64,000 nucleotides of DNA, taken from the NCBI GenBank assembly GCA_937880175.1, contig CALFLO010000176.1, positions 4,177 through 68,176 on the forward strand, read 5' to 3'. Below are positions 1-64,000 of this stretch, in pieces. Within the stretch, counting starts at the first letter, position 1. Every line of letters starts with the position of its first letter. Both the position numbers and the translations under genes were made by a program. The stretch comes from an uncultured Gluconobacter sp. (GTDB lineage: Bacteria > Pseudomonadota > Alphaproteobacteria > Acetobacterales > Acetobacteraceae). Under the pieces are notes generated by a model. It had not been told where the DNA came from and ran no database searches. It saw only the letters and a program-made list of their open reading frames with translations.

Positions 1-1
1 G

Positions 2-241
2 GAAGCGCTTTCAGGGGATGCGGGGCTCTGGAAGGACATTGCCGGGAAATATGGTCTGGCGGAAAGCCGGATCGAACGGCTGGCCTCGGCATGGCACACG
101 GATGCGGATCTGGGGCGTCCGGTGGAGTGCGTGACGGATATGAGCAAAAGCCGCCTCGCGGGGTTTGCGGGATATCAGTACACGCCGGACTCTTTTACCG
201 ATCTGTTCACCCGGCTGCGGGCTGAGAAGCTGATCCCGTAA
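2..241 (+). CDS. 3' end of an SDR / NAD-dependent epimerase-like oxidoreductase (partial; start lies outside the window)
   Basis: The frame is open from the window edge to TAA at 239-241. The translation ...WHTDADLGRPVECVTDMSKSRLAGFAGYQYTPDSFTDLFTRLRAEKLIP resembles C-termini of epimerase/PRISE-type SDRs. It is absent from the ORF track because no start lies in the window. Confidence 0.5.
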   Translation, partial: EALSGDAGLWKDIAGKYGLAESRIERLASAWHTDADLGRPVECVTDMSKSRLAGFAGYQYTPDSFTDLFTRLRAEKLIP

Positions 242-358
242 CAGCTGGGGCGCAGGGCCTTGGGGTTTCATGACCGGAAAGGTCCTGCTTTCCGTTTCAG
301 TCAGTGATATAATGTAGGTTGTATTCTGAATCAGTGGAATGAGCCTGCCTTGCATCGA

Positions 359-2464
359 ATGTTCAGCATGTCCGCCCTGCTCATGGCAGGGTTTCTGGGT
401 CTGGGATCCGTGTCCGCACGGGCGGCGGAGAGTGCGCCTGTTGCGTCCGCGAATGATACCGCGACCCTTGTCACGGATCGCGATGCGGTCGGGCCGGACC
501 AGCATCTGCGGGTCGGGCTGCGGCTTCAGCTCAAGCCGGGCTGGCATACTTACTGGATCAATCCGGGCGATGCCGGAGATACGCCGACGCTGGATGTGAC
601 GGCGGACGGAGATGCGACGGGCAAGGGCGGGCCGATCCACTGGCCGGTGCCGGTGCGGATCAGTGAGGGCGGCCTCATGTCCTATGCCTATGTCAATGAG
701 GTGACGCTGCCGGAGGATCTGGCTCTCAAGGGTTCCGGCGGGACGACGCTTCACGCCCATGCGGAATGGCTTGTCTGTGCGCAGGTCTGCATTCCGGAAA
801 GTGGCGATTTCACACTGACGCTGCCAGCTTCGGCGAGCGAGGTGCCGGCAAATGGTGCGCAGGCGGCGCTGTGCCAGAAGGCAGATGCGGCCATGCCGGT
901 GGCGTCGCCGTTTGCGGCCAGTGTGTCGGGCGATGGCGTGCTGACGCTTTCGGGCAAGGGGCTGTCTGCGGCGTCCGTGTCGCAGGCGTGGTTCCTGTCG
1001 CAGGACGGGGGCGTTATCGATCAGGTTGCGGACCAGCCGTTGCATGTATCGGACGGACAACTGACGCTTGGGCTGAAATTTCTGAAATCGGCGCATCGGG
1101 ACAAGCCACTGGCGGGTGTCGTCGTGCTCAAGGACGCGGCGGGGCAGGAAAGCCCGTTGCAGATCGAGGCGCGACCCGTTGGTGGAGCGGTGGCTGCGCC
1201 TCCTGTGCAGGCGGATGCGGCACCGGCTTCGGACGTGCCGACGGGTGCGGGTTGGCTGCGGGTTCTGCTGTTTGCCTTTGTCGGCGGGCTGATCCTGAAC
1301 CTGATGCCGTGCGTGTTCCCGGTTCTTGCGATGAAGGCGTTGTCTCTGGCGAAAATGGGCGGTGCCGTACGGGGCGCGCAGCTTCAGAGCGCGCTGTTCT
1401 ACACGCTTGGTGTGACGGGGGCGTTTGCGGCTCTGGGCATTGTCATGATCGGGCTGCGTCTGGCCGGATCTGCGGCGGGATGGGGCTTTCAGTTTCAGTC
1501 GCCGGGATTTGTGGTCGGGGTGTGCTGGCTGCTGTTCCTCATGGGGCTGAACCTGCTTGGTGTGTTTGAAGTCAGCGCCGGGCGTCTGGGACAGGTTCAG
1601 ACCGGGGGCGGCCGGAGCGGTGACATGATGACGGGCCTGCTGGCGGTCATCGTGGCGACGCCCTGCACGGCGCCGTTCATGGGGGTCGCCATTGCCGGGG
1701 CTCTGGGTGGACCGCCGGTGATGGGCGTTCTGGTGTTCCTGTCGATGGGGCTAGGGCTGGCGTTTCCGTATATTCTCGTGGCTGGCGTTCCGGGTGTGGC
1801 GTCTCGGATGCCGAAGCCGGGGGCCTGGATGGGCATTCTCAAACAGGTTCTGGCGTTTCCGCTGTTTGCAACCTGTGTCTGGCTGCTCTGGGTCGCGGCG
1901 ATCCAGCGCGGCGTGACGTTCGTGGCGCTGACGGCCGGGGGCGTGGTGCTGCTCGGATTTGCGGGCTGGATCTATGGCGTCGGGCAGCGTCGTTCGATGC
2001 TGGAAGGGGGGCGTGGGACGGTGGCGTTCTGCCGCATCGTGGCCGTGTTCTGTGTCGTGGTCTGCGGTGGCGTTCTGGCGGAAGGCCTGCGGGCAGCCCC
2101 TGAGCCTGTGGCTGCCGGGGCTTCAGAAGCGGGGATCGAGCCGTTTTCCGACGCGCGTCTGGCGGAGCTTCGGGCGCAGGGAAAACCGGTGTTCATCGAC
2201 ATGACGGCATCCTGGTGCATCACCTGCATGGTCAATGAGCGTGTGGCGCTGGATGTGCCCTCCGTTCAGGACGCGTTCCGCACGCGGCATGTCGTGTTTA
2301 TGAAAGGCGACTGGACGAACCGCAACGCCGCGATTTCGGCCTTCCTCAAAGCCCATAACCGCGAGGGTGTGCCGCTTTATGTCTATTACCCGCCAAAGGG
2401 ACAGGAAACGATCCTGCCGCAGATCCTGACGCCGGGTCTCGTTCTGTCGACGATCGGGAACTGA
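359..2464 (+). CDS. DsbD/ScsB-family protein-disulfide reductase (periplasmic N-domain, cytochrome c biogenesis-type TM core, C-terminal thioredoxin)
   Basis: Signal peptide MSALLMAGFLGLGSVSARA. TM-core cysteines occur in LMPCVFPV and ATPCTAPFMG. The C-terminal thioredoxin motif is WCITC. The start is ambiguous (TTG 350, ATG 359 or 368). Confidence 0.85.
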   Translation: MFSMSALLMAGFLGLGSVSARAAESAPVASANDTATLVTDRDAVGPDQHLRVGLRLQLKPGWHTYWINPGDAGDTPTLDVTADGDATGKGGPIHWPVPVRISEGGLMSYAYVNEVTLPEDLALKGSGGTTLHAHAEWLVCAQVCIPESGDFTLTLPASASEVPANGAQAALCQKADAAMPVASPFAASVSGDGVLTLSGKGLSAASVSQAWFLSQDGGVIDQVADQPLHVSDGQLTLGLKFLKSAHRDKPLAGVVVLKDAAGQESPLQIEARPVGGAVAAPPVQADAAPASDVPTGAGWLRVLLFAFVGGLILNLMPCVFPVLAMKALSLAKMGGAVRGAQLQSALFYTLGVTGAFAALGIVMIGLRLAGSAAGWGFQFQSPGFVVGVCWLLFLMGLNLLGVFEVSAGRLGQVQTGGGRSGDMMTGLLAVIVATPCTAPFMGVAIAGALGGPPVMGVLVFLSMGLGLAFPYILVAGVPGVASRMPKPGAWMGILKQVLAFPLFATCVWLLWVAAIQRGVTFVALTAGGVVLLGFAGWIYGVGQRRSMLEGGRGTVAFCRIVAVFCVVVCGGVLAEGLRAAPEPVAAGASEAGIEPFSDARLAELRAQGKPVFIDMTASWCITCMVNERVALDVPSVQDAFRTRHVVFMKGDWTNRNAAISAFLKAHNREGVPLYVYYPPKGQETILPQILTPGLVLSTIGN

Positions 2465-2482
2465 CGGATGGGCCGGGATGCC

Positions 2483-2917
2483 ATGCGGATCAAGACGCTG
2501 GCATTCGGGTTATGTGTGATTATCTCGGGCGTGGCAGGGCTGTTGCCCCGATCATGGGCCGCGCCTTCGGCAACGACGAAGGTGGCGGTCCCGCATGCGT
2601 CGAATCCGTTCGCCGGGATGCCGGTTTTGGCGAATACGCAGCTTGACTCGGCACCTTCCGACCCGGCTTCGGTGGCTGGACGGAACGAGGAAATCAGGGT
2701 GCTGGGTCATCGCATGCCACGCCCCATGCCCGTCAAGCCTCTCATTCCCCAGCATCAGTTCGCTGATGGCCATACCGAGGCTTACGTGCCGCTCTGGCCC
2801 GGGAAAACAGTTCTGGTGAGGTTCGGCGAAGATATGGACCATGATCCGGTGACGGGGACCGGCACATCCCGCTTTGGCGAGGCCTATTCGGAGACCTCGC
2901 CGTTACGGCCGCGATAG
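2483..2917 (+). CDS. hypothetical exported protein
   Basis: The ORF lies directly after the dsbD-like stop. It has a signal-peptide-like N-terminus (MRIKTLAFGLCVIISGVAGLL). I recognise no motif. Confidence 0.5.
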   Translation: MRIKTLAFGLCVIISGVAGLLPRSWAAPSATTKVAVPHASNPFAGMPVLANTQLDSAPSDPASVAGRNEEIRVLGHRMPRPMPVKPLIPQHQFADGHTEAYVPLWPGKTVLVRFGEDMDHDPVTGTGTSRFGEAYSETSPLRPR

Positions 2918-2920
2918 GGG

Positions 2921-3442
2921 CTAGCGGCCCGTGTTGCGGGGATCGTCCTGCGGGTTGACATAGGCCATGCTGAACGGTCCCGTGCCCGAAACCTGAAGAA
3001 CCGCGCCCTGGCTTCCCGCCTTGATGGCATGGGGTACGTTGACAGGCAGATGCACGAAGCCGCCTGGGCCCAGATGGCGCTGCTGTGTTGCGGAAAGGTC
3101 CTGTCCCACGAAATGCTGGATATCGCCGCTGATGACAGTGAGCATCTCATCCAGATTATGGGTGTGGGGCGGGATGAACGAGCCTGAAGGCATCATGACG
3201 CGCAGGGTGAACGGCCCCGGTTTTGCAGTATCGCCCGTCAGAATGGCAATTCTCGTTCCATGCGGGAACATCGGAGGCGCAGGCTGCCATTTCACGGCGT
3301 CCGAACCTGGAATGATCGTAACGCCGGAAAGGTTCTGCCCGGGTTCGGTCGGAACCGGAGCTGCATGAGTCAGTGATGTGAGTGTCAGCGCCGCGCCAAG
3401 AAGCAGGGCTGAACTGGCAGATTTTTTTCTGGAAAGGAGCAT
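2921..3442 (-). CDS. secreted cupin-domain protein
   Basis: Signal peptide MLLSRKKSASSALLLGAALTLTSLTHA. Cupin metal-site-like motifs PPHTHNLDE and VHLPVNVPH. A strong SD (GGAGGAG) lies upstream. Confidence 0.75.
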   Translation of the reverse strand: MLLSRKKSASSALLLGAALTLTSLTHAAPVPTEPGQNLSGVTIIPGSDAVKWQPAPPMFPHGTRIAILTGDTAKPGPFTLRVMMPSGSFIPPHTHNLDEMLTVISGDIQHFVGQDLSATQQRHLGPGGFVHLPVNVPHAIKAGSQGAVLQVSGTGPFSMAYVNPQDDPRNTGR

Positions 3443-3447
3443 TAGGG

Positions 3448-3512
3448 GGGTCTCCTCCGTCCTCTGGGGGATGTGTGCGTGCCGTGTTGCGGCAACGCAG
3501 CGGAGGAGACCC
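3448..3512 (-). promoter_or_regulatory. SD-sequestering hairpin in the cupin gene leader (12-bp perfect inverted repeat)
   Basis: On the minus-strand RNA, GGGUCUCCUCCG (3512-3501) is perfectly complementary to CGGAGGAGACCC (3459-3448). The second arm contains the SD, just upstream of the ATG at 3442. The loop is 41 nt. Confidence 0.35.
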
Positions 3513-3553
3513 GGTTCGGAACAGGGAGCAGGACTGGTCCCTGTTTTCCGTGA

Positions 3554-5881
3554 TCAGAAGGCCGTGGAGACCGTTCCCGTCATGGTGAAGCGCGGGGCGA
3601 CCATGAAAGAGTTTCCGTATCCGGTATAGGACGCCATGTTGCCGCTGTAGATCGTGCTCGGGTCCTTGGCGCTGTAGACCGCGCCCATGGCGCCGGTGCG
3701 GACGACGGAGCCTGTGAGGTTCGTGAAGTTCAGGCGGAACGTCGGGGACTGCGCGAACATGAACGGCTTGAAGTGATAGCCCATCGAGAGCGTATCGGTG
3801 ACGTAGCCGGGGATGCGCTGGTCGCCGGCGATGCTGACGGACTGCGGGCCGGTATAGTGGACGGAGCCGTTCGCGAAGAAGCCTTTATAGGTGTAGGTCA
3901 GGCCGAAATTCGCAATGACATGCGGGGCCATGACGGCCTGCGTGCCCTTGGAATGCAGCATCGTGTTCAGATACGGATCGAAGACGTTGCTGTCCTGTGA
4001 GGCGTGCAGGTATTCGACCGAGGCGTAGGGGCTGAAGCCGTGGATGGGGCGTGCGGCGACCATCACGTCAAAGCCACGCATCTGCTGGTTGCCCACATTG
4101 AACGGCTTGTAGCTGTTCATGCCGACATACTGGTCCACGATGCGGTTCGTGACGTTGTAATTGAAGAACGCGACGTCCGCGATGATGTGGTCGTCGTGGT
4201 AGCGGTAGCCGAGTTCTTCCTTGATGGAATACTGGTTCTTGGGGATCGCGACGCTGGTATACAGCCAGCCGAGATCGACCGCGCTGGGCTGGCGATAATC
4301 ACCTTCAACGTTCAGGTAGATCTGGCTGTTGTTATTGATGCGATAGCCAATCGAAAGCTGCGGCAGCGGTGCGGTGCGGTTGGCTTCCTGACGGCCGTAA
4401 TAATCCTTGTTCCAGATGTTCGTCATGACGAACTTGAAGCCGGCATCCACGGTCAGGTGATCGTTGAAATACTTGGCCGTGTCATGCACGAACAGCGAGT
4501 GGATCTCGTAACCGGCCGTCTGTTTGTCGCCGGCGGAAATCAGATAGGACGCATTGTTCGGGCTCGGCGCATTGCCGTCCGGCATCTGGTAGCTGGTGGG
4601 ATAGGACTGGATCGTCTGGGTGTTTTCATACCAGTAGCCGACCGAGAACGTGTTGTGGCGGTCGATTTCCCAGTTGAGTTTCGCAACCGTTCCGACCGAG
4701 CGGTATTCGTTTTGCAGGAAGTAGTTGGTCAGGCCGCGCGTGGCGCCGGTCTCGTCGGTTGTGGTGCCGCCCGGGGAGGCGTCCCAGCCCTGTCCGAAGC
4801 TAAAATACGGGTGGATGTCGAGCGACAGGCGGGATGGCAGCGCGATATGGACCGGAGCCGAGATGAAGATCTGGTTCCAGTGGTCGTTGTTGTTGCCCCA
4901 GTAGTTGTTGCTCTTGCGGTCGTCCGTGCGGCCATAGCCCTGTCCGGTGTGCTTGTAGCGGAAGAACTGGTCGGAGGTGGGGTAGTTGTCGATGATGAAG
5001 TCGGCCGAGTTCCAGGACAGGAAGAACTTGGCGTTGGAACCGTTGTGCCAGTCTTTCTGAAGGCCGAAATCGATATGCTTGCGCTGGTTGGTGCCAGCAC
5101 CCATCCACGACCGGGCATGTGTGTTGGAGAACGAAAAATAACCGCGCACGCCGCTATGCCCGATTTCGCCGGATTCGAGGCGAAGGAACTCACGCGACAG
5201 GTTGTTGGTGCCGTAGGAAAAATCGATCAGGCCACCCCGTTTCTGCGCGGGGGTGCGGGTTTCCTCGGCCATGACGCCACCGGCGGCCGACATGACAGGC
5301 AGATCCGTCGCGGACGAACCGGGGGTAACGCTGACGCTTTCAAGGTTTTCCGAATCGACGTTTTCGCTGAGATACTTGGCGGCGGCAGCGGGAGCGCCGT
5401 CCACCATCAGGCCCATATCGAGATCGGTCAGGCCGCGGGACTGGATCTGTCCGCCTTCCATGCCTGACGAATCCGGTGTCGTAACATTCAGGCTCGGCAG
5501 GTTCTGGATCAGGTCGAGCGCCGTGCTGGTCGGCGCGCGCATGTCGATGAACTCTTTCGTGACGGTCTGCACGGCATGGGGCGCGGTCTCGACGCGCATC
5601 ATGCCACCACCACCATTGAGGGCGCGGCGCGAGGACGTGACGGAGACCGTTTCGGCAGCGGAGGCATCAAGCGCATGCGGGCGCGGTTTTACGACCGGAC
5701 GGCTTGGTGCTGCGGCGGTGCGTGCCGTGCTGCGGCCGGCGGCATGATGGCGCGAAACGGGGTGTTTCGTAGTCTGCGCGGCGCGGGCGTCTGTGCCGAA
5801 AGCGACAAGGACACTGCCGGCGAGACAGGTCACTGCGAGAAGCTGGCGTCGATAGCCCGGTGACCAACGGTTGTCTTTCAT
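3554..5881 (-). CDS. TonB-dependent outer-membrane receptor
   Basis: 776 aa counted from MKDNRWSPGYRRQLLAVTCLAGSVLVAFG (signal peptide). It has a plug region followed by a long beta-barrel with the typical aromatic-rich pattern and a terminal ...TVSTAF. The track ORF runs on to 6109 and overlaps the LysR gene, so the ATG at 5881 is preferred. Confidence 0.9.
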   Translation of the reverse strand: MKDNRWSPGYRRQLLAVTCLAGSVLVAFGTDARAAQTTKHPVSRHHAAGRSTARTAAAPSRPVVKPRPHALDASAAETVSVTSSRRALNGGGGMMRVETAPHAVQTVTKEFIDMRAPTSTALDLIQNLPSLNVTTPDSSGMEGGQIQSRGLTDLDMGLMVDGAPAAAAKYLSENVDSENLESVSVTPGSSATDLPVMSAAGGVMAEETRTPAQKRGGLIDFSYGTNNLSREFLRLESGEIGHSGVRGYFSFSNTHARSWMGAGTNQRKHIDFGLQKDWHNGSNAKFFLSWNSADFIIDNYPTSDQFFRYKHTGQGYGRTDDRKSNNYWGNNNDHWNQIFISAPVHIALPSRLSLDIHPYFSFGQGWDASPGGTTTDETGATRGLTNYFLQNEYRSVGTVAKLNWEIDRHNTFSVGYWYENTQTIQSYPTSYQMPDGNAPSPNNASYLISAGDKQTAGYEIHSLFVHDTAKYFNDHLTVDAGFKFVMTNIWNKDYYGRQEANRTAPLPQLSIGYRINNNSQIYLNVEGDYRQPSAVDLGWLYTSVAIPKNQYSIKEELGYRYHDDHIIADVAFFNYNVTNRIVDQYVGMNSYKPFNVGNQQMRGFDVMVAARPIHGFSPYASVEYLHASQDSNVFDPYLNTMLHSKGTQAVMAPHVIANFGLTYTYKGFFANGSVHYTGPQSVSIAGDQRIPGYVTDTLSMGYHFKPFMFAQSPTFRLNFTNLTGSVVRTGAMGAVYSAKDPSTIYSGNMASYTGYGNSFMVAPRFTMTGTVSTAF

Positions 5882-6071
5882 GCTGCCGGGCTCCTGTCCT
5901 GTCGAAACGAAAGGTTCACTTTGGGAACGGTATTTATTCGAAACGTGGATGTAAAACGGATGGCCTATCTGCATCAAAGATAAAATGCAGGGCAGGCCAT
6001 TGCCGTTTTTAGAGTGGTGCAAAAATGTGACAGTCTGTGTCTCCCGATAATTGCAGGAGACAGGGCGGCGG

Positions 6072-6983
6072 CTACGCTTTCGCGGCGGGGGAGAGAAACT
6101 CCTTTTCAAGCTCGGAAATCACCAGCCGCGCGGCACCGGAAAGCTGGCGTGAATGGTCTACGCACAGGGCAAGCGTCAGGGGGGCAAGATCGTGATTGGA
6201 AATGGGAATAAAGGCCAGCTCCCCGCGCGTGACCTCGTCCATGACATCCAGAGCGCTGAGGATTCCGAGGCCGACACCTTCGCGGACCAGGGATTTGATC
6301 ATCTGGATGTTGTCGGACGTGGCGGCGGCCTGGATGTCCAGATTGCTGTCGATTTCGAGGATTTCGATCTGGCGTTGCAGGGCGAGCGGCGCGCCGGGCA
6401 TGATCATCGGGTAATTCATGGCCAGACTGAAGCGGGCGCTTTTGCGCTCGGCGACGGGGTGGTTCGGCAGGCAGACGAAACCGAGCGGAAAGTCCTTGTG
6501 GGCGCGCACCAGCAGACCACGGGCATGGGTCGGATTGAGGAGCAGCGCGACATCGACCGAGCCGTCGATCAGGGTGCTCTGGATGCGGCTGTTGTCGAGG
6601 ACATGGGTGCAGATCGTGATGCCAGGATGGGTCGTGCGCATGGCGCGGAGCAGGCGCGGCAGGAAGCCGCGGGTCAGGGCGTCAGGAACGGCAATGTCCA
6701 CCTGCCCCCGGCGCAGGCCGCGCATGTCCTCGATCTGGACGCACATATTGGTCAGATCCCGCGACCACTGCTTGCCATGGGCATAAAGCAGCTCGCCCGT
6801 AGCGGTCAGGCGCAGGCCGGTGGGGAGGCGCTCGAACAGGGGTGTGCCGAGGGACTCCTCGCCTTGCAGGATTTGCCGGTCGATGGCGGAGGCGGCGATG
6901 CGCAGATGTTCGGAAGCGCGGCGGATGGAGCCGTGCTGGGCGACGGCGAGGAAGTAGCGCAGGAAGCGTGAGAAAACAGGCAT
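6072..6983 (-). CDS. LysR-family transcriptional regulator
   Basis: N-terminal HTH: FLRYFLAVAQHGSIRRASEHLRIAASAIDRQILQGEESLGTPLFERLPTGLRLT. It is divergent from the purine-catabolism operon. Confidence 0.9.
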   Translation of the reverse strand: MPVFSRFLRYFLAVAQHGSIRRASEHLRIAASAIDRQILQGEESLGTPLFERLPTGLRLTATGELLYAHGKQWSRDLTNMCVQIEDMRGLRRGQVDIAVPDALTRGFLPRLLRAMRTTHPGITICTHVLDNSRIQSTLIDGSVDVALLLNPTHARGLLVRAHKDFPLGFVCLPNHPVAERKSARFSLAMNYPMIMPGAPLALQRQIEILEIDSNLDIQAAATSDNIQMIKSLVREGVGLGILSALDVMDEVTRGELAFIPISNHDLAPLTLALCVDHSRQLSGAARLVISELEKEFLSPAAKA

Positions 6984-7065
6984 GGAATAACTGCTCTCTT
7001 TTTGAGAACGGGAGGAGCGTTTTTATGGAGTATACGACCTTGAGGTGGTGTGAAACTATCCCGGG

Positions 7066-7082
7066 CAACAGGTGACCTGTTG
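7066..7082. promoter_or_regulatory. 17-bp perfect palindrome CAACAGGTgACCTGTTG followed by a T-run (operator or attenuator candidate)
   Basis: It lies in the divergent LysR / FAD-oxidoreductase intergenic region, 76 nt upstream of the ATG at 7158. Confidence 0.3.
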
Positions 7083-7157
7083 TTTTTGATGCGGAAAGAC
7101 ACTCCGGCGGCGTCCGGATGTTGTCCTGCCCGTTCCGGTTCTTTGGGATTTGACCAC

Positions 7158-8618
7158 ATGACATCCACCGTTTCTCCCGTCGATGCTCCGGCTATGGAGG
7201 CTTTGGCCGCGCTTTCGGGGCGCGTGCGGGAGGATCTGGCGAAAATCCGCTATGCGACGGGCAACTGGAGCCTGACGCAGGATCGGGACGGGGAAGCGGT
7301 TCTGGATGTGGCGATCATCGGCGCGGGACAGGGGGGCATCACGGCGTGCTTCGGTCTGCGCCGGCAGGGCGTGACCAATGTAGAAGTCTTTGAAAAGGCG
7401 TCCAAAGGCGGCGAAGGCCCGTGGGTGACGTTTGCGCGCATGATTACGCTGCGTACGCCCAAGCATGTAACCGGGCCGGATCTGGGGATTCCGAATCTGA
7501 CCCCACAGTCCTGGTTCGAGGCGCGGTATGGAGCGAAGGCCTGGGAGGATCTGGACAAGATTTCCCGCCATGACTGGCAGGCCTATCTGGACTGGGTGCG
7601 GCAGACGCTCGACATCCCGGTCGTGAACGATCAGGAACTGGTGCATGTGGGCTGGGATGACGGGCTGCTGCGGCTGACGTTCCGCAATGCGGCTGGTCAG
7701 GAAACGGTGCGTCTGGCGCGGCGGATGGTGCTGGCGACGGGCATCGAGGGTGGCGGGACGTGGCATGTGCCGTCCTTCATTTCCGACACGCTGCCGAAAT
7801 CCGTTTATGCGCACACGCATGAAGACATTGATTTCGCGTCGCTGAAGGGCAAGCGGATCGGTGTTCTGGGCGCGGGTGCGTCTGCATTCGACAATGCGGC
7901 AACGGCGTTGGAAAAGGGCGCCGGGCGGGTGGATCTGTGTCTGCGTCGGGCGAAAATCCCGGCCATCAATCCGTATCGCTGGATGGAAAATGCAGGCTTT
8001 CTTGCGCATTTCTCGGAACTGCCGGATCTGACGCGCTGGCGTTTCATGCGGCAGATCTACAGCCTGAACCAGCCGCCGCCGCAGGACACGTTCTGGCGCT
8101 GCCGCCGTCATGAAAACTTTGCCTTTCATCCCGGAACGCCTTGGACGGCGACGCGGATGGACGGAGACGAGATCGTGGTGACGACGCCGCAGGGTGAGAT
8201 GCGGTTTGATTTCCTGATCATCGGGACGGGGTTTTCGATTGATCTGTCACACCGGCCGGAAACGCGGGATTTTGCGTCTTCGGTTCTGCTGTGGAGCGAT
8301 CGTTTCACGCCGCCTTCCGGGGAAGACAGCGCGCTTCTGGGCAGCCATCCTTACCTGGGCGCGCGGTTCCAGTTTTTGCCGAAAGATGCGGCTGATCCCA
8401 AGGCCCCGATGCTGGCGGCGATCTACAATTTCACGTTCGGGGCCATGCCGAGCATGGGGCTTTCCGGCGCGTCCATCAGCGGGATGCGCTTTGGCGTGGA
8501 GAAGCTGGCGCGGGGCATTGCGCGCGATCTGTTCGTCGAGGACGGCGACAAACATCTGGCGAGCCTTCTGGCCTATGACACGGAAGAACTCGTCAGCCTC
8601 GATCCGCCGGCTCTTTGA
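7158..8618 (+). CDS. FAD/NAD(P)-binding oxidoreductase (two-dinucleotide-fold flavoprotein monooxygenase-like); first gene of the urate catabolism operon
   Basis: Two GxGxxG motifs (VAIIGAGQGG and IGVLGAGASAF). The ATG at 7158 (MTSTVSPVD) is preferred over the upstream track start at 7050. Its stop is 15 nt before puuE. Confidence 0.8.
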   Translation: MTSTVSPVDAPAMEALAALSGRVREDLAKIRYATGNWSLTQDRDGEAVLDVAIIGAGQGGITACFGLRRQGVTNVEVFEKASKGGEGPWVTFARMITLRTPKHVTGPDLGIPNLTPQSWFEARYGAKAWEDLDKISRHDWQAYLDWVRQTLDIPVVNDQELVHVGWDDGLLRLTFRNAAGQETVRLARRMVLATGIEGGGTWHVPSFISDTLPKSVYAHTHEDIDFASLKGKRIGVLGAGASAFDNAATALEKGAGRVDLCLRRAKIPAINPYRWMENAGFLAHFSELPDLTRWRFMRQIYSLNQPPPQDTFWRCRRHENFAFHPGTPWTATRMDGDEIVVTTPQGEMRFDFLIIGTGFSIDLSHRPETRDFASSVLLWSDRFTPPSGEDSALLGSHPYLGARFQFLPKDAADPKAPMLAAIYNFTFGAMPSMGLSGASISGMRFGVEKLARGIARDLFVEDGDKHLASLLAYDTEELVSLDPPAL

Positions 8619-8632
8619 GAAGGGACACGCCC

Positions 8633-9532
8633 ATGACGCAGGAAATCTATCCGCGGGACATGATCGGGTATGGCCGCACGCCGCCTGATGCGAAATGGCC
8701 GAACGGCGCGCGCATCGCCGTTCAGTTCGTCATCAATTACGAGGAAGGGGCGGAGAACTCGGTCCTGCATGGCGATGCGGGGTCTGAAGCGTTCCTGTCC
8801 GAAATGGTGGGCACGAAATCCATCATCGGGGCGCGCTGTGCGCAGATGGAGAGCCTGTACGAATATGGCAGCCGGGCCGGATTCTGGCGGTTGCGTCGTC
8901 TGTTTGACGAAGCCGGGATGCCGGTCACGGTATTTGGGGTGGCGAAGGCGCTGGCCCGCAATTCGGACGCTGTAGCGGCCATGAAGGAGAGTGGCTGGGA
9001 AATTGCGTCTCACGGTTTGCGCTGGATTGATTATCAGGATTTTCCCGAGGATGTGGAGCGGGCGCATATCCGCGAGGCCATTGCGCTGCATACCGAAGTC
9101 ACGGGAGAGCGGCCGCTTGGCTGGTATCAGGGGCGCACGAGCCCGAACACGGCGCGTCTGGTCGCGGAGGAAGGCGGGTTTGTTTACGACGCCGATTCCT
9201 ATGCGGATGATCTGCCATATTACGATCGCTCTAATGGCCGGGCGCAGCTGATCGTGCCCTATACGCTTGATGCGAATGACATGAAGTTCGCCGCGCTGAA
9301 CGGCTTTACGGAAGGCGAGCAGTTCTTCACCTATCTGCGTGATGCGTTTGACATGCTGTACCGCGAAGGCGGGAGGATGATGTCGATCGGGCTGCATTGC
9401 CGTCTGGCGGGCAAGCCGGCGCGGGCGCTGGGGCTGCTGAAGTTTCTGGAGCATATCCGCAAGCATGAGGATGTGTGGGTGGCGACGCGGCTGGATATCG
9501 CGCGGCACTGGCAGTCTGTGCATCCGGCATGA
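8633..9532 (+). CDS. puuE: allantoinase PuuE (polysaccharide deacetylase family)
   Basis: MTQEIYPRDMIGYGRTPPDAKWPNGARIAVQFVINYEEGAENSVLHGD is typical of PuuE. Its stop overlaps the uraD start (ATGA). Confidence 0.85.
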   Translation: MTQEIYPRDMIGYGRTPPDAKWPNGARIAVQFVINYEEGAENSVLHGDAGSEAFLSEMVGTKSIIGARCAQMESLYEYGSRAGFWRLRRLFDEAGMPVTVFGVAKALARNSDAVAAMKESGWEIASHGLRWIDYQDFPEDVERAHIREAIALHTEVTGERPLGWYQGRTSPNTARLVAEEGGFVYDADSYADDLPYYDRSNGRAQLIVPYTLDANDMKFAALNGFTEGEQFFTYLRDAFDMLYREGGRMMSIGLHCRLAGKPARALGLLKFLEHIRKHEDVWVATRLDIARHWQSVHPA

Positions 9533-10053
9533 AGATTTCTGACGTCAATGCGCTGTCGGATGAGGCGTTCGTTGCCCGGTTCGGCGGGCTTTACGAACAT
9601 TCGCCCTGGGTCGCGGAAGGGGCGCTGAAGGCGCGGCCTTTCGCGGATGTGGATGCGATGCTGTCTGCGTTTGCGCAGACTGTGCGCTCTGCGGGAGCAG
9701 AAGCGCAGCTTGCGCTGGTGCGGGCGCATCCGGAGCTTGGGCATCGGGCCGGGATTGATCCTGATCTGACGGACCATTCCGCATCAGAACAGGCTTCGGC
9801 CGGGCTGGACCGTCTGACACCTGCCGAATATGAGCGGTTCCGTGGGTTGAACGGCGCGTATCGCGCGCGGTTTTCCATGCCGTTCGTGATCTGCGTGCGC
9901 AAAGTGGCCGCCCCAGGAAAAGCTGCGAAAACCGTCATCATGGATGAAATGGAGCGCCGTCTGGCCGGTACTCCCGAAAAGGAACTGACCGAGGCGCTGA
10001 CGCAGATTGATGCGATTGCAGCACTTCGTCTGAAGGATCTGGTTACGTCATGA
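9529..10053 (+). CDS. uraD: OHCU (2-oxo-4-hydroxy-4-carboxy-5-ureidoimidazoline) decarboxylase
   Basis: FVARFGGLYEHSPWVAE ... LVRAHPELG motifs. It is translationally coupled to the genes on both sides. Confidence 0.85.
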   Translation: MKISDVNALSDEAFVARFGGLYEHSPWVAEGALKARPFADVDAMLSAFAQTVRSAGAEAQLALVRAHPELGHRAGIDPDLTDHSASEQASAGLDRLTPAEYERFRGLNGAYRARFSMPFVICVRKVAAPGKAAKTVIMDEMERRLAGTPEKELTEALTQIDAIAALRLKDLVTS

Positions 10054-10382
10054 GTTCTCTGTCCACGCATGTTCTCGATACGGTTTCCGGCAAGCCGGCC
10101 GCGGGTGTGAGCCTGCGCCTTCTGCAAGGGGAGCAGGTTCTGTTCGAAGGCCAGACGAATGCGGACGGGCGTTGCCCGGAACTGCGGGATGTTGCAGTTT
10201 CGAAAGGGACGTATTGTCTGGAGTTCCGGATTGGCGATTACTTCCGAAAAGGCGGGCAGGTTCTGTCCGATCCGCCGTTTCTGGATGTGGTGCCGATCGT
10301 GTTCGGACTGGCGGCGGAAGCCCATGCGCATGTGCCGCTGCTGGCGGCGCCGTTCGGATATTCCACCTATCGCGGAAGCTGA
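10050..10382 (+). CDS. uraH: 5-hydroxyisourate hydrolase (transthyretin-like)
   Basis: 110 aa. It opens with LSTHVLDTVSGKPAAGV and ends with the family signature YSTYRGS. Confidence 0.9.
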   Translation: MSSLSTHVLDTVSGKPAAGVSLRLLQGEQVLFEGQTNADGRCPELRDVAVSKGTYCLEFRIGDYFRKGGQVLSDPPFLDVVPIVFGLAAEAHAHVPLLAAPFGYSTYRGS

Positions 10383-10391
10383 GGGCTTTTC

Positions 10392-11795
10392 ATGACTGCC
10401 GAGAACGCCGCGACGACCGGTCTGCATCCCGTTGACGAGAAACTGCCGGTCTGGCGGCTTGGGGCCTACGGGTTGCAGCATGTGCTGGCGTTCTATTCGG
10501 CGGCGGTCATTGTCCCGATCCTCGTGGCCGGTGCGCTCCATCTGCCGCGTGAGACACTGATCCATCTGATCGATGCGGATCTGTTCACCTGTGGGATCGC
10601 CTCGCTGCTTCAGGCGGTGGGGTTTGGCCCGATCGGGGTTCGGTTGCCGCTGTTGCAGGGCGTGACGTTCACGGCTGTGGGGCCGATGATCGCCATCGGG
10701 TCTGCCGTAGGCGGTGGGACGCCGGGGCTTCTGTCCATTTATGGGTCCGTCATCGTGGCGGGGTTCGTGACGTTCCTGATGGCGCGGCATTTTGCCGGGC
10801 TAGTGCGGTTTTTTCCGCCGGTTGTGACGGGCTCCATCATTCTTATCATCGGTCTGGCGCTGTTGCCGGTGGCGGCGAATGACATTGTCTCGGGTGCCAG
10901 TCCGTCTGTGATGCAGGATCATGTTCCGCTGCGGAGCATCTGGTACGGGCTTGGGACACTGGCCTCCATTCTGGTGATTCAGCGGTTGTTTCGCGGGTTT
11001 ATTGCCACGATTGCCGTGTTGATCGGGCTGGTTCTGGGGACGCTGGTGGCCTGGGTGCTCGGGGATGCGAATTTCGGGGATGTGGCGTCCGCGCCGCTTT
11101 TGTCCATCACGCATCCGTTTTATTTCGGGACGCCGACATTCCATCCGGTTTCGATCCTGTCGATGGTGATCGTCATGACGATTTCCATGATCGAGACGAT
11201 CGGGAACGTCTATGCGACGGGTGAAATCGTCGACAAGCCGATCACCTCCGAAGACATTGCCCGCACGCTGCGTGCCGATGGGATCGCGACCATGCTCGGC
11301 GGTGTGCTCAACTCATTTCCCTATACGTGTTTTGCCGAAAATGTTGGTCTGGTGCGGATGACGGGGGTGAAGAGCCGCTGGGTTGTTGCGGCGGCGGCGG
11401 TCATCATGATGATGCTCGGCTGTCTGCCGCGTCTGGGTGCGCTGGTGGCTGCGGTGCCGCTGCCGGTTCTGGGGGGGGCAGCGCTGGCGATGTTCGCGAC
11501 TGTGGCGGTCGTGGGTGTGCAGACGCTGTCACGGGTGGATTTCAACCGGCAGAGCAATGTGATTATTGTGGGGACCAGCATCGGGCTGAGCATGCTGGCG
11601 ACGGCCCAGCCGCATATCTCCGACACGTTTCCGATGTGGGCGAAGATCGTGTTTGGCAGCGGAATTACGCTCGGATCGCTGTCAGCGATTTTGCTGCATC
11701 TGATCTTCAACGTGAAGCGGACGATCCACGAGGCGGCTCATGCGACGGATGTGCCGCGTGAGGCGCTGATTGACGAGCGGATCCGGGAAGGGTGA
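10392..11795 (+). CDS. nucleobase:cation symporter-2 (xanthine/uric acid permease family)
   Basis: 467 aa with about 12-14 TM segments and NCS2-like motifs (LQGVTFTAVGPMI, FAENVGLVRMTGV). It is the last gene of the urate operon. Confidence 0.9.
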   Translation: MTAENAATTGLHPVDEKLPVWRLGAYGLQHVLAFYSAAVIVPILVAGALHLPRETLIHLIDADLFTCGIASLLQAVGFGPIGVRLPLLQGVTFTAVGPMIAIGSAVGGGTPGLLSIYGSVIVAGFVTFLMARHFAGLVRFFPPVVTGSIILIIGLALLPVAANDIVSGASPSVMQDHVPLRSIWYGLGTLASILVIQRLFRGFIATIAVLIGLVLGTLVAWVLGDANFGDVASAPLLSITHPFYFGTPTFHPVSILSMVIVMTISMIETIGNVYATGEIVDKPITSEDIARTLRADGIATMLGGVLNSFPYTCFAENVGLVRMTGVKSRWVVAAAAVIMMMLGCLPRLGALVAAVPLPVLGGAALAMFATVAVVGVQTLSRVDFNRQSNVIIVGTSIGLSMLATAQPHISDTFPMWAKIVFGSGITLGSLSAILLHLIFNVKRTIHEAAHATDVPREALIDERIREG

Positions 11796-11859
11796 GGCTC
11801 AGGGCCCTGCCCTGAAACCCACCAAAGGTCGGTGGCCTGTGGAAACCAATTCATAAAAT

Positions 11860-11906
11860 CAGGGTGCAGGGATCAAGATCCCTGCCGGGCCCGGGCAGAG
11901 CCCGGA
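11860..11906 (+). repeat. 47-nt REP-like palindromic intergenic element, copy 1
   Basis: CAGGGTGCAGGGATCAAGATCCCTGCCGGGCCCGGGCAGAGCCCGGA. Its reverse complement recurs at 53326-53372 with a single mismatch. It contains two hairpins and sits between convergent genes. Confidence 0.8.
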
Positions 11907-11914
11907 ACGTCACG

Positions 11915-12901
11915 TCAGAACCCAGTCTGTCCGGAAAAATAGAAGCCGGTCTGGTTCTTGTACGTCGCAATCGTACCCAGTGACACATAAGCCAGCGTCA
12001 CGTTCAGGTGCTTGTTCACGAAATAGCTGGTGTAGACGTCGAACCAGTTGCTTTCGTCCGTGAAGCGCTGGTTGCGTGGCTTGGTGCGGTATTCGACACC
12101 GACGACCAGTCCGGGGATGAAGGACGGTAGATAGCCGAGCGAGCCTTCGAACTGGGCGTGATAGTTGTTGTCCTGATCCCCGCCAAAGCCGAGGATGCCC
12201 CACTGGTTGCCCTTGGTAAAGCGGACAGTGGTGTCGATCAGGATACCGATCTTCGGGAACAGCTTGGTCACGGCGAGATAGGCGTCTCCGCCATCGGTAT
12301 GTTTTGAGCCAACCATGTGGATGACGCGGCCGTCACTGTCATGCTTGTACATGCCGCCGATGGCGACCTGCGGGATCAGGGTATTGTCGGCGATGTGGCC
12401 AAAGAGGCGGACCTTCGCACCTGCCACGTCCAGATCGAACTGGTAACCATTGCCGATGCCGAGTTTTGCGCCGGTGCCGCGGGTCTGGAAGAAGTTGTGA
12501 GTGTAGGAAATCTCGACGCGGTCAAAGAAGCCCATCGAGGCGCCGACATTCTGGTCCCAGTAACTGGTGAGGTTCACATAGCTGTAGTGCAGGGCCATGC
12601 CGGCGCTTTTATTGGAGCCATAACCGCCAATGGTCGCCCAGCTTGCGATGCCCCCGCCGCTTGCCCCTTCGAGTGAGGACAGGCCGCTGGTACCCAGAGC
12701 GCGCTGCCCGTCAAAGAGGGTACGGAACATCGACTGCCCGTTATTGTTTCCATCATTGCCCAGTGTGACCTGAGGTCCGCTGGCCGTACTGCTGTCGGCT
12801 GCGTGTGCGGTCTGTCCTGCGGCGAGGGTGCCGAAGGACAGGAGTGCCGTCAGGGACATCAGGGAACGGAGGGACTGCGCGGGATATGGAAAACGGTGCA
12901 T
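11915..12901 (-). CDS. outer-membrane beta-barrel protein, DUF3034-like
   Basis: It has a signal peptide ending AHA. The GGGIASWATIGGYG and FDRVEISYTH motifs match what I recall for DUF3034. Alternating beta-strand pattern, terminal F. Confidence 0.7.
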   Translation of the reverse strand: MHRFPYPAQSLRSLMSLTALLSFGTLAAGQTAHAADSSTASGPQVTLGNDGNNNGQSMFRTLFDGQRALGTSGLSSLEGASGGGIASWATIGGYGSNKSAGMALHYSYVNLTSYWDQNVGASMGFFDRVEISYTHNFFQTRGTGAKLGIGNGYQFDLDVAGAKVRLFGHIADNTLIPQVAIGGMYKHDSDGRVIHMVGSKHTDGGDAYLAVTKLFPKIGILIDTTVRFTKGNQWGILGFGGDQDNNYHAQFEGSLGYLPSFIPGLVVGVEYRTKPRNQRFTDESNWFDVYTSYFVNKHLNVTLAYVSLGTIATYKNQTGFYFSGQTGF

Positions 12902-13089
12902 GATGCCTGCTTCTAAGTCGCGAGCCCGAGGGTGAGCCGGAGCATTCTCGCAGATTAAATACCGTGTTCAGTATTAGCGCTGCGATTCTGAAAAATAATT
13001 AAGATAACCCTAGAGTTCAAAAATTTTTCCGTGTCAAAACAAAAATGGCACTTAGTGTCTATTTTTGAAGTGGGTGTGTTCCTTTGGCT

Positions 13090-14406
13090 TCAGGCAACGC
13101 TTCGGGTGTGCAGGCGCTGTCCGGCGACATAGGTGGCGACGATGCTGCGATCGTCACCGAGCATGGTGAGGGCGAAGAGGCGGTCGGCGAGTGTTTCGGC
13201 AGTCCGGGCACGAATTTTGCCAAGAGGCGTGGCGGCGGGATCAAAGACGCAGAGATCGGCGTAGAGACCGGGTCTGATGCTGCCGATTCGGTCTTTGAGT
13301 CCGAGGGATTGTGCGCCCCCGGCCGTGGCGAGCCAGAGCCCCTGCGCGGGATGGAGTTTCGTCTGAAGGCCCTGCGCGACCTTGTAGGCATCGGACAGGA
13401 CCTGGAGCAGGGACAGGGATGGCCCGGCGCCGATGTCGCTGCCAATGCCCACATGGACGCGGCGTGCGGGATCGAGGGCCTTGAAAAGCGGGAAGGATCC
13501 GCTGCCCAGAAACTGGTTCGAGCCGGGGCAGTGCGCGATGGAGCAGCCCGTGTCGTGGCAGCGCTGGAAATCGGCTTCTTCGGCATGGACGGCATGAGCG
13601 AGAATGGCGCGCGGACGTATCAGACCGGCCTTGTCATACACGTCCAGATAGGAGCTGCGGTCGGGGAAGAGCTCGCGGACCCAGGCGATTTCGGACCGGT
13701 TTTCGAGCAGATGGGTCTGCATGAACAGGTCAGGCTTCGTGGCCAGAAGTGCGCCGGCGAGATCGAGCTGTTCGGGCGTGCTGGTAGGGGCGAAGCGTGG
13801 GGTCACGGCATAAAGCTGCCGTCCACGGTTGTGCCAGCGGGCGATGAGTTCGGCGGACTGGTCGTAGCCACTCTGGGCGGTGTCGCGCAGGTTATCGGGG
13901 GCATTGCGGTCCATCAGGACCTTGCCCGCAATCATGCAGGTATTGAGGCGCTCGGATTCCTCGAAGAAGGCATCCACGGACTGGGGGTGAACGGTGCAGT
14001 ACACGGCGGCCGTGGTGGTGCCGACGCGCAGGAGTTCACCCAGGAACTGGCGGGCGACGGCCCGGGCATAGGGGATGTCGGCGTAGCGGGCTTCGGCGGG
14101 AAAGACGTAGTTTTCCAGCCATTGCAGAAGCTGCTCGCCGTAAGACGCAATGACCGGAAGCTGCGGATAATGGATATGCGTGTCGATCATGCCGGCGGAA
14201 ATCAGCATGTCGGGGTAGTGGTCGATCGGTGTTCCGGCAGGGATGGTCTCACGGAGACTGTCCCACGAGCCCGCGGCGGTAATGCGGCCGTTTGCGGTCA
14301 GGATCAGGCCATCGGGCTCGTGATGCAGGGCGTCCATGGGATCGGTGGTGAACGGATCGGCATGGAAGGTCAGGTAGGGGCCGCGGATGGCTCGGATCTG
14401 GGTCAT
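13090..14406 (-). CDS. guaD: guanine deaminase
   Basis: 438 aa amidohydrolase. Motifs IRGPYLTFHADPF, AGMIDTHIHYPQ and HCPGSN match the guanine deaminase pattern. Confidence 0.9.
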   Translation of the reverse strand: MTQIRAIRGPYLTFHADPFTTDPMDALHHEPDGLILTANGRITAAGSWDSLRETIPAGTPIDHYPDMLISAGMIDTHIHYPQLPVIASYGEQLLQWLENYVFPAEARYADIPYARAVARQFLGELLRVGTTTAAVYCTVHPQSVDAFFEESERLNTCMIAGKVLMDRNAPDNLRDTAQSGYDQSAELIARWHNRGRQLYAVTPRFAPTSTPEQLDLAGALLATKPDLFMQTHLLENRSEIAWVRELFPDRSSYLDVYDKAGLIRPRAILAHAVHAEEADFQRCHDTGCSIAHCPGSNQFLGSGSFPLFKALDPARRVHVGIGSDIGAGPSLSLLQVLSDAYKVAQGLQTKLHPAQGLWLATAGGAQSLGLKDRIGSIRPGLYADLCVFDPAATPLGKIRARTAETLADRLFALTMLGDDRSIVATYVAGQRLHTRSVA

Positions 14407-14555
14407 GGGAGTACTTTACCGCAGGGTTTGTGGTGCGGGGAGCAGGTTTGTGAGGCTGGCGCTGATTGGCAGTCCGGGTCGGGCTGGCTTACAACATGGA
14501 AAGGAAGAACTGGCCGCGGGCGCGTTCTTCAGCTTGAACCCTGGAGTATCCGCTC

Positions 14556-15971
14556 ATGACGTCGAATGATCCTGTTGCGCTCGATGTGCCGGAAGGGCTT
14601 GCCGTTTCCGTGGAGGGCAGAATGAGCGGTACGGCTGCCGTGCCGGTTCCGGATCCAGCGGATGTGACGGGCTCTGGTACGGGCGGGAACGACGGCTCGG
14701 CGTCTGCTGCGTCTGTCGGGATTGAGGGGCCTTATCTTCCGCCACCGCGTGTGCTGGTTCTGGAAGGCGCGCGCGGCGTGCGGTTCGACTTCAATGACGG
14801 CGCGCGCGTCATGGTGCCGTCGCTGGAGCAGGAGGGCGCACAGTGGCATGTGCGGCTTTCGGATCATGTGACCGGGAATGTGCTGTTCGATGCGCGCCTG
14901 AAGGGCGGCACGGTGGCGTCCACCAAGAAGTTCTTTGTACCGTTCCGGGTGGATGTCTGGCTCGAACAGCCGGGGGAGACGCCGGAACATGTGCTCCATC
15001 ATGATCTGGCGCTGTCAGGGCGGCCGGTTCTGGTGCAGCTTCCGGTGGGGACGCTGGGCGATACGCTGGCCTGGCTGCCTGCTGTGCGGCGTCTGGCGCA
15101 GGAGAGCGGGGCACAGGTGACATGCTCGGTTTCCGAAGCGATCCTGCCGCTCGTATCAGGGGCCAACCCGGAACTGACGCTGGTGGGGCATGACCGCATG
15201 AAGGCGGATGCGGGTTTTACGGCCCGGTTCTATGCGAGCTACAATATCGGGCTGTTCTTTACGGATAAGGATCATACGCGCCAGCCAACGGATTTCCGGC
15301 ATGTCGGTCTGCACCGCACGGCGGCTTATATTCTGGGTGTGGATCCGTGGAACGATACGCCACCGGGTATTTCCATCCCCGATGGCGAAACGCCTCCTGT
15401 CGCGGAGCCCTATGTGGTCATCGCCACGCAGGCCAGCACGCAATGTAAGTACTGGAACAATCCGGGGGGCTGGCATGAAGTGATCGCGTTTCTGAAGACG
15501 GCGGGATATCGCGTCATCTGCATTGACCAGAAGCCGTTTCATGGCACCGGATATGTCTATAACCACATCCCCCACGGAGCCGAAGACCAGACCGGCAGCC
15601 GCCCGCTGGTGGAGCGTGCGCGGTGGCTGAAGCATGCGAGTTTCTTCATCGGTCTGTCGAGCGGTCTGGCCTGGCTGGCCCATGCGACCGGGACGCCGGT
15701 CGTGATGATTTCAGGGTTTACGCATCCGGATAACGAGTTCGCCACGCCCTACCGGGTCATCAACTGGCACACCTGCAATTCCTGCTGGAACGATCCGGCG
15801 TTCCAGTTCGATCACAAGGACTTCTTCTGGTGCCCGAGACACAAGGGCACGGACCGGCAGTTCGAGTGTTCGCGCCTGATTACCGGGACGCAGGTCATTC
15901 ACACCATCAGGCGGCTGATGACGGACCGCGGTCTTTCTGGTGCGGAGCATGGCGCGCCCGGAACTGTGTGA
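14556..15971 (+). CDS. TibC/Aah-family autotransporter strand-loop-strand O-heptosyltransferase (BAHT)
   Basis: It appears collinear with E. coli TibC/Aah as I recall them: FDFNDGARV, WHVRL, KKFFVPFRV, RPVLVQLPVGTLGDTLAW, FRHVGLHRTAAYILGVDP, EPYVVIATQAST..KYWNNPGGW, HASFFIGLSSGLAWLA. The C-terminal Fe-site cysteines are CNSC...WCPRHKGTDRQFEC. It carries an extra N-terminal Gly/Ser/Ala-rich segment of about 65 aa. Confidence 0.85.
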   Translation: MTSNDPVALDVPEGLAVSVEGRMSGTAAVPVPDPADVTGSGTGGNDGSASAASVGIEGPYLPPPRVLVLEGARGVRFDFNDGARVMVPSLEQEGAQWHVRLSDHVTGNVLFDARLKGGTVASTKKFFVPFRVDVWLEQPGETPEHVLHHDLALSGRPVLVQLPVGTLGDTLAWLPAVRRLAQESGAQVTCSVSEAILPLVSGANPELTLVGHDRMKADAGFTARFYASYNIGLFFTDKDHTRQPTDFRHVGLHRTAAYILGVDPWNDTPPGISIPDGETPPVAEPYVVIATQASTQCKYWNNPGGWHEVIAFLKTAGYRVICIDQKPFHGTGYVYNHIPHGAEDQTGSRPLVERARWLKHASFFIGLSSGLAWLAHATGTPVVMISGFTHPDNEFATPYRVINWHTCNSCWNDPAFQFDHKDFFWCPRHKGTDRQFECSRLITGTQVIHTIRRLMTDRGLSGAEHGAPGTV

Positions 15972-17184
15972 GCAGGGCTTCGACCAGGCTGCAGGCATAG
16001 ACCACCAGAGCCAGATCCATCACGAGCAGGATGCGTTTGCTGGAAACATAGATCGTCGGGGACAGGCCTGTCAGGAGCGTTACGCCGAACCCGCCTGCCA
16101 GAAAGGACAGGATGGTGGTGGCATTTTTGAGGGACAGGGCGCACCACAGGACGGAGACGATCATGCACAGCGTCAGGAAAAATGCGACATAGGTGTTCAG
16201 GTACACCCAGTTCAGATCATAGATGAACCGGTCGCAGCGCAGGGCTGTGAGCGTTTTCTGGATGCCCGGACTGACAGGCAGCATGAGCAGGATGCTCAGG
16301 AGCATCACGCCTGAGGCCGCCATGTCCTGAAAGCCCCGGTTGCGTTTGACGAAAGCGATAAAGCAGAGGGACAGGAGCAGGGTTGCAAGCAGGATGTCAT
16401 TGTCCGTGCTTATGCAGGCGCTATGGATGCGATCGATGGCCAGCGAGAATTTCTGCAGGGTGTCGAACTGGGGAAACTCAGGCAGCCAGTTGTTGATTTC
16501 CGCGATGTAACGGCGAGCATTGCCGGGGGCGGCCAGAACAATGGCGGACATGACAGTGGCAACCGTCAGATAAAGACCGCTGTAGAGAGAAATGGTCCGG
16601 CGTCGAACGGTGGCGACCGCCGTGCAGAAAAGAAGAAGCAGCGAGGACTGTTCGATCGAGCAGCCAACGGGAAGGGCCCCGAGAGAGAGGATGCGCAGGG
16701 TTTTGCCTGCGTCATTCTGCCGCAGAAAGACGCTGATGGAGAAGAAGGCAAAGGAAATCGGGAAGAGGTAATTGTAGAAGCCTGAGAGCCAGTACACCGA
16801 CTCTTTGGACACTTCATACGGCAGCAGCAGGAAAAGCCCCATGACCAGCGGGATACCGATGCCGGGCCTCAGAGCAGGGCGCAGGGTGCAGGACCAGATG
16901 GCATAGGCCAGAAGAACGGCACAGAACGGGATAAGAGTCCGCCAGAAGGCAGGATACTGGATGGTTTCAGCCAGTGCCCCTTCGATGACGATCCTGCCCG
17001 ACCAGGTCATGTAGCGGGTGTGGAGAAAGGACAGCAGGCCCGTATGATCGAGGGCATGGCGGAATATGTCGTTGTCGATGAAGATCGACGTGTTGATCCG
17101 GGTGTTCATCCAGACTGCCGCGATCAGGAGAAACGCGAGGAACGGACTGTTCCTGAGGATCATCGGCTTAAAAGCGGCAGGCAT
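15907..17184 (-). CDS. polytopic (about 12 TM) membrane protein, possible GT-C-type glycosyltransferase
   Basis: 425 aa and very hydrophobic. The motif near the N-terminus (HTRYMTWSGRIVIEG) resembles GT-C/DUF6056-like proteins. Its 3' end overlaps the convergent BAHT gene by 65 nt, and its start overlaps the upstream gene by 17 nt (alternative ATG at 17163). Confidence 0.7.
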   Translation of the reverse strand: MPAAFKPMILRNSPFLAFLLIAAVWMNTRINTSIFIDNDIFRHALDHTGLLSFLHTRYMTWSGRIVIEGALAETIQYPAFWRTLIPFCAVLLAYAIWSCTLRPALRPGIGIPLVMGLFLLLPYEVSKESVYWLSGFYNYLFPISFAFFSISVFLRQNDAGKTLRILSLGALPVGCSIEQSSLLLLFCTAVATVRRRTISLYSGLYLTVATVMSAIVLAAPGNARRYIAEINNWLPEFPQFDTLQKFSLAIDRIHSACISTDNDILLATLLLSLCFIAFVKRNRGFQDMAASGVMLLSILLMLPVSPGIQKTLTALRCDRFIYDLNWVYLNTYVAFFLTLCMIVSVLWCALSLKNATTILSFLAGGFGVTLLTGLSPTIYVSSKRILLVMDLALVVYACSLVEALLTQFRARHAPHQKDRGPSSAA

Positions 17185-17659
17185 GGGAGATCCTGTAGAG
17201 CCTGTGTCCTGAAATGATGTTCAGGTGAATGGTTTCTTCCGGAATCATGCCGGAGGGCTTTCTGGCGGTTCCAATAAAGCCGTATCGGTTATGGAACGGA
17301 TTTGCCTGCGTGTGGAAAATCCGTGCGATATCGGGCCTTTCCGTGAGCCTGTAGGGGATGGAGAATTCCTTCTCACCGTCTCCCATGGTGAGGATCAGCG
17401 GGGCTCCGTCGCCGGACCAGAGGTCTGAGTGGACCCAGCCGGAAACGGAAACCGTGTTCCCGGTGATGTGGCAGTTTTCCACAACGGCTTTCAGGGACGG
17501 GTCATCTGCGGGCGTGAAACCCTCCGGATGGAAGGGGCGGTGTGTCGTCCAAGCGTAACCGCAGGCCAGTGTCAGGAGAAGCGACAGTATTATTCCGGCA
17601 AGGAAGAAATATTTTCTCAGAAGCCGGAGCATCTGATCCATTGCGGGAGGCTGTTTCAT
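17168..17659 (-). CDS. bitopic membrane protein with a periplasmic beta-sandwich-like domain (unknown function)
   Basis: 163 aa with a single TM (YFFLAGIILSLLLTLACGYAW). The motif VSGWV...ERPDIARIF...GF is seen in accessory domains of glycosylation enzymes. It is translationally coupled to the downstream membrane protein gene. Confidence 0.6.
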   Translation of the reverse strand: MKQPPAMDQMLRLLRKYFFLAGIILSLLLTLACGYAWTTHRPFHPEGFTPADDPSLKAVVENCHITGNTVSVSGWVHSDLWSGDGAPLILTMGDGEKEFSIPYRLTERPDIARIFHTQANPFHNRYGFIGTARKPSGMIPEETIHLNIISGHRLYRISHACRF

Positions 17660-17856
17660 GGATTTGCTTCGTTATTCCGGAAGCGGGTGTTTCTGCCATC
17701 CGGGTGCCGCCCTGTCCATCATGCTCTGGGGCAGGGAGCAGAGGGTCGCTCCCGGGGTGGGGCTGGCATGACGGCTTTGGCCCTGATATCTGCGGGACTG
17801 TCTTTTTCATCCGATCGCGGCTGTGCCTGCGGTCCCAGTAGCCGGGTGGTCGTCCC

Positions 17857-18798
17857 ATGTCCGATACTTTCGAGCCGATCCGCATTGTCGCGCTGTATCA
17901 TTTCACGCCGTTCGCGGACCCTGCCGCATTGCGCGGGCCGTTGCTTGAGCTGTGCGAAAGGGAGGGGATCAAGGGAATCCTGCTTCTGGCGCGCGAGGGG
18001 ATCAACGGGACGATTGCCGGGACGGATGCGGGCATGGAGCGTGTGATGGCGCATATCCGGGCTCTTCCGGGCTGTGCGGCGCTGGAGAGCAAGGATTCCC
18101 GCGCTCCGGAACTGCCGTTCCGCCGCATGAAAGTGCGGCTGAAAAAGGAAATCGTCACGATGGGGGAGCCGGATATCGATCCGCTTCAGGGCGTAGGGCG
18201 GTATGTGGCGCCCGAGGACTGGAACGTGCTGATTTCCGATCCGGATACGATTTTGATCGATACGCGCAACGATTACGAAGTGGCGATCGGGACGTTCAAG
18301 GGCGCGGAAGACCCCAAAACGAAATCCTTCCGCGAATTTCCGGAATGGTTTCGCAAACGGCGGCAGGAACTGGAAGCGGAAGGCCGTCTGCCGAAGATTG
18401 CGATGTTCTGCACGGGCGGCATCCGCTGCGAGAAATCGACGTCCTTTGTGCGGGCGGAAGGTGTGGACGAGGTCTATCACCTCAAGGGCGGCATCCTGAA
18501 ATATCTGGAGACCGTGCCGGAAGAAGAGAGCCTGTGGGAAGGCGAGTGCTTCGTGTTCGACCAGCGTGTGTCGGTGAAGCACGGGCTGGAGATCGGGACG
18601 CATGATGTCTGCCATGCCTGCCGTCGGCCGCTGAACGCGCAGGACAAGGCCTCGCCGCTGTTCGTGCAGGGGGTGTCGTGCCCGCATTGCCATAACGAGC
18701 GGACGGAAGAGCAGCGCCATCGTTATGCCGAGCGTGAGCGTCAGGAAGCGCTGGCTCAGGCGCGCCGCGCCGGGCATCTGGGGGTTCGTCAGAAGTGA
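17857..18798 (+). CDS. trhO: rhodanese-domain tRNA U34 hydroxylase (UPF0176/YceA family)
   Basis: [10 protein letters not shown]...[19 protein letters not shown], and a rhodanese active-site loop [10 protein letters not shown]. Confidence 0.85.
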
Positions 18799-18854
18799 CG
18801 GCGGGCACGTTGGTTCCTGATGGCGATACGCAGGAGTTTGGTGGAGGGCGGCGG

Positions 18855-19334
18855 ATGTTCCGGATTGCGGGACGTTATGCGCTGATCAATGCCCTGATCG
18901 CCATCCCTCTGCATCTTCTGATTGATGCAGCGGGGTTCGGAGGAACCACCGCAACATGGAAGTACGGAGCTGTCGTTCTGGCCGTGGAGGCCGTTGTGGT
19001 TGCGCCCATTGTGGAAACGTTTCTGTACTTCTGGTTGCCAATTGTAGTGGTGCGGAAGGTGCTGGGGCAGCGGTCTGTGACGCCGTTTGTGGCGTGGCTC
19101 GCCTGTGTGGGACCATTTACTTACGCGCATTATGGCGGCGATCTGGGACGAAGTGCCCTGACCGCGATCTGTACCGGAGTGGTGGGCGGAAGCTGTTTCT
19201 ATTTCTGCTTTCTGACGGGCGAGAGGGATGCGGGGGTCAGCCCGTTCTGGACGACGGCGCTGTGCCATGCCCTGTTCAACGGTACGGTTTTGGTGATGTT
19301 CGGGCTAGCTTATGTTTTGGGGTTCATGTCCTGA
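18855..19334 (+). CDS. CPBP-family intramembrane protease-like membrane protein
   Basis: Multi-TM protein with degenerate CPBP motifs (VETFLYFW, YAHYGG, CHALFNG). The start is either ATG 18855 or GTG 18795, which overlaps the trhO stop. Confidence 0.55.
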   Translation: MFRIAGRYALINALIAIPLHLLIDAAGFGGTTATWKYGAVVLAVEAVVVAPIVETFLYFWLPIVVVRKVLGQRSVTPFVAWLACVGPFTYAHYGGDLGRSALTAICTGVVGGSCFYFCFLTGERDAGVSPFWTTALCHALFNGTVLVMFGLAYVLGFMS

Positions 19335-19354
19335 AGAGGGGCTGACTCTTCAGG
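19330..19354. terminator. bidirectional hairpin between convergent genes
   Basis: CCTGAAGAG-gggctga-CTCTTCAGG (9-bp stem) lies in the 32-nt gap between the CPBP-like gene and uvrA. There is no clear U-run. Confidence 0.4.
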
Positions 19355-19366
19355 ACACGACCGGGT

Positions 19367-22300
19367 TCAGGCTTTGGTCTTGTTGCGGGACCCGGCGGGG
19401 CGACCTCTGGGCTTCTTTTCAGTAGCTTTTTCGGCTGTCTTGTCCTTGGCGGCTTTTGCTTTTTTCGCGGCTGTGCGTTCAGCCTTCGGGGGTGGCAGAC
19501 TAGCGGCGAGCATGGCCTGCGTGATCTTGGTGGTTGTGACCTTGCGGGGCTGTCTCGCGCCCGGTGCGTCCAGCAATGGGGCGAGAAAGCGGCCGGTATG
19601 GCTGGTTTTGCAGGCGGCGATGTCTTCCGGCGTTCCCGCCGCGACGACCTGACCGCCGCCATCTCCGCCCTCGGGGCCGATATCAATCAGCCAGTCGGCC
19701 GTCTTGATGACTTCGAGATTATGCTCGATCACCAGAACCGTGTTGCCCTGATCAACGAGGGTGTGGAGCACTTCGAGCAGCTTGCGGACGTCTTCCGTGT
19801 GCAGGCCGGTTGTGGGTTCGTCGAGGATATAGACCGTGCGGCCGGTGGCGCGTTTGGCCAGTTCCTTCGATAGCTTGACGCGCTGGGCCTCACCGCCCGA
19901 GAGCGTGGTGGCCTGCTGGCCGAGGGCGACATAGCCCAGCCCGACCTGTTGCAGGATGGCGAGACGGTCGCGGATTTTCGGGGCCGCCTGAAAGTACGGC
20001 AAGGCCTCGTCCACAGTCATGGCCAGCACGTCCGCGATGGATTTGCCGCGGAACTTCACATCCAGCGTTTCGCGGTTGTAGCGCGCGCCCTTGCAGGTGT
20101 CGCAGGTCACGTACACGTCCGGCAGGAAGTGCATCTCGATCTTGAGAACACCGTCGCCCTGACAGGCTTCGCAGCGACCGCCCTTTACGTTGAAGGAGAA
20201 GCGGCCGGGTTTGTAGCCGCGTGCCTTGGACTCGGGCAGTTCGGCGAACCAGTCCCGGATCGGGGCGAACAGATCCGTATAGGTCGCCGGGTTGGAGCGC
20301 GGGGTGCGGCCGATCGGGGACTGGTCGATCTCGATGATCTTGTCGAGATTGTCCACGCCTTCCAGACGGTCATAGGGCAGCGGCGTCTGGCTCGATTTCA
20401 TGAGCTGGCGGGACAGCGCCTTGTACAGCGTGTCGATGACCAGCGTGGATTTGCCACCACCCGAAACACCCGTGACGGCGATGAAGGTGCCGAGCGGGAA
20501 ATCGACCGTCAGGTCCTTGAGGTTGTTGCCGCGTGCGTCGTGCAGGGTGAGCATGCCGCTGGGCTTGCGGCGTTCGGTCGGAACGGGAATGACCTTGCGG
20601 CCTGACAGATAGGCGCCGGTGATGCTGTTGGGATTTTTGGCGACTTCTGCCGGGGTGCCGACGGCAATGACTTCGCCCCCCAGCTTGCCCGCGCCCGGTC
20701 CCATATCGATCAGGTAATCGGCGGCGCGGATGGCGTCCTCGTCATGCTCGACGACGATGACGGTATTGCCGAGGCGCTTGAGGCGTTCGAGCGTGCCGAG
20801 CAGGCGTTCGTTGTCGCGCTGATGCAGGCCGATGGAGGGCTCGTCCAGCACATACAGCACGCCCGTCAGGCCCGAACCGATCTGGGACGCCAGACGGATG
20901 CGCTGGCTTTCGCCGCCGGACAGGGTCGCGGAGCCGCGCGAGAGCGTGAGGTAGTCCAGCCCGACATCATCGAGGAAGTGCAGGCGGTCCGTGATTTCGC
21001 GCAGGATGCGGCGGGCAATCTCGGCGCGCTGGGGCGTGAGGGTGGCTTCCACGCCGGAGAACCAGTCGAGCGCCTTGCGGATGGGCATGTCCGAGGCTTC
21101 GGCGATGTTGAGGTCCTTGACCTTCACGCACAGGGCTTCGGGCTTGAGACGCGCGCCGTGACAGGCATGGCAGGGCTTGTCGGACTGGTAGCGGGAGAGC
21201 TCCTCGCGCACCCACATGCTGTCCGTCTGGGCCATGCGGCGGCGCAGGTTTTTCAGCACGCCTTCGAACGGTTTGGTGATGATATGGACCTTCCCGCCAT
21301 CGCTGTAGGGAATGTCGATCGGCTCTTTCGAGCCGTTGATGATGAGATCCTGTGTCGCGGGCTGAAGCTCGGACCAGGGTGTGTTCATGTCATCGCCGCA
21401 ATGGCGGGCGAGGGCGGCGAGCGTCTGGTCGTACCAGTCCGTGCTCGCGCCCTTCCACGGAGCAATGGCGCCGTCGGCCAGTGTCAGGCTGTCATCCGGG
21501 ACGATCAGGTCAGCGTCGAAATGGGTTTCGGTGCCGATGCCGTCACAGACCGGGCAGGCGCCCATGGGGGCATTGAAGGAGAACAGGCGCGGCTCGATTT
21601 CCTCGATCGTGAAGCCGGAGACGGGGCAGGCGAAGCGCGACGAGAACACGACATGCGCCGGGGCTTCCTTTTCGCCTGCACGTTTGACTTCCTCGGCGTA
21701 AGCCAGACCATCGGAGAGTTCGAGCGCGGTCTCGAAACTGTCGGCGAGGCGGGATTCGAGCCCTTCCTTGACGACAATCCGGTCCACCACGACTTCGACC
21801 GTGTGGCGCGTCTTGCGGTTCAGCTCCGGGGCTTCGGCGATTTCATAAAGTTCGCCGTCGATCTTCACGCGGGTGAAGCCCTTGCGCGTCAGATCGGCGA
21901 GTTCGCGTTTGCAGTCGCCCTTGCGGTCCCTCACGACTGGGGCGAGCAGCATCAGGCGCATGCCGTCCGGCATGGCCATGACGCGGTCTACCATCTGGCT
22001 GACGGTCTGTGCCTCGATCGGCAGGCCGGTCGCGGGGGAATACGGAATGCCGACACGCGCCCAGAGCAGGCGCATATAGTCATGGATTTCCGTGATCGTC
22101 CCCACGGTCGAGCGGGGGTTCTTGGATGTGGTTTTCTGCTCGATCGAGATGGCTGGGGAGAGGCCCTCGATGGAGTCCACATCCGGCTTGCCCATCAGTT
22201 CAAGGAACTGGCGGGCATAGGCGGACAGGCTCTCCACATAGCGCCGCTGGCCCTCGGCATAGATCGTGTCGAAGGCCAGGGAGGATTTTCCGGAGCCCGA

Positions 22301-22411
22301 GAGGCCCGTGATGATCGTCAGGGAATCCCGCGGGATCGTGGCGTCGATATTCTTGAGGTTATGGGCGCGGGCCCCACGGACGCGGATCGAATGATTGTCT
22401 GGAAAGCTCAC
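19367..22411 (-). CDS. uvrA: excinuclease ABC subunit A
   Basis: 1014 aa, GTG start. Two ABC modules ([14 protein letters not shown] and [11 protein letters not shown]) and zinc-finger cysteines. It carries a 67-aa Lys/Ala-rich C-terminal extension. Confidence 0.97.
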
Positions 22412-22512
22412 GGAGACCCCGGAATGTGGAGAAAAGGCAGTTGTGAGATCGAACGCGCTTGAATGGCGTTGGATTGTTCCCCATTAGATGGGAACTTACG
22501 CACGTATGAAAA

Positions 22513-22527
22513 GAACAATTCGAGAAA
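22513..22527. promoter_or_regulatory. candidate alphaproteobacterial LexA (SOS) box, GAAC-N7-GAAA
   Basis: GAACAATTCGAGAAA in the uvrA/ssb divergent region differs by one position from the GAAC-N7-GAAC direct-repeat consensus. Confidence 0.25.
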
Positions 22528-22543
22528 ATTGGTTGGGACGGGA

Positions 22544-23134
22544 ATGGCAGGCAGCGTCAACAAGGTGATTCTGGTCGGAAATCTGGGTAAGGATCCGGAA
22601 GTCCGCAATACGCAGTCAGGTGGCAAGATCGTCAATTTGACCGTTGCGACGTCCGACACCTGGAACGACAAGCAGTCGGGGGAGCGCAAGGAGCGCACCG
22701 AGTGGCATCGCGTGGTGATCTTCAACGAGCGTACGGCCGATGTGGCCGAGCGGTATCTGCGCAAGGGCCGCAAGGTCTATATCGAGGGTGAACTCCGCAC
22801 CCGGAAGTGGACTGACCAGTCCGGCCAGGAAAAATACACGACCGAAGTCGTGATCGACCGGTTCCGTGGGGATCTGGTGCTGATCGACAGCAATCGCAGC
22901 GGTGGCGGCGATGATGGCGGTTTTGACAACGGCGGCGGCTATGGCGGGGGCGGCAATGGTGGCGGCTTCGGTGGTGGTAGCCGTGGCGGCGCCAGTGGCG
23001 GTTCAGGCGGTGGCTTCGGTGGTGCCCGCGGGAACGCTGGTGGTGCAGCTGGTGGCGGCAATCGCTCGGGTGGAAGCAACGCGGGTTGGGATGCCCCGCC
23101 GGATAACGATCTGGACGACGAAATCCCGTTCTGA
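22544..23134 (+). CDS. ssb: single-stranded DNA-binding protein
   Basis: [23 protein letters not shown]-fold start, a Gly-rich tail, and a terminal DDEIPF. Confidence 0.95.
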
Positions 23135-23166
23135 GTTGTTCAGAAGAACAACGGTAGAAAACAGAA

Positions 23167-23194
23167 ATGGCGGATGTCAGTCGACATCCGCCAT
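23167..23194. terminator. hairpin terminator shared by ssb and the convergent small lipoprotein gene
   Basis: ATGGCGGATGTC-agtc-GACATCCGCCAT (12-bp stem). A second 7-bp hairpin, GTTGTTC-agaa-GAACAAC, lies at 23135-23152. Confidence 0.5.
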
Positions 23195-23227
23195 GGCTTG
23201 GTTATTTGCAGGCCCGAAAACTTAAAA

Positions 23228-23404
23228 TTAGAAAATTGCCCGGTCCGGAATAGTATTCGCATCCGGTGTCATGACCGCAATCGTGTTGGCGAAATGGCTT
23301 CGACCATCCGCACCATGGACGGCAGCACTCGAACAGGCGGACAGGGTCAGAGCGCAGGACAGTAAGACTGCGTCGAATACCAGAGTTGATTTCCTGATCA
23401 TCAT
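23228..23404 (-). CDS. small lipoprotein (58 aa)
   Basis: MMIRKSTLVFDAVLLSCALTLSAC with the lipobox LSAC, and SD AAGGAAG 8 nt upstream. The longer track ORF start at 23437 is less likely. Confidence 0.45.
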   Translation of the reverse strand: MMIRKSTLVFDAVLLSCALTLSACSSAAVHGADGRSHFANTIAVMTPDANTIPDRAIF

Positions 23405-23523
23405 TTTTATTCTTCCTTGTCTGATCGTGATGACCATACGATCGGCAAAAAGAAGAGTGAAATCTTATGTTTCTATCTTTTCATAAGAGCTGCTTATGAT
23501 GTGCGTTTCTGAAAAACGGCACT

Positions 23524-23552
23524 AAAAAAGCCGGCGCATTGCTGCACCGGCT
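23524..23552 (-). terminator. intrinsic terminator of ppiB
   Basis: The minus strand reads AGCCGGTGC-agcaat-GCGCCGGCT followed by TTTTTT. Confidence 0.6.
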
Positions 23553-23580
23553 TTCGCAGTATTCCGCGTTTCAGCGAAAA

Positions 23581-24066
23581 TCAGGCTTCGACGTAAGCCT
23601 TGACGATGGTGTCGGGGTCCTTGACCACGCCACCGGCGCCCGAACCGCGCTTCAGCTGGTCTACATATTCCATGCCTTCGATCACCTTGCCGACGATCGT
23701 GTACTGACCGTTCAGGTGCGGGCTGTCGGCGAACATGATGAAGAACTGGCTGTTGGCGGAGTGCGGCGCCATCGTGCGGGCCATGCCCACCGTGCCGCGC
23801 TCGAACTTGGCCTTGTCTGTGAATTCGGCCTTGAGGTCCGGATAGGAGCTGCCGCTCGTGCCGGTTCCCGTGGGATCGCCGCCCTGGGCCATGAAGCCCT
23901 CGATCACGCGATGGAACGCCACGCCGTTATAGAACCCTTCGGTGGCCAGCAGCTTGAGGCGTTCAGCCGCAAGCGGAGCCAGGTCAGGGCGCAGCTCGAT
24001 GACGACCTTGCCAGTCTTGAGCTCGAAAACCAGCTTGTTGCCGTCGGGCACTGCAGTATCGGACAT
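23581..24066 (-). CDS. ppiB: cyclophilin-type peptidyl-prolyl cis-trans isomerase (cytoplasmic)
   Basis: 161 aa counted from MSDTAVPDGNKLVFELKTGKVVIEL. Motifs FHRVIEGFMAQGGDP and SQFFI. Confidence 0.9.
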   Translation of the reverse strand: MSDTAVPDGNKLVFELKTGKVVIELRPDLAPLAAERLKLLATEGFYNGVAFHRVIEGFMAQGGDPTGTGTSGSSYPDLKAEFTDKAKFERGTVGMARTMAPHSANSQFFIMFADSPHLNGQYTIVGKVIEGMEYVDQLKRGSGAGGVVKDPDTIVKAYVEA

Positions 24067-24097
24067 CTTGGAACCTTCCAGAAATCGTTGAAGGTTC

Positions 24098-24628
24098 CTA
24101 TGTCGGGCCTCGGCCCAGTTTCGACAAGACGATATGTGCAACATCTTCGCTGACGAAGGGCGAAATATCTCCGCCGAGCCGTGCGATCTCCTTCACGATC
24201 CTGCTGGCCGTGCTGCGATGTTCTTCGGAAGACAGCAGGAAAACCGTCTCGATTTCCGGAGCCAGACGACGCAATGCGCCGGAAAGCTGGCTCTCATAAT
24301 CAAAATCGCCACCGGACCGAAGGCCGCGCACAACCGTGCCCGCGCCCGCCTGACGCACGGCATCGACCAGCAGTGTATCGAAGCCGACAACCTCAATCCG
24401 CTCCCCGTGGGGCAGTTTGTCCACTTCGTGCCGTAGGGCTGAAAGCCGAGCATCCAGATCCAGAAGAGGCTGCTTACCTTCATTGACCGCCACGCCAACC
24501 AGCAGACGGTCGAACAGGGCGGACGCCCTGTGAATGATGTCGAGATGCCCGAAGGTGACCGGATCGAACGTGCCGGGATAGAACCCGACACGTGGATCGG
24601 TCGGCACGTCAGGCTTCAGGTGCAGCAT
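24098..24628 (-). CDS. coaD: phosphopantetheine adenylyltransferase
   Basis: [18 protein letters not shown] signature. The ATG at 24628 overlaps the gyrA 3' end by 20 nt; the alternative GTG at 24607 lies just after the gyrA stop. Confidence 0.9.
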
Positions 24629-27452
24629 CGTCACCAGCGGCCGGGGCTTCGGGAGCCGCGTCCGTTGCAACCGCTTCGCCAATCACCTTGGCACCAGCTT
24701 CGGAGCCTTCGTCGGTGTCGCCCTCTTCCGTATCGTCTTCCAGAACCGGGAAGACGCAGATGACAGTCTCGCTGTCATTCAGGCGGAACAGCGTCACACC
24801 GCTGGCCTGACGGGCCATGACGCGGACCTGCGATACCGGCAGGCGGATCAGGCGGCCCGTATCCGTGACCAGCATGACGTCCGTTCCATCGAGCGTCGGC
24901 AGGGTGCCCACCACTTCCTTGCCGCGACGGTTCGCGGAGAAGGTCATGTTGGTGATGCCCTGACCGCCACGGCCCGACACGCGGTAATCATAGGCCGAGG
25001 AGCGACGGCCATAGCCGCCATCGGTAACGGTCAGGAGGATTTCCTCCTGCTGCTCCAGTTCCTCGAAGCGCTCCTGCGTCAGGTCACCCGCGATTTCAAC
25101 GGTTTCCTCGTCGCCGGACACGGTTTCGTCCTCGGCGCTGTCGTCCAGGGCCGCATTTTCGGCGCGGCGCTTGGCATTGGCCATGCGCAGATAGGCCGAA
25201 CGTTCCTCGACACTGGCATTCACGTGGTTGAGGATGCACAGCGAAATTACCGCATCCCCGTCACCCAGACGGATGCCGCGGACGCCTGTACTGCCACGAC
25301 CGGCAAATACGCGCAGCGTCTCGTCCGTGATCTGGAAGCGGATGCAGCGCGCGTTCTTCGTTGCGAGGAACACATCCTGACCTTCACGGCAGGTCGCCAC
25401 GCCGATAAGGGAATCCCCTTCATCCAGCTTCATGGCGATCAGGCCGGAAGCGCGGATGTTGCGGAAATCGCTCAGACGGTTCCGGCGCACATTGCCGCTG
25501 GCCGTTGCGAAGGCGAGGTGCAGGTCGTCCCACAGTTCCTCGTCCTGCGGCAGCGGCAGAACGGCCGTGATGGAATCCGTCCCCAGTTCCGGCAGCAGGT
25601 TGACCAGCGCACGGCCCTTGGCTGTCGGTGCGGCTTCAGGCAGATGCCAGACCTTCATCCGGTAGGCTTTGCCGCCCGAAGAGAAGAACATCACCCACTG
25701 ATGCGTGTGGGCATTGAAGCTGCGGACGATCACGTCATCGCCACGGCGCCCGGAGGCTGTCCGGCCACGACCACCACGGTTCTGGGACCGGAAAATTTCA
25801 AGCGGGGTGCGCTTGATGAAGCCGTCGCGCGTGATGGTGACAACCATCTGGCCCGGCTCGATCAGGCTTTCGTCCGTCTGATCCCCCAGCGCGTCGGAGA
25901 TTTCCGTTGCACGCGGGGTCGCAACTTCCGCGCGGGCTGCCAGAAGCTCCTCGCGCATGACTTCCATCCGGCGGGGGCGGCTCTCGATGATCTTGAGCAG
26001 TTCGCCGATCTTGTGGGCGACTTCACCGAGTTCGCCCTGGATCTTCTCGCGCTCCAGACCCGTCAGGCGCTGCAGGCGCAGCTCAAGAATGCCACGCGCC
26101 TGTGCTTCCGTGAGGCGGACCTTGCCATCGATGATGACATTGCCTTCGTCGTGGATCAGTTCCAGCAGCGGGATGACTTCCGCAGCGTCCCACTCGCGCG
26201 CCATCAGTGCTTCACGCGCTGTTGCGGCATCCGGGGCCGCACGGATCAGCGCGATGACCTCGTCGATATTGGCAACCGCCAGAACGAGGCCGACCAGCAG
26301 ATGTCCACGGTCACGCGCCTTGTTCAGGTCAAAGCGGGCGCGGCGCAGGATGACTTCTTCACGGAAGCGCAGGAAGGCTTCCAGAATGTCCTTGAGGCCC
26401 ATCGTCCGCGGCTTGCCATCGTCCAGCGCGAGCATGTTGGCGCTGAAGGATGTCTGGAGCTGCGTGAAGCGGTAGAGCTGGTTCAGGACCACATCCGGCG
26501 TGGCATCGCGCTTGAGCTCGATGACGACACGCATGCCCGAGCGGTCGGACTCGTCACGGATGTCGGAAATGCCTTCGATTTCCTTGGCCCGGACCAGATC
26601 TGCGATCTTTTCCTGCAACGTGGCCTTGTTCACCTGATACGGGATCTCGGTGATGATGATGGCCTGGCGGTCCTTGCGGATTTCCTCGATCTCGGCGCGT
26701 GCCCGAACCGGAATGGACCCGCGACCCGTCTCATAGGCGCGACGGATCCCGCTGCGGCCCATGATGATGCTGCCTGTCGGAAAGTCCGGACCCGGGATGA
26801 TCTGCATCAGCTCATCGAGTTCGATGGCCGGGTTCGCGATCATGGCCAGCGTGGCATCAATGACTTCGCCCGGATTATGGGGCGGAATATTGGTCGCCAT
26901 GCCGACGGCGATACCGGCCGCACCGTTGATGAGCAGGTTCGGGAAAACGGCCGGAAGGACCTTCGGCTCGCTCTCGCTTTCGTCGTAGTTGGGCTGGAAA
27001 TCGACGGTATCGCGGTCGATGTCGTCCAGCAGGAAGGACGACGCCTTGGCCAGACGGGCTTCGGTATAACGCATGGCGGCCGGGCTATCGCCATCGACCG
27101 AACCGAAATTGCCCTGACCGTCGATCAGTTTGACGCGCATCGACCAGTGCTGCGCCATCCGGACCATGGCGTCATAGATCGAGCTGTCGCCATGCGGATG
27201 GTATTTACCCATCACGTCACCGACCGCACGCGCCGACTTGCGATATGGCTTGTCGGCCGTGAAGCCGCTCTCGCGCATGGCATAGAGAATGCGGCGATGG
27301 ACCGGCTTCAGACCATCCCGCACATCCGGCAGCGCACGCGACACGATCACGGACATCGCATAGGCCAGATAGGAGGAGCGCATTTCCTCCTCGATCGTCA
27401 CAGGAAGACGGCCGGAAGGGGTAAGATCAGTCGGCTCGGTCAGCTCGGTCAA
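24609..27452 (-). CDS. gyrA: DNA gyrase subunit A
   Basis: 947 aa. Motifs [12 protein letters not shown] and [10 protein letters not shown] (active-site Tyr region), beta-pinwheel CTD repeats, and an acidic C-terminal tail. Confidence 0.97.
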
Positions 27453-27714
27453 GACAGGTCACCACGCAAGAATTCAGTTGCCCCAGCATACCGCATGCGC
27501 CGCCGACACGCCACACCCGGCTCCCGGAATGGGCTTTTCAGGGCGTGAAAGCGCTTGGTCCACGATTCAACAAAATTAAGATCGGATAAGCGAAAGATTA
27601 ACGAAGCTATGCCAAAAAGAGATTATCGTTTGCATATTATTAACTTTTATAGTTTGTATAAAACCGTTAGAAAATATCAAACATCATCTGGCGATTCTAC
27701 GCCTTAAAGTCTTT

Positions 27715-35105: not shown

Positions 35106-37763
35106 TCAGGACAGGGCGTCCTGAACCAGTTTTTCCTGTTGCACCGCATGCGCGCCGGGCAGCCCGGTCGCGGGTGAGGCTGCGCCTTCGCGACCGACAT
35201 AATCCGGGCGCTGCACGCGATGATTGCAGCCGCGCAGGGCACGCTCGATGCGACGGTCCACGAAAATCCACGCGCCGTTGTTCTGCGGCTCTTCCTGACA
35301 CCACAGGACCTGTTCCGCGTCCGGATGGCGGACGAGCTGCTCCATCAGGGCGTGATGCGGGAACGGGTAGAGCTGCTCGACGCGGATGATGGCGACGTCT
35401 TCGCGGTTCTGGCGTGTGCGTTCGGCGACGAGATCATAATAGACCTTACCAGTGCACAGGATGATGCGTCGTGCACCTTCTTCCTTTGCCGGGTCTGCGA
35501 TGACGGGCTGGAAGCGCGTGTGCGGTCCCATGGCGTCGAGCATTGAGACCGCATCCTTGTTGCGCAGCAGGGATTTGGGCGTGAAGACGACCAGCGGCTT
35601 GCGGCAGCGGCGCGCGATCTGGCGACGCAGGGCGTGGAAGTAGTTGGCGGGCGTGGTGATGTTGCACACGCGCATGTTGTTTTCAGCGCAGAGCTGAAGG
35701 ATGCGCTCCGGGCGGGCCGAGGAATGTTCCGGGCCACCGCCTTCATAGCCATGCGGGAGGAGGAGCGTCAGGCCGGAGGTCCGCAACCACTTGGTTTCAC
35801 CCGACGCGATGAACTGGTCGAGAATGATCTGTGCGCCATTGGCGAAATCGCCGAACTGCGCTTCCCACAGGACCAGCGCTTCCGGATCGCCAAGGGAATA
35901 GCCGTATTCGAAGCCGAGGACGGCATATTCCGAGAGCGGCGAGTTCCAGATGTTCAGCGGCGCCTGATGGGGGGCGATATGGGTCAGCGGCGTGTCTTCG
36001 CGACCTGTGTTCTGATCGAACAGAACCGCATGACGCTGGCTGAACGTGCCACGGCGGCTGTCCTGCCCTGACAGGCGGACGGGGTGCCCGTCCATCGACA
36101 GGGTGCCGAAGGCGAGGGCTTCGGCAGTCGCCCAGTCGAGCGGTCCGCCATCGGCGACGGCTTTGCCGCGTGCGACGATCTGCCGGGCCAGACGCGGATG
36201 GACGGCAAGGTTCTCGGGAATGGTGCCGATCGCGTCCCCGACTTCCTGCAGGCGCCGGAGGGGCACGCCGGTCATCGGCTGGATGCGGTCCTGCTCGTCC
36301 TGCAGGCGCGTGGGGTCTTCGGGGCCGTCCAGCCAGTCCGTACTGTTGGGCCGGTAGGTTTTGGACGTTTCGAACTGTTCTTCCAGCCGGCGCTGGAAAT
36401 GCGCCCACATCTCCTCGACCTCGGCTTCGGTCATGATCCCGTTGCGGACCAGGTGATCGGCATAGAGGCTGCGGGTTGTGGCGCGGGACTGGATGGCGTG
36501 GACCATCGCAGGCTGTGTGAAGGCGGGTTCGTCGGCTTCGTTATGGCCGTGGCGGCGATAGCAGACCACATCCAGCACGATGTCGGACTGGAAGGTACGC
36601 CGCCATTCATGCGCCAGCAGAGCGCAGCGGGAGACGGCTTCGGGGTCATCGCCGTTGACGTGCAGGATCGGAGCCTGAACGGATTTGGCGATGTCGGTGT
36701 TGTACAGGCCGGAATGGGCGTCGGACTGAACGGTGGTGAAGCCGATCTGGTTGTTGATGATGACGTGAACCGTCCCCCCCGTCCGGTAGCCTTCCAGCTT
36801 TGACAGGCTGAGGGTTTCGTAAACGACGCCCTGACCGGCGAAGGCGGCGTCACCATGAACGAGAATGCCCAGATGGTGCTGGCGGTCGTGATCTTTTTCG
36901 CGGTCCTGATCGGCGCGGACACGGCCGAGCACGACCGGGTCCACTGCTTCCAGATGGGAGGGGTTGGGCAGGAGCGAAATACGGACGGTATGGCCCGCAT
37001 GTTCGAGCGTTGTAGCCGTGCCAAGATGGTATTTCACGTCGCCCGAACCCTGAATGGTGTCGGGCTTGAAGGACGCGCCGGCGAATTCGCTGAAGATGGC
37101 GGCGAAGGGCTTGCGCAGGATGTTGGCCATCACGTTCAGGCGGCCACGATGGGGCATGCCGAGCGAGACGGAGCGCACGTCGTCCTGCGCGGCGGCATCA
37201 ATCAGCGTGCGCAGGGCCACGATCACGCTTTCACCGCCTTCGAGGCCGAAGCGGCGCATGCCCATGAAACGCTTCTGGCAGAACTGCTCGAAACCCTCGG
37301 CACGGGTCAGGGCGAGGAGAATGCGCTTCTGGTCGAGTGACGGGTCGGGAGCCGGGTTTTCCAGACGGTCGATCCACCACTGGCGCTGGGCCTGATCCTG
37401 AAGATGCATGAACTCGACCGCCGTCGTGCCGCAATAGGCGCGGCGCAGACGGGCGATCAGGTCCCGGTCTGCGCCGGGCGGAGACAGTTCAGGAATGTCG
37501 GGTGTGGGCGCGAGGCCGAGCGGATCCAGTGCTGCGATGGAATGTCCGCGCAGGCGATAGGCGAATTTCAGGCTCTCGGCACTGGCGTCGGCCTGTTCAG
37601 CCGTGTCCGGGTCGGTCAGGCGGTCGGAGCCGAGGGTCTCGAACAGGGACGCGAAGGCCGGGTCCACGGAGGCCGGGTCGTGCTGCCAGCGTGTGTGCAG
37701 CTCCGCCAGATAGACGGTGTTTTCGCCGTTGATGGCGTCCCGGTCATCGCGATGGTCGCCCAT
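35106..37763 (-). CDS. sucA: 2-oxoglutarate dehydrogenase E1 / 2-oxoglutarate decarboxylase (TPP-dependent)
   Basis: 885 aa with E1o motifs (RFGLEGGES, GDAAFAGQGVV, LLPHGYEGGGPEHSSAR). No sucB or lpdA lies adjacent. Confidence 0.92.
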   Translation of the reverse strand: MGDHRDDRDAINGENTVYLAELHTRWQHDPASVDPAFASLFETLGSDRLTDPDTAEQADASAESLKFAYRLRGHSIAALDPLGLAPTPDIPELSPPGADRDLIARLRRAYCGTTAVEFMHLQDQAQRQWWIDRLENPAPDPSLDQKRILLALTRAEGFEQFCQKRFMGMRRFGLEGGESVIVALRTLIDAAAQDDVRSVSLGMPHRGRLNVMANILRKPFAAIFSEFAGASFKPDTIQGSGDVKYHLGTATTLEHAGHTVRISLLPNPSHLEAVDPVVLGRVRADQDREKDHDRQHHLGILVHGDAAFAGQGVVYETLSLSKLEGYRTGGTVHVIINNQIGFTTVQSDAHSGLYNTDIAKSVQAPILHVNGDDPEAVSRCALLAHEWRRTFQSDIVLDVVCYRRHGHNEADEPAFTQPAMVHAIQSRATTRSLYADHLVRNGIMTEAEVEEMWAHFQRRLEEQFETSKTYRPNSTDWLDGPEDPTRLQDEQDRIQPMTGVPLRRLQEVGDAIGTIPENLAVHPRLARQIVARGKAVADGGPLDWATAEALAFGTLSMDGHPVRLSGQDSRRGTFSQRHAVLFDQNTGREDTPLTHIAPHQAPLNIWNSPLSEYAVLGFEYGYSLGDPEALVLWEAQFGDFANGAQIILDQFIASGETKWLRTSGLTLLLPHGYEGGGPEHSSARPERILQLCAENNMRVCNITTPANYFHALRRQIARRCRKPLVVFTPKSLLRNKDAVSMLDAMGPHTRFQPVIADPAKEEGARRIILCTGKVYYDLVAERTRQNREDVAIIRVEQLYPFPHHALMEQLVRHPDAEQVLWCQEEPQNNGAWIFVDRRIERALRGCNHRVQRPDYVGREGAASPATGLPGAHAVQQEKLVQDALS

Positions 37764-37899
37764 GAACTCGTCTCCTGTGTCCCTGAGGCCGGGCTCCTGT
37801 CGGGGCAGCGCGGATCCGGGGTCCTGTCTTGATGGCCGCGCACTCTAGCGGATTGGCAAAATGGGGCCAATCGCCGTCTGCCCCAATCTTTGGTCTGTT

Positions 37900-38862
37900 T
37901 CAGAGACCGAAGCCGCGTTTCATGGCGTCGATCCGGCGTGCGATGGAGCGGGTGGCGACCGGTGTGTCTGTCTGGTCGAAGATATGGCAGGCGCCGGGTA
38001 CGATTTCCAGCTCTACAGAGATCCCCTGATGGATCAGGCGCTGTGCGTAGGCGAGATTTTCATCCAGAAACAGGTCCAGCGCGCCGACACTCAGATAGAC
38101 CGGGGGCAGATCGGACAGATCGGTTGCGCGGGCGGGCGCGGCATAGGGCGAGACGTCTGCCGAACCGGGCACTACGGGATTGAGGAGGGCCGTCCACATG
38201 AAGGTGTTGCTGGCGCGGGTCCACAAGAACTCCCCCCCGACGGGAGATGCGTCAGGCTGACCCGTCGTCGTGCGGTCGTCAAGCACGGGATAGATGAGGT
38301 TCTGGAACAGGAACGTCGGCCCTTCGCGGTCGCGGGTCAGGAGGGCCAGTCCGGCAGCCAAGCCACCGCCCGCGCTCTCGCCGGTCAGGCCGATGCGGGC
38401 GGGATCAATCCCGAGCGTGTCGGCGTTCCGCGTGATCCAGCAGAGTGTGGTGTAGGCGTCCTCGATCGCGGCGGGGAACGGGTGTTCGGGAGTCAGACGG
38501 TAATCCGGGGAGATGACCACACAATCCAACTCCTGTGCGAACTGGCAGAGCTGGGTCGTGGTGAGTTCGGGCTGTCCGGCGAAATAGCCGCCGCCATGCA
38601 GATGCAGCAGCGCTGGGCGCGAGTTTGTGGCGTCCTTGCGGGGACGAGCGGTCAGGAGGCGGATCGCGGGTGCGTTGTCCGTTGCGGGAATGGTCAGGCG
38701 TTCGAGCGTGACCGGATAATCTTCGGCCTGAAGGAAGGACTGGCCAGAGGCCTGCTCCAGCCCCTCGCGGAAGGCGGGCAGGGATTCGGGGGAAAGATCG
38801 ACAGTCGGGATTTCGTCAAGGAATGGGAGAAGTTCGGGGAGGACAAGCGGGCGTGTGTTCAT
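37900..38862 (-). CDS. alpha/beta hydrolase, HSL-family esterase/lipase
   Basis: 320 aa counted from MNTRPLVLPEL. Oxyanion motif HLHGGGY and nucleophile elbow GESAGGG. The longer track ORF (to 39159) has an implausible Arg/Gln-rich leader. Confidence 0.85.
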   Translation of the reverse strand: MNTRPLVLPELLPFLDEIPTVDLSPESLPAFREGLEQASGQSFLQAEDYPVTLERLTIPATDNAPAIRLLTARPRKDATNSRPALLHLHGGGYFAGQPELTTTQLCQFAQELDCVVISPDYRLTPEHPFPAAIEDAYTTLCWITRNADTLGIDPARIGLTGESAGGGLAAGLALLTRDREGPTFLFQNLIYPVLDDRTTTGQPDASPVGGEFLWTRASNTFMWTALLNPVVPGSADVSPYAAPARATDLSDLPPVYLSVGALDLFLDENLAYAQRLIHQGISVELEIVPGACHIFDQTDTPVATRSIARRIDAMKRGFGL

Positions 38863-39054
38863 GATGGAAATGCCTTGGTGCGAAAATGTATGAAAACTGA
38901 GGCAGGAAAATCGTGCGGAATTCCAGTGGTCGGACCGCTTGAAGGCAAAAATCTGTTCGTGGTGCCACAAAGTTGCCGCAACTTTTAAGGCCCGAGAGTC
39001 GTCTTGGTCACTGACCGGTCGTGCGCCGGCCTTGTTGGAGTGGGAGTTTCGCTG

Positions 39055-39378
39055 ATGCGTGCTCTGCTGTTTCTTGCGGTTCTGACGGGAAGTGGTCTTG
39101 CGCTGACGAATGTGTCGGCAGGCGCGCAGGAACCGCGTCGGGACGATCTGTCGGCCCATGCAGTTTTAACGGATGATGTCGGCCAGTCCGGTGTGGACCG
39201 CCGGATGCTGGAATGCCGGACCGATCCACGTCTTCTTCATACGGTCTGGGACGGGCGTTCCTCGTCGCTTCCGGGGCCGCATGTCTGCATGGGCGGCGCG
39301 AACCGCCTTGGGGCAGGATATGTCCGCTATCTGGCAACGAGCCGGATGGTCCGGGCGCATAAGCCGTTGCGGGGGTAA
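39055..39378 (+). CDS. hypothetical secreted protein (107 aa)
   Basis: Signal peptide MRALLFLAVLTGSGLALTNVSA. Codon usage is plausible. I recognise no motif. Confidence 0.4.
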   Translation: MRALLFLAVLTGSGLALTNVSAGAQEPRRDDLSAHAVLTDDVGQSGVDRRMLECRTDPRLLHTVWDGRSSSLPGPHVCMGGANRLGAGYVRYLATSRMVRAHKPLRG

Positions 39379-39458
39379 TATTCTTTCGCAAAAGGCAGGT
39401 CTCACATGTGTGGAATAGGCCTTGTCGCCGACGTGGGCCGCGTCTAGCCTTCCGCGCC

Positions 39459-40097
39459 ATGAGCAGGATTTCCCTTGATTATGATGCGTTCGAGAGCACG
39501 CCCGTTGCGGAAAAACCGTTTCCGCATCTGGTGGTGCCGCATTTCATCGGCAACGAGGATCTGAAGGCGGTTGTCTCCGATCTGCCGGAAATGAAATCCG
39601 GCGGCTCTTTCCCACCGGAAGCGCTGAAGCTGACGCCGCGTGTCTCAGCCATGATTGCGGAACTGCAGGGGCCGAAGCTCAAGGCGCTCGTGGCGGAAAA
39701 ATTCGGGCTGGATCTGGCGGATGCGCCGACCATGCTGACGGTGCGTGGGCGTACGCGGGAAAAGGACGGCCGGATCCATCGGGATTCGGAAGCCAAGCTG
39801 GTTACGATCCTGCTGTATCTCAATCCGCGCGGAGAGGACTGGGCCTCACGCGATGGTTGTCTGCGACTGTTGAACGGGCCGGATGACGTCGAGGATTTCG
39901 ACGTTGAGGTGACGCCGACGGAAGGGACGCTTCTGGTGTTCCCGAACGGTCCGGCAACCTGGCACGGGCACCGGCAGTTCGTGGGAACGCGATATGCGAT
40001 CCAGCTCAACTACATGGCGACGGGGCGCAAGGCCCGCTACGAACTGCGGCGGCACCGTCTGTCGGCGCTTTTAAAGCGTCTGCCCTTTTCGGGCTGA
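39459..40097 (+). CDS. 2OG-Fe(II) oxygenase superfamily protein
   Basis: 212 aa counted from MSRISLDYDAF. HxD-type site (RIHRDSE) with a distal His (TWHGHRQ) and a double-stranded beta-helix pattern. Confidence 0.7.
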   Translation: MSRISLDYDAFESTPVAEKPFPHLVVPHFIGNEDLKAVVSDLPEMKSGGSFPPEALKLTPRVSAMIAELQGPKLKALVAEKFGLDLADAPTMLTVRGRTREKDGRIHRDSEAKLVTILLYLNPRGEDWASRDGCLRLLNGPDDVEDFDVEVTPTEGTLLVFPNGPATWHGHRQFVGTRYAIQLNYMATGRKARYELRRHRLSALLKRLPFSG

Positions 40098-40120
40098 TTT
40101 TCAGGGAACGGGAAAAGATC

Positions 40121-41185
40121 ATGGGTTATCGGGTTGCGGTTGTTGGCGCCACGGGTGCGGTGGGGCGTGAACTGCTGCGAATTCTGGCGGAGCGGGACTT
40201 TCCGGTGGACGAGGTTGTGGCGCTGGCCTCGCCGCGCTCCACGGGACGCGAGATTTCCTTCGGGGACAAGAAAGTCCTGAAGGTCCAGAATCTCGAGACG
40301 TTCGATTTCAAGGGCTGGGACATTGCGCTGTTCTCGCCGGGCGGCGCGATTTCGGCCGTTTATGCCCCCAAGGCTGCGGCTGCGGGATGTGTGGTGATCG
40401 ACAACACGTCGCATTTCCGCATGGAGCCGGGTGTGCCGCTGATCGTGCCGGAAGTGAACGCGGCTGCGATCGGCAAGGCGAGCCGGGGCATCATCGCCAA
40501 CCCGAACTGCTCGACGGCGCAGATGTTGGTCGCCCTCAAGCCGCTGCATGACCTGTTCCGGATCAAGCGCATCGTGGTCTCGACCTATCAGGCGGTTTCG
40601 GGCGCCGGCAAGGACGGGATGGACGAGCTGTTCGCCCAGACCAAGGGCACCTTCGTCAACGATCAGCCGACGGTGGCGCAGTTCACCAAGCAGATTGCCT
40701 TCAACGTCATTCCCCATATCGACCGTTTCATGGACGACGGTGCGACCAAGGAAGAATGGAAGATGGCCGTCGAAACCCGCAAGATCATGGATCCGGACAT
40801 CAAGGTTCTGGCGACATGTGTGCGCGTTCCGGTGTTCATCGGGCACTCGGAAGCCATCAGCATCGAGTGCGAAAAGCCGGTTGATCTGAAGAAGGCGCGT
40901 GAAGCGCTGCGCAAGGCGCCGGGCGTGATCCTGCGCGATGAGCGTGAAGACGGTGGCTACGTCACGCCGATCGAATGTGTGGGCGAGGATGCAACCTATG
41001 TGTCGCGCCTGCGGATTGATCCGTCGGTCGAGAACGGTCTGGCGCTGTGGTGCGTATCCGACAATCTACGCAAGGGCGCGGCCCTCAATGCGGTTCAGAT
41101 CGCGGAAAGCATCGTGAAGCAGGGACTTCTGAAGGACGGACAGCTTTTCCGCCGTAATGAAGTGCCGGACGAAGATGAAGACTGA
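40121..41185 (+). CDS. asd: aspartate-semialdehyde dehydrogenase
   Basis: VAVVGATGAVGRELLRIL Rossmann start and the active-site region IIANPNCSTAQ. Confidence 0.95.
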   Translation: MGYRVAVVGATGAVGRELLRILAERDFPVDEVVALASPRSTGREISFGDKKVLKVQNLETFDFKGWDIALFSPGGAISAVYAPKAAAAGCVVIDNTSHFRMEPGVPLIVPEVNAAAIGKASRGIIANPNCSTAQMLVALKPLHDLFRIKRIVVSTYQAVSGAGKDGMDELFAQTKGTFVNDQPTVAQFTKQIAFNVIPHIDRFMDDGATKEEWKMAVETRKIMDPDIKVLATCVRVPVFIGHSEAISIECEKPVDLKKAREALRKAPGVILRDEREDGGYVTPIECVGEDATYVSRLRIDPSVENGLALWCVSDNLRKGAALNAVQIAESIVKQGLLKDGQLFRRNEVPDEDED

Positions 41186-41188
41186 GCG

Positions 41189-42076
41189 ATGACGGCGTCC
41201 CGTACCGAGACTGTTCTTGCGGCCAACGAGGATATCGAGCGCCTGCCGCTCGATATCCTTCTGGACCGGCTTCTGACGTCCCAGAAGGCGGCGCTGGACC
41301 GGGTCGGGGAGGCATTGCCGTCCATCGAACGGGCCGTTGAGGCCGCCGTGCCCCGCCTTCAGGCTGGGGGGCGGCTGGTCTATGCGGGGGCAGGGACGTC
41401 CGGGCGGATCGGATTGCAGGACGGTGTTGAACTGACGCCGACCTTTGGTGTGGCGCCGGAGAAGCTGGTTCTGCTGCTCGCCGGTGGGGCCGGGGCGACA
41501 ACCCAGGCTGCGGAAGGTGCGGAAGACCGGGAAGATCAGGCGCGGCTTGATCTCATGGAATATCACCCCACCGAACATGACGTGGTGATCGGCGTCGCAG
41601 CCAGCGGCAACACGCCCTACACCTGCGCCGTCGTTCAGGTCGGACGGGAAGTGGGCGCACTGACGATCGGTGTCAGCGGGAATCCGGCCTCCCGCCTGTT
41701 GCGCGAAGCGGAACTCGGGGTCTGTATTCCGACGGGGGCCGAGGTTTTGGCGGGTTCGACACGCATGGCTGCCGGGACTGCGCAGAAAGTCACGCTGAAC
41801 CTGTTTTCCACGGCGCTGATGACCCGTCTGGGGCATGTCTATCGCGGACGTATGGTGGATATGCGTATCAGCAACGACAAGCTTCAGGCACGAGCGGAAC
41901 GCATGGTCATGGAGTTGGCTGGCGGGACGGCCGAAGAGGCGCGGGAAGCGCTGAGGCTGGCGCAGGGGAACACGAAGCGTGCTGTTCTGCTGCGGCGCGG
42001 TGTCGCGCGGGCAGAGATTGAGCCACTACTGGAACGTTCTCAGGGCGATCTGCATTTGGCGCTCGCCGGGCTTTAA
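41189..42076 (+). CDS. murQ: N-acetylmuramic acid 6-phosphate etherase
   Basis: SIS-domain motifs GRLVYAGAGTSGRIG and GVAASGNTPY, and LAGSTRMAAGTAQK. Confidence 0.88.
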   Translation: MTASRTETVLAANEDIERLPLDILLDRLLTSQKAALDRVGEALPSIERAVEAAVPRLQAGGRLVYAGAGTSGRIGLQDGVELTPTFGVAPEKLVLLLAGGAGATTQAAEGAEDREDQARLDLMEYHPTEHDVVIGVAASGNTPYTCAVVQVGREVGALTIGVSGNPASRLLREAELGVCIPTGAEVLAGSTRMAAGTAQKVTLNLFSTALMTRLGHVYRGRMVDMRISNDKLQARAERMVMELAGGTAEEAREALRLAQGNTKRAVLLRRGVARAEIEPLLERSQGDLHLALAGL

Positions 42077-42164
42077 GTGCAGTGTTTTGGCCTTCTGGCC
42101 ATGCGCTATCTGCCGGAACTGCGGGAAGAGCGATCTGACGACCCTCCCGCAGCAGTAATGCGGA

Positions 42165-42587
42165 TCAGACGGAAGCGAGTTCGGGCCAGCCGGTTTCCGG
42201 GCGGTCGAGATGCTTCAGAAGGTCATGGTCCGGTGTGTTGACGAGATCCTTGACTAGAGTCTTGAAAAGCTTCTTGCTCGTCGGCTTGTCGAGATGCTCG
42301 CGGATTTCATGGGACGCCTGCGCCGGGGCAACAAGGAAAATACCTTCGACGTCGCTGTTCAGCGCGACCTTGTTGATATGGCCAGCCAGATCACGGGTGA
42401 AGTGTTCTTTGAGCTGCTCGTGCGGATTTTCGCGCGGAGCCTTGATGGCGGCAACGTCCTTTTCCGCGCTGGAACCCTTGTGCAGGTCGAAGCTTGCAAT
42501 GGTGCGGAGCTGTGCGCCTTCGAGGCGCAGGAAGCGGGCTTTTTCGCCGTCGGCGACAACGTAAATGACGGGGTCCTGTGTAGCCAT
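42165..42587 (-). CDS. host-attachment-protein-family protein
   Basis: 140 aa counted from MATQDPVIYVVADGEKARFLRL, which resembles the Host_attach family N-terminus. The upstream extension in the track ORF is unlikely. Confidence 0.55.
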   Translation of the reverse strand: MATQDPVIYVVADGEKARFLRLEGAQLRTIASFDLHKGSSAEKDVAAIKAPRENPHEQLKEHFTRDLAGHINKVALNSDVEGIFLVAPAQASHEIREHLDKPTSKKLFKTLVKDLVNTPDHDLLKHLDRPETGWPELASV

Positions 42588-42836
42588 GTCTGGAAAACCT
42601 TGTTTCGAAATCTGATGATGTATCTGTAACAGCTTCGAGATGGGATGGTTGCCTGCGGACGACAAGGCCGTTCAGAGTCGTATTCCATTAAGTTATTGAA
42701 AATATTTGAATATTTCATTTTCTTGAATGTTTTTTGAAAAATTCGGATTTTTTTTGTTGAAACACGCAGAAGATATGCCCAATCTCTGAATTGAGCTTAC
42801 CGGAAAATCTTTTCCAAAGGCTCAAAGGAGGCAAGT

Positions 42837-42968
42837 ATGGCTCTGACGAATACTCTTCTGCCGTATGTTGGTCCCATGACCGTCGCTGTTGCGGTGTTTG
42901 CCTATACTTTGCTGCAAGGGACCCGGAAACCGGATGTTTCTTATGCGAAAGTAAGGCACCGACGATAG
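42837..42968 (+). CDS. small single-TM membrane protein (43 aa; not in the ORF track)
   Basis: Canonical SD AAAGGAGG lies 6 nt before the ATG. The product is MALTNTLLPYVGPMTVAVAVFAYTLLQGTRKPDVSYAKVRHRR. A hairpin GCGTCCC-gcaa-GGGACGC (42968-42985) starts at the last base of the TAG stop codon. Confidence 0.4.
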   Translation: MALTNTLLPYVGPMTVAVAVFAYTLLQGTRKPDVSYAKVRHRR

Positions 42969-43044
42969 CGTCCCGCAAGGGACGCGTATCTTCTACGTTT
43001 TACCCCTTTTCTAAGTGCGTGCCCGGTTCCACAGTGAGGGCACC

Positions 43045-44076
43045 ATGGCTTTCATACACAAGACTCCCAAAGTTGCTCCTCCGCCAGAAGGTCGGACGGG
43101 TATCCTCCTTATCAATCTGGGAACGCCTGATGACACAGGCTATGTCTCGGTAAGGCGATATCTGAGCGAGTTTCTCTCTGACCGTCGCGTCATCGAGAGT
43201 TCTCCCCTGATCTGGCAACCGATCCTCCAGGGCATCATCCTGACAAAACGTCCTTTCGCCAGCGGCGCAAACTATGCGCGGATCTGGCACAAGGAAGAAA
43301 ATGCCTCCCCGCTGCGTGTTTATACACGTCGGCAGGCCGAAGGGCTGGCTGAGCGCCTGCGTGCAGACGGCGTTCCGGTCGAATGGGGCATGCGCTACGG
43401 TCGTCCGTCCGTTGCCAGGGCTGTTGAGAGCCTTATGGATCAGGGTTGCGACCGGATCGTCAGTATCGCGCTTTATCCGCAGTATTCCGCGACGACAACC
43501 GCAACTGCCAATGACCAGCTTTTCCGGGCTCTCATGCGTCTGCGCCGTCAGCCCGCCGTTCTGACCGTTCCGTCATTCCCGGATCATCCTGCGTTTATCC
43601 GCGCCCTTGAAACATCCGTTCATGACACGCTTGGAGGTCTGAGCTTCAAGCCGCAGCAGATCGTGGCGTCGTTTCATGGTCTCCCCAAGACCTGTATCGA
43701 AAAGGGCGATACCTATCGGGACGAGTGCGAGCGCACGATCGCGGCGCTGCGTCAGGCACTGGGGCTGAGCGAGGAGCAGATGCCGCTGACATTCCAGTCC
43801 CGTTTCGGGCCGCTCGAATGGGTTCAGCCCTATACGGCTCCATACGTCAAAGGTCTGCCGGCTCAGGGAATCACAAAGATTGCCGTCATCATGCCAGGGT
43901 TCATGGTGGACTGCCTTGAGACGCTGGATGAAATCGGCAACGAGCTTCGTGAGGAATTCATGGAAGCGGGAGGTGAAGAGTTCGCCCTTGTGCCTTGTCT
44001 GAACGACTCGAAAGGCGCGGTTGATCTTCTCGAAGAGCTGTCCCGGTCGGCCATGGCCGGGTTTCATCGCGGCTGA
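43045..44076 (+). CDS. hemH: ferrochelatase
   Basis: 343 aa counted from MAFIHKTPKV. Motifs GILLINLGTPD, SFHGLP and MPGFMVDCLETLDEI. Confidence 0.93.
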   Translation: MAFIHKTPKVAPPPEGRTGILLINLGTPDDTGYVSVRRYLSEFLSDRRVIESSPLIWQPILQGIILTKRPFASGANYARIWHKEENASPLRVYTRRQAEGLAERLRADGVPVEWGMRYGRPSVARAVESLMDQGCDRIVSIALYPQYSATTTATANDQLFRALMRLRRQPAVLTVPSFPDHPAFIRALETSVHDTLGGLSFKPQQIVASFHGLPKTCIEKGDTYRDECERTIAALRQALGLSEEQMPLTFQSRFGPLEWVQPYTAPYVKGLPAQGITKIAVIMPGFMVDCLETLDEIGNELREEFMEAGGEEFALVPCLNDSKGAVDLLEELSRSAMAGFHRG

Positions 44077-44100
44077 ACGTCACTGCTGTCAGTTTTCGTC

Positions 44101-44135
44101 AAAACCCCACCCGCTCCCGGGTGGGGTTTTTTTTT
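44101..44135 (+). terminator. intrinsic terminator of hemH
   Basis: AAAACCCCACCCG-ctcc-CGGGTGGGGTTTT with a T9 run. Confidence 0.8.
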
Positions 44136-44175
44136 GTGTAAATTCCGTGCCGGAAAGGCCGCAAAGATTTTTAGC

Positions 44176-44204
44176 TTGCATTGCGCGCAGCGTTTTCCTA
44201 TAAC
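44176..44204 (+). promoter_or_regulatory. sigma70-like promoter TTGCAT-N17-TATAAC
   Basis: It has near-consensus -35 and -10 hexamers with 17-nt spacing. It sits between the hemH terminator and a second terminator. Confidence 0.4.
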
Positions 44205-44210
44205 TGTGGC

Positions 44211-44305
44211 ACTGAGCCATAAAACATAGTCAAAAACTGGTTCTAAAAAGCAATTTCAGACAAGAATTTCCAGAAAGGCCGTTCCCTCCGGGAGCGGCCT
44301 TTTTT
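44211..44305 (+). ncRNA. candidate small RNA of about 95 nt, or a terminated leader of the levansucrase gene
   Basis: The predicted transcript runs from the promoter above to the terminator GGCCGTTCCC-tcc-GGGAGCGGCC plus T6 (44277-44305). The interval contains no ATG. Confidence 0.35.
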
Positions 44306-44386
44306 GTTGCTTTCGTCAGAAGAAGACGCGTCTTCCTGCATCAGTATTCAGGCTCAGGGTAGGATTTTGTCCATTTCTTCTGTTTT

Positions 44387-44431
44387 GCCTCCAGTAACCG
44401 GATCCGGATCGGATTTCCGGTTACTGGAGGC
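44387..44431 (+). promoter_or_regulatory. 16-bp-arm perfect hairpin in the levansucrase 5' region
   Basis: GCCTCCAGTAACCGGA-(13 nt)-TCCGGTTACTGGAGGC, followed by a U-rich tract (TTCTTTTCATTTTCT). It ends 38 nt before the ATG. Confidence 0.4.
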
Positions 44432-44469
44432 CGTCTGATTCTTTTCATTTTCTAATTACGGGAAAAATC

Positions 44470-45780
44470 ATGAACGCTGTCTCCAGCACGCAGAGCGCAA
44501 TCCAGTCGGGTTCGCGCTGGACGATCGCTGACGCGATGAAGATTCATACCGATGATCCGACGACGACCATGCCGGTCATCGACTATGCGTTTCCGGTCAT
44601 CGATTCCGACGTCTGGCAGTGGGACACCTGGCTCCTGCGCGACATTCACGGCAAGACCGTCACCTTCAAGGGCTGGTATGTCATGTTCGCCCTGGTGGCC
44701 GATCGTGCCGCAACGGGCGATACGGTCGAGGGCTGGCACAGCCGCAACAACTATTCCTATATCGGCTACTACTACAGCCGCACCGGCAATGGCGCGGACT
44801 GGAAGTTCGGCGGCCGTGTCATCAAGGAAGGCGCCAATTCCCGCAGCTGGGAATGGTCCGGCTGCGCGGTCATGCGCGAGAACAGCGCCAACACGGTCGA
44901 TCTGTTCTACACGTCCGTCAACGATACCCCGTCCGAATCCGTTCCGTCCTACACGACGGGCCAGGTTATGGCAGATGCGACCGGCGTGTGGTTTGAAGGT
45001 TTCGATGTCTGCACGGACATGTTCCAGGCGGACGGCGTGAATTACGCCAATATCGTCGAAGACGCCTACTGGGACTTCCGCGATCCGCACATCTTCCGCA
45101 ACCCGGACGACAACGAAATCTATGCCCTGTTTGAAGGCAATGTTCCGGGCATGCGTGGTGACTTCACCATTGATTCCGACGAGATGGGCCTCGTGCCGCC
45201 TGCCACGACCGTCCCGGCCGGTGCGCAGTATGGTGCCGCCGCCATCGGCATTGCCCGCCTGACATCCGACGCCAAGAAAGGCGATTTCTCGCAGTGGGAA
45301 ATGCTGCCCGCCCTGGTGACGGCTCTGGGCGTGAATGACCAGACGGAGCGCCCGCATGTCGTGTTCCAGGACGGTCTGACCTACCTGTTCACGATCTCCC
45401 ATCACTCCACCTTCACCGGCAACAGCACGGGTCCGGATGGTGTGTATGGCTTCGTCTCGCGCAACGGCATCTTTGGTCCGTACACCCCGCTGAACGGATC
45501 AGGCCTTGTGCTTGGTAATCCGTCTTCGGCTCCGTACGAAACCTACTCGCACTTCGTCGATCCCGCCGGTTACGTGCAGTCCTTCATCGACACCCTGCCA
45601 CAGCCGGGTTCGGCTGACCCGCAGGATCCGGCGACCTATCGCATCGGCGGCACGCTCGCGCCGACCGTGAAGATCGTTCTCGAAGGTGAGCGGACCTTCC
45701 TGACAGAAGTTCACGCCTATGGTCAGGTCTACGCCCAGGGCGTCTGGCCGATCTCATCGACCTGGGACAAGCGTTCCTGA
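44470..45780 (+). CDS. levansucrase (glycoside hydrolase family 68)
   Basis: GH68 catalytic motifs WQWDTWLL, FRDPHIF and NDQTERPH. There is no N-terminal signal peptide, as in other Gram-negative levansucrases. Confidence 0.93.
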   Translation: MNAVSSTQSAIQSGSRWTIADAMKIHTDDPTTTMPVIDYAFPVIDSDVWQWDTWLLRDIHGKTVTFKGWYVMFALVADRAATGDTVEGWHSRNNYSYIGYYYSRTGNGADWKFGGRVIKEGANSRSWEWSGCAVMRENSANTVDLFYTSVNDTPSESVPSYTTGQVMADATGVWFEGFDVCTDMFQADGVNYANIVEDAYWDFRDPHIFRNPDDNEIYALFEGNVPGMRGDFTIDSDEMGLVPPATTVPAGAQYGAAAIGIARLTSDAKKGDFSQWEMLPALVTALGVNDQTERPHVVFQDGLTYLFTISHHSTFTGNSTGPDGVYGFVSRNGIFGPYTPLNGSGLVLGNPSSAPYETYSHFVDPAGYVQSFIDTLPQPGSADPQDPATYRIGGTLAPTVKIVLEGERTFLTEVHAYGQVYAQGVWPISSTWDKRS

Positions 45781-45788
45781 AGCCGTTT

Positions 45789-45819
45789 TGCCCTCTCCCG
45801 AAAGGGGGAGGGCATTTTT
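45789..45819 (+). terminator. intrinsic terminator of the levansucrase gene
   Basis: TGCCCTCTCCC-gaaa-GGGGGAGGGCA followed by T5. Confidence 0.7.
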
Positions 45820-45894
45820 CTGCGTTTCAGGCGCAGAAATGCGCTGGCCACTGGCCACAAAACTGTATCAACGATTTCTGGAAAAATTATCGGC

Positions 45895-45971
45895 TGGTCG
45901 GAGTGAGAGGATTCGAACCTCCGGCCCCTGCGTCCCGAACACAGTGCTCTACCAGGCTGAGCTACACTCCG
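45895..45971 (-). tRNA. tRNA-Pro (anticodon CGG)
   Basis: Minus-strand cloverleaf: acceptor CGGAGTG/CACTCCG, anticodon arm CTGTG-TTCGGGA-CGCAG, T arm GGAGG-TTCGAAT-CCTCT, and an encoded CCA. Confidence 0.95.
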
Positions 45972-46031
45972 GCCGACGGCGCTTCTCCTACAGGGGTTAA
46001 CGCTTTCCTGCAAGAGGGCCGGGGCGAAAAA

Positions 46032-46739
46032 TCAGAGAATGAGTGCCGTTCGGGTGATATCCCGCCAGGACCACAGAACGGCGCGGGCCTGCCCCTGAAT
46101 GTTCCAGACCGGCAGAAGGCCAACGCCGCCATCTGTGACACTGACCCGCGAGTCGGCAGAGTTGTCGCGATTGTCCCCCATGACGAACAGATGGCCTTCG
46201 GGAACGGTAAAAGGTGCAATGTTATCCAGACCTCCGTCCTGCGAGATTTTGAGGATGTCGTGATGCACATTCCCCGGCAGGGTCTCGTTGTAGCGTTCCG
46301 CCGGGAGCCAGACGCCTCTGTGGCTTTCCTCGCGGGTGGGCCCCATGTCTTTCCACGGCAGTTCCGCTCCGTTCAGGACGATATGTCCGTGGACGAGCGC
46401 GATCCGGTCGCCAGGAAGGCCGATGACGCGCTTGATCCAGGTCTGGCGCAGATTGGCAGGCGCCCGGAACACGACGACGTCTCCGCGACGGGGCAGATGC
46501 CCGAAAAGACGTCCTCCGCTGCTGTCATGCGGCGTCAGGGCATGACCGAAGGGCAGGTTGGCCGTGCTGAGGCCATAGCTGGGCACAACAACGCCGATCT
46601 GGTCCCCGATCATCAGCGTGGGCTCCATCGAAGCCGAGGGCACGATGTAAGCCGCCGCAAAGGTGCTGTGAATGGTGAGGGCGCCCAGAAGGATGGGCAG
46701 GCAGGACAGGATGTCCCGGATGAACTTGCGCAGGGTCAT
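46032..46739 (-). CDS. lepB: signal peptidase I
   Basis: N-terminal TM segment, catalytic Ser box PSASMEPTL, Lys box KRVIGLPGD, and GDNRDNSADSR. Confidence 0.9.
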   Translation of the reverse strand: MTLRKFIRDILSCLPILLGALTIHSTFAAAYIVPSASMEPTLMIGDQIGVVVPSYGLSTANLPFGHALTPHDSSGGRLFGHLPRRGDVVVFRAPANLRQTWIKRVIGLPGDRIALVHGHIVLNGAELPWKDMGPTREESHRGVWLPAERYNETLPGNVHHDILKISQDGGLDNIAPFTVPEGHLFVMGDNRDNSADSRVSVTDGGVGLLPVWNIQGQARAVLWSWRDITRTALIL

Positions 46740-46816
46740 GGTGAGGGTCTCCGTGGCGTGAAGGGTGCCTCATGGGGCTCACAGAGCCAGTTAAACCTGC
46801 GTCAGGTCCTGTCATG

Positions 46817-46852
46817 AAAAAAGGGGCGTCCCGTCATGGGGCACCCCTTTTT
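46817..46852 (-). terminator. intrinsic (palindromic, possibly bidirectional) terminator after etfA
   Basis: AAAAAAGGGGCGTCCCGTCATGGGGCACCCCTTTTT, with U-runs on both strands. Confidence 0.6.
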
Positions 46853-46874
46853 GTCGTTTCAGCGAAAGAGCGCC

Positions 46875-47780
46875 TTACAGCGCCTTTTCGAGTGCCGGCA
46901 GGATTTCGAACAGATCGCCCACGATGCCGTAATCGGCGACCTTGAAGATCGGTGCTTCCGGATCGGTGTTGATCGCCACGATGACGCGGCTGTCCTTCAT
47001 GCCGGCCAGATGCTGGATCGCACCCGACAGGCCCACGGCGATATAGAGTTCCGGCGCCACGATCTTGCCGGTCTGGCCGACCTGCATCTCGTTCGGGGCA
47101 AAACCGGAATCCACGGCCGCACGCGAGGCACCGATGGCGGCGTTCAGCTTGTCGGCGATGGGTTCGAGCAGCTTGAAGTTTGCAGCGTCCTTCATGCCCT
47201 TGCCACCGGAAATCACCACGCGGGCAGATTCCAGTTCCGGACGGTCGGAGGCCGAAAGCTCGACCTTCACGAAGACGGACTTCTCGCTGGCCGGAGCCTC
47301 GACCGTCTCGATCGCAGCAGAGCCACCTTCAGCAGCAACCGGATCGAAATTGGAGCCGCGGATCGTCAGCACCTTGATGCTGTCAGCGGAACGGACCGTT
47401 GCCAGCGCGTTACCGGCATAGATCGGACGCACGAAGGTGTCGGCATCCTTGATCTCGACCACATCGGGGATGGGCTGCACGTCCAGCAGGCCCGCCAGAC
47501 GCGGCAGGATGTTCTTGCCGGTGGCGGAGGCTGCGGCCACGATGTGGCTGTAGTCCTTTGCGCGAGCGGCCAGAAGATCGGCAGCGGGTTCGGCCAGATC
47601 GTTGACCAGACCCGGCACGCTGAGAACGCGCGTCACACCCGGCAGGGTGGCAGCGGCCTGTGCGCCGTCTCCGAACACGATGGCATCGACGGCACCGAAG
47701 CGCGAGGCCGCGGCAACAGCCGAACGGGAAGCCTGACGGACCGCGCCGTTCTCGACTTCAACCAGAACAAGAGCGGTCAT
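46875..47780 (-). CDS. etfA: electron transfer flavoprotein alpha subunit
   Basis: 301 aa. FAD-binding C-terminal motif [19 protein letters not shown]. Its ATG shares one base with the etfB stop (TGATG). Confidence 0.93.
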
Positions 47781-48529
47781 CAGATCACCTTCGCTTCTGT
47801 CTTGAGCTTCTCGACCAGTTCGGCCGCGCTGTTCACTTTCACGCCTTCCTTGCGCTCCAGCGGTTCGGCCACGGAGACCACCGTCAGGCGCGACGCCGTA
47901 TCGACGCCCAGGCTGTCGATCTCGACCGTCTCAAGCGGCTTCTTGCGGGCCTTCATGATGTTCGGTAGCGACGCATAGCGCGGCTCGTTGAGGCGCAGAT
48001 CCGCCGTCACCACGGCCGGGAGCGTGAGGGACACGACTTCCGTGCCGCCATCGATCTCGCGGGCGACTTCGATACGACCATCGGCAACCGTCACCGCACT
48101 GGCGAACGTCCCCTGCGGCCAGCCAAGCTTGGCGGCCAGGATCTGGCCCGTGGCGTTCATGTCGTCGTCGATCGCCTGCTTGCCCATGCAGATCAGACCG
48201 GCCTCCTCGCGCGTGGCGATGGCCTTGAGCACGTTGGCCACAGCGCGCGGCTCAAGCGTGTCGTCCGTGCGCACGAGAATGGCGCGGTCCGCACCCATGG
48301 CCATGGCCGTGCGCAAAACGTCCTGCGCGGCCTGTGCGCCGATGGTCACGACCACAACTTCCTTTGCGGCACCCTTTTCACGAAGGCGCACTGCTTCCTC
48401 GACTGCGATTTCGTCGAACGGATTCATGGACATTTTCACGCCCTGCGTTTCGACACCGCTGCCATCGGCCGCTACACGTACCTTGACGTTGTAATCGACC
48501 ACCCGTTTGACTGGGACCAGAACTTTCAT
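47780..48529 (-). CDS. etfB: electron transfer flavoprotein beta subunit
   Basis: [19 protein letters not shown] is the canonical start. The track ORF begins 10 codons upstream, at 48559. Confidence 0.93.
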
Positions 48530-48635
48530 CGTCATCTTTCGCTGCTGTCGCCGCCACAAAAACGGGCGTCACCGTAGCGGGACTGCCCGGAAAAGTCACA
48601 TCCCGCTCCGGATGATCCCGTCTGCGGGAAGAAAT

Positions 48636-50276
48636 TCACATCCCGACGGGATAGTTCGGACCGCCGCCACCTTCAGGCGTGCACCAGTCGATGTTCTGCG
48701 TCGGATCCTTGATGTCGCAGGTCTTGCAGTGCACGCAGTTCTGGGCGTTGATCCGGAGCTGCCAGGCATTGTCGCCCGTCTGTTCCTGCTCATACACCCC
48801 GGCCGGGCAGTAGCGGCTTTCCGGCGAATCGAACACGTCATGATTGACGGTGCGCCAGATCGCCTCGTTGCGCAGCTTGAGGTGAACCGGCTGGTTTTCC
48901 TCGTGATTCGTTCCGCTCAGAAAGACCGAGCTGACGCGATCGAAGGTGATCTTCCCGTCCGGCTTGGGATACTCGATTTTCGTGCACAGCGAGGCCGGAC
49001 GAAGCGTCTCGTTATCGGCATGCGGGTGATGCAGCGTCCAGGGCGCACGGCCGCGCAGGATCATGCTGTCGATCCCGGCATAGATCGCGCCGAGCTTCAT
49101 GCCCCATTTGGCGAAAGCCGGGCGGATGTTGCGGACGTCGCGCAGTTCGGACCACAGCCAGGACTGACGGACGCGCGCCGTCATGCTGGCGGCTTCCTTC
49201 TTGTCCTTTTCTAGAGCCTCGACCACGGCTTCAGCCGCAATCATGCCGGACTTCATGGCCGTATGCGTGCCCTTGATCTTGGGTACGTTCAGGAAGCCCG
49301 CGGAATCACCCGCCAGCACACCACCCGGGAAGGTTAGGCGCGGAATGGACTGAAACCCACCCTCAGACAGCGCACGCGCGCCGTAAATCAGGCGCTTGCC
49401 GCCCTCGAAATGTTCCCGGAACGCCGGGTGCAGCTTCGTGCGCTGCATTTCCTCGAAAGGCGACAGATAGGTGTTGACGTAATCGAGGCCGGTCACGAAG
49501 CCGAAGCTGACCAGATTTTCCCCGAAATGATAAAGCCACGCCCCGCCATAGGTGTGATCGTCGAGCGGCCAGCCGAAGCTGTGCTGTACGAGGCCGGGGC
49601 GATGCTTTTCCGCCGGGATTTCCCAGACTTCCTTGACGCCGAGACCATAGGTCTGCGGATCGACGCCCTTGCGCAGGCCGAAACGCTTCATGGCGTGGCC
49701 CGTGAGGGAGCCGCGTGCGCCCTCGGTCAGGATGGTCTGCTTCGCGCGCAGGATCATGCCGGGCGTGAAGTTCGGCCCATGCTCGCCGTTGCGCTCGATG
49801 CCCATGTCGCCCGTAATCACACCGGCAACACGGTCGTTCTCGATGAACAGTTCCGCGCCCGAAAAGCCCGGATAGATTTCCACGCCCAGAGCCTCGGCCT
49901 GCTCGCCGAGCCAGCGGCAGACTTCCCCGAGCGAGACGACATAGTTCCCGTGATTGGCCATCTGCGGCATCACGCGGTCCAGATACGGAACCTCGAAAGA
50001 ACGCGTTTCGGTCAGGAACAGCATCCGCTCTTCCGTCACCTGCGTGCGCAGCGGGGCATCCAGATCGCGCCAGTTCGGCAGAAGCTCGTCGAGCGTGCGC
50101 GGCTCGATGACGGCACCCGAGACGATATGGGCGCCGATCTCGCTGCCCTTTTCGATCAGGCAGACGCCCGCATCCGGCATCAGCTGTTTCAGGCGGATCG
50201 CGGCGGACAGGCCGGCGGGACCGCCACCGACCACCACGACATCGAATTCCATTTCTTCGCGTTCGATCTGGGTCAT
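48636..50276 (-). CDS. electron transfer flavoprotein-ubiquinone oxidoreductase
   Basis: 546 aa. FAD fold VVVVGGGPAGLSAA and a C-terminal 4Fe-4S motif CVHCKTCDIKDP. Confidence 0.93.
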   Translation of the reverse strand: MTQIEREEMEFDVVVVGGGPAGLSAAIRLKQLMPDAGVCLIEKGSEIGAHIVSGAVIEPRTLDELLPNWRDLDAPLRTQVTEERMLFLTETRSFEVPYLDRVMPQMANHGNYVVSLGEVCRWLGEQAEALGVEIYPGFSGAELFIENDRVAGVITGDMGIERNGEHGPNFTPGMILRAKQTILTEGARGSLTGHAMKRFGLRKGVDPQTYGLGVKEVWEIPAEKHRPGLVQHSFGWPLDDHTYGGAWLYHFGENLVSFGFVTGLDYVNTYLSPFEEMQRTKLHPAFREHFEGGKRLIYGARALSEGGFQSIPRLTFPGGVLAGDSAGFLNVPKIKGTHTAMKSGMIAAEAVVEALEKDKKEAASMTARVRQSWLWSELRDVRNIRPAFAKWGMKLGAIYAGIDSMILRGRAPWTLHHPHADNETLRPASLCTKIEYPKPDGKITFDRVSSVFLSGTNHEENQPVHLKLRNEAIWRTVNHDVFDSPESRYCPAGVYEQEQTGDNAWQLRINAQNCVHCKTCDIKDPTQNIDWCTPEGGGGPNYPVGM

Positions 50277-50314
50277 GATGTCAGGAAACTCGCTGAATAA
50301 CTGAGATAAGGGTT

Positions 50315-51010
50315 TCAGGGGCGGCGCGTGAAAGTCCAGTAGAACGGCACGCGCCCTTCGCGGAAGGCCTTGGCCTCGTAGCGCGTGGGCGACCAGCCTT
50401 CGGGACGTTCCTTGGCCGGGGGCGGCGCATCGAACAGGTCCTGCTTGCCCATCACGTCCATGACCCAGTCCTGATAGACGGGATGGTCACTGGCGACGCG
50501 CCAGATGGCGCCGGGTTTCAGGACGCGGTGCATCTGCTTGATGTTTTCCGGATGCACGAAGCGGCGCTTGGCGTGCCGGGCCTTGGGCCACGGGTCCGGG
50601 AACATCAGATACGCCCGGTCCAGACATGCGTCAGGCATGTCCTTGAGCAGCAGGCGGGCATCTTCGGCCCAGATGCGGAAATGGGGAGGCGGCGTGGCCG
50701 TGTCTTCCTCACCTTCGGGCACGAGGCGCGAAAGCAGGGAGCACAGGCCGTTCTCGAAGACCTCGGAGGCGATATAGCCGACATCCGGGTTCAGTTCGGA
50801 CTGGCCGATGGCATGTTCGCCGCCGCCAAAACCGATTTCGAGAAAGACGCGCGACACCGCACCGGAGAATCCCGCAGCGGGATTTTCCGGTGAGGTAAAG
50901 GAAAGCCGGGGCAGCGCCTTCTCAAGAAGATGCTGCTGCCGGGCCCGGAGCGGATGGCCGCGTTGACGGCCGTAAAGCCGCTCCGGCTGGGGTTTGAGAG
51001 ACTCGACCAG
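50315..51010 (-). CDS. trmB: tRNA (guanine46-N7)-methyltransferase
   Basis: SAM-methyltransferase core FLEIGFGGGEH...MFPDPWPK. The conserved N-terminal segment RLYGRQRGHPLRARQQHLLEKALPRL lies upstream of the track start (GTG 50857). No ATG, GTG or TTG precedes it, so I placed the start at CTG 51010 provisionally. Confidence 0.75.
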   Translation of the reverse strand: MVESLKPQPERLYGRQRGHPLRARQQHLLEKALPRLSFTSPENPAAGFSGAVSRVFLEIGFGGGEHAIGQSELNPDVGYIASEVFENGLCSLLSRLVPEGEEDTATPPPHFRIWAEDARLLLKDMPDACLDRAYLMFPDPWPKARHAKRRFVHPENIKQMHRVLKPGAIWRVASDHPVYQDWVMDVMGKQDLFDAPPPAKERPEGWSPTRYEAKAFREGRVPFYWTFTRRP

Positions 51011-51025
51011 GGGTTTTCTGCCAGA

Positions 51026-52210
<1,185 letters not shown>

Positions 52211-52513
52211 TCAGGGACCTCGCAGGGAATGAGTGGTGAGAAGGGCCACAGCGTGCCTTGGCAGGCGGACTGTGGCATTCAGGGAGGGGACGGCTTGGCG
52301 GAATTGGGCGCAAGGGTCAAGGGGTAGTAAAGGGTCTGAACGCGGTTTTCTGCGGGAAAGTCCCAAAAACCGGCCTCAGATCACAAAAAAGAGAGCGCAG
52401 CTGCCCGTTTCATTTTTCAACGACACCGTCCATGCTGCGTTCGTGTTCCCAGAACCATCGGTGCCCGCCATGAGGGTGCCCCCGGGAAAAACAGAGAGTT
52501 TGAGGCATTCGCG

Positions 52514-53302
52514 ATGTCGAATCAGTTTAGCGGTAAAGTTTGTCTGGTCACCGGCGCAGGTGGCAATATCGGTCTCGCGACCGCCCTCCGTCTGGCCGGG
52601 GAAGGGACGGCCATCGCCCTGCTGGACATGAACCGTGAGGCTCTGGAAAAGGCGGAAGCCGCCGTCCGGGCAAAGGGCGTCGAAGCCCGCTCTTATGTCT
52701 GCGACGTCACGTCCGAAGACGCCGTGACCGAAACCGTGGACGCCGTGGTCCGGGACTTCGGCAGGATCGACTTCCTGTTCAACAATGCCGGTTATCAGGG
52801 CGCCTTCGCCCCGGTGCAGGACTACCCGTCCGAGGATTTCGCGCGCGTGCTGACGATCAACGTCACCGGCGCGTTCCACGTCCTCAAGGCCGTCACGCGC
52901 CAGATGATCACGCAGAACTACGGTCGCGTCGTCAACACTGCCAGCATGGCCGGTGTGAAGGGGCCGCCGAACATGGCCGCCTACGGCGCGTCCAAGGGCG
53001 CCATCATCGCCCTGACCGAAACCGCCGCGCTCGATCTCGCCCCTTACAACATCCGCGTGAACGCCATCAGCCCCGGTTACATGGGCCCCGGCTTCATGTG
53101 GGAGCGTCAGGTCGAGCTTCAGGCCAAGGTCGGAAGCCAGTATTTCTCCACCGACCCCAAGGTGGTGTCCGAACAGATGATCGGTAGCGTCCCGATGCGC
53201 CGCTATGGCGACATCAATGAAATTCCCGGTGTGGTGGCGTTCCTGCTGGGGGATGATTCCAGCTTCATGACGGGTGTGAACCTGCCGATTGCTGGCGGTT
53301 GA
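52514..53302 (+). CDS. short-chain dehydrogenase/reductase (polyol/xylitol dehydrogenase-like)
   Basis: 262 aa. Motifs TGAGGNIG, NNAG and YGASKGA. Its size and N-terminus recall the Gluconobacter xylitol dehydrogenase type, but this is unverified. Confidence 0.88.
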   Translation: MSNQFSGKVCLVTGAGGNIGLATALRLAGEGTAIALLDMNREALEKAEAAVRAKGVEARSYVCDVTSEDAVTETVDAVVRDFGRIDFLFNNAGYQGAFAPVQDYPSEDFARVLTINVTGAFHVLKAVTRQMITQNYGRVVNTASMAGVKGPPNMAAYGASKGAIIALTETAALDLAPYNIRVNAISPGYMGPGFMWERQVELQAKVGSQYFSTDPKVVSEQMIGSVPMRRYGDINEIPGVVAFLLGDDSSFMTGVNLPIAGG

Positions 53303-53325
53303 TTTCTGAGGGGTAATTGGGAGAG

Positions 53326-53372
53326 TCCGGGCTCTGCCCGGGCCCGGCAGGGATCCTGATCCCTGCACCCTG
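53326..53372 (-). repeat. 47-nt REP-like palindromic intergenic element, copy 2 (inverted relative to copy 1)
   Basis: TCCGGGCTCTGCCCGGGCCCGGCAGGGATCCTGATCCCTGCACCCTG matches the reverse complement of 11860-11906 in 46 of 47 positions. TTTTT follows, so it probably terminates the SDR gene. Confidence 0.8.
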
Positions 53373-53379
53373 TTTTTGG

Positions 53380-54126
53380 TTAGCGTTTTAAGGCGTCGGC
53401 CATTGTGTAGAGGCCTGCCGGGCGTCCGGCTAACCATCTTGCGGCCAGTAGGGCGCCCCTTGCGAAGACCCTGCGGTCCAGTGCGCGGTGGGACAGGGTG
53501 ATCTGTTCGTCCGCGGCCATCAGAACGAGGTCATGTTCGCCTACGATCTGTCCGCCGCGCAGGGAGGCGAATCCGATCGCTCCATCAGGGCGCAGACCGT
53601 TCTGATCGGTCCGGGCTACGTCTTCCAGATTGACTCCACGCCCTTCCGCTACGGCCCTTCCGATCGCCAGCGCCGTGCCGGACGGCGCGTCCAGCTTCTG
53701 GCGGTGATGGACCTCAAGAATTTCCGCATCATAATCCGGCAGGCCCGCGCCAAGCTGCCGCGCCAGTTCCAGAAACAGCGTCAGGGCCGGTGAGAAATTG
53801 GCGGCCTGAAGGACAGGAATATGCTGCGCCGCTGCGTTCACGGCATCCTGCGCGCCCTGATCTAGCCCCGTCGTTCCCAGAACCCAGGCACATCCGGCCT
53901 GCGCGAAAGCTGCCGCATGGGCCGGGACCGTCGTGGCATGGCTGACATCGATCACCACATCGCAGCTTTTCGCGAGCGTGGCAGGATCGGTCGTGATGTT
54001 GTGCTGGATGTCTGCGGTGCGCGAAAGTCCGCCGACGAGGGCGGAACCGGCCTCTTCGGCACAGAGCGTTCCAAGCCGGCCCGTAATGCCGGCGATACCA
54101 ATGCGGGGTGTGGAAATCAGGGTCAT
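53380..54126 (-). CDS. dapB: 4-hydroxy-tetrahydrodipicolinate reductase
   Basis: 248 aa. Motifs IGIAGITGRLG, ILEVHHRQKLDAPSGTA and the family core. Confidence 0.9.
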   Translation of the reverse strand: MTLISTPRIGIAGITGRLGTLCAEEAGSALVGGLSRTADIQHNITTDPATLAKSCDVVIDVSHATTVPAHAAAFAQAGCAWVLGTTGLDQGAQDAVNAAAQHIPVLQAANFSPALTLFLELARQLGAGLPDYDAEILEVHHRQKLDAPSGTALAIGRAVAEGRGVNLEDVARTDQNGLRPDGAIGFASLRGGQIVGEHDLVLMAADEQITLSHRALDRRVFARGALLAARWLAGRPAGLYTMADALKR

Positions 54127-54150
54127 GGTCGGTCCATAAAAACGGAAAAA

Positions 54151-54588
54151 TCAGGTGTTGGCGTCAAGCCGGGCGTCAAAACGGGTGCGGGCCGCCTCGA
54201 TTTCGGGACGGTTGGACAGCGCCCACTGACCGAAGGCCTCCGTCAGCGTCCACAGCGATTCCCCGAGCGTCGTGAGTTCATAATCCACGCGCGGCGGAGT
54301 CGTCGGGGTGACGGTCCGCAGGACGAGGCCGTCACGTTCCAGATTGCGCAGGGTCAGGGTCAGCATCCGCTGTGAAATCCCGTCGATTGCACGGCGCAGC
54401 TCGCTGAAACGGTGCGGTCCGCGCCCGAGCGACTTGACGATCAGGATGCTCCACTTGTCCGTCGTGCGCGCAAGGATGGAGCGGATGACGGCGCAGGCAT
54501 CGCTGCTATGCGTGTCATCAGCCGGGGCCGCAGCCTGCACTGTGGCCAGCTTCGGGAGAGGGGCGGTTTCACTGACGCGAACATCCAT
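54151..54588 (-). CDS. HxlR-family winged-helix transcriptional regulator
   Basis: DKWSILIVKSLGRGPHRFSELRRAIDGISQRMLTLTLRNLERDGLV. It is divergent from azoR. Confidence 0.85.
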   Translation of the reverse strand: MDVRVSETAPLPKLATVQAAAPADDTHSSDACAVIRSILARTTDKWSILIVKSLGRGPHRFSELRRAIDGISQRMLTLTLRNLERDGLVLRTVTPTTPPRVDYELTTLGESLWTLTEAFGQWALSNRPEIEAARTRFDARLDANT

Positions 54589-54679
54589 GTGCCTATGGCT
54601 CCGGAATGTGCCTTCTTGCGGCGGGGTTCAAAGGTTCCTTATCTGGTGCTGGTTACGATCAGGAACCGGAAAGATCAAA

Positions 54680-55285
54680 ATGAAACTTCTTCACATCGAT
54701 TCCAGCATTCTCGGTGACAGCTCCGCCAGCCGTCAGGTCAGTGCCGCCGCTGTCGCCCAGTTCCGCAAGAAAGACCCGTCCGTCGAGGTCATTTACCTCG
54801 ATCTCGCCAGCGATCCGCTGCCGCATCTGGACGTTGAAGCGCTCTCATGGCTCGGCAAGGACCTGACGCCGGATGTCTCCGGCCGTCCCGAACTGATTGC
54901 TGGCGCAGAGGCCCTGAAGACCTTTCAGGCCGCTGATGTCGTTGTCATTGGCGTGCCGATGTACAATCTGTCGATTCCCAGCCAGCTCAAATCCTGGATC
55001 GACCGCATCATGGTGGCGGGCCAGACCTTCCGCTACGGCGCAAACGGGATCGAAGGCCTCGCCAAGGGCAAGAAAGTCGTGCTCGCCGTGGCCCGTGGTG
55101 GTCTGTATGGCGCAGGGTCGCCGGCCGCGTCCTTCGAGCATCAGCTCAGCTATCTGAAGTCCGTTTTCGCCATGATCGGCATTACGGACCTCACCGTGAT
55201 CGAAGCCGAGGGCCTCGCCACGAATGGTGGCGCTGACCGTGCCCGCATCCTGTCGGACGCGGAGCAGAAGGCCAGCGCGCTCTGA
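54680..55285 (+). CDS. azoR: FMN-dependent NADH-azoreductase
   Basis: 201 aa counted from MKLLHIDSSILGDSSASR, with a flavodoxin-like fold (VIGVPMYNLSIPSQLK). The track ORF starts far upstream, inside the HxlR gene. Confidence 0.9.
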   Translation: MKLLHIDSSILGDSSASRQVSAAAVAQFRKKDPSVEVIYLDLASDPLPHLDVEALSWLGKDLTPDVSGRPELIAGAEALKTFQAADVVVIGVPMYNLSIPSQLKSWIDRIMVAGQTFRYGANGIEGLAKGKKVVLAVARGGLYGAGSPAASFEHQLSYLKSVFAMIGITDLTVIEAEGLATNGGADRARILSDAEQKASAL

Positions 55286-55299
55286 TTTAGCCCCTCGGG

Positions 55300-64000: not shown

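What the first reader, a model, noticed from the sequence alone, without database searches (positions are those of the whole stretch)
14556..15971. Orphan TibC/Aah-type autotransporter heptosyltransferase with no autotransporter nearby
The 471-aa product matches, block for block, the iron-containing bacterial autotransporter heptosyltransferases (E. coli TibC and Aah), including the C-terminal CxxC...WCPRHK...FEC metal site. Those enzymes use ADP-heptose in the cytoplasm to O-glycosylate Ser residues on strand-loop-strand motifs of AIDA-I/TibA-type passenger beta-helices. They are normally encoded next to their substrate. Here no gene in 64 kb encodes an autotransporter beta-barrel. The neighbours are guaD and a convergent polytopic membrane protein. 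The enzyme also has an extra Gly/Ser/Ala-rich N-terminus of about 65 aa. The only beta-helix-like, passenger-like protein in the window is the Hint-domain protein at 27715-30792. I hypothesise that it, or another non-autotransporter surface protein, is the substrate. That would extend BAHT-type protein heptosylation to a new substrate class in a non-pathogenic acetic acid bacterium.
Basis: partly seen in the sequence, partly recalled or inferred. Interest (0 to 1): 0.7.

Follow-up and report, generated by a model that had tools for sequence, protein, structure and literature searches.

The report
Orphan heptosyltransferase; probable Hint-protein substrates
This Gluconobacter gene is a genuine, intact TibC/Aah-type protein heptosyltransferase with no autotransporter nearby, and in related bacteria its relatives sit directly beside large self-cleaving "Hint-domain" proteins, so these are probably its real, undescribed substrates.

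Summary
ORF 14556-15971 (+) is a full-length BAHT: TIGR04414 565.6 bits (cut-off 200) and E=1.8e-119 to the TibC crystal structure. The catalytic Asp, the ADP-heptose contacts and all four iron-finger cysteines are conserved. No ORF in the 64 kb has an autotransporter barrel or a strand-loop-strand (SLS) repeat.

Being "orphan" is not unusual. The gene occupies this slot throughout Gluconobacter and sister genera, PGAP already names it, and trans-acting BAHTs are known.

Of 57 other alphaproteobacterial BAHT loci, 17 have a Hint_2 protein within 1.5 kb, often 4 bp away. Nineteen have SLS proteins without a detected barrel, and none has a barrel. All 7 Burkholderiaceae loci have classical autotransporters. 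All four acetic-acid-bacterial plasmid copies also adjoin Hint proteins.

The window's Hint protein (27715-30792) shares their Hint_2 + C-terminal cassette. Its 54%-identical Acetobacter pomorum homologue lies directly upstream of a BAHT.

Caveats: it lacks canonical SLS repeats, other homologues are unlinked, and nothing is shown biochemically. I found no paper linking the two families.

Verdict: ordinary family member, with a probable new non-autotransporter substrate class.

The parts
14556..15971 (+). BAHT gene: TibC/Aah-family protein O-heptosyltransferase, 471 aa
   Evidence: TIGR04414 565.6 bits against cut-off 200. Pfam TibC_1st plus GT9. TibC 4rap E=1.8e-119. It is 90-91% identical to G. 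oxydans and G. potus proteins that NCBI names 'autotransporter strand-loop-strand O-heptosyltransferase'.
14556..14750 (+). Variable low-complexity N-terminal tail of the BAHT (aa 1-65), absent from TibC
   Evidence: The TibC alignment begins at query residue 60. Composition is G10 S7 A8 P9 V8 of 65 residues. Most homologues cover only about 87% of the query. Alphaproteobacterial homologues all carry unrelated tails of similar length.
14766..14963 (+). N-terminal beta-barrel domain of the BAHT (TibC_1st, aa 71-136)
   Evidence: PF21129, 86.2 bits, E=1.6e-24.
15060..15062 (+). Codon for Asp169, equivalent to the TibC catalytic base Asp110
   Evidence: PVGTLGD169 aligns with TibC PTGTLGD110. It is invariant in 13 homologues. 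The role of Asp110 is taken from PMC4358343.
15774..15869 (+). Iron-finger motif: Cys407, Cys410, Cys426, Cys438
   Evidence: These align with TibC Cys339/342/358/370. All four are invariant in alignment A1.
27715..30792 (+). Candidate substrate: a 1025-aa Hint_2 protein. The true start is probably the TTG at 27730, giving 1020 aa. It has two tandem modules of about 320 aa, then a Hint_2 domain, then a conserved C-terminal domain.
   Evidence: Pfam Hint_2 110.9 bits at aa 680-819. P0121 is a 100%-identical 1020-aa database protein. It is 54% identical over its full length to the A. pomorum protein next to a BAHT. No Sec-type signal peptide is visible by inspection.
27781..29754 (+). Two tandem N-terminal modules (aa 23-334 and 361-680), 61% identical to each other, predicted all-beta and solenoid-like
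   Evidence: Internal BLASTP gives 61% identity over 321 aa, E=6e-129. In the AlphaFold model these blocks mostly have pLDDT 75-92 and consist of short strands. Foldseek matches the Candida glabrata Awp1/Awp3b adhesin A-domain at E=2.5e-3, prob 1.0. There are 47 short inter-strand loops, 17 of them containing Ser. No SLS-repeat hit was found.
29752..30171 (+). Hint_2 (bacterial intein-like) domain with invariant Cys681 at its start and T761-x-x-H764
   Evidence: Pfam PF13403. Foldseek matches BIL domains 6y75 and 2lwy and mini-inteins at prob 1.0. C681, T761 and H764 are invariant in 26 homologues.
30190..30786 (+). Conserved C-terminal domain (aa 826-1024) of unknown function. It is shared with BAHT-adjacent Hint proteins.
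   Evidence: A local HMM finds this domain after the Hint domain in BAHT-adjacent proteins of L028, L029, L033, L056, L066, L083 and L009. It is also present in all six plasmid Hint proteins, whose Hint+CTD region is 43-55% identical to the window's over about 335-420 aa.

Best explanation
**What the gene is.** The gene at 14556-15971 encodes a functional, iron-finger-containing BAHT. It is a cytoplasmic GT-B enzyme that transfers heptose from ADP-heptose onto Ser/Thr in inter-strand loops of folded beta-helical proteins. This mechanism is established for TibC/AAH and is inferred here from complete conservation of the catalytic and assembly residues.

**Where it sits.** It is the vertically inherited chromosomal copy of the Gluconobacter / Neokomagataea / Swingsia lineage. 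It lies immediately upstream of trhO, with guaD on the other side only in Gluconobacter. It acts in trans.

**Most likely substrates.** These are not type V autotransporters. They are members of a family of large proteins without a visible signal peptide. The family has a variable beta-solenoid N-terminal region, a Hint_2 (bacterial intein-like) autoprocessing domain, and a conserved C-terminal domain of about 190 aa. The protein at 27715-30792, 11.7 kb downstream, is the only such protein in the window and is a good candidate.

**Steps inferred only.** Heptosylation would occur before export. The Hint domain, through Cys681, would then cleave off or transfer the glycosylated N-terminal region.
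For: **Enzyme intact.**
- Family scores are strong and the TibC alignment is near full-length.
- Asp169, Ser294 (TibC Thr226), Lys298, Arg354, Trp373 and Cys407/410/426/438 are present, as are the thumb and cluster residues Tyr333, Val334 and Phe436.
- The residue roles come from PMC4358343.

**Conserved locus.** The BAHT keeps the same position immediately upstream of trhO across Gluconobacter, Neokomagataea and Swingsia, with guaD on the other side in Gluconobacter only.

**Context in relatives.**
- Of 57 non-Gluconobacter-clade alphaproteobacterial loci, 17 have a Hint_2 protein within 1.5 kb. Many of these have gaps from -4 to +34 bp on the same strand.
- Three more loci have a Hint protein in the same contiguous cluster.
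- No locus in this set has an autotransporter barrel, whereas 7 of 7 Burkholderiaceae loci have one.
- Canonical SLS repeats are fused to Hint_2 in L011 (TIGR04415 205 bits, 16 repeats) and in many other loci.

**Plasmids.**
- G. oxydans H24 and G. sphaericus have BAHT followed 4 bp later by a Hint protein.
- A. oryzoeni has BAHT followed 5 bp later by a Hint protein, plus a second Hint gene.
- N. tanensis has Hint-Hint-BAHT.

**Within the orphan clade.** The N. tanensis plasmid copy (71% identical to the window's BAHT) and the Gluconobacter sp. Dm-62 orthologue both have adjacent Hint genes. The sister lineage Asaia has one 2.8 kb downstream.

**Link to the window's own Hint protein.**
- Its A. 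pomorum homologue (54% identical, 1025 aa) ends 218 bp upstream of a BAHT.
- It shares the Hint+CTD cassette with BAHT-adjacent proteins.
- Its predicted beta-solenoid modules have Ser-containing short loops.
- The gyrA(-)/Hint(+) pair lies about 10 kb from BAHT-trhO in G. morbifer as well.
Against: - There is no biochemical evidence of any kind.
- The window's Hint protein has no detectable canonical SLS repeat. NCBIfam gives no hit at E<=1, and the local SLS HMM gives only one sub-threshold fragment.
- Homologues of it in another Acetobacter, in Kozakia and in A. oryzifermentans are not next to a BAHT.
- G. frateurii retains the BAHT but has a methyltransferase, not a Hint gene, beside gyrA.
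- No hit to the N-terminal module carries a G. cerinus, G. frateurii, Neokomagataea or Swingsia name. This particular protein therefore cannot be the only reason the BAHT is kept.
- The 11.7-kb linkage may simply reflect genus-level synteny.
- The rest of the genome could not be searched for autotransporters or for ADP-heptose biosynthesis genes.
- An A. pasteurianus metabolic reconstruction reports two missing steps towards ADP-L,D-heptose (PMC6915089).
- The N. tanensis plasmid BAHT is frameshifted before the fourth cysteine.
- The Hint-protein model has only moderate confidence (mean pLDDT 73).
Confidence: 0.6

Rival explanations
1. The substrate is a classical AIDA/TibA/Ag43-type autotransporter encoded elsewhere in the Gluconobacter genome. 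The BAHT would act on it in trans, as Aah/TibC do on Ag43.
For: This is the only experimentally established substrate class. Trans-acting BAHTs are documented (PMC8151025). The enzyme is about 50% identical to TibC, with an identical active site. Burkholderiaceae relatives at about 56-59% identity all sit next to autotransporters.
Against: No autotransporter barrel was found next to any of 73 alphaproteobacterial BAHT loci or the 4 plasmid loci examined. Pfam found no PF03797 in the C-termini of seven alphaproteobacterial SLS neighbours tested. There is none in this 64-kb window. The few papers that mention both Gluconobacter and autotransporters were not opened. None of this is a whole-genome test.
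Confidence: 0.12
2. The BAHT does modify Hint_2-family or other SLS-type non-autotransporter proteins, but not the one at 27715-30792. Its real targets would be other Hint proteins with SLS-like N-termini encoded elsewhere on the chromosome or on plasmids.
For: The window's Hint protein lacks canonical SLS repeats. Its N-terminal module family has a narrower distribution than the BAHT. Gluconobacter genomes carry other Hint proteins with SLS-like N-termini. One example is L023, a 644-aa protein next to the BAHT orthologue, whose N-terminus is 37% identical to an SLS repeat protein. Others are the plasmid proteins with motifs such as 'VVLSGGEYSGTGS...VVSSGG'.
Against: The A. pomorum homologue of exactly this protein type is adjacent to a BAHT. 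Several other BAHT-adjacent Hint proteins also lack HMM-detectable SLS repeats, namely the second Hint protein of L030, L033, L083, G. oxydans H24 and G. sphaericus. BAHTs recognise a structural motif, not a sequence.
Confidence: 0.22
3. The chromosomal BAHT is a functionless remnant or has a non-protein acceptor such as LPS or a polysaccharide. The association with Hint genes would then be coincidental co-mobilisation.
For: There is weak similarity of the GT9 domain to LPS heptosyltransferases (RfaQ 30 bits, WaaC 23 bits). The orphan position is next to unrelated housekeeping genes.
Against: The gene is intact and 66-91% conserved across a whole clade of genera, with every catalytic, donor-binding and oligomerisation residue retained. 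LPS heptosyltransferase models score far below their cut-offs, 185 to 467 bits. BAHT-Hint gaps of 4 bp recur in many independent lineages, which argues for co-translation rather than chance.
Confidence: 0.05

Closest known systems
TibC/TibA (ETEC) and AAH/AIDA-I (DAEC): the founding BAHT-autotransporter pairs
   Same: Same enzyme family and domain order: N-terminal beta-barrel, GT-B catalytic domain, beta-hairpin thumb and Cys4 iron finger. About 50% identity to TibC. The catalytic Asp and ADP-heptose contacts are conserved. Position 368 is Ser, as in AAH Ser294, not Pro as in TibC Pro300. The paper shows that a Ser at this position permits use of both ADP-D,D- and ADP-L,D-heptose.
   Different: There is no adjacent substrate gene and no autotransporter in 64 kb. 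The host is a non-pathogenic acetic acid bacterium. The enzyme has an extra low-complexity N-terminal tail of about 50-65 aa. In its closest relatives that have a neighbouring partner, the partner is a Hint_2 protein rather than a T5SS protein.
BAHT-Hint_2 gene pairs of Acetobacteraceae (G. oxydans H24 plasmid B932_3783/3782; G. sphaericus pSJF2-b; A. oryzoeni plasmid; Rhodopila and other MAGs). Annotated, but as far as I could find not described.
   Same: The BAHT paralogues are 55-62% identical to the window's. The partner proteins share the Hint_2 + C-terminal cassette with the window's Hint protein at 43-55% identity.
   Different: In those pairs the two genes are operonic, with gaps from -4 to +130 bp. 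In the window they are 11.7 kb apart with genes on both strands between them. Many partner proteins carry canonical SLS repeats, which the window's protein lacks.
Bacterial intein-like (BIL) / Hint domains in secreted, variable bacterial proteins and polymorphic toxins
   Same: The Hint_2 domain of the candidate substrate matches BIL and mini-intein structures at prob 1.0. It keeps the N-terminal Cys and the TxxH block.
   Different: The region after the Hint domain is a conserved domain of about 190 aa, not a variable toxin tip. The connection with a dedicated glycosyltransferase was not found in the literature I searched.
HMW1C/HMW1A-type cytoplasmic glycosylation of two-partner-secretion adhesins
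   Same: The logic is analogous: a cytoplasmic glycosyltransferase encoded with, and modifying, a large beta-helical exoprotein before export (review PMC8151025).
   Different: It is an unrelated enzyme family with different chemistry (N-linked hexose on Asn). Its substrates are type Vb proteins with signal peptides.

Membership tests
BAHT (TIGR04414, TibC/Aah O-heptosyltransferase) | Whole-protein score above the curated equivalog cut-off | tested here: met
   565.6 bits against cut-off 200, model positions 3-374 of 374.
BAHT (TIGR04414, TibC/Aah O-heptosyltransferase) | N-terminal beta-barrel domain followed by a GT-B (GT9-like) catalytic domain | tested here: met
   PF21129 TibC_1st 86.2 bits at aa 71-136. 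PF01075 37.6 bits at aa 282-415. Near full-length alignment to TibC 4rap.
BAHT (TIGR04414, TibC/Aah O-heptosyltransferase) | Catalytic base Asp110 and ADP-heptose contacts Thr226, Lys230, Arg286, Trp305 (TibC numbering) | tested here: met
   Asp169, Ser294 (conservative for Thr), Lys298, Arg354 and Trp373. Invariant or nearly invariant in 13 homologues. Residue roles from PMC4358343.
BAHT (TIGR04414, TibC/Aah O-heptosyltransferase) | Iron-finger: four Fe-coordinating cysteines (TibC 339, 342, 358, 370) | tested here: met
   Cys407, 410, 426 and 438 are aligned and invariant.
BAHT (TIGR04414, TibC/Aah O-heptosyltransferase) | Beta-hairpin thumb and hydrophobic cluster needed for the dodecamer (TibC Phe265, Val266, Phe368) | tested here: met
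   Tyr333, Val334 and Phe436 lie at the aligned positions. Oligomeric state itself was not tested.
BAHT (TIGR04414, TibC/Aah O-heptosyltransferase) | Heptosyltransferase activity with ADP-heptose, and iron binding | not testable with these tools
   Needs biochemistry. Availability of ADP-heptose in this organism was also not checked, because the whole genome is not available.
BAHT-autotransporter gene pair (aah-aidA, tibC-tibA type) | A gene for a classical autotransporter (PF03797 barrel with an SLS passenger) adjacent to or near the BAHT | tested here: not met
   No PF03797 hit in the window's 23 largest plausible ORFs. No hit from local barrel or SLS HMMs on all ORFs of at least 120 aa. None within +/-10 kb in 16 orthologous loci.
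SLS-repeat BAHT substrate (TIGR04415 / Pfam AIDA), applied to the Hint protein at 27715-30792 | Tandem 19-residue strand-loop-strand repeats detectable by the family model | tested here: not met
   No NCBIfam hit at E<=1. No Pfam AIDA hit at E<=1. The local SLS HMM gives one fragment at -2.1 bits. For comparison, the BAHT-adjacent L011 proteins score 505.9 and 205 bits.
Beta-helical fold with short Ser-bearing inter-strand loops (the structural motif BAHTs are reported to recognise), applied to the Hint protein's N-terminus | Beta-solenoid architecture with strand, short loop, strand elements that contain Ser | tested here: inconclusive
   The AlphaFold model is all-beta with short strands and module pLDDT mostly 75-92. 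The best structural match is a fungal beta-helix adhesin domain, E=2.5e-3, TM 0.47. Autotransporter passengers match only weakly, at prob 0.1-0.35. Of 47 short loops, 17 contain Ser.
Hint_2 / bacterial intein-like domain, applied to aa 680-819 of the candidate substrate | Hint fold with an N-terminal nucleophile and a TxxH block | tested here: met
   PF13403 110.9 bits against cut-off 28.4. Foldseek matches BIL and mini-intein structures at prob 1.0. Cys681, Thr761 and His764 are invariant in 26 sequences. Autoprocessing itself was not tested.

The most novel reading that the evidence does not exclude
BAHT + Hint_2 gene pairs define an undescribed, widespread alphaproteobacterial glycoprotein system. 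In it, a TibC-like dodecameric heptosyltransferase would heptosylate, in the cytoplasm, the beta-solenoid N-terminal regions of large proteins without signal peptides. These proteins are not type V autotransporters. They carry a bacterial intein-like domain that would then cleave or transfer the glycosylated region during or after export. In Gluconobacter the chromosomal 'orphan' BAHT would serve several such Hint proteins in trans. These would include the one at 27715-30792, which lacks the canonical 19-residue acceptor repeat. That would show that BAHT recognition is truly structural rather than sequence-based.
Probability: 0.45. Interest if true: 0.75.

Novelty: new variant of a known kind. 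Interest (0 to 1): 0.6.

Why it matters
Protein O-heptosylation by BAHTs has been studied only as a virulence-associated modification of type V autotransporter adhesins in enterobacteria and Burkholderia.

The genomic association found here would have several consequences if it is functional:
- The family would have a second major substrate class, Hint/BIL-domain exoproteins. RTX-type SLS proteins may be a third class.
- These substrates occur in free-living and insect- or plant-associated Alphaproteobacteria.
- It would give a first functional handle on the abundant but uncharacterised "Hint domain-containing proteins" of Acetobacteraceae.
- It would link glycosylation to intein-like autoprocessing.
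[quoted passage not shown] (PMC8151025)

The test is easy, because E. coli supplies ADP-heptose and the readout is a +192 Da ladder.

Tried and rejected
**DUF6056 protein and its 163-aa partner as functional partners of the BAHT: rejected.** The cassette is present only in the window, G. oxydans and G. potus, where it is disrupted. It is absent from Gluconobacter sp. P1C6_b, G. vitians, G. roseus, G. frateurii, Neokomagataea and Swingsia. In those genomes trhO directly follows the BAHT. The DUF6056 protein has no PDB sequence relative.

**Canonical SLS repeats in the window's Hint protein: none found**.

**Adjacency of the window-type Hint protein to a BAHT in other genomes.** It was found only in A. 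pomorum and not in three other look-ups.

**Distribution of the SLS-like N-terminus of the Gluconobacter sp. Dm-62 Hint protein.** The family is too small and variable to be informative, with 13 hits.

**Literature.** These searches gave nothing relevant or no hits:
- 'Hint domain' + 'heptosyltransferase' returned 0 papers.
- 'bacterial intein-like' + 'autotransporter' gave nothing relevant by title and abstract; the seven papers were not opened.
- 'Gluconobacter' + 'autotransporter' returned five papers, which were not opened.
- Hint domain-containing proteins in acetic acid bacteria gave nothing relevant.
- A search on 'heptosylation' and 'TibC' was swamped by clinical 'TIBC' papers.
- Lu et al. 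2014 (PMID 25211077) is not held in the library.

**Not possible with these tools.** I could not scan the whole genome for PF03797, TIGR04415, PF13403 or ADP-heptose pathway genes.

**Tree support.** Bootstrap values were computed but not displayed. Clade statements therefore rest on NJ topology and on percent identities.
Full report
**1. The observation**

The ORF at 14556-15971 (+) encodes 471 aa.
- NCBIfam's equivalog model TIGR04414 (hepto_Aah_TibC) scores 565.6 bits against a cut-off of 200, covering the whole model.
- Pfam finds the TibC N-terminal beta-barrel at aa 71-136 and a GT9 domain.
- phmmer against PDB sequences finds only TibC (4rap/4rb4), at E=1.8e-119 over aa 60-461.

I mapped the residues that Yao et al. 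(PMC4358343) showed to be essential in TibC:

| TibC residue | Role | Window protein |
|---|---|---|
| Asp110 | catalytic base | Asp169 |
| Thr226, Lys230, Arg286, Trp305 | donor contacts | Ser294, Lys298, Arg354, Trp373 |
| Cys339, 342, 358, 370 | iron finger | Cys407, 410, 426, 438 |
| Phe265, Val266, Phe368 | dodecamer thumb and cluster | Tyr333, Val334, Phe436 |

Position 368 is Ser, as in AAH Ser294, not Pro as in TibC. In the paper, a Ser at this position lets the enzyme use both ADP-D,D- and ADP-L,D-heptose.

The N-terminal tail of about 50-65 residues is real, low-complexity, and conserved only in the G. oxydans group. Other alphaproteobacterial homologues have unrelated tails of similar length.

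The neighbours are guaD and a convergent DUF6056 membrane protein. The 3' end of the DUF6056 gene overlaps the BAHT gene by 65 bp.

No autotransporter barrel or SLS repeat exists in any plausible ORF of the window.

**2. Organism and local synteny**

The protein is 90-91% identical to G. oxydans and G. potus proteins that NCBI already names "autotransporter strand-loop-strand O-heptosyltransferase".

The gene occupies a fixed slot immediately upstream of trhO (UPF0176/rhodanese). This holds in Gluconobacter, Neokomagataea and Swingsia. None of these has an autotransporter, SLS protein or, with one exception, a Hint protein within 10 kb.

The DUF6056 gene and the overlapping 163-aa gene are an insertion between the BAHT and trhO. 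The insertion is confined to the window, G. oxydans and G. potus, where it is disrupted. It is not a conserved partner.

"Orphan" BAHTs are also frequent elsewhere. Twenty-one of the 57 other alphaproteobacterial loci have no candidate within 1.5 kb. [quoted passage not shown]

**3. What sits next to BAHTs in relatives**

Two look-ups gave the lead.
- In a Rhodopila MAG, the BAHT is followed 127 bp later by a 1466-aa Hint_2 protein.
- In another alphaproteobacterial MAG, it is followed by a 1477-aa protein with 30 TIGR04415 repeats. Next comes a 1533-aa protein with 16 such repeats fused to Hint_2 and a GT1 domain.

I spent the single genome-contig scan on a BAHT alignment. It confirmed 559 relatives and kept 80 loci. 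I annotated those loci with local HMMs for Hint, the 19-residue SLS repeat, the autotransporter barrel and the post-Hint C-terminal domain.

Classification by what lies within 1.5 kb of the BAHT:

| Group | Loci | Hint_2 protein | SLS protein, no Hint, no barrel | Autotransporter | Nothing |
|---|---|---|---|---|---|
| Gluconobacter-type clade | 16 | 1 | 0 | 0 | 15 |
| Burkholderiaceae | 7 | 0 | 0 | 7 | 0 |
| Other Alphaproteobacteria | 57 | 17 | 19 | 0 | 21 |

Points on the "other Alphaproteobacteria" row:
- Hint_2 proteins usually carry SLS repeats and usually lie downstream on the same strand.
- Gaps of -4 to +34 bp occur in L029, L032, L039, L045, L047, L056, L059, L067 and L083.
- Three further loci (L036, L055, L087) have the Hint protein later in the same contiguous cluster.
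- Some SLS-only proteins are cut by contig ends, so their C-termini are unknown.

A Pfam scan of ten C-termini confirmed the pattern:
- PF03797 was found in all three Burkholderiaceae proteins tested.
- No PF03797 was found in the seven alphaproteobacterial SLS proteins.
- Two of those seven have RTX repeats and one has a PATR repeat.

**4. Plasmids of acetic acid bacteria**

A tblastn search of the BAHT against PLSDB found four acetic-acid-bacterial plasmids among 220 records. All four have Hint genes adjacent.
- G. oxydans H24: BAHT, a 4-bp gap, then an 807-aa "outer membrane protein". That protein is Hint+CTD by my HMMs.
- G. sphaericus: BAHT, a 4-bp gap, then an 808-aa Hint protein.
- A. 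oryzoeni: a divergent Hint gene, then BAHT, a 5-bp gap, then a second Hint gene.
- N. tanensis: Hint, Hint, BAHT.

The modules are flanked by IS elements. The N. tanensis BAHT is 71% identical to the window's. It groups with the chromosomal Neokomagataea orthologue inside the "orphan" clade, but it is frameshifted before the fourth cysteine.

Gluconobacter sp. Dm-62's chromosomal orthologue has a divergent 644-aa Hint protein 1 kb upstream. The N-terminus of that protein is 37% identical to an annotated SLS repeat protein. The sister lineage Asaia has a Hint gene 2.8 kb downstream.

**5. The window's own Hint protein**

Layout of the protein at 27715-30792 (+):
- Its likely start is the TTG at 27730.
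- Two tandem modules are 61% identical to each other.
- A Hint_2 domain spans aa 680-819.
- A C-terminal domain of about 200 aa follows.

The AlphaFold model has mean pLDDT 73, with the modules mostly at 75-92. It is made of short beta strands. Foldseek results:
- The Hint domain matches BIL domains and mini-inteins at prob 1.0.
- The N-terminal modules match the beta-helix adhesin A-domains of Candida glabrata Awp1/Awp3b at E=2.5e-3.
- Autotransporter passengers (Ag43, SepA, Hbp, IgA1 protease) match only weakly.

Cys681 and the T761-x-x-H764 block are invariant. N-terminal autocleavage is therefore plausible, though this is inference.

The N-terminal module family is confined to Gluconobacter, Acetobacter and Kozakia, with 33 clusters.

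For a link to the BAHT:
- Its A. pomorum homologue (54% identical, also 1025 aa) ends 218 bp upstream of a BAHT on the same strand.
- Its Hint+CTD cassette is the same as that of BAHT-adjacent proteins.
- The gyrA/Hint pair lies about 10 kb from BAHT-trhO in G. morbifer too.
- It has 17 Ser-containing short inter-strand loops.

Against a link:
- It has no canonical SLS repeats.
- Three other homologues are not near a BAHT.
- G. frateurii keeps the BAHT without a Hint gene beside gyrA.

**6. Interpretation**

Shown:
- The gene is an intact BAHT.
- It is orphan in a conserved chromosomal slot.
- BAHT genes are recurrently operonic with Hint_2 proteins across Alphaproteobacteria and on Gluconobacter plasmids.
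- They were not found next to autotransporters there.

Inferred:
- The enzyme acts in trans on Hint_2-family beta-solenoid proteins, probably including the one in the window.
- Heptosylation precedes export. These proteins show no Sec signal peptide by inspection.
- The Hint domain later processes the protein.

My confidence that the substrates are Hint-family proteins is about 0.6. For this particular Hint protein it is about 0.4. A classical autotransporter elsewhere in the genome cannot be excluded without the full genome; I put that at about 0.12.

**7. Novelty**

The gene itself is a routinely annotated member of a known family. The BAHT-Hint_2 association is visible in public annotations but appears in none of the papers I could search. 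That library is incomplete, and the founding Cell Host & Microbe paper is not held.

I rate this a new variant of a known kind, with interest 0.6.

Noticed in passing
window 15907-17659 (-): A two-gene cassette is inserted between the BAHT and trhO. It consists of a DUF6056 polytopic membrane protein (425 aa) and an overlapping 163-aa membrane-anchored protein. It is found only in the G. oxydans / G. potus subclade. Its 3' end overlaps the BAHT gene by 65 bp. No PDB or NCBIfam relative was found, so its function is unknown.
   Followed up: partly
L001:6995-21036 and L040:6828-11248: A different BAHT arrangement occurs in a 'G. oxydans' assembly (L001) and in Gluconobacter sp. Dm-62 (L040). Two divergent BAHT paralogues are present in both. 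In L001, the only one of the two with gene calls, they flank a CCP_MauG cytochrome c peroxidase gene and lie directly beside a type II secretion / pseudopilin cluster. No SLS, Hint or autotransporter gene is nearby. This raises the possibility of yet another substrate type.
   Followed up: no
L011:15764-20365: A single 1533-aa protein combines 16 SLS repeats, a Hint_2 domain and a C-terminal GT1 glycosyltransferase domain (PEP-CTERM/XrtA-system-like). It is encoded two genes downstream of a BAHT. L045 and L079 have similar tails of about 720 aa after the Hint domain.
   Followed up: partly
L062:11673-15836 and L080:11407-16839: These BAHT-adjacent SLS proteins in Stellaceae and Acetobacteraceae MAGs end in RTX calcium-binding repeats. 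That suggests type I secretion substrates, which would be another non-autotransporter class next to BAHTs.
   Followed up: partly
L097:9944-11155: The Neokomagataea tanensis plasmid BAHT is frameshifted just after WCPRHKG. The annotated product therefore lacks the fourth iron-finger cysteine. The remaining C-terminus is readable in another frame. This is either a sequencing error or a recent pseudogene.
   Followed up: yes
window 27781-29754: The Hint protein's N-terminal region is an internal tandem duplication: two modules of about 320 aa, 61% identical. The region is very rich in Asn, Thr, Gly and Ser (11.8, 11.8, 11.6 and 9.3%), almost free of Lys and Arg, and free of Cys.
   Followed up: yes
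window 7050-14406: The BAHT lies at the edge of a purine and urate catabolism cluster. Within the window, Pfam/NCBIfam identified a flavin monooxygenase-like protein (7050-8615), a xanthine/uracil permease (10392-11792), a DUF3034 protein (11918-12901) and guaD (13093-14406). The polysaccharide-deacetylase-like, OHCU decarboxylase and transthyretin-like HIU hydrolase genes are inferred from the syntenic loci L003 and L005 and were not scanned in the window. The cluster is syntenic in G. oxydans and G. frateurii and has no evident functional link to the BAHT.
   Followed up: no
window about 24000: GC skew is consistently positive (+0.09 to +0.20) from 1 to 24 kb. From about 24 kb onward, near gyrA, it varies between -0.06 and +0.16, and it stays near zero from about 42 kb. 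I did not examine whether this marks a replication landmark or only a change in gene orientation.
   Followed up: no
L071:51-1154 (-): In one alphaproteobacterial MAG, an ORF whose N-terminus looks like the kinase domain of HldE (ADP-heptose synthase; '...VLVVGDAMLD') lies about 9 kb from an orphan BAHT. This was judged by eye only.
   Followed up: no
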